64,000 nucleotides of DNA. It comes from Octopus sinensis (lineage: Eukaryota). Positions within the stretch are counted from its first letter, which is position 1. Every line of letters starts with the position of its first letter. The stretch spans positions 68,386,001-68,450,000 of the forward strand of contig NC_043003.1 of NCBI RefSeq assembly GCF_006345805.1, written 5' to 3'. Of this stretch, positions 1-64,000 are shown in pieces. A program made the translations under genes and the position numbers. The notes beneath the pieces were generated by a model that was given only the letters and a program-made list of their open reading frames with translations, was not told where the DNA came from and made no database searches.

Positions 1-134
1 AAGTTCTTACATTAAGAGTAAAATTTAATGGCATGCTTTTGAGTGTATTTGTCTGTTAGACTGGATGCGAAATAAAGTTATTTACAGAAATCTGTTTATC
101 TGATTTTTCTTCTCTCTATTGATAAGTTTTTATG

Positions 135-473
135 TTTTGTCTCAGTCATAGATTGTGGTTTTGCTAGGACACTACTTGGAAAGGTTTAGCCAAACAAATC
201 GACTTCATTACTTAATCTTATTTTATAGTCTGGTACATACTCTATCGATCCTTTGTTCCCGGACAGCATTCTTACGTTGACGTAAATAAACGATCACCAG
301 TTGCCAAGGAGGATTCAGAGGACAAGCACAAAAATACAAACGTACATACACACACTCACACATATACACGCACACACGTAAGTATAGATATTTTCGTAAA
401 CAAAAATCTCACTCACGGGACATTGGCTGGCCCTGAGCTGTAGTAGAACTCCCATACGCGCAGTGGAACCGAA
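135..473 (-). mobile_element. Diverged, 5'-truncated copy of SINE family A
   Basis: Collinear with the clearer copies at 834-1261 and 15126-15534 (cagtcat...gctaggacact; cactcac...ggccctgagctgtagtagaa; cgcagtggaaccgaa). Confidence 0.6.
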
Positions 474-476
474 TAC

Positions 477-1057
477 ACAGTCACGCAGGGGAATCCAGCC
501 AAAGGTGTAATGAAGAACCGCATGGAGGCGGTGACCGATATAGTCTGACCACACGACTCTCCATAACTCTCGGCAGAGAAAATGAATGAATGATTACCTA
601 CAGTTTGTCGAAGTTTCTGATATAAAATAGTAAGGGAATATTTAATTGCAGTAAAGATTATTTGCCAATGTAACATGGCAGTTCTTGTTTAGGACGAATG
701 TTGCTGTAATTTAGCCCCAGGACTGCCATGTTATGTTGGCAGATAATCTTTACTCCAAAGTGCTGTTGCTGAATATCTCTCGCTGTGAGATTTACAAATG
801 GGAATTTTCTGATATTTAATTATTTTATTCTTTTTTACTCTTTTACTTGTTTCAGTCATTTGACTGCGGCCATGCTGGAGCACCACCTTTATTCGAGCAA
901 TCGATCCCAGGACTTATTTTTGGAAGCTTAGTACTACTTATTCTATCGGATTTCTTTTGCCGAACCGCTAAGTTACGGGGACGTAAACACATAGCCATCG
1001 GTTGTCAAACGATGTTGTAAGTGGGGCAAACATAGACATACAAACATATACACAAAC

Positions 1058-1097
<40 letters not shown>

Positions 1098-1550
1098 CTA
1101 CGAAGGGCTTATTTCAGTTTCTGTCTACCAAATCCACTCACGAAGCTTTGGTCGGCCTGAGGCTATGGTAGAAGACGCTTGCCCAAGGTGTCACGCAGTG
1201 GAAATGAACTCGGAACCATGTGGTTGGTAAGCAAGTTCCTTACCACACAGGCACTCCTGCGTTTGATAATGTCTTAGTATCTATAAAAAGGTTAATGGAA
1301 TTTTACGGATATTATGGTTATATAGATAGTGTTGGGTCTTTGGAATTTCGATTTACAAGCCAAAAGATAAACCAAAGATCAAAATTTATAACTGAGAGCA
1401 AATGGACCTCAGCAACTTCGACAAACTGTAGCTAATCATTCATTTATTTTCTCTGCCGAGAGTTATGTACATTCGTATGGTCAAACTATTCAAGTACGTC
1501 AGAGACAACTGTCATTACACCGTTTAGCTGGATTCCAATGCGTGACTGTA
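477..1550. repeat. Diverged ~140 bp inverted repeat pair (477-620 / 1409-1550)
   Basis: ataactctcggcagagaaaatgaatgaatgattacctacagtttgtcgaagtt on the left is the reverse complement of aacttcgacaaactgtagctaatcattcatttattttctctgccgagagttat on the right. cagtcacgca...gaatccagc also mirrors gctggattcc...tgcgtgactg. Confidence 0.85.
834..1261 (-). mobile_element. SINE family A (tRNA-derived head, CORE-like ccttgggcaag segment, internal TA/TG microsatellite, gagtaaaa tail)
   Basis: Minus strand begins cgcaggagtgcctgtgtggtaag (A-box-like), then ggttccgagttcatttcc (B-box-like) and caccttgggcaag. It ends in tandem gagtaaaa. Many copies occur in the window. Confidence 0.85.
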
Positions 1551-1904
1551 CAGTCCCAACTGAAATGTGGACATTATCTGACCAGGTTATGTTTGATGTA
1601 CACTTATGTTTCCTTCCGGTTGACTCAGGCTTAAAAATCCCTCTTGCATTCCTGTGGCATTCCAATTATATCAGTCTTAGTAAAGGATTTGTGATGTCTA
1701 AATATGGAGAAGTAGGTGTTCAACAAAACTATTTTCGCCCACATCAGCGAGGGATAGCAAGGGATGCATTCAGATTTTAGCGACAAGGGTCCGTTTGAAA
1801 AACATATATTGCAGGCTGTAAGCCAAAGCTTGTGCAACGAGCAAGCTGCTCTGGGAAACGTGAGATGGAAGCACAAAGAATACAGGAATGATAATTATTA
1901 TAAT

Positions 1905-2326
1905 TTCTACTCTAGGTGGGGAAAGAGGCTAGTCGATTACATCGACCCTAATCTATAACGGGTATTTATTTCATTGATCCGAAAGGATGAAAGGCAAAGT
2001 CGACCTCGGTGGAATTTGAACTCAGAACGTAGCGGCAGAGGAAATGCCGGTAAGCATTTCGCCCGGCGTGCTAAAGATTCTGCCAGCTCGCATCCTTAAT
2101 GATAATAATTATCCTTACTACTGGAAACGCGAGGCCTCAAATTTTGGGGAAAGGATTAAGTTGTTTACATCGACTGCATTGTGTAACTGGTACTTATTTC
2201 ATCGACCGCGAAAGGATGGAAGGCAAAGTTGACCCCGGTGGAATTTGAACTCAGAACGTAACGGCAGACGAAATACCGCTAAGCTTTTCGTCGGTCGTGC
2301 TAACGATTCTGCCAGCTCACAGTTTT

Positions 2327-2374
<48 letters not shown>

Positions 2375-2478
2375 CCCTTCTACTATACGCACAAGGCCTG
2401 GAATTTTGGGTTGAGGCCAGTCGGTTACATCGACGCCAATACGCAACTGTTGCTTAATTTATCGACCCCGAAAGGAAG
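1905..2478 (-). mobile_element. Cluster of three SINE family B copies
   Basis: Repeated gaaaggatgaaaggcaaagtcgacctcggtggaatttgaactcagaacgt...ctgccagctc, the reverse complement of the family B consensus at 52652-52880. Confidence 0.85.
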
Positions 2479-2591
2479 AGCCCATCACAATATCATGTTC
2501 AATACTACCGCTATGAGAAGTTTTCGGTGATTTTTGCCACATATTGTCAAGTGATATATCGCTGTGTTCTTGCCCATTATATGTAACTAGT

Positions 2592-2930
2592 ATGGAGGAA
2601 TAATTTCCCAGTGATTAGTGCAGCAGACTCGCGGTCATAGGATTGCAGTTTCGATTCCCACACCAGGCGCTGTGAATGTTTATGAAGCGAAAACACCTAA
2701 AGTTCCACGAGGATCCGGAAGCGGGGTTGCGAACCCTGCTGTATTCTTCCACCACAACTTTCTCTCACTCTTCCTTCCTGTTTCTCTGGTACCTGTATTT
2801 CAAAGGGCCAGCCTTGTCACACTCTGTATCACGCTGAATCTCCCTGACAACTACGTTAAGGGTACACGTGTCTGTGGAGTGCTCGGCCACTTGCACTGGA
2901 TCCCTCGTCGTCGTAACCGAAGGAATGCCA
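2592..2930 (+). mobile_element. SINE family C (tRNA-derived)
   Basis: tRNA-like head with B-box-like gtttcgattccc. The body is shared with 6604-6782, and the tail ccctcgtcgtcgtaa is shared with 24853-24900. Confidence 0.75.
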
Positions 2931-4549
2931 TGATGACGATGTAACTAGTAGAACCCTTGAAAATTCCACAGAACGGAAAGGATTAAGACAAGTTAAATGA
3001 TTGCATTTTTATTGTTATTTTCCTAAGTTATTTCACGTGACTATATTATAATATATGATTTTAAGATTTCTCTTTACATATCTCTCTTTATCGCTACTTC
3101 TTCAACAAACATTTTAACCATGTAATTCCCGTCTTCAGGTCTTTAATATTTCTCTCTTTCCCTTCTCCTCTCACTTCCACTGACTGACAGTATAATGCAT
3201 CGGCTGGCTATCTCCTCTGTCACTTACTCTCACTCCATCTCATCCTCTCCAGCATACTAAAGCGGGAAGTGTGAACGAACAGGTAGAAAGATATTACAGA
3301 TTTAGTTCAGTAAAATAAAATTATTTTCACTATCAACACTGTCCATCTCTATCTGCTTTTCTTTAACCTCACACTCTCCTAAAGATTATATCCTAAACAA
3401 ATCTCTTTCTCTTTACCTTTCCCTCCCCACCCTACAGCATGTCGTTAACACTTTACATTCCCTCTTTTCTCTCACCGTCTTTTCCTCTCGCCCTTCACCT
3501 TTCCCTTCAACCTGTCAGGTGACCCATTTGGTCTTATTACACATCTTTCTCTATTTCTTCCACACTTCCTCCCTCTCTACTTACACTAACACTCTCTAAC
3601 TTTTACTCCACCTCACACGCACTCCTTCTCCCTTACTAACGAAAGTATAACGGGTAAACGAACGAGCAGATTATTATACAGATAAGAAAGTACAATTTAC
3701 CATACAGTAATTATGTTGCCCAACAGTTTTGCATCGTTATATGAATGTCTGAAGGAATGGTGTCTCTTCTTCTCCACTTACTCATAGCAACCAAATATAA
3801 TTGGGCCCGTTCAGTCGATAATACTAATCTTCTGAAACGAAATTAGTCGTATAAGCTGTATTTAGTCAAAAGACGCCATTAAAATTTTCAATATTCATTG
3901 TAATGGTTATTCACCTGAGAACAGTAAAAAAATTAGTTTAGCGACGGCCCAAGTACTACTCTCACTTTTTATAGATGTGATCTGTCATCACGTTGACATT
4001 GATCTAAATATTTAACGAGAATACAATTGACGATTTCTTTTCTTGTGTTTCAAAGAATATCTCTTCTTAATTGTTTATCATTTGATCTTTAATATTGTAT
4101 TTTCATTACCTTATCTGATGTTTTACTTTTACTGTTATGAATCGACTTTGATTTCTATAGATATTCGCTTTATTGTTTGCCTTTGTTTATATCGTTTCTG
4201 AATATAATATCATTGTTTTTACGCTCTTGAGTCATTTTTCAGGCGCGATTGTAATTTTCTTTATACTTTTATGTAAAAGAGATTTTCATTTTCTTTTTTC
4301 TTCTTCATTGTTAAAGATAGAAATCTAAACTAACTTTACGCTTATTGATTTGAGTGGCTTTTATTGATCTCAAAGACTTGTAGGTGCGAGCAGCGAATTG
4401 TTATAGAAAGTTCGTGTTGAGCTTATTCAGCAACGCTTGGCAGGTTCCCAGAGTTTCTTCGACCTTGTCTAACCAATATTTTTACAAGATAATTATATAT
4501 TTTTCTCGTGATGAATAGCTTTGTGTTGTGATAATGGTTTCTTAACCGT

Positions 4550-4550
4550 A

Positions 4551-4589
<39 letters not shown>

Positions 4590-4768
4590 CAGTAGTAGTA
4601 GTAGTAGTAGTAGTAGCAGTAGTAGTAGTGTTGGTAGTAGTAGTAGTAGTAGCAGTAGTAGTAGTAGTAGTAGCAGCAGCAGCAGCAGCAGTAGTAGTAA
4701 TTGTAGTAGTAGTAGTAGCAGTAGTAGTAGTTGTAGTAATACTCATAATAATAATAATCATAATAATC

Positions 4769-4803
<35 letters not shown>

Positions 4804-4832
4804 TAATAATAACAATAATAATAATAATAATG

Positions 4833-4896
<64 letters not shown>
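4550..4896. repeat. Compound (TAG)n/(CAG)n/(TAA)n microsatellite
   Basis: Direct reading. Confidence 0.97.
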
Positions 4897-4898
<2 letters not shown>

Positions 4899-5273
4899 CT
4901 TTCTAATTGATGTATCAATACCAGCAGATGACAACGTGTCTCTAAAAGAAATGGAGAAACTTTCAAAATACAAAGACCTGTAAATAGAGGTAACTCGAAT
5001 ATGGAATCTAAAAACAGAAACAATTCCTATCATAGTAGCCGCATTAGGTATGATAAAAAATATTCAGACAAATACATAACAAAAACACCAGGACTTACAA
5101 ATATATATAACATACAGAAAATTGCACTACTGGGTACTGCCTATATCATACGCAAAGCTCTCTCAATACGGTAACATTAAGAGCATCACAACAAACCACA
5201 GCACATACCCAAGGCACACACAGCTGCGCTCGGTAGTGAAGTGAAAGCACGCTATAAAAATAAAACTACTGAA
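4895..5273 (+). mobile_element. 3' fragment of R4/Dong-type non-LTR retrotransposon (restriction-like endonuclease end + 3' UTR)
   Basis: Encodes CFLIDVSIPADDNVSLKEMEKLSKYKDL*IEVTRIWNLKTETIPIIV. Near-identical to 5640-6021. Flanked by (TAA)n on both sides. Confidence 0.9.
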
Positions 5274-5276
5274 TAA

Positions 5277-5314
<38 letters not shown>

Positions 5315-5335
5315 TAATAATAATAATAATAATAT

Positions 5336-6021
5336 TACAAGTAACTGCAGAATATGTGGAGATGGACAAGAAACAATAAATCATATTATCTCTAGCTGCC
5401 CAGTCTTGGCTAAGAAGGAATATATTCACAGAGATGACAGAGTTGGAACCTACATACATTGGAAGCTATGCCAACATTATGGAATAACAACAGAAAAAAG
5501 ATGGTATAGGCACACACCAGAAAACGAGAAAGGTCACAGAAAACGAGAAAGCAACCATACTCTGGGATATGCCGATACACACAGATAGAGAAATTAAAGC
5601 CAACAGACCAGATATAGTTGTCAGTGATCATGAAGGAAAAAAATGCTTTCTAATTGATGTATCAATATCGGCTGATGACAACGTGTCTCTAAAAGAAATG
5701 GAGAAACTCTCAAAATACAAAGACCTGGAAATAGAGGTAACTAGAATGTGGAATCTGAAAACAGAAACAATTCCTATCATAGTAGGTGCATTAGGCATGA
5801 TAAAAAAATATTCAGACAAATACATAACAAAAACACCAGGACTTACAAACACATATAACATACAGAAAATTGCATTACTAGGCACTGCACACATCCTACG
5901 CAGAACACTTTCCATACAATAACCATCAGAGCATCACAACAAATCACAGCACATACCCAAGGCACACAGAGCTGTGCTCGGTAGTGAAGTGAAAGCACGC
6001 TATAAAAATAAAACTACTGAA
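5336..6021 (+). mobile_element. 3' fragment of R4/Dong-type LINE: CCHC zinc knuckle + RLE (PD-D/ExK) domain
   Basis: CRICGDGQETINHIISSC knuckle, followed by RPDIVV...LIDVSI...EKLSKYKDL...PIIVGALG (ORF 5569-5922). (TAA)n on both sides. Confidence 0.92.
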
Positions 6022-6052
<31 letters not shown>

Positions 6053-6603
6053 TGTTGTTGTTGTTGTTAGACAAAGTGTATATCAAAGAGATAGATTCCC
6101 TATTGTCTTATTGTGAAAATATTTTATTTTCCATATCAGAGCGTGGAATGCATATAGTAAATTTAGTTGCTATCATAGGATGACTGCTGCAAATTTATCA
6201 TTGAGGTATCATTAGAAAATAAACCTTTAAGTGATACAAAATAATTTTTTAAGTGGGGAATCTGACTACCGTCACACAATCAGTTTAGCGTTCCTCACTC
6301 ATTTCTATAGTATTGGCAGTAATATCGATTCTGTAAATTGTCTGATGCGTATAGCGAAATATTTTAAGATATAATCCGTATTTCTTTTACGAACATTAAC
6401 ATCGCCTCGGATGGGATTTTCATTCGGAACTAAGTGGACCAAATGTAAATCCATATATACGTTTTTATCAACATCGCCTTTCATTTCCTTCCACTTAACT
6501 AATTCATTAACAATAGCGTACCTATAGCAATGATAATACACGATAACAATAAAAGCTAGAATGTTTAATAAGAGATTTGCAGACTAAAACAACATTAACA
6601 GCG

Positions 6604-6782
6604 GTGGAAGTGCAATGGCCCAGTGGTTAGGACTCGCGGTCGTGAGAACGCGGTTTCGATTCCCAGACCAGGCATTGCGAGTGTTTATTGAGCAAAATCA
6701 CATAAGCTCCACGATGCTCAAGCGGGAGGGGAGTGATCCCCACAATACTCTTTCACCACAACTTTCTCTCACTCTTTCTTCC
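6604..6782 (+). mobile_element. SINE family C, 5' part
   Basis: tggcccagtggttagg (A box), ggtttcgattccc (B box). Homologous to 2592-2780. Confidence 0.75.
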
Positions 6783-8154
6783 ATGATATAACCACACTAT
6801 GGTGTGGTAAAACTTTCAGACCCTAGTCTAGATTGCGAATATTTCGTACCTTAGGGTGTTTCAGCTCTCCACCCGTTAAAGGCCACCGTTTACGGAATGA
6901 GGATAACAACGTAGCTTTCGCACCCGTGCAACCGCCAGTCTATCGCGTGTGGTGGGTGGAACTTCAAGTTGCCATACGCATACTTAGTAGCTAAGAGTAG
7001 GCTCGTATTAGAGCTTATTCTTTGTGGCTAATGGTGTGAATCCTGGTTAGAAGAAGAATACATCAACAGCGTGTATAGTACAATGCATTAGATGAGAATG
7101 ATGAAAATAAGAAGGAGGAAGATGATGACGAGCAAGAGAGAAGGAATAGGTGCAGGATAAAAACATCATAATATAGACCCAATACCATAGATTTTCTGAT
7201 AGTGTCATTCAAGTGCAGCAACACCACCATTAGAGACACCTATTTTATTTTATCTACCCCAGAGTGATGACGAGCGATGCTGATCCCTACGAGATTTCAT
7301 CTTAGAACACTTATTCGGTCAAATTTACTTTCTTTAAGTCATCTCTAACACAGGCCCGGCCCATGACCTGAAATTTGAAGTCTCATTAGTTGAATAATTT
7401 AAAGTTATTCCTGCATTATTTTTATCGTCTTGGTATGATTGAAAAAAAGTTTAATTTGGCGTGATGCGATCTTGTAATTTGCAGACTGTAGCTAAATAAC
7501 GCAAAACATTTTCCTCCCTAATCAGCAAACGAATTGTACCCAAATGTTTTATATATTAGGAAAGTATAAGAAAAATACAGAATATTTGAAATCACTACAT
7601 GATCTGAAATGGGATGTTTTACCTCAGTAACTGCAACAGAAAAACTGAGACATATTTCATTGATCAAATAAACAATTCGATCGTAAGATGTGTAGAGAAG
7701 AACAGTAATTTATTGTAAGGCAATGTTTATTGAAAAATTGAAGTTGAGTAAAATGAGATTATATTTAACATGCCTGTTCATGTTCGCCGCGAAATCCCTA
7801 TCTCTTGGTTATCTAAGATGTCGAGCTGAGGGAATCATTACAGCATCGGTAAAAATTATTTCGCAGTTTTTTTTTGGTTTTTTTTCTAGCTCTCTACATT
7901 CTGAGTTCAGACACCACCGAAGAAAAACTTTGCTTTTCTTCTTTCTGGGATCTACAAAATATAGGAGTAGCCAATCACCACTTCCCCTCAAAGTTGCGAT
8001 CCTAGTGCCTAAATAATACGCTATTTAAAGAGAGTATCTCGTGTTGTTTTCACATTAAAAATAACAAGCTCATCTTTATCTAAACTGAAACTGACGATCA
8101 ATGCAAATGAATACAAAGTGATAAACTGCTATAGACACATAAACACCACATATA

Positions 8155-8485
8155 TAGTGGTATCAAAAAGTTCCCGGACTGTAGTGCACCAACACATGGC
8201 GGCTTACAGTTGCATGCGCAAGTGAGAGCTTGTAGTGACCTTCATGAGGTAATGTACCGAGTGACATTGCTGTTCTTATTTTGCAAGATTTGAAATTTGT
8301 GTTTTTGTAATCACGTGTATGCTGTTATCTGCGATTTTGTCACGGACAGAAACAATGAGCCAATGTACAATTTTACGTTAAACTTGCGAAGTCTGCTACA
8401 GAGATATTGAGCATGCTTTAGCAAGCTTACAGCGACGAAGGAATGGGTCGTACGCAATGTTTTGAGTGGTACGGACGCTGAAAGA
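8155..8485 (+). mobile_element. mariner-type transposon 5' fragment (left end + N-terminal HTH, pseudogenised)
   Basis: Translates ANVQFYVKLAKSATEILSML*QAYSDEGMGRTQCFEWYGR*K, the typical mariner N-terminus (FxxKLGKSAxET..QAY...FEW). Confidence 0.75.
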
Positions 8486-10660
8486 CCTTGAGCATTTAGA
8501 ATATTTGTGCCAGATACGGCCGGTTTAAATGCAAAACGATTGAATATTATTGTCTTAAACAGAGGATTAATGGTTTGCTTAATATTTTGCGTTATAAATG
8601 AGTTATGTTCTTTATAACCATTATACTGTAAAAGAATGGAAAAGCTGTATTACTAAGCAGAAAACTAGTCATAAATGAAGAAGGGGCGGTTGTATTGAGT
8701 GTCCTTGCCCAGTTTGTATTTAACGTGCCAATTCTGATGGGTTTGTCGCAATACTCTATCGAGTAATTCACTAAATTATACAAGGGGTTATTTTTAGGTT
8801 TTGATCAGTCCTGTTGCTTTATAAACAATATACTAAACTATACAGTAGTTCGGGGACATTTCTCACATTGTAGAATGTCAAAAATATAAACCATACCAAA
8901 TGCTGAGAGTAAAACACTGGAAACATCAACATAAGATAGTTAATCTAAAACGTATATGATCGTTTAACAAAGAAATAATCATAATTCAAATGTTTACGTT
9001 TGAAGTCATGAATAAATTTGAAATGATGGCATTTAGGTGCTTCCATAATACAATAAATCGGAATATTTCAAGTTGTTCGAAAATTAGGAGCAAAAGACGA
9101 ACATCCATCATTCAACCAATGCGAAGTACACCGATCACGAGCTGAGAAAAATTGTATTCATTTTATCTGTATATGGAGTAAGGAAAGCATAATGATAGCA
9201 CTTTCTGAAACTGCTGAGAAGATCCATTGAGACAAACAGATAAGTAAAATCTAAGAGGAAACTGAATATATTATATTTGTAACTTGATTTCTCCATCGTA
9301 GACACTAAAGGAAATATATATACAAATATGAAATATCAAAACAGCATGCACCATAAGTGGTCTATTTAAGTTGACAATTCTTTACATCGTGGTTTAGTGA
9401 CTCTATGTTCCAGACAACTAATTGAGAATACATAGAAATGACAGTTAGGCGAATTACAGCCATATAAATTTACGTATGAAAAGGAAGTCCCCTAGAAACA
9501 GAAAAGAGTCATTAGCATTCTACTGAGAGTGTTATAATGAATGACAATGGCGTGTGTTTCGTGGATGTATAAACACACACTGATAAGAACATAACTGTAG
9601 ACAGCTCTCTTGTTATAAGTGGTGTAGCATTAACAGATTTTAAATTTATCGATATCACTTGCCAGTCAAACACATACATCACTTTAAGTGAAATAGTTTC
9701 AAATATAAAGAATTTATAAATAGAACTTTAACAGTTGTTTAGAAAATTTGTGCTTAATACCGACACGAAATATTCATTCTCCTCACATGAACATTCACAG
9801 AACTCATGCGTAATTCAAAGAAGAATATTGAAACACTGCACTCTGTGCATGAAATGTCTTTCTTCATGGATGTCTTTTTAACGTATATTGTGCGTTTAAA
9901 TTTACGCTATACTAATGGTTAATGAATGGCATCGGCAAAAATTATGCTGAGACCAAGTTGAAAATTGCGATAAAAATTATTGGAAAATTAGTCACGTGCC
10001 CACATATTTTGCGACTGTAAACAAAGTTTTTAAAATAGTATTGTAGTTAGAATGTTGGATTGTAGTTAAAAAGTAGATCAGCATTTTCTCTAAGTAAAAA
10101 TGCATCCTAGAATGTACTTGAAATGAGAGCAATGGCATTTCTCTTTCGTGTAATATGTTTTATCTACCCCAAGGTTGACAAATACGACAAGTAGAGTGTA
10201 ATAGATTTGTGGAATTGTTAAAGAATGGAGAATATATCTCGTGGTGGATGTTCTCGCCTTTTAAGTTTGAATTCAAGTTATAAGAAGTTACTAGGGTGAA
10301 GATTAATAACCCAGCCATATGCGCCGCATCCAACAGGCATTTAACCAGCGCAGATAATTAGGCTTACAGCTGGCATTCATGATCATGCAACCACATGATG
10401 ATCGAATTCAGCGGAATGGCGAGCTCGATTAAGTTGATTTTAATATTTGAATGCTATGTGAAGGACTGGATATGGCATGGCAAATGATGTGCAGATCTGC
10501 GTAGACCTGCACTGACGCTGCGACTCCAGTGTTTCTTTGACAGTGAACAAGTGCTGTCCCTGTTTGCTACCAGCGCTTTTCATACCAAAACTCTTTCATT
10601 GACCTACTGTTCTGGATCTAGTGTAGACGAATCAGGACATTTGTACACCTAGACTACCGT

Positions 10661-11275
10661 CAGAGACAACAAGTTGGAAGTTCATGTTGGTGTTATGCCT
10701 AGGGCGCCATATATTTGGTTTTGTACTTAGTGTTGTACTAGTGAATGCCTAAAGAATCATACAAAAATTATGTTTTTTTTAAAACTTGAGATTACATAGA
10801 GAGTGTTTTCGTAGGATATGAGCAGTTCCCATGAGCACTATCTTTTGAATTTCTGCCATTTTGGGGTTTCCTGGTGTCTGTGTTAGGTAGCAATCAGCCC
10901 CTTTTGCTATCATTCCCAGGGCACCTATGACAACAGGTATTGTTTTAGTCTTCAGACTCCACATATTGCTGATTTCTATTTCCAGATCTTTATATTTGCT
11001 CAGTTTCTGGTAGGTCTTGACCGATACGTTTATATCGATTGGGACAGTCATATCAATGATGAGGCATGTTTTTTGTCTGAAGTCTTTTACTATGCTGTCT
11101 GGCCTATTCGCGTCTATCTTTCTGTCAGTTTGAATGGTGAAGTTCCAGAGGGGTGAGATGTGGTCATTTTCAAGCACTGGAGGTGGTTTGTGTTTTTATC
11201 ATGGGGCAAGTCCAGGCTTTTGCAAATTACCCAGTGAATATATTGTGCCGCTCTATCATGCCTGTTCAGATACTC
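10661..11275 (-). mobile_element. 3' fragment of R4/Dong-type LINE (second subfamily)
   Basis: ORF 10779-11177 LWNFTIQTDRKIDANRPD...IDMTVP...KLSKYKDL...VVIGALG. Near-identical to 30340-30940. The truncated 5' end abuts the (TAA)n tract at 11276-11345. Confidence 0.92.
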
Positions 11276-11332
<57 letters not shown>

Positions 11333-12808
11333 TATTATTATTATTGTTGTTGTTGTTGTTGTTGTTGTTGTTTTTGTTTTTGTTGTTATGAAGAAGAAGA
11401 ACAACAACAACAACGACACCAGCAGCAACAAGCACAGAAACAACGAAGAAACGAAAAAAAAACGTATGAGAATAGAAACAATGAAAAAGCGAATTCTCAT
11501 TAATGGGTTGCTAATGATATTGTTGTTGTTGTCTAGCTGACCTTTGATCGAAGGTTTTCAACACGTGACCGCCAACCATTTTAAGGCAGTTATTTGAGCA
11601 ACAGGGCTTGTCTTCATTTCTTGTTATTTTCAGCATGCTTGAAAATCGAAAGACATATTTATGAGTAAATCTTATAAGATTCATCCCAGCAGAGAAATCT
11701 TATCGATTCTCACTCATCATCGTTGTTCTAATAAATTATTTCGCCTTCAGGAAACTACACGGAAGTCTGTATCATTAGCGCTTCTTGTTATCCGCACATG
11801 TATCAGAACGATATTGCACTCACAATATATTTCCTAATTAATATTATCAATATATTTTTCTCACCGTGAGACTAAAAAGGTGTTTAAAAATATGAATATA
11901 AAATTATAATTAATGGTTATTTCGTTTAAAACTATTCAAGCAAGATATTAGAAATATGAACTTGACTAATGAAAATTATCAACAGCTCTGTAAAGCTAAT
12001 CAGTACTTTTAAAATCTGAAGAACTTTATTAAATATTTTTATTGCTTGAAGATAAATATTTAAAACCAGTTCGTTACGTTTGAATAGTCTCTACTGTAGC
12101 GTAATATAAAATTGCTTATAGTACGGTAACAGATATGTGCGTATCTACCTATCTATCTTTTTATCTATCTATCTATCTATCTGTGTGTGTGTATGTGTGT
12201 GTGTGTCCTTGTGTGGGTACGCTAAAATAAGTAAATGTCCGTATATCTTCTAAAGTCATGTTTTAAAATATGGGTTATTTGCGTCGGGTGCAGAAACTGT
12301 AAATATGTGGTGATGTACGTCACACTACCATATCTAGGCATGAATTGCTGTAAGCTGAAATTTTCCAGGTGATTAAATTGATAGATGTTTCTCTCTCTGT
12401 GTGTGCGTGTGTGTATATATGTGTGAGGGGTTCTTTCTATGTTTATGCGTAAGTATATGGATTGGTGTGATGTACTTAGAAAGAGGAATAAAATTCATCA
12501 ACGCATAAATTAATGTATTTTTGAAATATGTCATAAAATCGTAATTCCAATTTGCACAGGTCCGTTTACAACTTCTGTGATAATAATTTTCTCTAATCTT
12601 GGCACTAGGTTGGCAATTTATAACATATATAGTGGCGTCATTTAATTTAAGAACGCTTGTATACTAACGTTAAAATGGCATTTTTTTATATATTCAAGTT
12701 GTAATTTGTGAATTAAGATGTATATCAAAATAAAGAAAATTTCACGAGCATTAATGTGGTATGCAACTTTACAGCGTAACATCAATAAATTAATTGTAAA
12801 TTAACAAA

Positions 12809-14090
12809 TTAAGACCCCCAGCACTGTAACTGGTCCGTCGGTCCTAGGTCCGGCGACACCATCTGATGGCATCGTCCTGAATCTCCAGGAGCCAAACCGC
12901 AAAACAACCGATTTGTCGGTGCCTCTGCAACTGATTCATGCTCCTTTAGGACGGTGCCGACCGTCTCCACTCCGGAGGCGTCCGACACTATGACTATGAC
13001 ATCGTTCGCATATGCTGACACTGCTCTTTCTTCGTTCCATTTCGAAAGGGATGCCCCTTAGCTGTTCCAACTTCCGAAACAGTGACTTGAGTACCAATAC
13101 GTATAGAAGAGGCGACAGCTGTGAGCTCCGACGGACCAAGTGTGGGATGTCAAACAACTCCGAAAGCTAGCCGTTTACTTTGACCACGGAACATTTGCCC
13201 CTGAGCATTGCAGTGACCCAGCCTCTGAAAACGGGTCCGAAACCGCTTGCTTTCTGGACGGCTTCCAAGTAGTGATGGTCAACCGTATCGAATGCTTTTG
13301 ATTGATCCAAATAGATCAGAGCACCCCCAAACCCAGCTGTAGTCCCAGCCCTCACTGCGATATATCGCATAAGGTGGAGGTTGTGGAGGTTGTTGAGGAT
13401 AGACCTACTCGGGATTGCACACGTTTGCGTTTCTCCGACCAGGCTACCGACGACAAGCACCAATCTTTTCGTTACGGGCCGAAAATGTTCTATTACGTCC
13501 ACATTATAGGCCTCCTTCCTCTGCAGTGTCACTACACTTCTTCTAAGAACACTATGAATTCTCCCGTTCTGTTGCCAATTGCAGTAGCCGTCTGCTAAGA
13601 GGTCCCCAAACAAATCTGGCATGAATATATAGAACTCGTTAGGTAGACCATCCAAACCGGGTGATCTGCGACTTGTGCAATCGCTCATCACCTCCCGAAT
13701 TTCAGCGGCTGTTATCGGCCTTTCACATAACCTCGCATCAGCTGCCGAGAGTCACAGCAAGTCATCCAAGTACGAATTAAGTACTGTACCATAGTCAACC
13801 CATCGCCCTCTCCTAACAGCAGCGAAGTGCTGCTGAAAAGCCGCACACATCTGCTCAGCGTCGCGTAGCACGCGCCCATCCTTATCCGTCAAAGACGTGA
13901 TTGTGGTTTTCTTTCCACGTTGTGTCTCCACCGTACTAGCCCTTCGTACAGCTTTAGTTATTTCCTGGTTTAGTGCACGGGCCTTAGCTCTAACAACGTC
14001 GCCTTCGTCTTTCGCTTCGAAGAAATGATCAAGGATCATTCTCGCTGCTAACACATCGGTCGCAATGAAATTTTTAATTACCTCTTCTAA
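12809..14090 (-). mobile_element. Tx1/L1-clade LINE reverse transcriptase fragment (pseudogene)
   Basis: SPGLDGLPNEFY, FRPV, QTCAIPSRSILNN, LDQSKAFDTVDHHYL...GFGPVFRGWV, LSPLLYVL and SAYANDV (degenerate YADD), spread over frameshifted ORFs. Confidence 0.88.
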
Positions 14091-14179
14091 TTTACTAAGT
14101 AGTTCAACTCTAATATATTCCTTTCTATTGCTAACACTTTGCGAAACGCTATTTGATTAGATTTCCTGATACAAACTCT

Positions 14180-15920
14180 AAGATGCATTAGCAAAGATAT
14201 AGACATGGAATTTGGCATAGATAAGTGTGCAATACTAATCATGAGATGGCCAGGTAGTCAAAAGAGAAGGCTTCCAACTGCTAGTTGGGCAGACAATAAA
14301 ATCATTGAAAGGAGGAGAGAGTTATATATATCTATGGGCATTAGAATCTGACAGAGTACTAACTATGGAAATTGAAAACGAAAATTGAGAAGGGGTATAT
14401 CCGAAGGGTGAGGAACCTAATGAAGTGAAATCTATATGGTTTGAATCTAATAAAAGACTGTAATTACCTGGGCAGTATTATTACTTAGATACTCAGCATC
14501 TTTTGGAGATTGGACAAAAACTGAATTAGTAAAGCTAGACAAAAGAACTAGGAAGGAATCTAATATGAATAGAAGACTCCACCCAAGGGCCGGAGTAGCA
14601 AGATTATACCTACCTAGAAAGGAGGGCGAAAGAGGGTTAATATCAATAGAAGATTGAGTGAAGTTAGCAAGAGTACATATAGACTCCTATGTAGGTAATA
14701 GTGCAGAAAGTTTATTAAAAGCTAATACATTCACAGCAAGATATAGGGAAAGCAAAAATCTAAACGAACTTCAAAACCAGAAAAAGAATAGAAGTTATCT
14801 GACCGGCAGGTCGATTTCCGAAGATAGATTCAGCAAGTAGTATTGGTGATATAGTGTTATGGTTAGAGAAAGGAAAGCTGAAAACGGAGACAGAAAGTTT
14901 GCTCGTAACAGCACAACATTAAGAATTAAGTACTAATTGGAAAAAAGTCAAGCTTTACAAGAGCCAATTATATTCCGAATGTAGTCTAGGAAAATCAAAA
15001 GAGGAAAGCATTACACATATAGTTACTGAATGAAGTATGCTGGCATAGAAAAATTCAAGAAAATACATGACTACCTAGGGAGAGTAATCCACTGCTAGTT
15101 ATGTAAAAGCTAGGATTTAAATATAACTCTTACTCTTTTTTTACTCTTTTACTTGTTTCAGTCATTTGACTGCGGCCATGCTGGAGCACCGCCCTTAATC
15201 GAGCAACTCGACCCCGGGACTTATTCTTTTGTAAGCCCAGTACTTATTCAATCGGTCTCTTTTGCCGAACCGCTAAGTAACGGGGATGCAAACACACCAG
15301 CATCGGTTGTCAAGCAATGCTAGGGGGACAAACACAGACACACAAACACACATATATATATATATATACATATATACGACAGGCTTCTTTCAGTTTCCGT
15401 CTACCAAATCCACTCACAAGGTTTTGGTCGGCCCGAGGCTATAGTAGAAGACACTTGCCCAAGGTGCCACGCAGTGGGACTGAACCCGGAACCATGTGGT
15501 TGGTAAACAAGCTACTTACCACACAGCCACTCCTGATAAACAGTATGGACATGAACCTAGTAAATTACTAGAAAGTTGTGGGACTTTAACATTCGGACTG
15601 ACAGAATAATAGAAGCTAGTAGGCCTGGTTTAGTAGTAAAGAGAATAGAAAGTGTCAGATAATTGACTTTACAGTCCCAAATGATGAAGAAAATAAGAAG
15701 TATAAAAAAATAGCGAAGTACCAGGACGAAGCTTTTGAATAACAGAGACTATTGAAAGTGCGGGTAAAATGTAGCCCACTAGTTATAGGTGCATTGGGAA
15801 CTATCCCTAAAGATCTGAAGAGATGGACAGAGGAAATAGGCATAAAGCCACTTTAGTACAGCTGCAGAAAGCAATGCTATAAGGGACAGCTGGGATACTT
15901 AGGAGAGTTCTTGGCATTTA
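14180..15920 (+). mobile_element. Decayed R4/Dong-type LINE (RT C-terminal part to RLE), interrupted by a SINE at 15126-15534
   Basis: DIDMEFGIDKCAIL, LHPRAGVARLYLPRKEG, LKTETESLL and, after the SINE, IEASRPG...PLVIGALGTIPK...AGILRRVL*. Many stops and frameshifts. Confidence 0.82.
15126..15534 (-). mobile_element. SINE family A, well-preserved copy nested in a LINE
   Basis: Full head-to-tail match to 834-1261. Minus-strand start caggagtggctgtgtggtaag; B box gggttcagtccc. Confidence 0.9.
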
Positions 15921-15994
15921 ACTTTACATGTTTTAGCCCAATGATAGGATTTTTTCTCATCCAACAGTGTAATATGTTATGTGTATAATATTAA

Positions 15995-16165
15995 CAAGAA
16001 GAAGCAGAAAAAGAAGAAGAAGAAGAAGAAGAAGAGAAGAAGAAGAAGAAGAAGAAGAAGAAGAAGAAGAAGAAGAAGAAGAAGAAGAAGAAGAAGAAGA
16101 AGAAGAAGAAGAAGGATAATGATGATCATGATGATAATGATGACAACGAGGAGGATGACGACAAC
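15995..16165. repeat. (AAG)n and (GAT)n microsatellite
   Basis: Direct reading. Confidence 0.95.
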
Positions 16166-16559
16166 GATATTCTAGCATGAATGCAAGGAATTATATTTCA
16201 ACATGGTGTATATTAAACTTAAATGCCACCAAGAACAGAACTGATTCTTTAGTATATCGAGACCGGAAGGCTGAACGATTTCTATCAACGGGATTTCGAA
16301 TTTTTTGTGAGAAGTAAGCCAGGTGTATATGAGCATTTAAAAAAATAGTGCAAAACATATTGCGTAAAATACCATTTGATAGAATATCCTATGGAAATCG
16401 AATCCTCATTCTGCCGATAGGAGCCGGCTATAATTCTACTTCACAAATTGTATTCCAAGAAACTTTCTACTGTCTAAATCAGAAATCAGAAATTCAGCAG
16501 ATTTATTAGCGTTTCTATAAAGCATTGCAAAGATGAGCATACACATAAAGTTGCATAAT

Positions 16560-16581
16560 TATCTATTCATCTATATATCTG

Positions 16582-16633
<52 letters not shown>

Positions 16634-17117
16634 ATTTACAACATGAAATTGCTGTGATACACGATCCCTATTGATCGTTTTTTCCATTCTCTCTCTCTTT
16701 TTACGATACCTTTTGATCGAAAACATATCCCCCTTTTTATTTTTTATTTTAATTTTATTTTTTATCTGCCCCAAAAGAAAAGCTTTGCGTGGTAATTTGT
16801 CCCCTCTGCGTTCAGCCCTGTGTGGCTAATAAAGAAACATATCTATCTATCTGTTTATCCGTCTATCTGTCTGCCTATCTCCCTATCCCTGTGTCCGTCT
16901 ATCGATCGGTCTGTCTATCTGTCTATCTATCTATCCGTCTATGTTTCTACCTGTCTATCTCTCTATCTATACAATTATCTATTTATTTATCCACCTGTGT
17001 ATCTTTCCATCTATCTATCTATATATCTATGTATCTATCAGTCTGTCTTTCTGCCTGTCTATCTAGCCATCTATCTATCTGCCTGTCTGCCTATCCATCT
17101 GTCTATTTATCTATCTG

Positions 17118-17167
<50 letters not shown>

Positions 17168-17341
17168 AATCTATCTATCTTTCTATCTGTCTGTCTATCT
17201 ATCCAATTATCTATCTATTTCTCCATCTATCTATCTATCCATCCATCTATCAAACTGTTTATCTATCTAATATTTCTATTTGTCTGTCTATCTATCAATT
17301 CATTTATCTATCTGTTTATCTGCCTATCTATTTATATATTC

Positions 17342-17407
<66 letters not shown>

Positions 17408-17420
17408 ATGTCTGTCTATC
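16560..17420. repeat. Long degenerate (TATC)n microsatellite with a ~200 bp non-repetitive interruption
   Basis: Direct reading. The ORFs at 16789-17545 are read-throughs of it. Confidence 0.95.
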
Positions 17421-17844
17421 TACAGACGTACAAGTTCAACAAACTGGTTCACAGTGGATTTTCTTCCTTTGTCATTTCCCTTTTCAATCATTTTATACGC
17501 ATTAGAAAATGTTATGTTGCTTCACCAAATGTAATTGATAGTTAATTATAAATTACAACGCAATTTTTGACGTTTCTTGTTATCTATGCAATCGTATTAC
17601 AAACGTTGGTGATTTAAACTTTGGCTAATTATTGACAAATCAATCAATGTAAATTTGCTTTCCATTGCTATCTTACATGTCTAAATGGCATGGACGGTCG
17701 CTGAGACCTATATGTTTAATGAAGACCGTTTTAAGGTTTTGAACTCATTATGCCTGTGATGATGTGATTATTACGTAAGGGATACACTAATTGATAAATG
17801 CACATCACTTCGTGGGCATTATCATATATTCTTTCAGTATACTT

Positions 17845-18020
17845 TATTCTTTTACTCGTTTCAGTCATTTGACTGCAGCCATGCTGGAGCACTGCCTTTA
17901 ATCGAGCAAATCAACCGCAGCACTTATTCTTTGTAAGGTTAGTACTTATTCTATCGTTATTATTTGCCGAAGTGCTAAGTTACGGGGACGTAAGCACATC
18001 AGCATCGGTTGTCAAGCACT
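17845..18020 (-). mobile_element. SINE family A, 3' half
   Basis: tttcagtcatttgactgcagccatgctggagcactgcc...catcggttgtcaagc. Confidence 0.8.
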
Positions 18021-18279
18021 AGTGGTGGCATATATAATGGGAAAGTGTGTGATGAAAGAGAAAAATGAAAAGAGCGTTAGGATTTCAAATGCAGGGAATA
18101 TATGCAGATCGAAAGTGATTATCAAAATACGCAAGAGATTTAATGAATATTTAAGTTAAGAAAATCAAAGTTCATTATGTTAATATAATTTTCTGGTTGG
18201 AAGATGGAAGAAACAAAATAAATATTCTTTTTGTGCCTAATATTTCCATCCATTCATCTTTTCCGCCCTCTGAGATGGT

Positions 18280-18850
18280 CGTGTGAGTTGGATTCCCAAC
18301 CGTGACCAACTGGGACTATGGATATTATCCAAGCATATCGTTCATGGTCTAACACTAACTTTCCAGTCGAAAATCTCATCGTGAAGAATCCGTCTTGCGA
18401 TCCTCTCCAGTGATATTTCAATCGTATATCTGTGTCAGTAGTACCCTGTTTTGTGATCTATCAAAGAAAAGAAGGGGCGACGCCTTTATCTCTCAGTTAT
18501 ATACCTTGTCGAGCAATGTTACCCCGAAAATCCTTAGGAGGAACCCTATTTCGGTCGCTTGTATCCGCAAGAGTATGCTTTAAGTCCTTCACCAACGTGC
18601 CTGACTGTAAGTGATTATAGACACCATAGCTGAATGGAAGGTAACAAGTTTGGATTTCTGAGGAGATAATGCTAATGCTGGCGATTTACTGTGCCAGCAC
18701 CTCTAATTCTACCAGCCAACCAAGCTTTCAGTTTCCCTTCAATCGTGTATATGTCCCTCTCATACTAAAACTACTCAACTTGTCCCAGTGATATTCCAGT
18801 GATGTGGTATTCTTGTTGCCAAGAACAATTTTCAGATTTATTTCATGAAT
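18280..18850 (-). mobile_element. Old RTE-clade LINE 3' fragment
   Basis: Minus strand reads IITYSQARW*...RIQATEIGFLLRIFGVTLLDKV...CLDNI, resembling the RTE C-terminus (RIQAxEMxFLRRIxGVTxxD). Confidence 0.6.
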
Positions 18851-19189
18851 CAATAAGTTGTGTTATAAGCACAGAAACTGCTCGGTAGGTTAGTTTTAGT
18901 CCGTTATTTGTGTCTGACATTTGCTCCGTTACGACTATCCAACATAGAATGTATGCTGACAGTTTTTCTACTTCAATATCATTTGGCAATTACTGTTAAG
19001 CACATGCACTCCGTTTTATCACACAACTTCATTAATATGTAAATTAACGTTGACATGAATGGGATATAGTGTAGCTCGGAGATCAAAAGAGCGATACATT
19101 TGAATAGCTTTATTTCAGAAGCTATTTTAAGTCGTTTAATTCTATGTTTAATCTGCGATGAATATAATGTTGCTTTTATATGATGGAAG

Positions 19190-19570
19190 ACGGTGGTGAG
19201 CTGGCAGAATCATTAGCACGCCGGATGAAATGGTTAGCGGCACGTCGTCCGTCTTTACGTTCATGTTTCAAAGCCAACCGAGATCCACTTGGCCTTTTAT
19301 TCTTGCAGGGTTGATAAAATAAGTACCAGTTGCGCCTTAGAGTCGATATAATTGACTAGTCCCCTCCCCCAAATCTCAGGACTTGTGTCTACAGTAAAAA
19401 GGATTAGATAATGGAAGAAGGTGACGAGCTTATAGAATTGTTACATGCCGGGCAAAACGGCTTAGCGACTTATCTTCCGACTCTTTACTTTCTAAGATCG
19501 AATCCCGCCACCAAGTAGGGGATCGATGTAATCGATTTAATTCCTCCTTTCAAAATTGCTGATCTTGAAT
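19190..19570 (+). mobile_element. Two diverged SINE family B copies
   Basis: ggtgagctggcagaatcattagcacgccgg...gttgataaaataagtaccag. Confidence 0.7.
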
Positions 19571-21146
19571 CCTAAAACAGACCAGCGTCCACACTAGAAG
19601 GCGATTAAAAGAACGTATGATTCGTTAAGCTTCAGAAAATGAAAATAGAATTTTTACTACACTCCGAGGCTTTTCGCAACATCGGTGCTTGTTTTATTCA
19701 CTTATTCCATTATCAGTAAAGTGCGCGCCATGGAATAAGTATAAGTCTGCGAGGCCGAATTGCATCTAGTATTCTCCCTGGCTACATGTGGGACAAATTT
19801 CAGTGATCTTCTGATATTTATTGTGACTTTAATACAGAATGACTACAAGAGAAATTATCCCGGGATCAATACCAAAGTTATTAATCAGACAAGGGTTTGT
19901 ATGCATTTACAATGATACATTGATGACTATTATTATTTTCCATTTGATGTCATTGATAGAGCAATACAATAAACAATCATAGTTTTATGTAATGATTTCG
20001 AGCTATTTTTCATACGTAAATACATAGAAATTTTCCCATTCATATATCTGTGCTTAAATATCTGAATTAATGTGGTAATAGATTAGCAGTTGCTACCTGG
20101 ATGCCAAAACTGATCATAATCCATTTTATTAATACTACGCTGTCGCTAACATTAGCAGCAGCATTCATATTCATATAAGAATTTAGTGGTTCATAAATCA
20201 ATTGTAATAGCAAAAAGATGTTTCACATATTTATATTTATATATTTATATTTTACACGCGCAACTCTAAGAGCATATATATGTGTGTGTGTAGACGTGCA
20301 TGTACTACGTATTTATATATGTACGTAAGTGTGTGTGAAAGTATAAATATATATATATACACAGAGGCATAGGCTCTCACACATACACAGATAGATGAAT
20401 GGATGGATAAGTGTGCGTACGTGCGTGTATGAATTTTTCAGTGTTAGTATACTCTGATTCCGTACATCTGATGATGTGAATACGTATCTGCGCCTACAAA
20501 ACTGGTGACAATATGAAGCTGGTCAACCCACCTTTCCATTGCTTCCAACTGTAGGTAACTGTGTTGATTGTTATTTTTGTTTATTTCCCTATTCCCTGAA
20601 TATATCTCTATCTATCTACCTATGTGTATGTGTGTGCTTGTATGTATATACATGTATGTAGATAGTGATTGACATACAAGCGGTGAGACAGTATATAGGA
20701 TATTGCATTGTAAGAGTATTTCCAAACGAAAATGCTAAATTTAGTGGTAGGAATTGAAGGAATTTTATATAGTCTAATTAATGTAATCATGTATAAATTG
20801 GGGAAATAAATTTAAGAAATGACACGTTTCTATTTTTGTTTCTTGATTTCTATTTTTGTTCATCAACATTTATACGTAACTTCTCCAGTTTTAATTAAAG
20901 ATACTTAAAAGGACATGATATCAGTCTATATTGCTACAAGTTATAAATATCTCTCGACGAGAAGAGAAGGTCGCTCCTACGTCATGATACATTCAACACC
21001 ATGAGGATGAAAGAAGAGAGTTAGACATTTTATTGACCATTATACATCGGAAAGTTCATTAAAATCATGATGTGTGTCAAAAACCAGACAACACCCCCGA
21101 TATGCTATGGATTCAATGTATAAGAGGAACACACACACATATATAT

Positions 21147-21193
<47 letters not shown>

Positions 21194-21396
21194 GAGAAGA
21201 ACCAGCCATCACATTCATATCGATTTACTGTGTTATGTCTCATTTAAGTGACAGATGTCTAAAGACCATTTGAAAATTTGAGAACTTGTAGAAACCACCA
21301 ATTACTCAAAGACAAACATTGTTGATTGAGAGTAATTTCCTGATCTGTAGAAATGGAATATATTGAAATTCTTCTAAAGTCTTATATTCTTATATG

Positions 21397-21830
21397 AAGG
21401 CACAGGTGTGGCTTCCCAATCGCATGGTCCCGGTTTCAGTCGCACTGCGCGGCACCTTCGGCGACTGTCTTAAACTAAAACACTTTTGAATGGATTCTGA
21501 AGGTGCAAACTGAAAGAAACCCGACTTATATATATATATATATATATATGCGTGCGTGTGTGTGTGTGTGTACGTGTGTGTGCGTGTGAGTGTGTGTGTG
21601 TGTGTGTGTGTGTATGTGTTATTCTTTGTTCCTGTGCTTGTCCTCACCCCTCTTTACAACTGGTGTTGGTTTGTGTACGTCCTTGTAACTTAGCTATTCG
21701 GCAAAGGAGTTCGATAAAATAAGCACAAGGCTTAAAGTTATGTAATAGAGTCGATTCTTTCGACTAAAATTCTTCATGGCATTGCCCTAGCATGGCCGCT
21801 ATCTAATGACTGAATCAGGTAAAGGAGAAA
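21397..21830 (+). mobile_element. Diverged SINE family A with expanded internal (TA)n(TG)n
   Basis: cttcccaatcgcatggtcccggtttcagt...aaactgaaagaaaccc...(TA/TG)...gcatggccgc...atgactgaa. Confidence 0.75.
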
Positions 21831-22265
21831 AATGAATGGCGTCCTTTCGTGTGTGTGTTGTATGTGTGGTGTGTGTGTTGTGTTGTGTGTGTGTGTGTGT
21901 GTATGTGTGTGTGTTTGTGTGTGTGTATGTGCGTGTGTGTATATGTGTGTGTGTGTGTGTTTAGAGTTATCTAAATTATTTAATTGTGATTATACTATGG
22001 TGTGGGACTGCTTAGCAAGACAAGGTGTTAAATAACTCTTCCGAGATATTATTACAATGCGATCATCTATGGACGACATCCATTTTAAACACTTGTTATC
22101 GTGTAGAAGTTACATGAGGCAGAATCGTAACAGACCAACATGCCCAGCATGTTTTGTTGACATTAAGGGCGGTGTGAAAGATTGTAATTTTATTATTATT
22201 CTGCCGGTTTACATATATTTTAGTGGATGTATCGAACAACTTTGGCATAATTCATTTACATATTA

Positions 22266-22665
22266 CAGGCGTGCCTGTGTGGTAAGAAACTTGCTTCCCA
22301 ATCACATGGTTCCGGGTTCAGCACTACTGCTTGGCACCTTGGGGAAGTGTCCTCTGCTATAGCCTTGGGTCGACGAAAGCCTTGTAAGTTAATTTGGTAG
22401 ACGGAAACTGAAAGAAGCCCGTTGTAAATATATATGAATATATATGTAAATATGTATATGTTATGTGTGTTTGTCTCCTCACCATCGCTTGGCAACCAAT
22501 ATTGGTGTGTTTGCGTTCCCGTTAGCTAGCGGTTCAGCGAAAGAGAATGCTAGAATAAGTACTAGGCTTACAAAGAATTAGTTTTGGGGTCGAGTTTTGC
22601 GACTGAAGGCAGTGCTCCGGCATGGTCACCGTCAAATGACTGAGAGAAATAAAAGAAACAATAAA
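22266..22665 (+). mobile_element. SINE family A
   Basis: caggcgtgcctgtgtggtaag...ggttccgggttcag...caccttgggg...caaatgactgag. Confidence 0.85.
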
Positions 22666-23144
22666 AAGAAAAGAAAAGAAAAAACTATTATGGCTATTGG
22701 CTTTTCTATAAATTGGCCAGATACTTTGTATTTTATTCTATTCCAGTATGTCGAATTATTGAAAGAGAGAGATTTAGATGTCAAAGAGTCAAAGAGCATC
22801 GTCTATCCTATGTGAAACTGATGAAATTCTTCAACGGCTTCGGTGAAAAATCGAAAACGTTGGATTGGAAACATGTAACAGCCAGGGGTAATGAAACATG
22901 GTCCAAGAAGTTTTGTCTAATATCTATTCTATTTAGGTCTGTGCTGTAAATCTTTTATTTATATATAAGAGCATTTTCTCCTCACTAATTATTCACTTCC
23001 TCCTTCTCTACCTCCTGTGCCTCCCCTTCCTCTTCCTCTGTATCATTTTCATCATCTTTATCGGTAGCACGTTATTATCATTGTTATTACGGTCGTCGCA
23101 CTTATCGTTACTATTATCATCATTTTATCACCATTATTCTGATT

Positions 23145-24170
23145 AAGGCGGCGAGCTGGCAGCGTCGTTGGCACGTCAGGCGAAATACGTTGTGAGTTCA
23201 AATTCCGCTGAGGTCGCCTTTGCCTTTCATCCTTTCGGAGTCGATTAAATAAGTACCAGTTACGCAAAGGGGTCGATATAATCGACTTAATCCGTTTGTC
23301 TGTCCTTGTTTGTCCTCTCTATGTTTAACCCCTTGTGGGTTGTAAACAAATAGGTATTTTGTCTGCCGTTACCCACTGGTTTCAAATTCCACCGAGGTCG
23401 ATTTCGCCTATCATCCTTTCGGGGTCGATTAAATAAGTACCAATTACGCACTGGGTCCTTTTGTCTGTCCTTGTTTGCCCCCTCTATATTTAGCCCATTG
23501 TGGGCAATAAAGAATTAATTATCCTGATTATCATTATCATCATTTTTATACTTTTGTCAACCATTACTCTCAACGTAATCAACTTTACTATCATCATCAT
23601 CATAATTTATCATCCTCATCATCAATCATCGTTACCATCATACTCATTGCGGTCTTCATCATCATCATCGACATTATCATTAACGTTACAATCACCATCA
23701 TGACCGTATACATCATCTGACATCCTGCTAGCATCTATATTAACCTTGTCATTTCCGCCGTCATCTTTGTCATAATTTCCACCATTTAGTCCATCTTTAT
23801 GTTCAGAGCTCAGATGCCACCACGATTGATATTGCCTTTCAAAACTTCGGAGTCGATAAAATAAGTACCAGCTGAACCATGTGATCGATTCAATCGACCT
23901 ATTCACACCCCAAAACTGCTGACCTTGTGGCAAAATTTGAAACTAATATCTTATAATTTTGTAAAGCATTTAGCTGGCAAAAGCGTTACCGAGCCAGGAA
24001 AAATGCTTAGCGCATGTCTTCCGATTTTACGTTCTGAGTTCAAAAGCCACCACGATCGATTTTGCTTTTCATCCTTCGATTATCGATAAAATAAATACAG
24101 GTTGGATACTGAGATAGATGCAATCAACTTATCCCTTCCCTCAAAATCTCTGGTTTCGTGCCGAAATTTG
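23145..24170 (+). mobile_element. Cluster of SINE family B copies (dimer 23145-23513; diverged copies 23780-24170)
   Basis: Repeated gcctttcatcctttcggagtcgattaaataagtaccag motif. Confidence 0.8.
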
Positions 24171-24741
24171 TAACATTTGTAAATTTGTATCCGTGTAGAA
24201 TGCTTCCCTGATATTTTAAGTTGCTATCCCGATAATTTTAAGTCTGCTTCTCAAAAACCCTCCGTTGATGGTGACTAATTTAACAACGACAATAATAAGG
24301 AGGAAAGAAGGAGGAGGAGAGAGAGGACGCCGTGGTGGTGTGGGTAGTTTTGATGGTGGTGGTGGAGGAGGATGTGTAGTATGAGGAGAGGCAGCTGGAC
24401 GAGAATTTTATGGCAATATGTAATTATGTAGCGTTATTTATTTAATTACACCATTCCTGCTGTATTATCTCTCTGGACATATTTTATGCATAATGGCCTT
24501 AGTAAATTGAAAAGGAAATTCCAACTTAAATAATAATGCAGAAAAGCATGTTTAATATGTTTAATAAAAAAATGTTTAATATCATTATACCACTGTTGTT
24601 ACTGCACAACCTGCTGTACCGCTTGGTTTATTTATACTAAGTATTAAGTATTAATGTTTCTTTCTTGTTTATTCTGTCAGGCAAATAAATGATGGTGTGC
24701 TAGCGATTTTGCTTTCAGAATCTTGTATATTCCCATAATAA

Positions 24742-24794
<53 letters not shown>

Positions 24795-24974
24795 TGTGTG
24801 TGGAGAGAGAGAGAGAGAGAGAGAAAGAGATAGACAGAAAGAGAGAGAGAGATGGATCTCTGTCGCTTACGACGACGAGGGTTCCGGTGGCTCCGATCAA
24901 GAATTCTCTGAAGAATTCTTAGAGGAATGAATCGATACCATTACCTTAAAACTGGTATTTATTTATGTTTTTTT

Positions 24975-25432
24975 TTTTTTTTGCCGAACCGCAAAACTAC
25001 GGGGATTTAAACACAGTAACACTGGTTGTCAAGCGGTTTTTTCCGGACAAACACAGGCAAAAGCACACACATATACACACACATTCGCGCGCGCACCCTC
25101 ACACAAACGCACGCGCGCGCACGCACACACACGCATATATAGTTGAAATGTACAGAAAAATAAAAAAGAAGACAGCTGTATGAACAACAAGTAGGTGTTT
25201 TAGTTTGACGCTAGGGAAGCTGAGAAAGTCTCTTCAACAGAAAGGATCAGAGAGAGAATAGAGAAAAACTTTTAGAGTTAGCAGTCAAGCTTCTTTCAGT
25301 TTCCATCTCCCAAATCCACTCACTAACTTGGTCGACCCGAGATTATCGTAGAAGACACTTGCGTGAAGTTGCGCGTCGTAGGACTGAACCCGTAGCCATG
25401 TGATTTGGAAGCAAACTTCATACCACACAGCT
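24975..25432 (-). mobile_element. SINE family A containing a nested ~130 bp insertion (about 25145-25280)
   Basis: ttgccgaaccgc...gttgtcaagcg, then the insertion, then cttctttcagtttcc...ggactgaaccc...taccacacagc. Confidence 0.75.
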
Positions 25433-25579
25433 ACATTTGTATTTATAGCTAATTAAGAACATGTAGCCCAAAGACATATAGATGTTTAAAGGAGGCAGTG
25501 CCCTGTGAGTTCTTACAAAGAAAATCTTACAAAGATATCTGGCGAAAATTACCCTAAGGCGCACTGTTACAAAAATATA

Positions 25580-25770
25580 CAGGGTTGCCCAAAAGTATGT
25601 TTACAGATATCAAGCAGCCAGTTTAAATTTCTTTTTAAACATTTTATTACATTTAAATAAATTAGCATAGAATAATGGTTTCAAATTTTTTTATAATAGA
25701 TCTAAACTATTAATATATGAATGCGAAAGTGATAGTTGAATAATTGTAAACCTATATTTGGGCCAGCCTG
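25580..25770. mobile_element. Tc1/mariner-type MITE (~190 bp)
   Basis: TA|cagggttgcccaaaagtatgtttaca ... tgtaaacctatatttgggccagcctg|TA: imperfect ~26 bp TIRs with a TA duplication. Confidence 0.75.
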
Positions 25771-25852
25771 TATATATATGTGCGTGTGTGTGTCTGTGTG
25801 TGTGTGTTTGTGTGTGTGAGAGCGTGTGTATTTGCGTAGAGAGAGAGAGAGA

Positions 25853-25960
25853 ATAATCCCCCGCCTATCGTGGGTGTTATGTTCCAAAACCCCCCGCGAT
25901 AGGTGAAAATCCGCGAGGAAGAAACAATGCAGTACTGTATTTTTTCTCATTATTTATATA
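25853..25960 (+). mobile_element. Tigger/pogo-like transposon end fragment
   Basis: taatcccccgcctatcgtgggtgttatgttccaaaacccccgcgataggtgaaaatccgcga, with the internal palindromic subterminal pattern I recall from Tigger-type ends. Confidence 0.55.
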
Positions 25961-26156
25961 TATATATATATTATATATATATATTAGTATAACTGCAAAA
26001 CAACACGTAAGCTTAAATAATAAACAACGATATGTCAGCCTGATATGGCGACAGCTTACTGTATATTTGTTTTTATTCTTTCTAGCTTGGTACAGCGGCC
26101 ATGCAGGGGTAACGGTGTTAGCTTTGCTGCACATTCACTAAACACTAAACCACCTC

Positions 26157-26301
26157 TGGAGTTCGACTTTGCTTTTCATCCTTTTGGGGTCGATAAATTA
26201 AGTACCAGTTACGCTCTGGGATCGATGTAATCGACTTAATCCGCCTGTCTGTCCTTGTTTGTCTCCTCTGTGTTTAGCCCCTTGTGGGTAGTAAAGAAAT
26301 A
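26157..26301 (+). mobile_element. SINE family B, 3' part
   Basis: gactttgcttttcatccttttggggtcgataaattaagtaccag...gtaaagaaata. Confidence 0.8.
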
Positions 26302-26444
26302 GATATATGCCATTTTTTGAATGAGCGAGTTTGATGATGCTGTCCTCATATGTTGTTTCTTGCCAGAATCCAGGCCCATCTGGAACTTGTGGTAGGTGGT
26401 TACAAAATTTTGTTTGGAAGTCACCTACATCCATTGATATGTAT

Positions 26445-27196
26445 CTGTGTGTCTGTGTGTGTGTGTGTGTACGTGTATATATATATATATATATTATATA
26501 CATATATATATACATATATATATGCATACACACACACACACATACATAAGTACACACACACACATTCATATATGCGTGCATATATGAATAATTATTTAAG
26601 AAGCTTTTCGTATTGTCTCTGTCTTCTATTCCATTACTTGATGCGTCAAAAATATTCGTAAAATGTATTAGTGTGTCTCCTGGCGTGCTTTCCTTCATAT
26701 GTGAGTGCGTACAATGTTATTAGATATAGTATTCCGAAGTCTTTGATCTTTCTGCGTAACGTCTCTGATAAAGACTACATCGTTGCAAAAGCACATTAGA
26801 AAAGTTGAGTAATTTATCACAATTACATACTTACTATTATAGAGTTAATTAAATCATCTCTTTATATTAAGATATGCATTCGAATAGCTTTCATGTGTGT
26901 CGGTGTGTCTGTCTGAGCGCGTCTACGTGAGTTTTTCTACTTCAAGATATATGTGTGTGTATTTGTGTGTGCGTATGTATGAATATGAACATTCAATACC
27001 TATGAATACAAGTAAAGATATGTATATATGTGGTTACACCAACACACAACACGTATACGTGTTTATATATATATATATGCATACGTGCATACATAGGTAT
27101 AGAGTATCTTTGTATAAACGCATGTATGTACGTTAGTATTGTTTATGCGCATATACATATGAATGTATATAATTATATCCACACCTATCTAAATGC

Positions 27197-27230
<34 letters not shown>

Positions 27231-27282
27231 TACACATACGCATATATATATACATACATATGTATATATATATATATATATA

Positions 27283-27320
<38 letters not shown>

Positions 27321-28008
27321 TATAGCGGGGTGCGTATGTATATGGACATGCGTGCGTGTGTGAGTACGTGCATACGTGCGAGCTTTCGGGCATATGTATG
27401 TATGTGTGTGTGTGTATGTATGTGTGTGTGTGTGCGCGTGTGTGCATGTGTGTTTGCGTGTGTGTATGTACGTACACGGATACATAATTCTATAAAGTGT
27501 TAGTCCTGTACCACTTCGAAATATATTTCCTTTTCAGTCTCATATTGACTCGTTATTATACTTCTCTGTATTTCAACATAGTTTACATTTATTCTTTCAT
27601 TCACAGTAATTTTGCCTGCATTAGTTTTACTTCTATGAATAGCGTCTATGAATGCAATATATATTATCTCTCTAAACTAATAATTTCAGCTATTTACTTG
27701 ACGTATATTCAAGTCGTCTGTGAAGTTTGTGCCGAAGATCAGAGTTGAAACGAATCTCTTACTTTGATTTTCTGATTTCATTTGTTTTGACAACGAAATG
27801 AACGAAATGAAAACGGCATTACATATATATATACATATATATATGTATATATGTATATCTATCTATATATATATATATAATATATATAATATATATATAT
27901 GTATATATATACATACATACATATCTATATGTACATATCTATGTACATAGTTGTATGTATATATATATACGTAATTATACTTTATGTATATATATATATA
28001 TATTTGTA

Positions 28009-28083
<75 letters not shown>

Positions 28084-28320
28084 TCATACATATATATACG
28101 TAATCATACTTATATATATATTTAAGTTTATAAGCACTTATTCATATATATATATTCATATAGTCACATATGCAAACAGATATAAACACATATATATGTG
28201 TATATAAGTGCGTTTTTATGTGTAAGAATGTCTATGCATTTTTATACATAGATATGTGTGAGTGTGTTGTGTGTATGCCTGTGTGCGTATGAGACACACA
28301 CACACAAAGATAGAGTGAGA
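26445..28320. repeat. (TA)n/(TG)n/(CA)n microsatellite-rich block
   Basis: Direct reading. Confidence 0.9.
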
Positions 28321-28882
28321 GAGTATGTGTTTAATCTTTGCTATTTATCATAAATGTTTGTTGTTCACTTCCACTTTTAACAGATAGGCTTCTCAAAATT
28401 GTTTCGGCAACATGACATTTCCTTCATATATATTACTAATTTGTTAAAAACTAAAAGTCCTATCTTAAAGTAGTAGAGCTAGATATATCGGCAAGCTGGA
28501 ACTTGTAATATTCATAAAGGTTAAGTTGGCTAATTATCACACAGGGTAAAATGCTCACGGGCATTTCGCTTTTCTTTACTTTGAGAGTTCAAATACTGCC
28601 GAGATCGACTTCGCATTTCACCTTTCGGTGATCGATAAAATAAGTGCCAATTGAGCACTGAGGTGGATCTAAGCGACTGAGTCCCTTCCCCTAAATACTG
28701 GCCTTATGCCAAAATTTTAATCCAATATTCCTAAACGTTAAATCTCGTACTCAAATCATATTGAAGGTAAGGCGGTAAGATTGTGCCTAATCAAACTACT
28801 CATACATGTATGTGATTTAGGCAAAGGAAAACCACATTATTTACATTGGATGGATATGTTTCCTCATCTTGTTTTTTGTTAC

Positions 28883-28924
28883 CACAACGTTTCGGCTGGT
28901 TTCCTCTCCAGCCTTCATCAGGTG
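28883..28924 (-). ncRNA. Minimal type I hammerhead ribozyme motif
   Basis: Minus strand: cac-CUGAUGA-a-ggcugg(agaggaaa)ccagcc-GAAA-cg-UU-gug. Stem I is cac/gug, stem II has 6 bp, stem III is the palindromic aacguu. Confidence 0.7.
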
Positions 28925-28984
28925 ACCTGGCAGATTTTTAAACCTTACCCTAGGTTTATTCCTAAGGTATGTTTTTGCTGATGC

Positions 28985-29033
<49 letters not shown>

Positions 29034-29097
29034 TTATTATTATTATTATTACTTGAATAAATAATAATAACAATAATAACAATAATAATAATAATAA

Positions 29098-29176
<79 letters not shown>

Positions 29177-31003
29177 CTCTTTTGTTTAGCCTTAATATCT
29201 CTCTCAAAACAGCTGAATAACGCGCAGTACGGGTATAAAATGTTTGATAAAAATATAAATCATCTCATTTAGATGGATGATTTAAAGCTTTTTGCAAAAA
29301 ATGACCAACAACTCAAGGGCTTACTATCGATAGTCAAACAATTCAGTGACGACATCAGAATGCAATTCGGCCTCGATAAATGTGCAAAAGCTACCTTTAT
29401 CAAAGGAAAAATGACAGAAATATCTAACGTTAACCTTCACCAGCAGAATGTCATAAAAGAACTAAACCCAGCGGAGAGCTACAAGTACCTAGGGGTAATT
29501 GAAGGGAACGGAATAAGGCATTCAGAGATGAAGGAAAGGATCAGGAGAGAATGTTTTCGAAGAGTGAGAGCAACACTCAAGACAGAGCTGAATGCAAGAA
29601 ACAGGATCGAAGCGATCAATGCATTAGCCATACCAGTCGTGACTTACAGTTTCAATATCGTTAACTGGTCAATTACTGAAATATGTCAGCTCGACAGAAA
29701 AATAAGAAAACTGTTGACAATGCATAGAATGCACTACCCTAAGGCAGATACAGAACGACTTTATCTGCCAGGAAAAGAGAGAGGCTGTGGTCTTTTGCAA
29801 CTGGCAATAACAATGAAGATTGCTACAATTGCCCTAGACACCTACCCGAAAAAGTCTGAGGACTGGATGTTAAAACTTGTCTCAAAACATGAAAACAAGA
29901 AAGCATCATACTCAGTAACAAAACAGGCAAAGGAATATCTAAGTGAATTCTGAATACAACAAATTTCGGAATTAGAGATAGACATACAAGAAACAAGCAC
30001 AGAAAAAGCTAGGCGCATGAAAACCCGTGCCAAAACTGCGGCCTTAGATATTCTGAATAATAAATGGCAAGAAAAACCTTTCTATGGCAAATACCCAAAG
30101 AGAGCGAATAATGCAGATATTGACAAAGCCCTTACCCATCAATGGCTAATGGCCTCTGGCTTAAAATCTAAAACAGAAGGGTTTATCATAGCAGCTGAAG
30201 ATCAATGCCTACCAACAAGAAACTACTAGGCCAACATATTAAAGAACGGCAGTAGCCCAACATGTCGTGTATGCCGACAACAAAATGAAACCATTGATCA
30301 TGTTGTCTTCAAATGCAGTCTTCTAGCGCCTACAGAGTACCTCAACAGGCATGATATAGCTGCACAATATTTGCAAAAACCTGGATTTGCCCCATGAAAA
30401 AAACTGGTGGCAACACAATCCTCCTCCAGTGCTTGAAAATGACCACATCTCACTCCTCTGGAACTTCACCATTCAAACTGACAGAAAGATAGATGCAAAT
30501 AGGCCAGACATCATATTGAAAGACTTCGGACAAAGAACATGCCTCCTCATTGATATGACTGTATATAAACGTATCTGTCAAGACCTACTAAAAACTGAGC
30601 AAATATAAAGATCTTGAAATAGAAATCAGCAAAATGTGGAACCTGAAGACTAAAACAATACTTGTTGTCATAGGTGCCCTGGGAATGATAGCGAAAGGGG
30701 CTGATTGCTACCTAACTCAGATACCAGGAGACCCCAAAATGACAGAAATTCAAAAGATAGTGCTCATGGGAACTGCTCATATCTTACGCAAAATACTCTC
30801 TATGTAATCCCAAGGTTTAAAATAAACTTTTTTTTTTAATTTATGTATTAGACATTCACTAGTACAACACCAAGAAACAATCCCAAATATATGGCACACT
30901 AGGCATAACAACAACGTGAACTTCCAACCTGTTGTCTCTTGAGGTCTCTGGGTGAGACTTGGAGCCAACTTGTGCAGACATAAAGCAAAAGTCAAACATA
31001 GAA
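29177..31003 (+). mobile_element. 5'-truncated R4/Dong-type LINE (RT from the YMDD region, CCHC knuckle, RLE, 3' UTR)
   Basis: INHLI*MDDLKLFA...FGLDKCAK...YKYLG...RLYLP; CRVCRQQNETIDHVVFKC; RHD; RPDII...KYKDL...GALG. (TAA)n at both ends; several stops and frameshifts. Confidence 0.93.
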
Positions 31004-31098
31004 ACTAATAATAATAATAATAATAATGATATCAACAACAACAACAATAAAATCGAAAATACCTTAGGAATGAGAACCCAGGTTCGAAATTTCCCCAA

Positions 31099-31144
31099 GA
31101 TACCTGATGAAGGCTGGAGGGTATATCAACCGAAATGTTGTGTT
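31099..31144 (+). ncRNA. Minimal type I hammerhead ribozyme motif (slightly degenerate)
   Basis: gauac-CUGAUGA-a-ggcug(gaggguauau)caacc-GAAA-ug-UU-guguu. Homologous to, and inverted relative to, 28883-28924. Confidence 0.6.
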
Positions 31145-32280
31145 AACAACAAACAACATGAGAACAAATATCCGTCAATCATAAATAATGTAAATAATGT
31201 ACATAATTCCTCATCTCTTAAATATAGAACTGTATCAATCTTCCACGTTTGAGATTTAATTAAGTAATGTTCTTTCATCAGTTTAATAGTGAGATCCTAA
31301 ACTTTCGCTTCGTTATATAACGTAAGTTTATGTAGACGAGTACGTTGTATGACTCTTAATATAAGCAGTCGGATCTATGTTAAATTAGTGAGCTTGTCTA
31401 TGGCTTAGATGCTATCCTTGAGGTCTTCTTGATAGATTATGAGAAGAAACTACTCCAATGACTACATGACTGCCTTCCATCGTTAATGGTTTCAGCCGGG
31501 CAGTTGATTTATATGCTTAATACGTCGATTGATGGACCATATACTGAGTTGATGGGAAAGAAAATAAGATATTGCGGCATTCTATGTTTTTCTAAAGAGC
31601 TAGCGGCTAAATGAAGATATCAAAACTCAACTTCTCCAACCGCGGGTTCAATTTGGTGCTCTACGTGTCGTTCGCTATTGATTGGTTAGATATTAATAAC
31701 GTCAATATACACAGTATTCAACAGAGAATAATATTTCATTACAATGTAATTTTTCTTTAAGTAGGATTGTTGATATAAGCCAGTATTATATTCTGCATCG
31801 CAAGGAAAATTATTTTAAACTAGAGTTATGATTTAAACGGACCGTGTTCAATCAGATGAAAAATTTCATTCAGATGGGAAATTTCAAAATCTTGTCGCAA
31901 AATTTCATTATTCTAATATAATATCAACTCCCAGTGTTGTAAAATCAACAACACTCTTCAAACAAACCAAATCTTCACTGAATTACAATCATTGATGTGT
32001 GTAGACTACTAAAGAAAACTAAAATTACTGAATCGTTAATAATATTTTTATAAGTGTTTTAATGGTTTCTACGCTGCAATACGTATAAATGATTTCTTCT
32101 TCTTCACATGATATTATTTGTGTTGATGCTAGTTCGCTTTATTACAAGTCGGCTAAGTAGCAAAAGCAGTAGGACTCTTGACAGTATGGGATACAATTCA
32201 AAGGCCGCGAGCTTGTAGAATGCTTATCAGTATTTCTTCCTTCTTTATGTTTTGAGTTCAACTGCCGACAGAGACAGACA

Positions 32281-32748
32281 CGACAGAGTGGAGACCTTCA
32301 TACACTGGAAACTATGCCAACATTATGGAATAGCAACAGAACAAAGATGGTATAGGCACACCCCAGGAAAAGGCCACAGAAAACGAGAAAGCAACCATAC
32401 TCTGGGATATGCCAATACACACAGATAGAGAAATTAAGGCCAACAGACCAGATATAGTTGTCAGAGATCATGAGGAAAAAAATGCTTTCTAATTGATGTA
32501 TCAATACCAACATATGACAACGTGTCTCTAAAATAAATAGAGAAACTTTCAAAATACAAAGACCTGGAAATAGAGGTAACTCGAATGTAACCTAAAAACA
32601 GAAGCAATTCCTATCATAGTAGGTGCATTAGGCATAATAAAAAAAATATTCAGACAAATACATAACAAAAACACCAGGACTTACAAACACATATAACATG
32701 CAGAAAATTGCACTACTAGGCACTGCATACATCCTACGCAAAACACAT
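32281..32748 (+). mobile_element. R4/Dong-type LINE RLE fragment (same subfamily as 5336-6021)
   Basis: Near-identical to 5437-5910. Confidence 0.9.
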
Positions 32749-32824
32749 TAATTCATATCTTATGGCCGAAATTTGGTAAAGAGAAGCAGTGCAATAATCT
32801 GTATTCTCTTCCTTCTTATCCGCT

Positions 32825-33137
32825 GTTGACTTACCACATCTTGCAGCGGGCAAGAACACATATTAGCAATTCAGAAACACACAAACACCGTTGACTTCAT
32901 TTACTAATATGATGTGAAATTCGCCGATCCAAACTGCTCGCTAATCACAGACAACGTTGTAACCAGGTCAGTGATGTACAGTGCAACAACGTTGTCGGCG
33001 AAAACATCGCAGTGTGGATCGGTGAAAATTTTCACACCAAATTACAAACCTTAAATGTTTAAGTGAAATTAACGGTCTCTGTGTGTTTCTAAACGGTTAA
33101 TTTATGTCTTCTATTATGTGGTCATTTTAGTGTCAAC
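32825..33137. repeat. Imperfect ~310 bp palindrome (MITE/fold-back element)
   Basis: agaaacacacaaacaccgttgacttcattta / taagtgaaattaacggtctctgtgtgtttct; gtgaaattcgccgatccaaactgc / gcagtgtggatcggtgaaaattttcac; gacaacgttg / caacgttgtc. Confidence 0.75.
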
Positions 33138-33350
33138 ACAGGTATCTCAGATCAAAACACTTGCCATACAAGTACAAACGTCGTAATCAACCTAAAAAAA
33201 ACTTCACTTCGAAATGGTGCATGAAAGAACGTGGCATGAGGCAATTTTAAAGTGCCTTGACGACTCGGCCTGTGCATTTAATAAACAAATCCCTTGGCTT
33301 TCCTAGATAGAGACGTCAATTCATATATCCTACACAAAATGTCAGATGTA

Positions 33351-34631
33351 CGAGGGGTGTTCAATAAGTAATGCCCTTGACCCCCTTCCCATAGCAGTAG
33401 AGCAACGGAATTTGGCACAGTTATTAGTCTTTTTCTACATAGAAACCACCTAGAGTTACGCATTTCTCCCATCGTTTGATGCAGCTGTGGAGACCGTTTT
33501 TGTAGAAGACCCCAGCTTGGTCCTCCAACCACGACGTGACTTCAAAAATCAAGGCTGCATCATCTGGGAAACGCTTTCCTTTCAAAAACAACTTCATGGC
33601 TTGGAAGAGGTGAAAATCAGAGGGTGCAAGGTCAGGAGAGTAGGTGGGGGAGTTCATAGCCGCACGCCTGTGCTTCTGATATGGCGACACGTGAGTTGTG
33701 GACCGGAGCGTTGTCCTGCAGGAGGAGGATGCCTTTGCTGATCTTGCCCCGCCTCTTGATTTTGATAGCTTCTCTTAATTTCCTCAAAAGTGAAGCATAA
33801 TAGGATCCTGTAATTTTGGTACCCTTTGCCAGGAAATCTGTCATCACTACTCCGTATTGGTCCCAGAAGACTGTGAGCATGACCTTGCCAGCGGAGGGCT
33901 GCACCCTTGCCTTCTTTGGAGGAGTTGAGTCACGGTGCTTCCACTGCATTAGCTGGGCTTTGGTCTCTAGATCATAATGATGGACCCAGGTTTCATCCTG
34001 TGTAATCAGTCTTTTGAAAAATTTTGACTCATCTTCTTGGCACATCTCCAAATTTATCCTCGAGCACTCGATGCGTTCTTGCTTCTGGAAAGGTGTGAGC
34101 AACCTGGGAATCCATCTGGCAGACACCTTTTGCATATGCAAATGGTCATGAATGATAGTTTCCACAGACCCGATACTAATCTTGACCTCGTGGGCTATTT
34201 GGCGAATAGCTATGCGTCAATCTTCCAAAATGGCAGCCTCAGCTTGACGGACACATGCCACATCAATGGCAGAAGGGGGGGGCACCAGATCTGGGAGCTG
34301 TTTCCACAGAGTTCCGACCATGTTTGAATTCACAATGCCAGTGTTTTACAAGGTCATATGATGGGGCATCATCACCATAAGTTATTTTCATTTCATCAAA
34401 CGTCTCCCGTGGTGTGCGTCAAATACAAAAGCCTGATCACTGCTCGAAACTCAACAGGCTCCATTTCACACTTGACTCAGTTCAAACCCCTGTACATCAG
34501 AAACCACAATTAGTTCAGAGCTGTAATTTGCCACTTAATCTATAGAGTGATAAATAATTTCACATGCAAAATTTCAGCTAGATCAAACAACTGCGAGTGG
34601 GTCAGGGGCATTACCTATTGAACGCCCCTCG
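33351..34631 (-). mobile_element. Full-length mariner transposon (1281 bp), transposase frameshifted
   Basis: TA|cgaggggtgttcaataagtaatgccc ... gggcattacctattgaacgcccctcg|TA TIRs with a TA target duplication. Confidence 0.95.
33424..34464 (-). pseudogene. mariner D,D34D transposase pseudogene
   Basis: Starts MEPVEFRAVIRLLYL. Motifs WIPRLL, ITQDETW, LLLQDNAPVH and YSPDLAPSDFHLF, split across ORFs 33632-34165 and 33424-33690. Confidence 0.93.
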
Positions 34632-34957
34632 TAATATCGTTTGTCTTCTACGTCTTGCACTTAGAAAGTTAATATAGTCATACAATGCAATTTAATATAA
34701 GAGGCAATACAGAATCACTACGAAATTCGTCACGGTTGAGTTATAATTCTTTTGGACGTCGATTTTTATATGATGAATTGTAATATGTTGTTTACAATTT
34801 CCAATATTCAAAGGTATATTCTTGGAAAGAATATGGTGTGATTTTGTAATACCTGCGTGTTAAAAGAAAATGGTAATAGACCGAACGAAATTCGCATTAA
34901 GTTATGATTTTAAACGCCATGTTTAACTACTTTATTCTTAACATATGCCGCTATAGT

Positions 34958-35530
34958 AAGGCGGCGATGTGGCAGAAATGTTAGCATGCCGGGTATTTCG
35001 TCTGCCGGTACGTTCTGATTTCAAATTCTGCCGAGGTCGACTTTGCCTTTCATCCTTTCGGGGGTCGATTAAATAAGAACCAGTTACGCACTAGAGTCAT
35101 TATAATCGACTTAATCCGTTTGCCTGTCCTTGTTTGTCCTCTCTGTGTTTAACCCCTTGTGGGTAGTAAAGAAATAGGTATTTCGTCTGCCGTTACGTTG
35201 TGAGTTCAAATTCCGCCGAGGTCGACTTTAGCTTTCATCCTTTCTGGGTTGATAAATTAAGTACTTGTTGCGTACTGGAGTCGATCTAATCCTAACCCTA
35301 ACCCTAACCCTTCCCCCAAAATTTCATGCCTTGTGCCTAGAGTAGAAAAGAATTGTTAGCAGGCCGAGCAAAAAGCTGAGCGGTATTTCGTCCGTCTTTT
35401 CATTATGCCCTGGTCGACTTTGCCTTTCATCCTTTCGGAGTCGATAAAGTAATTACCAGTTGAGCCCTGGTGTTGAGGTAATCGACTGAGCCCCTTCCCC
35501 TCAAAATTTTGTGCCAAAATTTGAAACCAT
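34958..35530 (+). mobile_element. SINE family B tandem cluster (three units)
   Basis: aaggcggcgatgtggcagaaatgttagc...gaggtcgactttgcctttcatcctttcgg, repeated three times. Confidence 0.88.
35291..35310 (-). repeat. Short interstitial telomere-like (TTAGGG)3 tract
   Basis: cctaaccctaaccctaaccc within a SINE B copy. Confidence 0.6.
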
Positions 35531-35988
35531 TCTATATTGCTATAATACGTGAGTCTGTGTGCACGTTTACATATCTATATACATCTCACATACATGCATA
35601 AGCTCACATACATACACATGTGTGTATGTATATATATATATATGTGTATGTATGTTATTTAGTAACAGTTTGATTGTTTGACTCCACGCAAGTTTTGTCA
35701 CAAAAGGAGGTAGCAGCGAATTATTTCACTTCATTAACATAAGTTTCAAATGAAGACAAGAGGAAAGCAGAAACACATCATATTTACGAAGCGGGAATTA
35801 TAGAGAACGAGAAAAGTTATGTGAATCCATCAATCTATTTATCTGTTTGCTTAAATTAAAATAATAAGGGTAAAAAATTAAATATTAATTGGATTAAAAT
35901 CAATTTAAACCAGTGACATAGCATATTGAAAAAATCTGAAGATTCAGAAAAATTATATTACATATATATAAGAGGGATGACCACTGAG

Positions 35989-36370
35989 TGGACATCCAAT
36001 ATGCTAGATGTAGACCCCATATGGTTTGACCACTAAGAAAATATTGTTCTCAAGAAAATTCAGCCATAACGCAAGCGAGCAAGACAAATGAAAGATACAA
36101 AATATAATGATTAGTCACATGTCAGGTTTCATTGTTACCACTTACATAATTACATACTATGCAATGACGGCCACACTGATGAATTACGGACATTTACGTA
36201 TGTAATTATGTAAGTGGTAACAATGGAATCTGGTATGTGACTAATCATTATATCTTGTATCTTATTTGTCTTGGTCGCTTGCGTTCAGGTGTTTGCTGAA
36301 TTTTCTTGAGATCAAGATTTTCTCAGAGGTCAGACGATTTGGGGTCTACATCTAGCATACTGGATGTCCA
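35989..36370. repeat. ~170 bp-arm fold-back (35989-36157 / 36198-36370) with a 40 nt loop
   Basis: cattgttaccacttacataattacatac / gtatgtaattatgtaagtggtaacaatg (perfect); tggacatccaatatgctagatgtagacccca / tggggtctacatctagcatactggatgtcca. Confidence 0.9.
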
Positions 36371-36904
36371 TCTAGCATACTGGATCCCCCTTATATGTAC
36401 TTGTGCATTTATATATATATATATATATATATATTTATCGCTCTTCCTATCCTTCTCACCCTATCTCTCTGTCTGTCCAACGGTCTGTCTGACTGCGAGT
36501 GTCGGCTTGCGTATTTATAAATCAATACGCCTGTTTATTTGTGTATCTATGTTTGTCTTTCTGTGTCTCATTCTTAATATCCACATCTTCTCCACCTCCA
36601 CGATTACGATCATCAGCATCCTCAGCATCAGCAGCAGCAGCAGCAGCAGCACAACCACCACCACCACCATTATCTTCACCAGCAGCAGCACCACCACCAC
36701 CACCATCATCATCATCATTATCATCATTTAGTGTCCATTTTGCATGATCTGGCGCTCAGGGCGTCATCGATCACCGATGTTAGCTCTGGCATGTTTTCTA
36801 CTGCTAAATTTTCTTCTTAATGCCAATTACATTATAGAGTGTACTCGATGCTCTTTTCATGCCACCGGCACCAGTGAAGTTGTTGTGTAAACATGCAAGA
36901 AAGA

Positions 36905-39470
36905 AAAAAAACACCGACACAACTCGGCCTATTATACCGACACAGATGAGCAGGACACGTCCACCGAACGAAATAACACTAACATCGAGGACACCAATAC
37001 TTCATCAGCAACGAGATCCCTAGTCACAGACTTGAGTGGGTCCCTCTCCCATGAAGAACTAGAACTTCTCAGTCTGGCCCCTAAATTTATAGTGAGCCAA
37101 CAGCCGAATGAAAAAAATCTTATTCTACTTGGAAGCCAACTTTTGTCGAACAGCCTACTAACTCAAATGGCAAACAGTGATAAAGAAGAAAAACAACACA
37201 CTCGGCAAATTCTCCATGTACCAACTAGACCACCCACTCCACCCACCTCCAACCAACAAAGAACTCAACCACAAACTATCCAGATTGAACCAATCTCCAA
37301 CAACTTAAGGAAGGAATCGAAAACAACTCCAAACTTAACCAAGGAGCAACATAAAATACTGACTAAACTACAACAAAAAAATCTTGTATAATTACCATCA
37401 GATAAAGGAAAAGAAATCGGCGTGATTTCTTGTGAAATATATGATAGGCTGGCACAAGAACATTTAAGCAATGACAGGTTATATTCTGAAGTGACAGATA
37501 TAACTGCGACCAGGATTGAGGACCGAATTAATACCGCATGGGCGGACATCTGTAGACGGTGACAAATATATGATCAATTCAAGAACAGTAGATTACCCAG
37601 ATTTTATCACCTCATTAAAACACGCAAGAATTTCAACACGATCCAGGTTAGACCCATCGTCTTCAGTGTGGAAGGACCTCTATATAAAATATCTGGTTAC
37701 TTTCTCACATCCTGAAACCCATACTCACCACCTTTCAAGGACACGTCAAGAACTCTGACTAAGTCATCAAAACACTGCACCAATTATCCCTAGACCAGCT
37801 CAAGCAAAACAGATATGCCTTTAGCCTTGATGTTGTCTCAATTTACACAACGGTGCCAGCACACTCGGCGGTCAACCTATTGACTGATTGTATAATAGCG
37901 TCCAATATTCAATGCTTCGGACTTACCGCAGCAGATATACATCAACTTTTATCCATCATCAGTGAACAACACATACTTCTCTTTCCAGGACCACATATAC
38001 AGACAGACAGCAGGTCTTCCCATGGGATCCAGTCACTCAGGCCTACTAGCCATCATTTATATGAAACATATGGAAAGTCGAGCACTCAACATCTACCGCT
38101 CATACGCCTTCTTCACCAGGTACGTAGATGGCATCCTCATACTCACACACTCCCGCGAAGAAGCTGACAGAATATTCACGACGTTCAGTAACATGGACAT
38201 GAAAATAAAGTTCACTACAGAACATCCCGACATCACTGGATTGCTATCACTACTTGACTTCAAAGTGAATATAACGGGAGAAGGGGAGATCCACACCGAG
38301 TTCTACAGGAAAGCAGCTAGTAGAGATATCTTTGTCCAATACAATTCAGCACTTCCACTCGGTGCCAATATAGGGTACGCCAGAAATGAACTTGCACACA
38401 TCCAGGGCAAGTGCAGTAGAACGGAGGACAAGGTGACCCACACTACACGCTTCCTAGATATATTGAAAACCAACAGGTACCGTAATTGGCTTAAGTAGCC
38501 AAGACGACCAACACACCAAACACATAGAAAGACCAGCAACACATTCTTCCTTAAAATACCCCATTTTAGCGAGAAGCTAACTACAGCCATACGAAGAGAA
38601 GGGCTAGAATATAAGAAGCCCACTCCGGCCCGACCCTAAGAGGATACCTCGCAAAGATACGAACGAGGGACAACAATCAATGCACACTAACAAACTGTCC
38701 CATCCGTGATACAAATTGATGCCAACGGGTAAATGTTATGTATAGAATACAATGTAACACATGCAACAAGTTGTACCTGGGTAGCACAATGCCGTTACAC
38801 ATCCGCATCAACGAACATCTGAACACGAGAGCCTTGTTCTTCAGAAAACATCTAGACAGATGATAGAACACCGACAAAAGCTTAACAGTCACAACTGAGG
38901 TCAATCAAAGAAATTTGCGTTATTTAAGAATTAAGGAAGCTATACTCATACACAGCCTAGAACCCAAAATTAACAACAGGCGGGAGCTTGGTAATCAATA
39001 TATTATTTAGATATATCTGGATGCGTGTAGGTTCATTCCTGATATGCTCCTCTCTAGTCTATAGCAAAAAATGAAGAGAAGAGAAAAAAGAAGAGGAAAA
39101 AAAGGAAGCTGCACGTATAATACATAACTTAGAAGCAGCGTTACAGATGTACCGACACGCTCGAGATTGAGACTTGGCCGACCTCACACACTTCTATTGA
39201 GGAGTTCCAGAAGGAGCTTTGTGAGACCACTGCTGAGACACTTCCGATAAAGGAAAAGCGGTTAGAAAACCGATTATAGGCAGCGACTCCATCTAAGAAT
39301 ATCTGAAGAAAGAATTTTATTCCAGTATATCATAAGATTATGGATGACTAAATAACAATATAGCCCACTGTTTGTATTATAGTGCATTGTTGTACCATTC
39401 AAAACTTTTTTTTTCTTTACACACAAACAATACACAATGCTTCAAAGAGAACTACAATACTTTCCTATAT
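36905..39470 (+). mobile_element. Penelope-like retroelement remnant (RT + GIY-YIG endonuclease)
   Basis: LLSLAPKF; NLTKEQ...LPSDKG; FYHLIK; RPIV; FSLDVVSIYTTVP; YRQTAGLPMGS; RYVDG; FTTE; LDFKV; FYRK; then VMYRIQCNTCNKLYLGST...RINEH...IKEAILI...PKIN. Multiple frameshifts and stops; boundaries approximate. Confidence 0.92.
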
Positions 39471-39577
39471 GTATATATATATCGAGAGAGAGAGAGAAAT
39501 ATAGAGATAGAGAGACAGACATATAGATATATAAATAGATACAGATATATATATATATATATATGATATATATATAG

Positions 39578-39608
<31 letters not shown>

Positions 39609-39619
39609 TATATATAGAT

Positions 39620-39716
<97 letters not shown>

Positions 39717-40350
39717 GGATAGACAGATATATATAGATATAGCTATAAACAGACTCGTATATATAAGTATATCTTTCCCTCTGTCTTTTTATCCCCCTCT
39801 CTCTTTCCCTCTGTTTATTTATAGATAGCGACAAAGACGGACAGACAGTGATACACAGACAGACGGCCGGACAGACAGACATACAGACAGACGGACAGAT
39901 GGACAGACGGACAGACAGACAAGTAGACAGGTAGACAGGTAGATAGATAGGTAGATAAAACTCTTCAAATTGATAACTTCTAATTTTATGATATAGCTGC
40001 ACATATCGAAGCAAGCGTGTATTTAATCTTAAAATTATTCAATATGTAGCTCTGGACAGCCATACAAATCATATGAACAACGTCGGAATTATCGAGTCAT
40101 ACACCTACACATAAAGTTATGAAACATGTATATGAGTTTAAGCATTAGAAATTCTTCAATTTTTACCCTTGTCTGCTTCTCAATTCGTCAATATTTTTTA
40201 TATTTTCCTACGCATCACCGTGTATCTCTGTGTATATGTACATATATATATATGTGTGTATGTATATATATATGTGTGTGTATATATATATATATGTATA
40301 TATATATATGTATATATGTATGTATACATATATATGTGTGTGTGAGTATG

Positions 40351-40398
<48 letters not shown>

Positions 40399-40455
40399 TG
40401 TATATATGCATGTATATATATAATATATATAATATATATATAATATATATATATG
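39470..40455. repeat. (TA)n, (GATA)n, (GACA)n microsatellite block
   Basis: Direct reading. Confidence 0.92.
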
Positions 40456-40674
40456 CGTTTGGGGGCAGATTATTTTGTGGGGATAATTTCTGTCCGGGTC
40501 TTGTGTAGGGGATGTTAATTAGTGTGATTGCGGATGAATAATTGTGCGTATTTCGTGCGAGGTTTGCGTTCCAGTTCAAAGGAAACTTTATTAAATTCTA
40601 CATAATTTAATAAAATGCAATCAATAATGACTGAACCGGCAACAAAGGATAACCTAACAACATAAAAAAAAAAC

Positions 40675-40710
40675 AATAATAATAATACGGCCACCAGCAA
40701 CGTCGCCAGC

Positions 40711-40769
<59 letters not shown>

Positions 40770-41046
40770 TAATAATAATAATAATAGCAGCGACGACGAT
40801 CATTATGATGAGGAGGTGGAGGAGGAGGAGAAGGCGGAGAAGGAGGACGAGGCGGAGCGTGATGATGATGACGACGATGATAGTAATGATGACGATGATG
40901 ATGATAATAATAAGTTATTGTAACAATTGTAATAGTTGTAACATTAATAATGAAAATATAAACATAAGAAACTAGAAGAGGAAGGATGTTCATAAAATAG
41001 TAACAATAATAATATTAGTAATAATAATAATAATAATGATAATATG

Positions 41047-41082
<36 letters not shown>

Positions 41083-41280
41083 TAATATGATAATAATAAT
41101 AATAATAATAATAATAATATAATAATAATAATAATTATAATGATGATAATTATAATAACAAAAATGACAACAGCAAAATTAAGAAAAATAAAGGAAAAAG
41201 GAGGAGGAGGAAGAGGTGAAAAAGAAGAGTAATAAAAATACAACAAACACACCGACAACAACAAAAGCAACAACTATGAT
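40675..41280. repeat. (TAA)n/(GGA)n/(GAT)n trinucleotide low-complexity block
   Basis: Direct reading. Confidence 0.9.
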
Positions 41281-42104
41281 ATAAGAAGTGGAATAGGAAG
41301 ATCTGTCATGACAGACATGGCATGAAGAAGGGAAAAAAATAATTTAATAAAAGAAAACAAACGAAATAGATTTGATTAACCGAAATCCATTTCTTCTTTT
41401 AAAACCCATTGCTTCAAAATACAGCAATAGTGATTTTTTGACCCAACAACAAAAGAAATATATTCCAACGGCATTTTATCCAAAAACTGTCTAATAAGTG
41501 ATATTGCATTCGTCTGTTTATGCCATTTTATTCGTTTTCAGTTCTGTCTCCCTCTAACACGTATCGTGACCTTTACAATATAGCGTCACCCGTGAAATTG
41601 ATGATGAAAGCTTTGTTATTTCATAGTCAGATACGAATCGACACAAAGCTGTTTGCAGACGAACGCTTTTCTAACTTTTATTCTCATTAATCGCAGTATT
41701 TGAGTTTGCTTCCATTATAACATTTTGCTTGTGTATGTACATTTGTACGACTGTGTATACGAGTTCGTGTGTTTGCCTCTGTTGTGAGTGTTTATGTGTA
41801 TGTGTGTCTCTCTCTGTGTCTGTGTGTATTTCAATATGTGTTTGTGTGCGTGTGTATGCATAGACACACTTCAGTAAACCAAATCTAGTAAATTCAATTA
41901 TCGTGAAAACTTGGATGCAATATCCTGTTAGATACATTGTATATACACATATGCATGAGTGTATATTCGTGCGTGTTAGTGTAATGCGTACTCACATGCC
42001 TGTGTAATGGCTTGTATATTTATATATGTATATAAATATAAATGCACATATATTTACAGAGGTTTCCTTATAGCCACATATATAAAATTAAACTTGTGTT
42101 TTGT

Positions 42105-42118
42105 CTATGTATACATAT

Positions 42119-42199
<81 letters not shown>

Positions 42200-42421
42200 T
42201 ATATTTGTGAGTGTGTGTGCGTGCGTTTCTGTTATATACGTATGTATATATGCATATATATTATATATATATATATATTTCAATTTATACATGCTAAATG
42301 TGAAAACACAAGTGCTCACACACGTATATATATATACGTCTCTCACTACCTTTCTCTCTCTTTCACTCTCTCTTTCTCCCACACTCCCTCCTCTCTCTCT
42401 CTCTCTTCTCTTCTTCCTCTA

Positions 42422-42459
<38 letters not shown>

Positions 42460-42767
42460 TCCCCCTCTCTCTTTCTGTATCTACTAAAACTGTATAACGA
42501 AATTATCATGATTCAATTTCCGAAAGTTCCAACTTAAATTTGGCAATATATGTTCCAACAAATGAAATAAAATGGTCAATAAAATCTAACAAGGAATTTT
42601 CAGAATGTTGTCATTATTTGCTTTGATTTTACTTTTCAGAAGTTCGGTTTATTCTAAATAACCCAGCAACAATTTACGAAATGTTTTCCAAACTCTGTGT
42701 TATAATTGTTTTCTTCAATTGAAATTTAGCGATATACGTGTGTTTACTTACGTCCTGCTGGAAAAGT

Positions 42768-42812
<45 letters not shown>

Positions 42813-42926
42813 ATATTATGTGTATATATATATATATATATATGTACATATATATACATATATATATATATATGTATATATATATACATATATATATACA
42901 TAATATATATATATTATATATGTATG

Positions 42927-42972
<46 letters not shown>

Positions 42973-43040
42973 TATATACATAATATACATCCATGTATGT
43001 ATATATATGTATATATATATATGTATATATATATATATAG

Positions 43041-43075
<35 letters not shown>

Positions 43076-43076
43076 C

Positions 43077-43118
<42 letters not shown>

Positions 43119-43195
43119 GTGTGTGTGTATGTGTGTGTGTACACACGTACATATGCGTTTGTTTGCATATATGAATATATGTATGTATGTACGTA
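42105..43195. repeat. (TA)n/(CT)n/(TG)n microsatellite block
   Basis: Direct reading. Confidence 0.92.
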
Positions 43196-44210
43196 TAAGA
43201 ATTGATAAATAATTGACGTCCACAGGCAGTTCAACATGGTGCCGAACAATCATGAATAATCAAAATGCTTAACAGATTGCGTACTTAGGTCACGGGGAAG
43301 CGACGTGTTCGATCAAATAACCAATCATGAGTTTAACTTATTTTTTTAACCTATATATGCAAATAATATGGGTATGAATCATAAGTGAAGTTCCACGAGT
43401 AGTACAAACGATTAACATTTCTCCTTCAAGCAACCTGACAAATCATGTAAAAATATTTCTCATTTTTAAAAGTCTTCTGAGTATTTCAATGTTTACATAA
43501 TCTCTTCTAAATTTCTCCATTTTTATTTTTTCTACGATATCTATCGAATATTTAAACATTCGTCATTTCGTTCCACTATGAAATTTTTTGAATACTTGAA
43601 ATTTTCTCATTGAATTTTACTATGCAACCAAATGAGTATTCGAGTTTTGCGTTTGTTTTATCACAATGTAACTGTTTCCTGTACATTCTTGTACATTATT
43701 AACTTGTATTATTATCTACCAATTGAAAAATGGCCAATAAACGACATGGATCTAAATAATTTCAAGGAGCAACACTGGAACCTCATTTCAAAATTTGGCC
43801 CTAGGTTTCAAATTCATTCACTGTATCTTTCCCAGTATAATTTCCTTAATTAACAGTAAAATGAACGAAAAAGAGTAAAGCTTGTTAGTAAAGGACGAGA
43901 ATTTAAATCGAGATGATATACTGAATACGACACGCAAATGACAAAGAAATATGAGAAATGCTTATCCAGTTGGGATATTTTTCTCTTCTTCCAAGAAAAT
44001 TCTAATTGTATAAAGTTCGTTGGAATATACTTAACTGTGTATGCTTGTATGCGCATTCGTATGTGTGATTGAGCATGTGTATGTGCAAACACACTTCCAG
44101 GTACATGCACACACACTTATATACAAACACATACACATACATATATGCATATGTGTATACATGTATACATATATGTATATTTATATGTATATGTGTATAT
44201 ATATATATAT

Positions 44211-44640
44211 GTGTGTGTGTTTGTGTGTATGTGTGTAGGTGTGTTGTAAGAAGCTTGCTTCCCAACCACATGGTTCTGGGTTCAGTCCCACAACATGGCA
44301 CCTTCTACTATAGCCTTGGGCTGACCAAAGCCTTGAGAGTAGATTTGGTAAACGGAAACTCAAACAAGCCCGTCGTATATCTATATAAATGTGTGTATGT
44401 GTGTGTATGTTTGTGTGTCTTTGTGTGTCCCCCCAGCATCGCTTGACAACTGATGTCGTGATCGAAGGGGGCCTTTTTAGAAATATGCATATATACATAT
44501 ATATATATATATATAATATATATATATATATATACATACATACAAACATATATGTATATATAAATACATACATACATACATACATGCATATATATATATA
44601 TACATATATGTTTGAATGTATGTATGTATGTATATATATA

Positions 44641-44684
<44 letters not shown>

Positions 44685-44947
44685 TATTCTAAAAAGGCCC
44701 CCTTCGATCACGACATCAGTTGTCAAGCGATGTTGGGGGACACACAAAGACAAACAAACATACACACACATACACACATATATATATATATACGACGGGC
44801 TTCTTTGAGTTTCCGTTTACCAGATCTACTCTTAAGGCTTTGGTCAGCCCAACGCTATAGTAGAAGGTGCCATGTTGTGGGGCTGAACCCAGAACCATGT
44901 GGTTGGGAAGCAAGCTTCATACAACACACCTACAGACATACACACAA

Positions 44948-44960
<13 letters not shown>
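44211..44960. repeat. Inverted duplication of a deleted SINE-A derivative (44211-44490 + / 44681-44960 -) around a (TA)n spacer
   Basis: Both arms share the same internal deletion (ggcaccttctactatagc) and the same non-SINE 3' extension (gtcgtgatcgaagggggcctttttagaa). Confidence 0.92.
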
Positions 44961-44978
<18 letters not shown>

Positions 44979-45102
44979 CATGTAATGTATGATATATATC
45001 ACATATATCATATGTATATAATGTATCATATGTATATATGTATATATGATAGATCGATAGCTACTACAGACATTTTTTCTCTCCTTGTTTCCTTCTGTGT
45101 TC

Positions 45103-45138
45103 CTTTCTGTGGAAGAGCCTAGGCTCGAAATGTAAAAG
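45103..45138 (+). ncRNA. Degenerate minimal hammerhead-like motif in a short interspersed repeat (about 45068-45230)
   Basis: cuuu-CUGUGGA-a-gagc(cuag)gcuc-GAAA-ug-UA-aaag: stems I and II are intact but the core is non-canonical. Confidence 0.4.
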
Positions 45139-45229
45139 AGTTTTCCAATTCCCGATCATTATACTAATACATCTGTTTGTTTCTACAACACCTATCTTCG
45201 TCTTTGGTTTTTTTTTCGTGAATAACCCC

Positions 45230-45313
<84 letters not shown>

Positions 45314-45529
45314 ATATGTATGTATACATATATATATATATAATGCAAAATACAGATCTATATTATATCATATGTATAAAAGGCATAATGGTGTGTGCGT
45401 GTGTGTGCGTGTACGTGAGTGTAATTTATGTACATCCACAAATTAACACGCATGTCGCTCAAATTTTAGGAAGACATTCGTCAACATCCTATCTGAGTTT
45501 TGTCATCTTATTTTCTCCCAAGGCACCCG

Positions 45530-46230
45530 CGGAAAGCAGTAAAATTCTATTTTCGGGCATATTTTTTAGCCATAAAAAATATCAGCCATAGCTTTTTGAC
45601 GGCGTCTAAAAAACAAAAAATAAGAAGATAAAGAAAAGTGGAAGAGTGGCAGAAAGTTTCACGCGAAAGACAAAGTGAGAGAGGGAGAGAGAGAGAGAGA
45701 GAGTAAATGACGACGTTCATAAAAAATATCAGCCATAGCTTTTTGACGTCGTCTAACAAAAAATAAGTTAAAGAAAATTGGAAGAGCGTTTCACGGAGTC
45801 TAAACAAAAATGGAAAGACAAAGTGAGAGATAGAGAGGGAGAGAGAGAGTGTGTGTGTAAGTCACGAGGTTCATAAAAAATAAAATGTAAACTATTTTGT
45901 TTTTTCTTAAACACGAGATATAGTGTACAAATTCAGGACACTGTATTTTATAATCATAGTATATATACTTTTTCACACAAGAATTACAATATATTTATTT
46001 TAAATCATTTATTTATTTGAAATCGTTCATCTTTCTCCCCCTTTCTCTCTCTTTCTCTCTCTCTTGCTCACACACATTACTTTGTCTACGAAAGAGTTTT
46101 TTTTATTTTACGCCGAGTGAAAAAGTGTTTTGTTGAGAGTCGATATTACTTAGTTTGGTTTCAAATAAAGAACTTGATTAGCTTAATAATTGCAACTTAA
46201 TCCCGGGCAAGGCCGGGTTATACTGCGAGT
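45530..46230 (+). mobile_element. Probable non-autonomous Helitron-like element with an internal ~145 bp duplication
   Basis: 3' hairpin cccgg-gcaagg-ccggg (46202-46217) followed by ctgcgag|t (CTRR-like, one mismatch). Duplicated block 45570-45715 / 45718-45870. 5' end uncertain. Confidence 0.45.
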
Positions 46231-47014
46231 ATGTTATAATATATATGTGCTTGTGTGTAACATGCATAAACGTATGCATTCATGTTCAGATGTATGTGCT
46301 ATGGATGTAGATAAACAGATAAACAGAAAGAACGAAAGTGGCACAGGAGAAAGAAGTTGAAATGAGGAAAATTGTTATGTAATTGCTTATAACAAATTTA
46401 TGAGTAAAATTGTTGCATCTGTTTTACTCACTAGTTAATCGATGCAACAGACATATATAAATGTAATATACAATATTTGGACAGTTGATAAAACGGTAAA
46501 AATCTTTTGTAATAGATTATAGAATGTATAATGAAAAATAAATTATGAATTTTTATTTCCCTAAAGTTATTCACACACTAAAAGCTACATGTGGAGCAGC
46601 TAATATTGGCATATTTTTCATCTGTATATCACAGATTGTATTTTAAGAAATTTTGCAATAAACAACTACATTTTACTTAGTATACACATGGTAGAAAAAT
46701 GAAAAAGTGACAACTTGAATAAAATATTTAATAATGCATTCAAATATAATGGATATATTTTTGAAATAATCTACAGGAAAAACTTTTAATAATACTTCAT
46801 CGCTTACATGAGGGGAAACAGCACGAACGTAAACAGAAAACACAAGCAGCCACATGCACGTACACACACTCACATTCACAGAGACAGACATACATATATG
46901 TGTGTGTGTGTGCGTGTTAGCGTCTGTGTGTGTGTTATGGTCGTAGATAAATAGAAAGAACGGAATAGGCACAGGTAAAAATGTTGTGAGTGAAATTGTA
47001 AATTGTAATGTAAT

Positions 47015-47016
47015 TG

Positions 47017-47073
<57 letters not shown>

Positions 47074-47329
47074 TATATATATGTATGTATATAAGTATAT
47101 GTGTGTATCTATATATGTATGTATGTATATATGTAGGTAGGTAGGTACGTAGGTAGATAGGTTGGTAGGTAGGGATACCTTTATAATACAACACTTAGGC
47201 GCATCAAAAACTAAAAGTATGTTTACATGTAACTTCGATGCGGTGCTGAGATGGAGGATTTAGATACATACATATATATATATATACATATTTGCACACA
47301 TTTATATACATATATACATACGTACATAC

Positions 47330-47412
<83 letters not shown>

Positions 47413-47468
47413 CATAAATAAATGTATGTATGGATAAATTGATAGATAGATAAATTGATAGATAGATT

Positions 47469-47511
<43 letters not shown>

Positions 47512-47512
47512 G

Positions 47513-47594
<82 letters not shown>

Positions 47595-47600
47595 CAGAGA
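47015..47600. repeat. (TA)n, (TATG)n, (GATA)n microsatellites
   Basis: Direct reading. Confidence 0.93.
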
Positions 47601-47784
47601 GATACGTGTGTGTTCACATTTTCATAGATCTTTCTTGTCATTTGCATACCTGCATATCTTGCTGGAATGCTTAGGAGAACAATAAACTGTTTTCGATTAT
47701 TTTTGTTTTGATTTGGTTTTTTTAAAAAAAAGTTTAATTTGAATAATGTTACACATGAAAGTATCAACTTCTTGTATATATATG

Positions 47785-47819
<35 letters not shown>

Positions 47820-48033
47820 TAATATATATATATATAGAAAATAGTAAAAAGTGAAAAAACTACAGAAGGCTTGTTTTAAAAGGTTAAAAAATATATATTT
47901 GAGTCAATATGTCTGAAGAATATTATTAATTTTTTTCTTACAATGACATAGTTTAGAAGAAAGACCGGTTTCGCGTTTAGCTTTTCAAATTTCTAACGTC
48001 GTTATGTTTATGTTGAGAAGAGTTATCGTTATG

Positions 48034-48419
48034 TTTAAAGAGGGACAGAAATTCAAGATCAAATCTAATTTTACTTGTGCCTCTGAAAACATAATTTATG
48101 TCATAAAATGCTCGGGCTGCCACCAGACTACGTGGGATCCACGGGACTATCACTCAGATGTAGATGCACACTGCATCGACAACAGATTGCATTCCCAGAA
48201 TCCAGAATGATACCTTTTAGTGAGCACATTGAGAAATGCGCAAAGCAACTACTAACACAATTTTTAATCTTTCCATTTTACCAATGTGCTATCGGATCAT
48301 CAACACAAATTAGACTAAACAAGGAAACATTCTTCATTGAAAAGTACAAGCCCAGACTTAATCATTCCAACATACTTATACAGAGAAATTCACCCCAAAG
48401 GAAAGGTAAAAAATTTTAA
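48034..48419 (+). pseudogene. GIY-YIG endonuclease domain of a Penelope-like element (one frameshift near 48128)
   Basis: FKIKSNFTCASENIIYVIKCSGCHQ/YVGSTGLSLRCRCTLHRQQI...FSEHIEKC...RLNKETFFIEKYKPRLN. Confidence 0.9.
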
Positions 48420-48527
48420 GCGATTATCTCCCCTACACCGGAAGAAATCACTTATTACCTCCCCTTATCTAGAACTCTTTTCAACATAAACATAACGATA
48501 ACTCTGCTCAACATAAGCATAACGACG

Positions 48528-48567
48528 TAAGAAATTTGAAAAGCTACACGCGAAACCGGTCTTTCTT
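48528..48567 (+). ncRNA. Minimal hammerhead-like motif in the pseudo-LTR (mirror copy at 47957-47995 on -)
   Basis: aagaaa-u-UUGAAAA-gc(uacac)gc-GAAA-ccgg-UC-uuucuu: U3-A8 replaces C3-G8, stem III is the palindrome accggu, and there is one extra U before the core. Confidence 0.55.
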
Positions 48568-48723
48568 CTAAACTATGTCATTTTAAGAAAAAAATTTATA
48601 ATATTCTTCAGACATATTGACTCAAATATATATTTTTTAACCTTTTAAAACAAGCCTTCTGTAGTTTTTTCACTTTTTACTATTTTCTATATATTCAACC
48701 ACGTGCTTTCGCAAACCAACTTT

Positions 48724-48758
<35 letters not shown>

Positions 48759-48880
48759 CGATTTAGGAGTGACCCCAACAGGTCACTCGTCCACCAGAAA
48801 GAGCAGCCATAACTCACACCGCCAAGTATTATTAATTCAGAAATTAGGTGAAAATTTAAAAACATTTACCCTAATTCATC

Positions 48881-48980
48881 CTTTTAGACGTTGCAACGTT
48901 TCTGTGTCATTAATGATTAAATTAGCTTAATTAAATTAAATTAAGCCAATCTACCATAGGTTACACTTCATCAGTAAAAG
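48881..48980 (-). ncRNA. Type I hammerhead ribozyme (array unit 1)
   Basis: Reverse complement of the motif described at 50774-50873. Confidence 0.78.
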
Positions 48981-49353
48981 ACCTGGGAGAGACAAATATA
49001 CACGAGGCGTCTGTATTGATGCCTACGGGATATCTGACTTAAAATTTTCAAGACTGACGTATTCGCGCCAAACTTGTCAACAGTAAATATAAACTGCCGA
49101 TTTAATCTCAGAATTATTCAGAAAATTATCAATTAGTCATTTAGGGTAGCAAAAAATTCAATAGAAATTTATCGCAACCAGCGGCCTGGTGAAAAAGAGA
49201 AAATAGTCATCGACTAAATATATAAATATAACGATTTAGGAGTGACCCCAACAGGTCACTCGTCCACCAGAAAGAGCAGCCATAACTCACACCGCCAAGT
49301 ATTATTAATTCAGAAATTAGGTGAAAATTTAAAAACATTTACCCTAATTCATC

Positions 49354-49453
49354 CTTTTAGACGTTGCAACGTTTCTGTGTCATTAATGATTAAATTAGCT
49401 TAATTAAATTAAATTAAGCCAATCTACCATAGGTTACACTTCATCAGTAAAAG
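49354..49453 (-). ncRNA. Type I hammerhead ribozyme (array unit 2)
   Basis: Same motif as 50774-50873, on the minus strand. Confidence 0.78.
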
Positions 49454-49824
49454 ACCTGGGAGAGACAAATATACACGAGGCGTCTGTATTGATGCCTACG
49501 GATATCTGACTTAAAATTTTCAAGACTGACGTATTCGCGCCAACTTATCAACAGTAAATATAAACTGCCGATTTAATCTCAGAATTATTCAGAAAATTAT
49601 CAATTAGTCATTTAGGGTAGCAAAAAATTCAATAGAAATTTATCGCAACCAGCGGCCTGGTGAAAAAGAGAAAATAGTCATCGACTAAATATATAAATAT
49701 AACGATTTAGGAGTGACCCCAACAGGTCACTCGTCCACCAGAAAGAGCAGCCATAACTCACACCGCCAAGTATTATTAATTCAGAAATTAGGTGAAAATT
49801 TAAAAACATTTACCCTAATTCATC

Positions 49825-49924
49825 CTTTTAGACGTTGCAACGTTTCTGTGTCATTAATGATTAAATTAGCTTAATTAAATTAAATTAAGCCAATCTACCA
49901 TAGGTTACACTTCATCAGTAAAAG
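49825..49924 (-). ncRNA. Type I hammerhead ribozyme (array unit 3)
   Basis: Same motif as 50774-50873, on the minus strand. Confidence 0.78.
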
Positions 49925-50773
49925 ACCTGGGAGAGACAAATATACACGAGGCGTCTGTATTGATGCCTACGGGATATCTGACTTAAAATTTTCAAGACTG
50001 ACGTATTCGCGCCAAACTTATCAACAGTAAATATAAACTGCCGATTTAATCTCAGAATTATTCAGAAAATTATCAATTAGTCAATTTAGGGTAGCAAAAA
50101 ATTCAATAGAAATTTATCGCAACCAGCGGCCTGGTGAAAAAGAGAAAATAGTCATCGACTAAATATATAAATATAACGATTTAGGAGTGACCCCAACAGG
50201 TCACTCGTCCACCAGAAAGAGCAGCCATAACTCACACCGCCAAGTATTATTAATTCAGAAATTAGGTGAAAATTTAAAAACATTTACCCTAATTCATCTT
50301 TTAGACGTTGCAACGTTTCTGTGTCATTAATGATTAAATTAGCTTAATTAAATTAAATTAAGCCAATCTACCATAGGTTACACTTCATCAGTCTAAAAGA
50401 TGAATTAGGGTAAATGTTTTTAAATTTTCACCTAATTTCTGAATTAATAATACTTGGCGGTGTGAGTTATGGCTGCTCTTTCTGGTGGACGAGTGACCTG
50501 TTGGGGTCACTCCTAAATCGTTATATTTATATATTTAGTCGATGACTATTTTCTCTTTTTCACCAGGCCGCTGGTTGCGATAAATTTCTATTGAATTTTT
50601 TTGCTACCCTAAATTGACTAATTGATAATTTTCTGAATAATTCTGAGATTAAATCGGCAGTTTATATTTACTGCTGATAAGTTTGGCGCGAATACGTCAG
50701 TCTTGAAAATTTTAAGTCAGATATCCCGTAGGCATCAATACAGACGCCTCGTGTATATTTGTCTCTCCCAGGT

Positions 50774-50873
50774 CTTTTACTGATGAAGTGTAACCTATGG
50801 TAGATTGGCTTAATTTAATTTAATTAAGCTAATTTAATCATTAATGACACAGAAACGTTGCAACGTCTAAAAG
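50774..50873 (+). ncRNA. Type I hammerhead ribozyme with extended stem II
   Basis: Stem I cuuuua (50774-79) / uaaaag (50868-73); core CUGAUGA (50780-86); stem II a-gugu...acac-a; GAAA (50852-55); stem III palindrome acguugcaacgu; GUC cleavage triplet ending at 50867. Confidence 0.8.
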
Positions 50874-51248
50874 GATGAATTAGGGTAAATGTTTTTAAAT
50901 TTTCACCTAATTTCTGAATTAATAATACTTGGCGGTGTGAGTTATGGCTGCTCTTTCTGGTGGACGAGTGACCTGTTGGGGTCACTCCTAAATCGTTATA
51001 TTTATATATTTAGTCGATGACTATTTTCTCTTTTTCACCAGGCCGCTGGTTGCGATAAATTTCTATTGAATTTTTTTGCTACCCTAAATTGACTAATTGA
51101 TAATTTTCTGAATAATTCTGAGATTAAATCGGCAGTTTATATTTACTGTTGATAAGTTTGGCGCGAATACGTCAGTCTTGAAAATTTTAAGTCAGATATC
51201 CCGTAGGCATCAATACAGACGCCTCGTGTATATTTGTCTCTCCCAGGT

Positions 51249-51347
51249 CTTTTACTGATGAAGTGTAACCTATGGTAGATTGCTTAATTTAATTTAATTA
51301 AGCTAATTTAATCATTAATGACACAGAAACGTTGCAACGTCTAAAAG
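51249..51347 (+). ncRNA. Type I hammerhead ribozyme (array)
   Basis: CUGAUGA at 51255-61; GUC ends at 51341. Confidence 0.78.
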
Positions 51348-51721
51348 GATGAATTAGGGTAAATGTTTTTAAATTTTCACCTAATTTCTGAATTAATAAT
51401 ACTTGGCGGTGTGAGTTATGGCTGCTCTTTCTGGTGGACGAGTGACCTGTTGGGGTCACTCCTAAATCGTTATATTTATATATTTAGTCGATGACTATTT
51501 TCTCTTTTTCACCAGGCCGCTGGTTGCGATAAATTTCTATTGAATTTTTTTGCTACCCTAAATTGACTAATTGATAATTTTCTGAATAATTCTGAGATTA
51601 AATCGGCAGTTTATATTTACTGTTGATAAGTTTGGCGCGAATACGTCAGTCTTGAAAATTTTAAGTCAGATATCCCGTAGGCATCAATACAGACGCCTCG
51701 TGTATATTTGTCTCTCCAGGT

Positions 51722-51820
51722 CTTTTACTGATGAAGTGTAACCTATGGTAGATTGGCTTAATTTAATTTAATTAAGCTAATTTATCATTAATGACACAGA
51801 AACGTTGCAACGTCTAAAAG
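51722..51820 (+). ncRNA. Type I hammerhead ribozyme (array)
   Basis: CUGAUGA at 51728-34; GUC ends at 51814. Confidence 0.78.
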
Positions 51821-52195
51821 GATGAATTAGGGTAAATGTTTTTAAATTTTCACCTAATTTCTGAATTAATAATACTTGGCGGTGTGAGTTATGGCTGCTC
51901 TTTCTGGTGGACGAGTGACCTGTTGGGGTCACTCCTAAATCGTTATATTTATATATTTAGTCGATGACTATTTTCTCTTTTTCACCAGGCCGCTGGTTGC
52001 GATAAATTTCTATTGAATTTTTTTGCTACCCTAAATTGACTAATTGATAATTTTCTGAATAATTCTGAGATTAAATCGGCAGTTTATATTTACTGTTGAT
52101 AAGTTTGGCGCGAATACGTCAGTCTTGAAAATTTTAAGTCAGATATCCCGTAGGCATCAATACAGACGCCTCGTGTATATTTGTCTCTCCCAGGT

Positions 52196-52299
52196 CTTTT
52201 ACTGATGAAGTGTAACCTATGGTAGATTGGCTTAATTTAATTAATTTAATTAAGCTAATTTAATCATTAATGACACAGAAACGTTGCAACGTCTAAAAG
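52196..52299 (+). ncRNA. Type I hammerhead ribozyme (array)
   Basis: CUGAUGA at 52202-08; GUC ends at 52293. Confidence 0.78.
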
Positions 52300-52536
52300 G
52301 ATGAATTAGGGTAAATGTTTTTAAATTTTCACCTAATTTCTGAATTAATAATACTTGGCGGTGTGAGTTATGGCTGCTCTTTCTGGTGGACGAGTGACCT
52401 GTTGGGGTCACTCTAAATCGTTATATTTATATATTTAGTCGATGACTATTTTCTCTTTTTCACCAGGCCGCTGGTTGCGATAAATTTCTATTGAATTTTT
52501 TGCTACCCTAAATTGACTAATATATATATATAATAT

Positions 52537-52651
<115 letters not shown>

Positions 52652-52878
52652 TAGGCGAGCTGGCAGAAACGTTTATCACGCCGGGTGAAATGCTTAGCGG
52701 TATTTCGTCTGTCGTTACATTCTGAGTTCAAATTCCGCCGGGGTCGACTTTGCCTTTCATTCTCTCGGGGTCGATAAATAAAGTACCAGTTTCGCACTGG
52801 GTCGATATAATCGACTTAATCCCCTTGTCTGTCCTTGTTTGTCCCCTCTATGTTTAGCCCATTGTGGGCAATAAAGAA

Positions 52879-52880
<2 letters not shown>
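52652..52880 (+). mobile_element. SINE family B, intact copy in (TA)n
   Basis: aggcgagctggcagaaacg (A-box-like), gagttcaaattcc (B box), gcctttcattctctcggggtcgataaataaagtaccag, ending ggcaataaagaaat. Confidence 0.9.
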
Positions 52881-52922
<42 letters not shown>

Positions 52923-53069
52923 TTATGTGTGTGTATATATATACAGAGAGAGAGAGAGAGGGATGTATATCTGTGCGTTTATATTAAAATACGTGCGTTT
53001 AAAAACGTATACATTCACACTCTGGTAACTATTTACAATGAATAAATATGGCCAGAATTCATGTTAGAC

Positions 53070-53376
53070 GAAATATGCCTGTCACACATTTAAATTGCTA
53101 AAAGGCAAATACACTACAGTTACCATGGAGAATAAATCTCTCTTATTGTAAAAATGTGTGAAAACACGTGTTCGTTCAGTGTCGCCATCGATTAGGAAAC
53201 TGAGAATCGATGTTTCGAGCTATTTTGGCTCTCGTCAATGTGATCTACCTAACATCGTTGCCTGAGATACCTAATACATGGCGACACTGAATAAACCGGT
53301 GTTTCAAAACTTTTTACTATAAGAGAGATTTATTTTCTATACTAACTGCAGTTGAAATGTGTCACAAACATATTTC
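53070..53376. repeat. Fold-back element (arms ~53070-53197 / 53270-53376) with a hammerhead-like motif in the loop (53205-53244, -)
   Basis: aataaatctctcttattgtaaaaa / tttttactataagagagatttatt; ttcagtgtcgccat / atggcgacactgaa. Loop on the minus strand: UUGACGA-gagc(caaaaua)gcuc-GAAA-ca-UC. Confidence 0.8.
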
Positions 53377-54444
53377 AACTAGTCAAAATTCTTCTCATAA
53401 CTAAACACTGCTTCGCGCTAACCTTTCTTTGAATATGTATTTTCTTGTATATATATAAAAATCATTTACCCATATGTGCTTCGGTCTGCGTCTGTGAAAT
53501 TTTTAATACTACTGGCCACACGCATGAACAGTCACATGCACATATATCTATCTATATACTTACGTATGTGATATAACTCACTTTATTTTAAAATTTCGTA
53601 CCGGTAGACAAAATGCTGGCTTCTAACCTGGATCCAAGGCTCTTTCATTGGAATTTCAAAAAAGAGCAACAGAATATTTGTGAATGTGTGTTTGTATGTG
53701 TTTATTGCCTGGGGTCAGTGCATATGTCGATTTGTACGTTTTGCTTTATGCATGTATACTCATACATATAGTTGCTTGTCTAGACATGCGCATATATACT
53801 TAAATATTAAACTTACTTTTACAAGATTTTGCATCTCTATTGATGGTCGGAGTCTGTAATCTTCTGATTAGCTTTCTCTTTTCTGGCTTTGAAAAGCGTA
53901 ATTTCTCAAGATTGTTGCTCAGGCAATTTGTTGCTTATCTTTGTAAACTTTATAAACTTGAATTTATAATTCAGATCGTGTTACAGTACATTTCTCGACA
54001 GTTTAACTTAGGTGTATACTTTTCACTGATCTTCCGCTGAATTTTGTTATCTGCTGGGCAGCTACTTTCCACTAGGGTACATACTTTCTCTTTCTTACCT
54101 CAAATCCCTTTTTTCTGATCTTTTCTGGTCTATGCATGTATATTCAACTAAGGAGGGACTCGATTTCCAACAAAGATACAACGCTTCATCTTTGGGATGT
54201 AGTTAACACAAATTCACATTTCAAACTTGAGAAAAGTCTTGCATAGTTTTACTGTTCCACTCACATATTGCACTTGCAAACGTACAAATTAGCCGGTAGA
54301 TTTCTCTTTCTGAAAATCCCAGTTTATCCAGATTCTCATTTAAGCATTTACTAACAAGTCATAGGGCTCCAATTATTATTGGTATGAGTATGTATGTATG
54401 TATGTATGTATGTATGTATGTATGTATGTATGTATGTATGTATG

Positions 54445-54645
54445 TCATTATTCAGTTTTATTCCAAGATTTCTTGGAATAAAAACAGAGAAAAAGCCTGT
54501 TTCTAAGCTAGACCCAAGGCTCCTTCATTGGGATTTCAATATCAACAGGGTATTTTTGTATGTAAGTATATGCACGTACACATTTGTATTCTTTGTTTTA
54601 TGCATGTCTTCTCATGCATATACTTGCATATCTGCACATGCTCGT
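54445..54645 (-). mobile_element. Short interspersed repeat embedded in (TATG)n; diverged second copy at ~53590-53795
   Basis: ttctaagctagacccaaggctccttcattgggatttcaa vs ttctaacctggatccaaggctctttcattggaatttcaa. The minus strand ends aataaaactgaataatga-(cata)n. Confidence 0.6.
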
Positions 54646-54668
54646 ATGTATGTATGTATGTATGTATG

Positions 54669-54700
<32 letters not shown>

Positions 54701-56576
54701 AATGTTCATGATTAAGCAATTCCATTCACAACGTATGGCATGATCCACGTCTGTAGAAAATTATGTCTATACACAGAATGGGATACAACTGTGGTACACG
54801 CCTTTGCGAAGTGAACGTTTTCACCATTCGGCAATATTGTATTTACAAAGATACACACACACATATATATACACACATGTATGTATGTGTGTGTGTGTCT
54901 GTGTGTCTGTGTGTCTGTGTCTGTGCGTGCATGTATGGATGTATTTATGTATGTATTTACGCTCTAAACACCGCCATCGATTCGCCGACTAGTTACATAA
55001 TTGCATTTCGAAACACTATCTGTACATAACATTTTGTCCACTTAGGAAGAATCTCCTTTATTCAGTATCGAATAGTGTACACATTTTGTAATGGTGTATC
55101 CTTCTTACAGAGAGATTTTGTAGTGAATAATCCCACGAGTAATCAAAGAGTTTAGATGGAGCCATAAATAACACAATAGGGTTACATAATGCATTTTCAT
55201 TTTGAATAACTGAGAGTATTCAAAGAGACTTAATGAAAGAAATATGAATATAAAATGTAATGATATGTTGTATGACTAGTTAGAAGACCAATTTTATTAC
55301 CATGGAAGCCGCATAAAATACCCTAATGCATTAACATAAAATCGAATGAAGCTTTATTAATCAATCTTGTGAGGAATATTAAACTTTGTTTGTCCCTCAT
55401 ATCTTATGATGACCATTCATCAACATTGCAAATTAATGTAATAACACTTAAGATATGGTGCCTTTTGCAAAATATTTATTAAATGAAAAATCCCCTCAGT
55501 ATGCGCCTGATTAGAATATGCAATGAGCAATGGCATAAGTGAGATTCACACCAAATATTGTAAAACACCATGCAAGATTTTCGATACTCTTTTTTTCAAA
55601 TACATTTGAATTTTGTGCACGAGAAATGCAGCTATCTTATACAATGCGGTATTTTGACTTTGTAAGTGTTTATCTCCATATAATAAACATACTTACATTC
55701 AAAGTTATTCTTATTCTGTTACAACAGTATTTTAATTCTTACATGAAGACAAATTTCGTTAGACCGCTATAAACTGCAATTCATTTAAGGAAATTTAAAA
55801 TGGACCGGGGAATCCTAATAATTTTCGATGAAAAACTAGTTGTTATTTCCATTGATATCAGAAGCCTTGATGCAGAGGCAAAGAGTGTCTTAAATCTTAA
55901 TTATTGACCATTTAAATAATTCACATATAATAATTTGGGACCTATTCATTTTAGTATTATCACATGTACCTTATTGTGCAATCTGCGACAAATGCCATGC
56001 GTTGGCTGTTTCGTCAATCCGGGAATATAACACGATATATTCTCAGCATTCTAAACAAAACTTTTGATCGGACGAAGGACATGACAATAAACGGAATAAA
56101 GGCTTGGCTTAGGACTACACGAAAACGATAATTAAAATGATAATAATATCAATAATTAAAAACCTTAGGGCTGCAAGGCAAGATAAAAATGGGTAACGCG
56201 AAAGAGAAATAAAAACTGTCTTAAACACAGGACTAGAGCGAGGAGCTCAATAAATCTTGACTAATAGATGCATGATAATCATTGAAACGTTTATAGCGAT
56301 TAAACCAACAGAGAACATTAAAGGTCGAATGTAAATAAAAGTTAGGCTTTCAAAGCCGATCAAGTTCAAAAGGTATAATGAAGACCTTACAGATATAAAA
56401 GCCTTCTGCACAGCGACGCCGTGTGATCTACGATCTATTTTGCCGAATGCCTTAGCGACGGATCGCTTCTTGAACGACACCTCTATCGTCTTTCTAATGT
56501 AAATACTCTTCTCTCTTCTATAACCTTCTGTTCTTTTCCTTCGTTCTTCTCCTTATAGACACGCACACTCATTCTA

Positions 56577-56634
<58 letters not shown>

Positions 56635-56650
56635 ACACATACAGCCACAC

Positions 56651-56939
56651 TTACTCTTTTACTCTTTTATTTCTTTCAGTTATTTGACCGCGGCCATGCT
56701 AGAGCACCGCCTTTAGTTGAACAAATCGGCTCTAGGACTTATTTTTGTAAGCCTAGTACTTATTTTATCGGTTTCATCTGCCGCACTGCTAGATTACAGG
56801 GACGCAAACACACCTACATTGGTTGTCAAGTAATGACGTGGGGACAAACACAGACACACAAACATATACACACGCACATACACACACGCGCGCACACGCA
56901 CGCACGCACACACACACGCACACGCACACACACAAACAG

Positions 56940-56991
<52 letters not shown>

Positions 56992-57126
56992 GTATATATA
57001 CGACTGGATTCCTTCAGTTTCCGTCTACGAAATCCACTCACAAGACTTCAGTCGCCCAAGGCTATAGTAGAAGACACTCGTTCAGAACCATGTGGTTGGT
57101 AATCAAAGCAAGCTAGTTACCACACA
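56651..57126 (-). mobile_element. SINE family A with expanded internal (CA)n(TA)n
   Basis: ttactcttttactctttt tail, gcggccatgctagagcaccgcc, ccactcacaag, gaaccatgtggttggtaa. Confidence 0.85.
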
Positions 57127-57130
57127 ACCC

Positions 57131-57735
57131 TTTAGGCACAAGGCCCGAAAATTTAGGTAAGAAGGCCAGCTAATTACATCGACCCCAGTACACAACTGGT
57201 ACTTAATTTATCGACCCCGAAAGGATAAAAGGTAGAGTGGACCTCAGCGGGATTTGAACTCAGAGCATAAAGACAGAGGAAATACCCCTAAGCATTGCGC
57301 CCGGCGTGCTAACGTTTTTTATTTCTTTATTGCCCACAAGTGGCTAGACGTAGAGGCGACAAACAAGGAGAGACAAAGGGATTTAGTCGATTAGATCGAC
57401 CCCAGTGCGTAACTGGTACTTATTTAATCGACCCCGAAAGGATGAAAGGCAATGTCGACCTCGGCGGAATTTGAACTCAGAACGCAGCGGCAGAAGAAAT
57501 ACCTCTTTCTGTACTACCCACAAGGGGCTAAAAACAGAGAGGACAAACAAGGATTGACAAACGGATTAGGTCGATTATATCGACCCCAGTGCGTAACTGG
57601 TACTTATTTAATCGACTCCGAAAAGATGAAAGGCAAAGTCGACCTCGGCGGAATTTAAACTCAGAACGTAACGGGAGACTAAATACCGCTAAATATTTCG
57701 CCCGACATGCTAATGATTCTGCCAGCCCGCCGCTT
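57131..57735 (-). mobile_element. SINE family B cluster (three units)
   Basis: Three copies of actggtacttatttaatcgaccccgaaaggatgaaaggc...gacctcggcggaatttgaactcag. Confidence 0.88.
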
Positions 57736-59609
57736 TAGACAATTCATATATCGTAACAGTTTCAACTCGCAATTTTATGAGCAACGTTATGCCTATTCAC
57801 GTGAAGAACTCTTTCATTCTTAATTGTTGTTTTAGCCTTGTTTATTCTTTGAGTAACCTCTACGCGAAAGCGGAGTCCCTCTCCTACTATTGTGAGTAAA
57901 TACTTGAATATTTTACTTGGTCTTGTTTTAGCTTCAGTCCACCTATCTTCATTATTTCTTCCTTTTGTTCTGTCTTACTTATAAATCATTTTTTTTTTTT
58001 TTTTTTGTATTCGTATTTTACGTTTGCAACATCAAAAGTTCTTGTAATTTCTCATGACTGCCTGTATTTCTTAACGTTATTTCATTCCTAAAATAAATTG
58101 AAAATGCCCAGAAACTGTTGTTTTTGGAGTTAAGCAACTTAGGAAAATAAAACCATTCCTATAACGTGTGGAAACTGGAGTTCTCAAGGACCTGGAGCGC
58201 ATCGATATTAATGGAACTAATAAAGAAAGTAAACGCCATCCAGCCTTTAAACACCACAAATATGGCTCTTAGCAAAGCAGGATCCTTAAAGCGACATTCC
58301 AATAATTGATATTTTCTCGTCTTATAATATAATGACCGTCATATTAAAGCTTAGTAGTACTGATATGTGGGATATTCTACATACACTTCTAGCCGCTATA
58401 TTGAAGCATCCAGTGAGATTAAGAACCTGGATGGCCTGTGACATAATCTTTTAATCAAATAGTCTCGTGTCATCGCATACCAGCAGACGATCCTCAATCA
58501 TGTAGGTGTGTTACTGATGGTCATTTTTTCTTCTTTTTCGTTACATTTATTTAGATAGAATTTTTAACATTCTGCAGGAGGAGAAACTATTTCTATCAGA
58601 TGCAAAATAGTATCATTGATCGTTTTAGGTATGTGCCTGCAACGGTTGTTAACTAAGATATAGAAATATATCTTTGTGCAAGCCTAACTATTTTGTACAA
58701 CCATAGATTGTATTAATTAATGTTGTAGTTTGGAGGAAATGTTTTATCAATGTCATTTCTGTGTTTAGCACAGAAAATGCATTATCATCAAGCGGAAATC
58801 TTCCCTTTCCAACTTATAACAAATTATTAAGAAAATGACAAGATAGCTCGCATCTGCAAAAATATAGTATCAAGCACAGATTTTATCAATTTTTCTTCCG
58901 TTTGGAATTATTAGCGCGCTCTGACGGAAGTCACATAAAAACACTTCCCATTCCAGATCTAATATCACATAAATTCTGTAATAACCTGCTCAGGATTTAC
59001 GTCTTTATGATAACAGCTTTACGCACGCAATGGATTTTTCATTAATGTTTATGCAGCTCCAAGACAAATTCATAAAACTAGAAAATAGTTTGCGGTCATG
59101 TTTGAAGTTGTTTGAGGGGCAAGGTTGTTGAAATATGATTTTATATGCCAGAAATTGTTATGCTTCTCTCAAAGCATCCGTTGATACCTTACTGACATCA
59201 GCATAGCTATATTGGAGGAGGCCGTATCATTTAATTTATTGGCATTTATTATGAGTCTGAGATTCCTCTAAAAGTGCAGGATGGCTGCATTGTTCCTTTT
59301 ATCTGTGTACCTTATTTCCTGTAAATCCGTTCGCTTGGTACATGAGCCAAAGCTGAACCTTGTTGGATAGCATTTTAACACCATAGGGGAAATATATTCT
59401 ATCTCACAATAATCATTTGTTATAGTTGAGATAATTCATTTTGTTATGTTGCTGATTTTTAATGTTATGGTTTTTAATGTTATCGAAGCTCATAATTCAT
59501 CGCTGAGAATTTGAAATTAACCCAATAATGCCATTGTGGAACACTAGGGCACTCAGAATTGTATATAATTTACACTAAATATTCAAATGTACCATTATAA
59601 ATTCACATG

Positions 59610-59878
59610 TTACCGAATGTAGTCTGTAGCAGGAAATTATTCCTCAAGAGCTCGAGATAGCTTCTATTGTCCATCCATACAAGAGAAAAGGAAACAGGCA
59701 GTCCTGTAACACCCACCGGGGAATTTCCCTCCCTCTCATCGCTGGCAAGATACTTGTAAGAGTCTTCCTTAACTGCGTCACTGAGCACATGGATGGCGAG
59801 TATCTTTCAGAGAATCAGTGTTTCTTCAGAGAGGGCTATGGAATCGTCGATATGATCTTTGCCGCACGCCAAGTTTAG
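59610..59878 (+). mobile_element. RTE-clade LINE RT fragment
   Basis: ASIVHPYKRKGNRQSCNTHRGISLPLIAGKILVRVFLNCVTEHMDGEYLSENQCFFREGYGIVDMIFAARQV. Confidence 0.85.
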
Positions 59879-61184
59879 GCACAGTCGATTTACTTGAAAG
59901 TGCTGGTTATTTTGATAGGTATTCATGAGATGTTTCGTGGAATGTTTTATAAATATGGATTGATCCTATCAACTCACATTTTTAACCTCCAGAGTATTGT
60001 CATACTCAATAATTTATCCAGTGATAATATAACTGTTTATTTTTTTAGTCCAGCCCGCCGATAGATATCTACGAGAATAGACCAGAGCTATTAACATGTT
60101 TCTTTTCCTGTAGGAGACTTGTACGGGAATTTAAGAGAGAAATTTAGACAGCTGGATAACAAATTATTAAGCTGAAGCTCCAAACGTTTTTCTTCGAGGG
60201 CATTCCCCTTTTAATAGTGTCAATACCGTGAAGTGGACTAATACCGCAAGTAGCATTTGGCATGACTGAGTTTAAGGTATGGTAAGAAATGAATATGAAA
60301 GGGTGAGAGCTCGTCGCAGCTACCTAGAGGTATTGCACCCAACATAAGTATCAAACCAAGAGCAATCAACTAAAGTTTTTCTTTCATCTCAGATTTGATT
60401 AAATTTGCCGTTTGTATTATAACCTAAATAATATGAATATAAATAATAATTGATTTTTGATTCCCAATTCATGTGGTGATTCCACATTACAATATGTCTG
60501 AAGAGAAGTTTTCTCAAATTAAATCATTTGGAAGCATCATAAGGCGAGCTATAACCCCGACTGATGCGCAGCCTGAAACAAAACGTAATGAAAGTAGTGA
60601 ATCGGAGATTCAAATCATAAACATTATATTGCAACGAAAATTACTGTCAATCACTGGATGGGGGAAACATTGTTCAACTGAACGAAATGTAAAGTCTGTA
60701 AAGAATAAATTATTTCATTCAGCAAGACAAAGAAGTTCAGGCATGAATAGATATTTTCTTTGTGGATGTACAAATATATGTAAAACAAGTTAGAGGTGAC
60801 TCAAAGGTTTATAGACGTCCGGCTGAGATTTTCAAATACGAAGAGTAGGTGTTTGCGGCGTCAAAAGAAACCAACCGATTACATAAATTATTCTGCTACG
60901 TGTTAATCTCAAAATGAATTCATATTTCTTTGTATCTCTCACTGCGACGGGTGCACTGGCGTGTCCGTGCACGTGTGTGCTTGTGTGTTTGTGTGAGAGT
61001 GAGAGACATTCTTTTATCGGTTTTTCTATGTGTGTATCACCTAGGAAATATATAGAAGTCGACATTGATATATAAGCTGCAAACATTGGAAATAACCATT
61101 CGACAGTATTTATTAATGTATCCGACAACAATTTTGTCACTTTTCATTCCTTTTCTTTATCTGTTTCTCATATATACGTACTCA

Positions 61185-61197
61185 TACATATATATAT

Positions 61198-61285
<88 letters not shown>

Positions 61286-61310
61286 TGTGTGTATGTGTGT
61301 GTGTGTGTGT

Positions 61311-61344
<34 letters not shown>

Positions 61345-61478
61345 GTATAAATATATGTGTATGTGTGTATGCATATATTTATATATATATATATATATAT
61401 ATAACTGTGTGTGTATTTGTAAGTATTTATGTATATATATAACTATATATATATATACATTCATACACATATCCCTAC

Positions 61479-61539
<61 letters not shown>

Positions 61540-61575
61540 TACAAATATATAATATATATATATATGTGTGTGTGA
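61185..61575. repeat. (TA)n/(TG)n microsatellite block
   Basis: Direct reading. Confidence 0.93.
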
Positions 61576-64000
61576 GCGCATGTCTCTATATTCATCTCTG
61601 TATGCTTGCATGCATTTATTCATATAAGCCTGTATAGACGATAAATCTATTACCGGCATTATTGCATTTTCTATGTTACAAGTTTTGCGTTTCGTGATAA
61701 ACATAGTTAATTCCTTACAAAAACACGTCTGAAAGCAGACTAAGGGAAAATGGAAATATTAAATTCGTCGTGAAACAAATTCTGATTGCAGAATTTAGTT
61801 AGTCTTGTCGTCTCGGGAAAACTAATCAACTGTCCTATTATGGATTTCTATGATAGCATCAGATTCAGTTGGAAATTTGGAAATTATCACCAAACATTTA
61901 TGGAAATTTACGTATTGTTAAATATTCCCTGACCATTACCTAGAAACTCTTTATTGGTATCCAAACAAATACTTCTCTCGTCACTACTGAGATATTTTGT
62001 CATTATTCCTAAATGTTTATTTAACTATCAATTGTGTGTGTGTGTATTTGTGCCTCTGTGTGTGTGTGTGTTTGTGTATGTGTGTGTGTGTGTGTGTTGT
62101 GTGTGTGTGTGTGTGTGTATGTGTGTGTGTGTGTGTATGATGCTTTGATCGATATTTCGCGTTTGCCTCGTAAATATCCATGATGTATTTCCTGAACAAA
62201 TAGGCTCGGTTGAAAATAGTAAAACGATATGTCTAGAATCATTGGTCATAACATGAATAAATATACCGATGCTTATGTAAGTCTAAGTATTGCTATTCGA
62301 CAATAATAACATGCGACATTCTATGAAAATCTCGTAATTAACTGCAGATATATTCAAAGAAATATCGAAGAACATAAAATAGATTTCTGCCGATTCCAAA
62401 ATGTATGGTAGCTTGCTTTTCCTTTACTATTTAAGAGAGTAACAAGCGAAAGTGAGCAGATGTATTAGGAATTATACTGGCTCCAACGAGCTGGGGACAG
62501 TGTAATAGCAATTTAAAAGGGATTAGAGAGTACGGCTATGGAGAATAGGCTGGATTGTGTTGTTGAGGGACGTCATCCAAATCAGTTGAATGAACTTTCT
62601 TATGAGATCTGTGATCTATAAATGTTATATATGTGTAGTAACAGTAGTGTCATGGAAGTGGGCGAAAATTTCCATAACAATATTTAAATGAATTTTGTAT
62701 AGATTTAATAAGTATCGGAAGACAATTTATTTCCAGCAACTAAAGGGGAAAACAAGTCAGTGAAAGATAATTTCATAGGTTGTGGACATGAGTTCGCCAG
62801 AAAGAAAAGGAAAGATGGTGACGTCTAAAATTATGTATGCATTAGTTTTCATGCTTCTTTGTTACATATATTTATAGTGTTTTTGTGAATATCATAAGCT
62901 TTATCGCTAAAGCAGCAACATTGATTTCTGTTGCCGTGTTTTTTGCCCTCAGTTTTTATTTTTTGTAAATGTTATCGTAATGCGTTGAGAATTTCCCTTA
63001 CTCGTGGTTTATGTTATTTGTGTGTATGTAAATTTATTGTTTGTTGTAGTTTCCCTTGGAACACATATTCTAGTTATATATGAATCTGCGCCTAACATTT
63101 TGGGATTCTTCATATGCAAACGATCATTGAATGCCTCAACATTTCATTTCTATCCTAATACTTTTATGTTTAACTCGTTAGCTGAAGGCTGCTGCGGTAA
63201 ACTGAAAGAAAATATTACTGGAAATGTGTAATAAGCTTGGATATCTCTTCCCACAAATGTGGGATTTTTCTTTATACCGTCATATCTGCGCCTGCATTTT
63301 CTTCTAATTATTCATTAAACGTTCAATTTAGCAAACCATTATTTGTGGTACCGACGCACAGCGTGACGTATTCACCTGTATGTTTGATAAATCCTGTCAA
63401 AATCTTTCTGCCAATCAATCCATGACATACTGAACCAAATCTTACTCTTCTATTGATTTACATTATCGTTTTGCTCATCAACAATTGATATTTAGCGTAT
63501 GATGCTTTCCAAGAAACCATGGTTGGTGAAATGATTCTTATGGCTATGGATTTCTTAGGCTTTGAAATTTGTTTCAGGGGATCAATTTGGTTTCTGTCTT
63601 TACAAGACGCTCAGATGTTGCTGCTACTTCTTTGCGGACTTATACATAGTTTTGCCGTCAATGTATTCGTGTGTGAGAACTGCGAATTTAATCACCTCCT
63701 GGTGTATTATTTCTCTTCCATGAAAATGTCCTCACACCGTAGTTATCCATATAAACGCTATGTACCTCTTTCATTTGTTAATGTACTGTTCTCAATTACA
63801 TTTACGTATAGAAGTAAAAAAAAAAGAACACTCGTGGATTGGAACTGAACCGTTTGTTTGTTGAGAGAATTTATTATAGATTTCCATATCGCCAGAATCT
63901 TTTCTATGTAACAAGGATTTACGTCTTCAGATTTATTTCTTCAGATGTCTTGATTTCGAGCAAGTGTATTTTTGTTATTTTGTTTTATTTATTTCTCATC

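Follow-up and report, generated by a model that had tools for sequence, protein, structure and literature searches.

The window, a stretch of 64,000 nucleotides from the Octopus sinensis contig NC_043003.1, contains at 48753-52521 a head-to-head array of a 474-nt unit that is bounded on each side by (TA)n. The array belongs to a new retrozyme family with a near-strict rule that each inverted insertion ends once at each of two fixed unit positions (sites A and B). That the inversion lies near the ribozyme cut site, where the original prediction placed it, is likely a coincidence inside this real element. The unit has a GC content of about 34% and contains no open reading frame (the longest open frame is 61 aa), including none for a reverse transcriptase (RT) with a GIY-YIG domain, and the repeat is not an autonomous Penelope-like element. 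In the following list and throughout, unit position 1 is the first base 3' of the predicted cut.

48726-48757, strandless: left (TA)n flank, which also flanks an adjoining Penelope-like fragment
48753-50392, sense on the minus strand: arm A, 3.5 units, with its 3' end at site A (unit position ~134) running into (TA)n
50307-50390, minus strand: 84-nt spacer inside perfect inverted arms, holding most of one hammerhead core
50391-50392, strandless: head-to-head junction with a GT microhomology of 2 nt; the predicted cut would be at 50393/50394
50391-52521, plus strand: arm B, 4.5 units, starting at the GTC triplet, with its 3' end at site B (unit position ~229) running into (TA)n
52520-52653, strandless: right (TA)n flank

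The architecture is as first described: an antisense arm joins a sense arm, both sense 3' ends point outward into (TA)n at different phases of the unit, and the head-to-head arms and (TA)n target give the insertion a Penelope-type geometry. At the joint, the left arm ends at unit position 386 and the right arm begins at 472, while the perfect inverted arms around the spacer span 50096-50306 and 50391-50601. To the right of the array, a SINE-like repeat is seen by eye at 52654-52880, and a 184-nt two-copy repeat at 57322-57687 looks related to it.

The end rule emerges from a survey of 159 loci, 121 of which contain a resolved head-to-head pair. An end-blind set comprises 39 of 883 candidates scored, namely the window and 38 loci fetched by unit search. 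A first end-anchored set consists of 85 loci on the end-B pattern, taken from the first 100 of 181 matches, and a second of 35 loci on the end-A pattern, taken from the first 100 of 308 matches minus loci already covered. The outer (sense 3') ends lie at the two fixed positions, and 115 of the 121 inverted arrays, one of them a duplicate (L140/L141), carry one A and one B end, which gives them the head-to-head, 5'-truncated form with a tail at one end that characterizes Penelope inserts. A/A pairs are absent, L117 is the one B/B exception, and in five arrays one end is atypical or unseen (atypical ends are found in L055, L056, L150 and L168). The rule also holds in the end-blind set, where 26 of 28 inverted arrays are A+B and neither A/A nor B/B occurs. 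The target is AT-rich or microsatellite DNA, with TA-rich flanks at 207 of the 222 outer ends, 120 of the 159 loci having been found by patterns requiring A/T after the end. Site A is on the left in 63 arrays and on the right in 53, as a symmetric target would permit. Whole insertions are duplicated together with their flanks at L052, L096, L177 and L140/L141, as assembly duplicates or segmental duplications.

The two sites are not equivalent. Among the B-anchored loci, 77 of 85 are inverted, and the 35 A-anchored loci divide into 16 A+B arrays and 19 without a resolved partner. Since single-arm inserts end mostly at A (in the end-blind set 8 at A versus 1 at B, to which come a duplicated A locus and a B locus that also holds a copy of a sister family described below), A looks like the primary site. 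The A arm is the longer one in 45 of 111 loci. Both ends lie a few bases past a predicted hairpin followed by CTAAATYG, as in these internal units:

50966-51001, plus strand: site A motif with hairpin, CTAAATYG and end point (z -2.6; 4 of 200 shuffles as good)
51047-51097, plus strand: site B motif with a weaker hairpin, CTAAATYG and end point (z -1.4; 21 of 200 shuffles as good)

The site-B hairpin alone is not significant, as 21 of 200 shuffles fold equally well. The stretch of about 95 nt from A to B is likely the "tail". LINE-1-style twin priming with a second site beside the breakpoint was considered and rejected, the outer ends being fixed instead. A few arms in both families (L055:5351, L095 near 650 and L239:2763) stop around unit position 102, some 30 nt before site A is reached, and the foot of the A hairpin is possibly a minor third start site.

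Each unit of the array carries the core and the three stems of a type I hammerhead, in which stem I has 6 bp, stem II has 4 bp and a long AU hairpin, and stem III is a palindrome; the motif also contains CUGAUGA, GAAA and GUC.

50774-50873, plus strand: type I hammerhead motif (stem I of 6 bp, CUGAUGA, stem II, GAAA, stem III), with the predicted cut after 50867
51255, 51728 and 52202, plus strand: further hammerhead cores
48968, 49441, 49912 and 50385, minus strand: further hammerhead cores

A search of the window with Rfam at gathering score gave no match, to the hammerhead or otherwise. The window family contains an extra A on each side of stem II, and in most of its units an A intervenes where the canonical G10.1-C11.1 pair would directly precede GAAA. 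According to the accessible text of PMC4209133, this pair is a conserved hammerhead feature, which the A before GAAA breaks, whereas the A on the 5' side has a precedent in Penelope hammerheads with an additional base between 9 and 10.1. Owing to the extra A before GAAA, self-cleavage in the window family is uncertain.

The fold is nevertheless real on the evidence of covariation with an older sister retrozyme family, while cleavage is only predicted. Sister copies were first seen in L051 (8744-9207) and then in 30 loci (L220-L249 among them), with units of 465-472 nt and 2688 first-look candidates. The sister sequence is identical to the window family at 324 of 474 bases (68%) and has a canonical core, in which GAAA immediately follows the G10.1-C11.1 pair. 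All three stems have changed letters yet are still paired, and stem III is again a palindrome. Within the window family, a double change in stem III occurs in 6 of 209 units. The original prediction of a genuine hammerhead fold is therefore upheld by the sister family, but not by the junction, which had been offered as its evidence. The end rule recurs as well, with A+B in 10 of 14 distinct inverted sister loci and one end unread in the other 4, and the site-B sequence is the best-kept stretch between the two families. The predicted unit circle is strongly self-paired (-122 versus -93 +/- 6 kcal/mol for 40 shuffles). Among the sequencing runs listed as carrying the repeat, none is recorded as RNA; two runs guessed to be RNA contain repeat contigs at a depth of 5-16, which are not counted as evidence.

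The inner ends, at the joint, are scattered. According to the original prediction, the array inverts exactly at the cleavage site, the cDNA having either reached the ribozyme-made 5' end or snapped back via stem I, so that the inversion would mark the cut. This model is highly improbable. The sense arm of the window does start 1-3 nt from the predicted cut, as arms do at L080 and L133. Its first base, however, is the G of GTC, which lies 3 nt upstream of the first post-cut base rather than exactly at the cut, and as the GT is common to the left arm the least offset is 1 nt. Across the 111 resolved inverted arrays, the breakpoints show no link to the cut: only 3 of the 222 inner ends (the window, L080 and L133) lie within 3 nt of it, compared to 3.3 expected under a uniform distribution or 3.7 under a hazard model, none of the 222 lies exactly at the first post-cut base, and 172 of the 222 arms extend beyond a cut site. 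Directly downstream of the cut there is a mild excess (18 inner ends at positions -3 to +20 versus 12.2 expected), which would favor the model but is not significant (p 0.07). The distribution of inner ends over the unit is a little uneven (chi-square p 0.013), and the cut does not stand out as a single peak. Had the switch gone through stem I, the expected sequence would be catcag-taaaag-atg; the DNA has catcag-tc-taaaag-atg, which is out of stem-I register, and the exact window junction was found only once in the genome searched (G000). The breakpoints of other copies, which the original prediction had itself named as its touchstone, are thus free of the cut, and the proximity of flip point and cut in the window is likely due to chance. 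For the window locus alone, the cDNA may have halted at the cut end and received one untemplated base, although it would first have passed four other cut sites.

A 1-nt deletion had been regarded as a private mark copied from one arm to the other. It is indeed mirrored: the units next to the junction carry one G at 50297 and 50399, placed as mirror images around the 84-nt spacer, and the other seven sites of the locus carry GG. It is not private, the single G being the family majority (199 of 222 full units). L031 has the same GG haplotype as the window, with a single G 99 nt from its junction and no mirror copy. In GG-type loci, the single G is found at 3 of the 5 sites lying no more than 100 nt from a junction and at no array site further off, and 1-nt losses at GG/CC runs amount to 67 of 6816. 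Short-read polishing is a candidate source of the junction-near single G, but SNPs near junctions do not revert to the family allele (1/188 versus 10/1824). Since arms L1 and R1 of the window array differ at a T run near unit position 204, any copying between the arms was short.

The two arms of a locus share a common haplotype. In 77 loci, 13 of 1546 polymorphic-site comparisons differ between the arms of one locus (65 loci are identical), compared to 37054 of 114940 (32%) between loci. In addition, 36 private SNPs from 17 loci are fixed in all passes of both arms, and 40 long loci represent 26 haplotypes. Arm lengths are correlated (rho 0.43 in 70 B-anchored loci), the phases of the two inner ends differ by no more than 5 nt in 15 of 111 loci (3.1 by permutation), and "same unit, same stop" fits 18 of 111 (4.1 expected). 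These 111-locus statistics omit six non-A+B loci (L112 and L123 among them, both overrunning the fetched stretch), the duplicate L141, and L108, L136 and L170 with complex or unclear joints; L168 was passed over by the junction finder. Microhomology of at least 2 nt is present at 52 of 91 flush joints versus 18% by chance, a somewhat inflated figure because the finder seeks the largest overlap and admits common alleles. Arms stop at a rate of about 2 per 1000 nt, which is flat up to 1.4 kb and across unit boundaries and falls to about 1 per 1000 nt at greater lengths.

The array is probably a non-LTR retrozyme inserted in one event, in which a Penelope-like RT/endonuclease primes both nicked strands on one RNA, at A and at B, and the truncated cDNAs are joined by microhomology away from the cut. 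A Penelope-like protein would nick both strands of the (TA)n target, whereupon one nicked strand would prime at site A and the other at site B of the same RNA. The two hairpin-CTAAATYG signals would be read by a two-subunit complex, the template would have no fixed end, and both cDNAs would halt at random before being joined by microhomology. Failed priming at B would leave a single arm ending at A. The accessible text of an in vitro study of anole Penelope (PMC11167929) describes a purified protein that nicks and extends both target strands, synthesis from two internal RNA sites, one on either side of the tail, a predicted dimer and no requirement for ribozyme cleavage. The same study saw no start-site difference between the strands, which it read separately, and this counts against the preferred model, as do the drop in stopping rate beyond 1.4 kb, an excess of mirror-register variants (see below), the B/B array L117, the atypical ends, and the sister copy in L051, where a short inverted B-type stub faces a B end and by eye looks B/B.

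If both strands prime in this manner, the template is somewhat more plausibly a monomer circle copied round and round than the alternative, an uncut linear multimer. The circle is favored because new SNPs are fixed throughout entire arrays of several units and because the rate of stopping is flat; a pure monomer circle is disfavored because L031, L061, L112 and L117 carry recurring non-fixed variants. In these long arrays the variants recur at a spacing of about 4 units in L117 (735-6219) and alternate in L031, which argues that some templates were multimeric, or for array changes after insertion such as block duplications.

No autonomous partner with the same end motifs was found in a search that covered a minority of the Penelope families of the genome, which likewise counts against the preferred model. 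A compact hammerhead with the same stem III gave no matches in this search, and the B motif with other upstream sequence gave 7 matches at 4 places, all retrozyme copies. The Penelope family adjoining the array has no detectable similarity to the 474-nt unit, the score being below that of shuffles. It is represented in the window by a separate insertion:

47830-48725, plus strand: Penelope-like insertion with an inverted arm without tail (47830-48037) and a sense arm that contains a frameshifted GIY-YIG fragment and ends in a tail of ~35 nt

This fragment belongs to a young and abundant RT-bearing Penelope-like family with a C-terminal GIY-YIG domain and an upstream Cys motif (11,865 first-look candidates, the best 150 at >=91% amino-acid identity), which is presumably Neptune-like. 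A tail end is paired with a no-tail end in 2 of 30 loci, the two with both ends readable, one of which is the window. The 3' region of the fragment contains GAAA-CCGG-TC, with no CUGANGA core found upstream of it. Elsewhere in the window, CAG and CAC/CAT runs at 36623-36717 would encode poly-Gln and poly-His and are possibly part of a host-gene exon.

The shared haplotypes and same-phase inner ends are also accounted for by a single priming followed by fold-back, in which the cDNA snaps back on itself and is copied to give a DNA hairpin, whose copied part is then released at the other fixed site through resolution by the Penelope endonuclease; self-priming and endonuclease-mediated resolution are proposed for Penelopes in the accessible parts of PMC3846280 and PMC8557442. 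Unit-level variants found in both arms provide the most direct comparison. The register expected if the A arm was copied back contains 12 of them versus ~5.5 expected, and one of these 12 is the mirrored single G of the window, which is mirrored about an 84-nt loop. The other fold-back register contains 2 versus 6.5 expected, and 19 lie elsewhere versus 21.6. The mirror-register excess is a hint that some events involved DNA fold-back. The joints of L092, L147, L165, L176 and L182 fall in palindromes. As a general explanation, fold-back is unlikely. A looks primary, yet in 46 of 111 loci, the window included, the B arm outruns its A arm by a length greater than that of the tail, so it is no copy of A; furthermore, the loops at most joints far exceed a hairpin turn, and the T-run difference between L1 and R1 limits copying in the window to a short stretch at most. 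The two mechanisms may also act together, with a fold-back extension annealing to a second cDNA that was primed by the target. The joints of L165, L176 and L140 lie in the hammerhead stem III palindrome, 9-17 nt upstream of the cut, and a short-read contig (X1) holds a similar joint from 50317 to 50394.

It is extremely improbable that the inversion is an assembly artefact caused by a fold-back long read or a mis-join. The arrays do contain many 1-nt indels (857 indel calls in 88,877 aligned bases, partly haplotype differences), and among the pieces listed no short-read contig crosses the exact window junction. The flanks, however, are unrelated and no mirror images, the two ends stop at different sites, and the same geometry is found at 121 loci with different joints. 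Short-read contigs from two deep runs, X3 (guessed to be DNA) and X1 (kind unstated), hold seven other antisense-to-sense joints of the repeat at a depth of 12-97.

Priming on both strands from one RNA, as preferred above, can be extended to Penelope elements in general. Penelope insertion may be a programmed twin priming, in which an enzyme dimer binds one RNA at two repeated hairpin signals and makes one cDNA per cut strand, one from each signal, the tail and the inverted pseudo-LTR are products of the same process, and a ribozyme-made circle yields multimer arrays in one step; the odds of this broader proposal fall slightly short of even. The second-end attachment of Penelopes, their inverted repeats and their one-sided tails are described as open in the accessible parts of PMC11167929 and PMC8557442. 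The pairing rule makes the second step of Penelope integration testable in the existing in vitro system. The entry of retrozyme arrays into genomes has so far rested on indirect evidence, and a young family offers more than 100 natural reaction products with a near-strict rule and SNP tags. The insertion sites provide evidence that retrozyme multimers are made during integration.

Metazoan non-LTR retrozymes have been described as dependants of Penelope elements (Cervera and de la Pena 2020, PMC7229834; Li et al. 2026, bioRxiv 10.64898/2026.07.22.740005). The octopus family resembles them as a GC-poor, non-coding tandem repeat whose units each carry one type I hammerhead, and also in its dispersed arrays, in the presence of Penelope-like elements in the same genome and in a self-paired predicted circle. 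In the accessible text of these two papers, mobilization by Penelope is inferred from co-occurrence and pLTR homology, and there is no description of arrays in inverted form, of 3' ends at fixed positions or of (TA)n as a target (the word "inverted" is absent from that of PMC7229834). Repeated copying of a monomer circle is proposed for retrozymes in the former, while the accessible text of the preprint discusses local amplification as a source of tandem copies; here, in contrast, arrays appear to arrive as multimers. A literature search among openly readable main texts found no report of inverted retrozyme arrays or of strict start-site pairing.

For Penelopes, the accessible parts of PMC8557442 and PMC3846280 describe inverted copies, often with a tail at one end only. 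One-sided tails and inverted copies are thus already known, while strict pairing and retrozyme insertions of this kind appear to be new relative to these texts. Unlike Penelope-like elements, the 474-nt repeat is without an ORF, occurs as tandem monomers and has a tail of about 95 nt versus 30-40 nt, and here the one-of-each end rule has been counted and joined by evidence for a shared template. The arrays are also analogous to the products of LINE-1 twin or dual priming as presented in the accessible text of PMC2837659, in that both target strands prime and the inverted arms are joined internally, often by microhomology. In LINE-1, according to that text, the second site arises through chance internal annealing, and inverted copies are a variant product. 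In the retrozyme, by contrast, both sites are fixed, poly(A) is absent, the two arms cover overlapping sequence, and most B-ended inserts are inverted.
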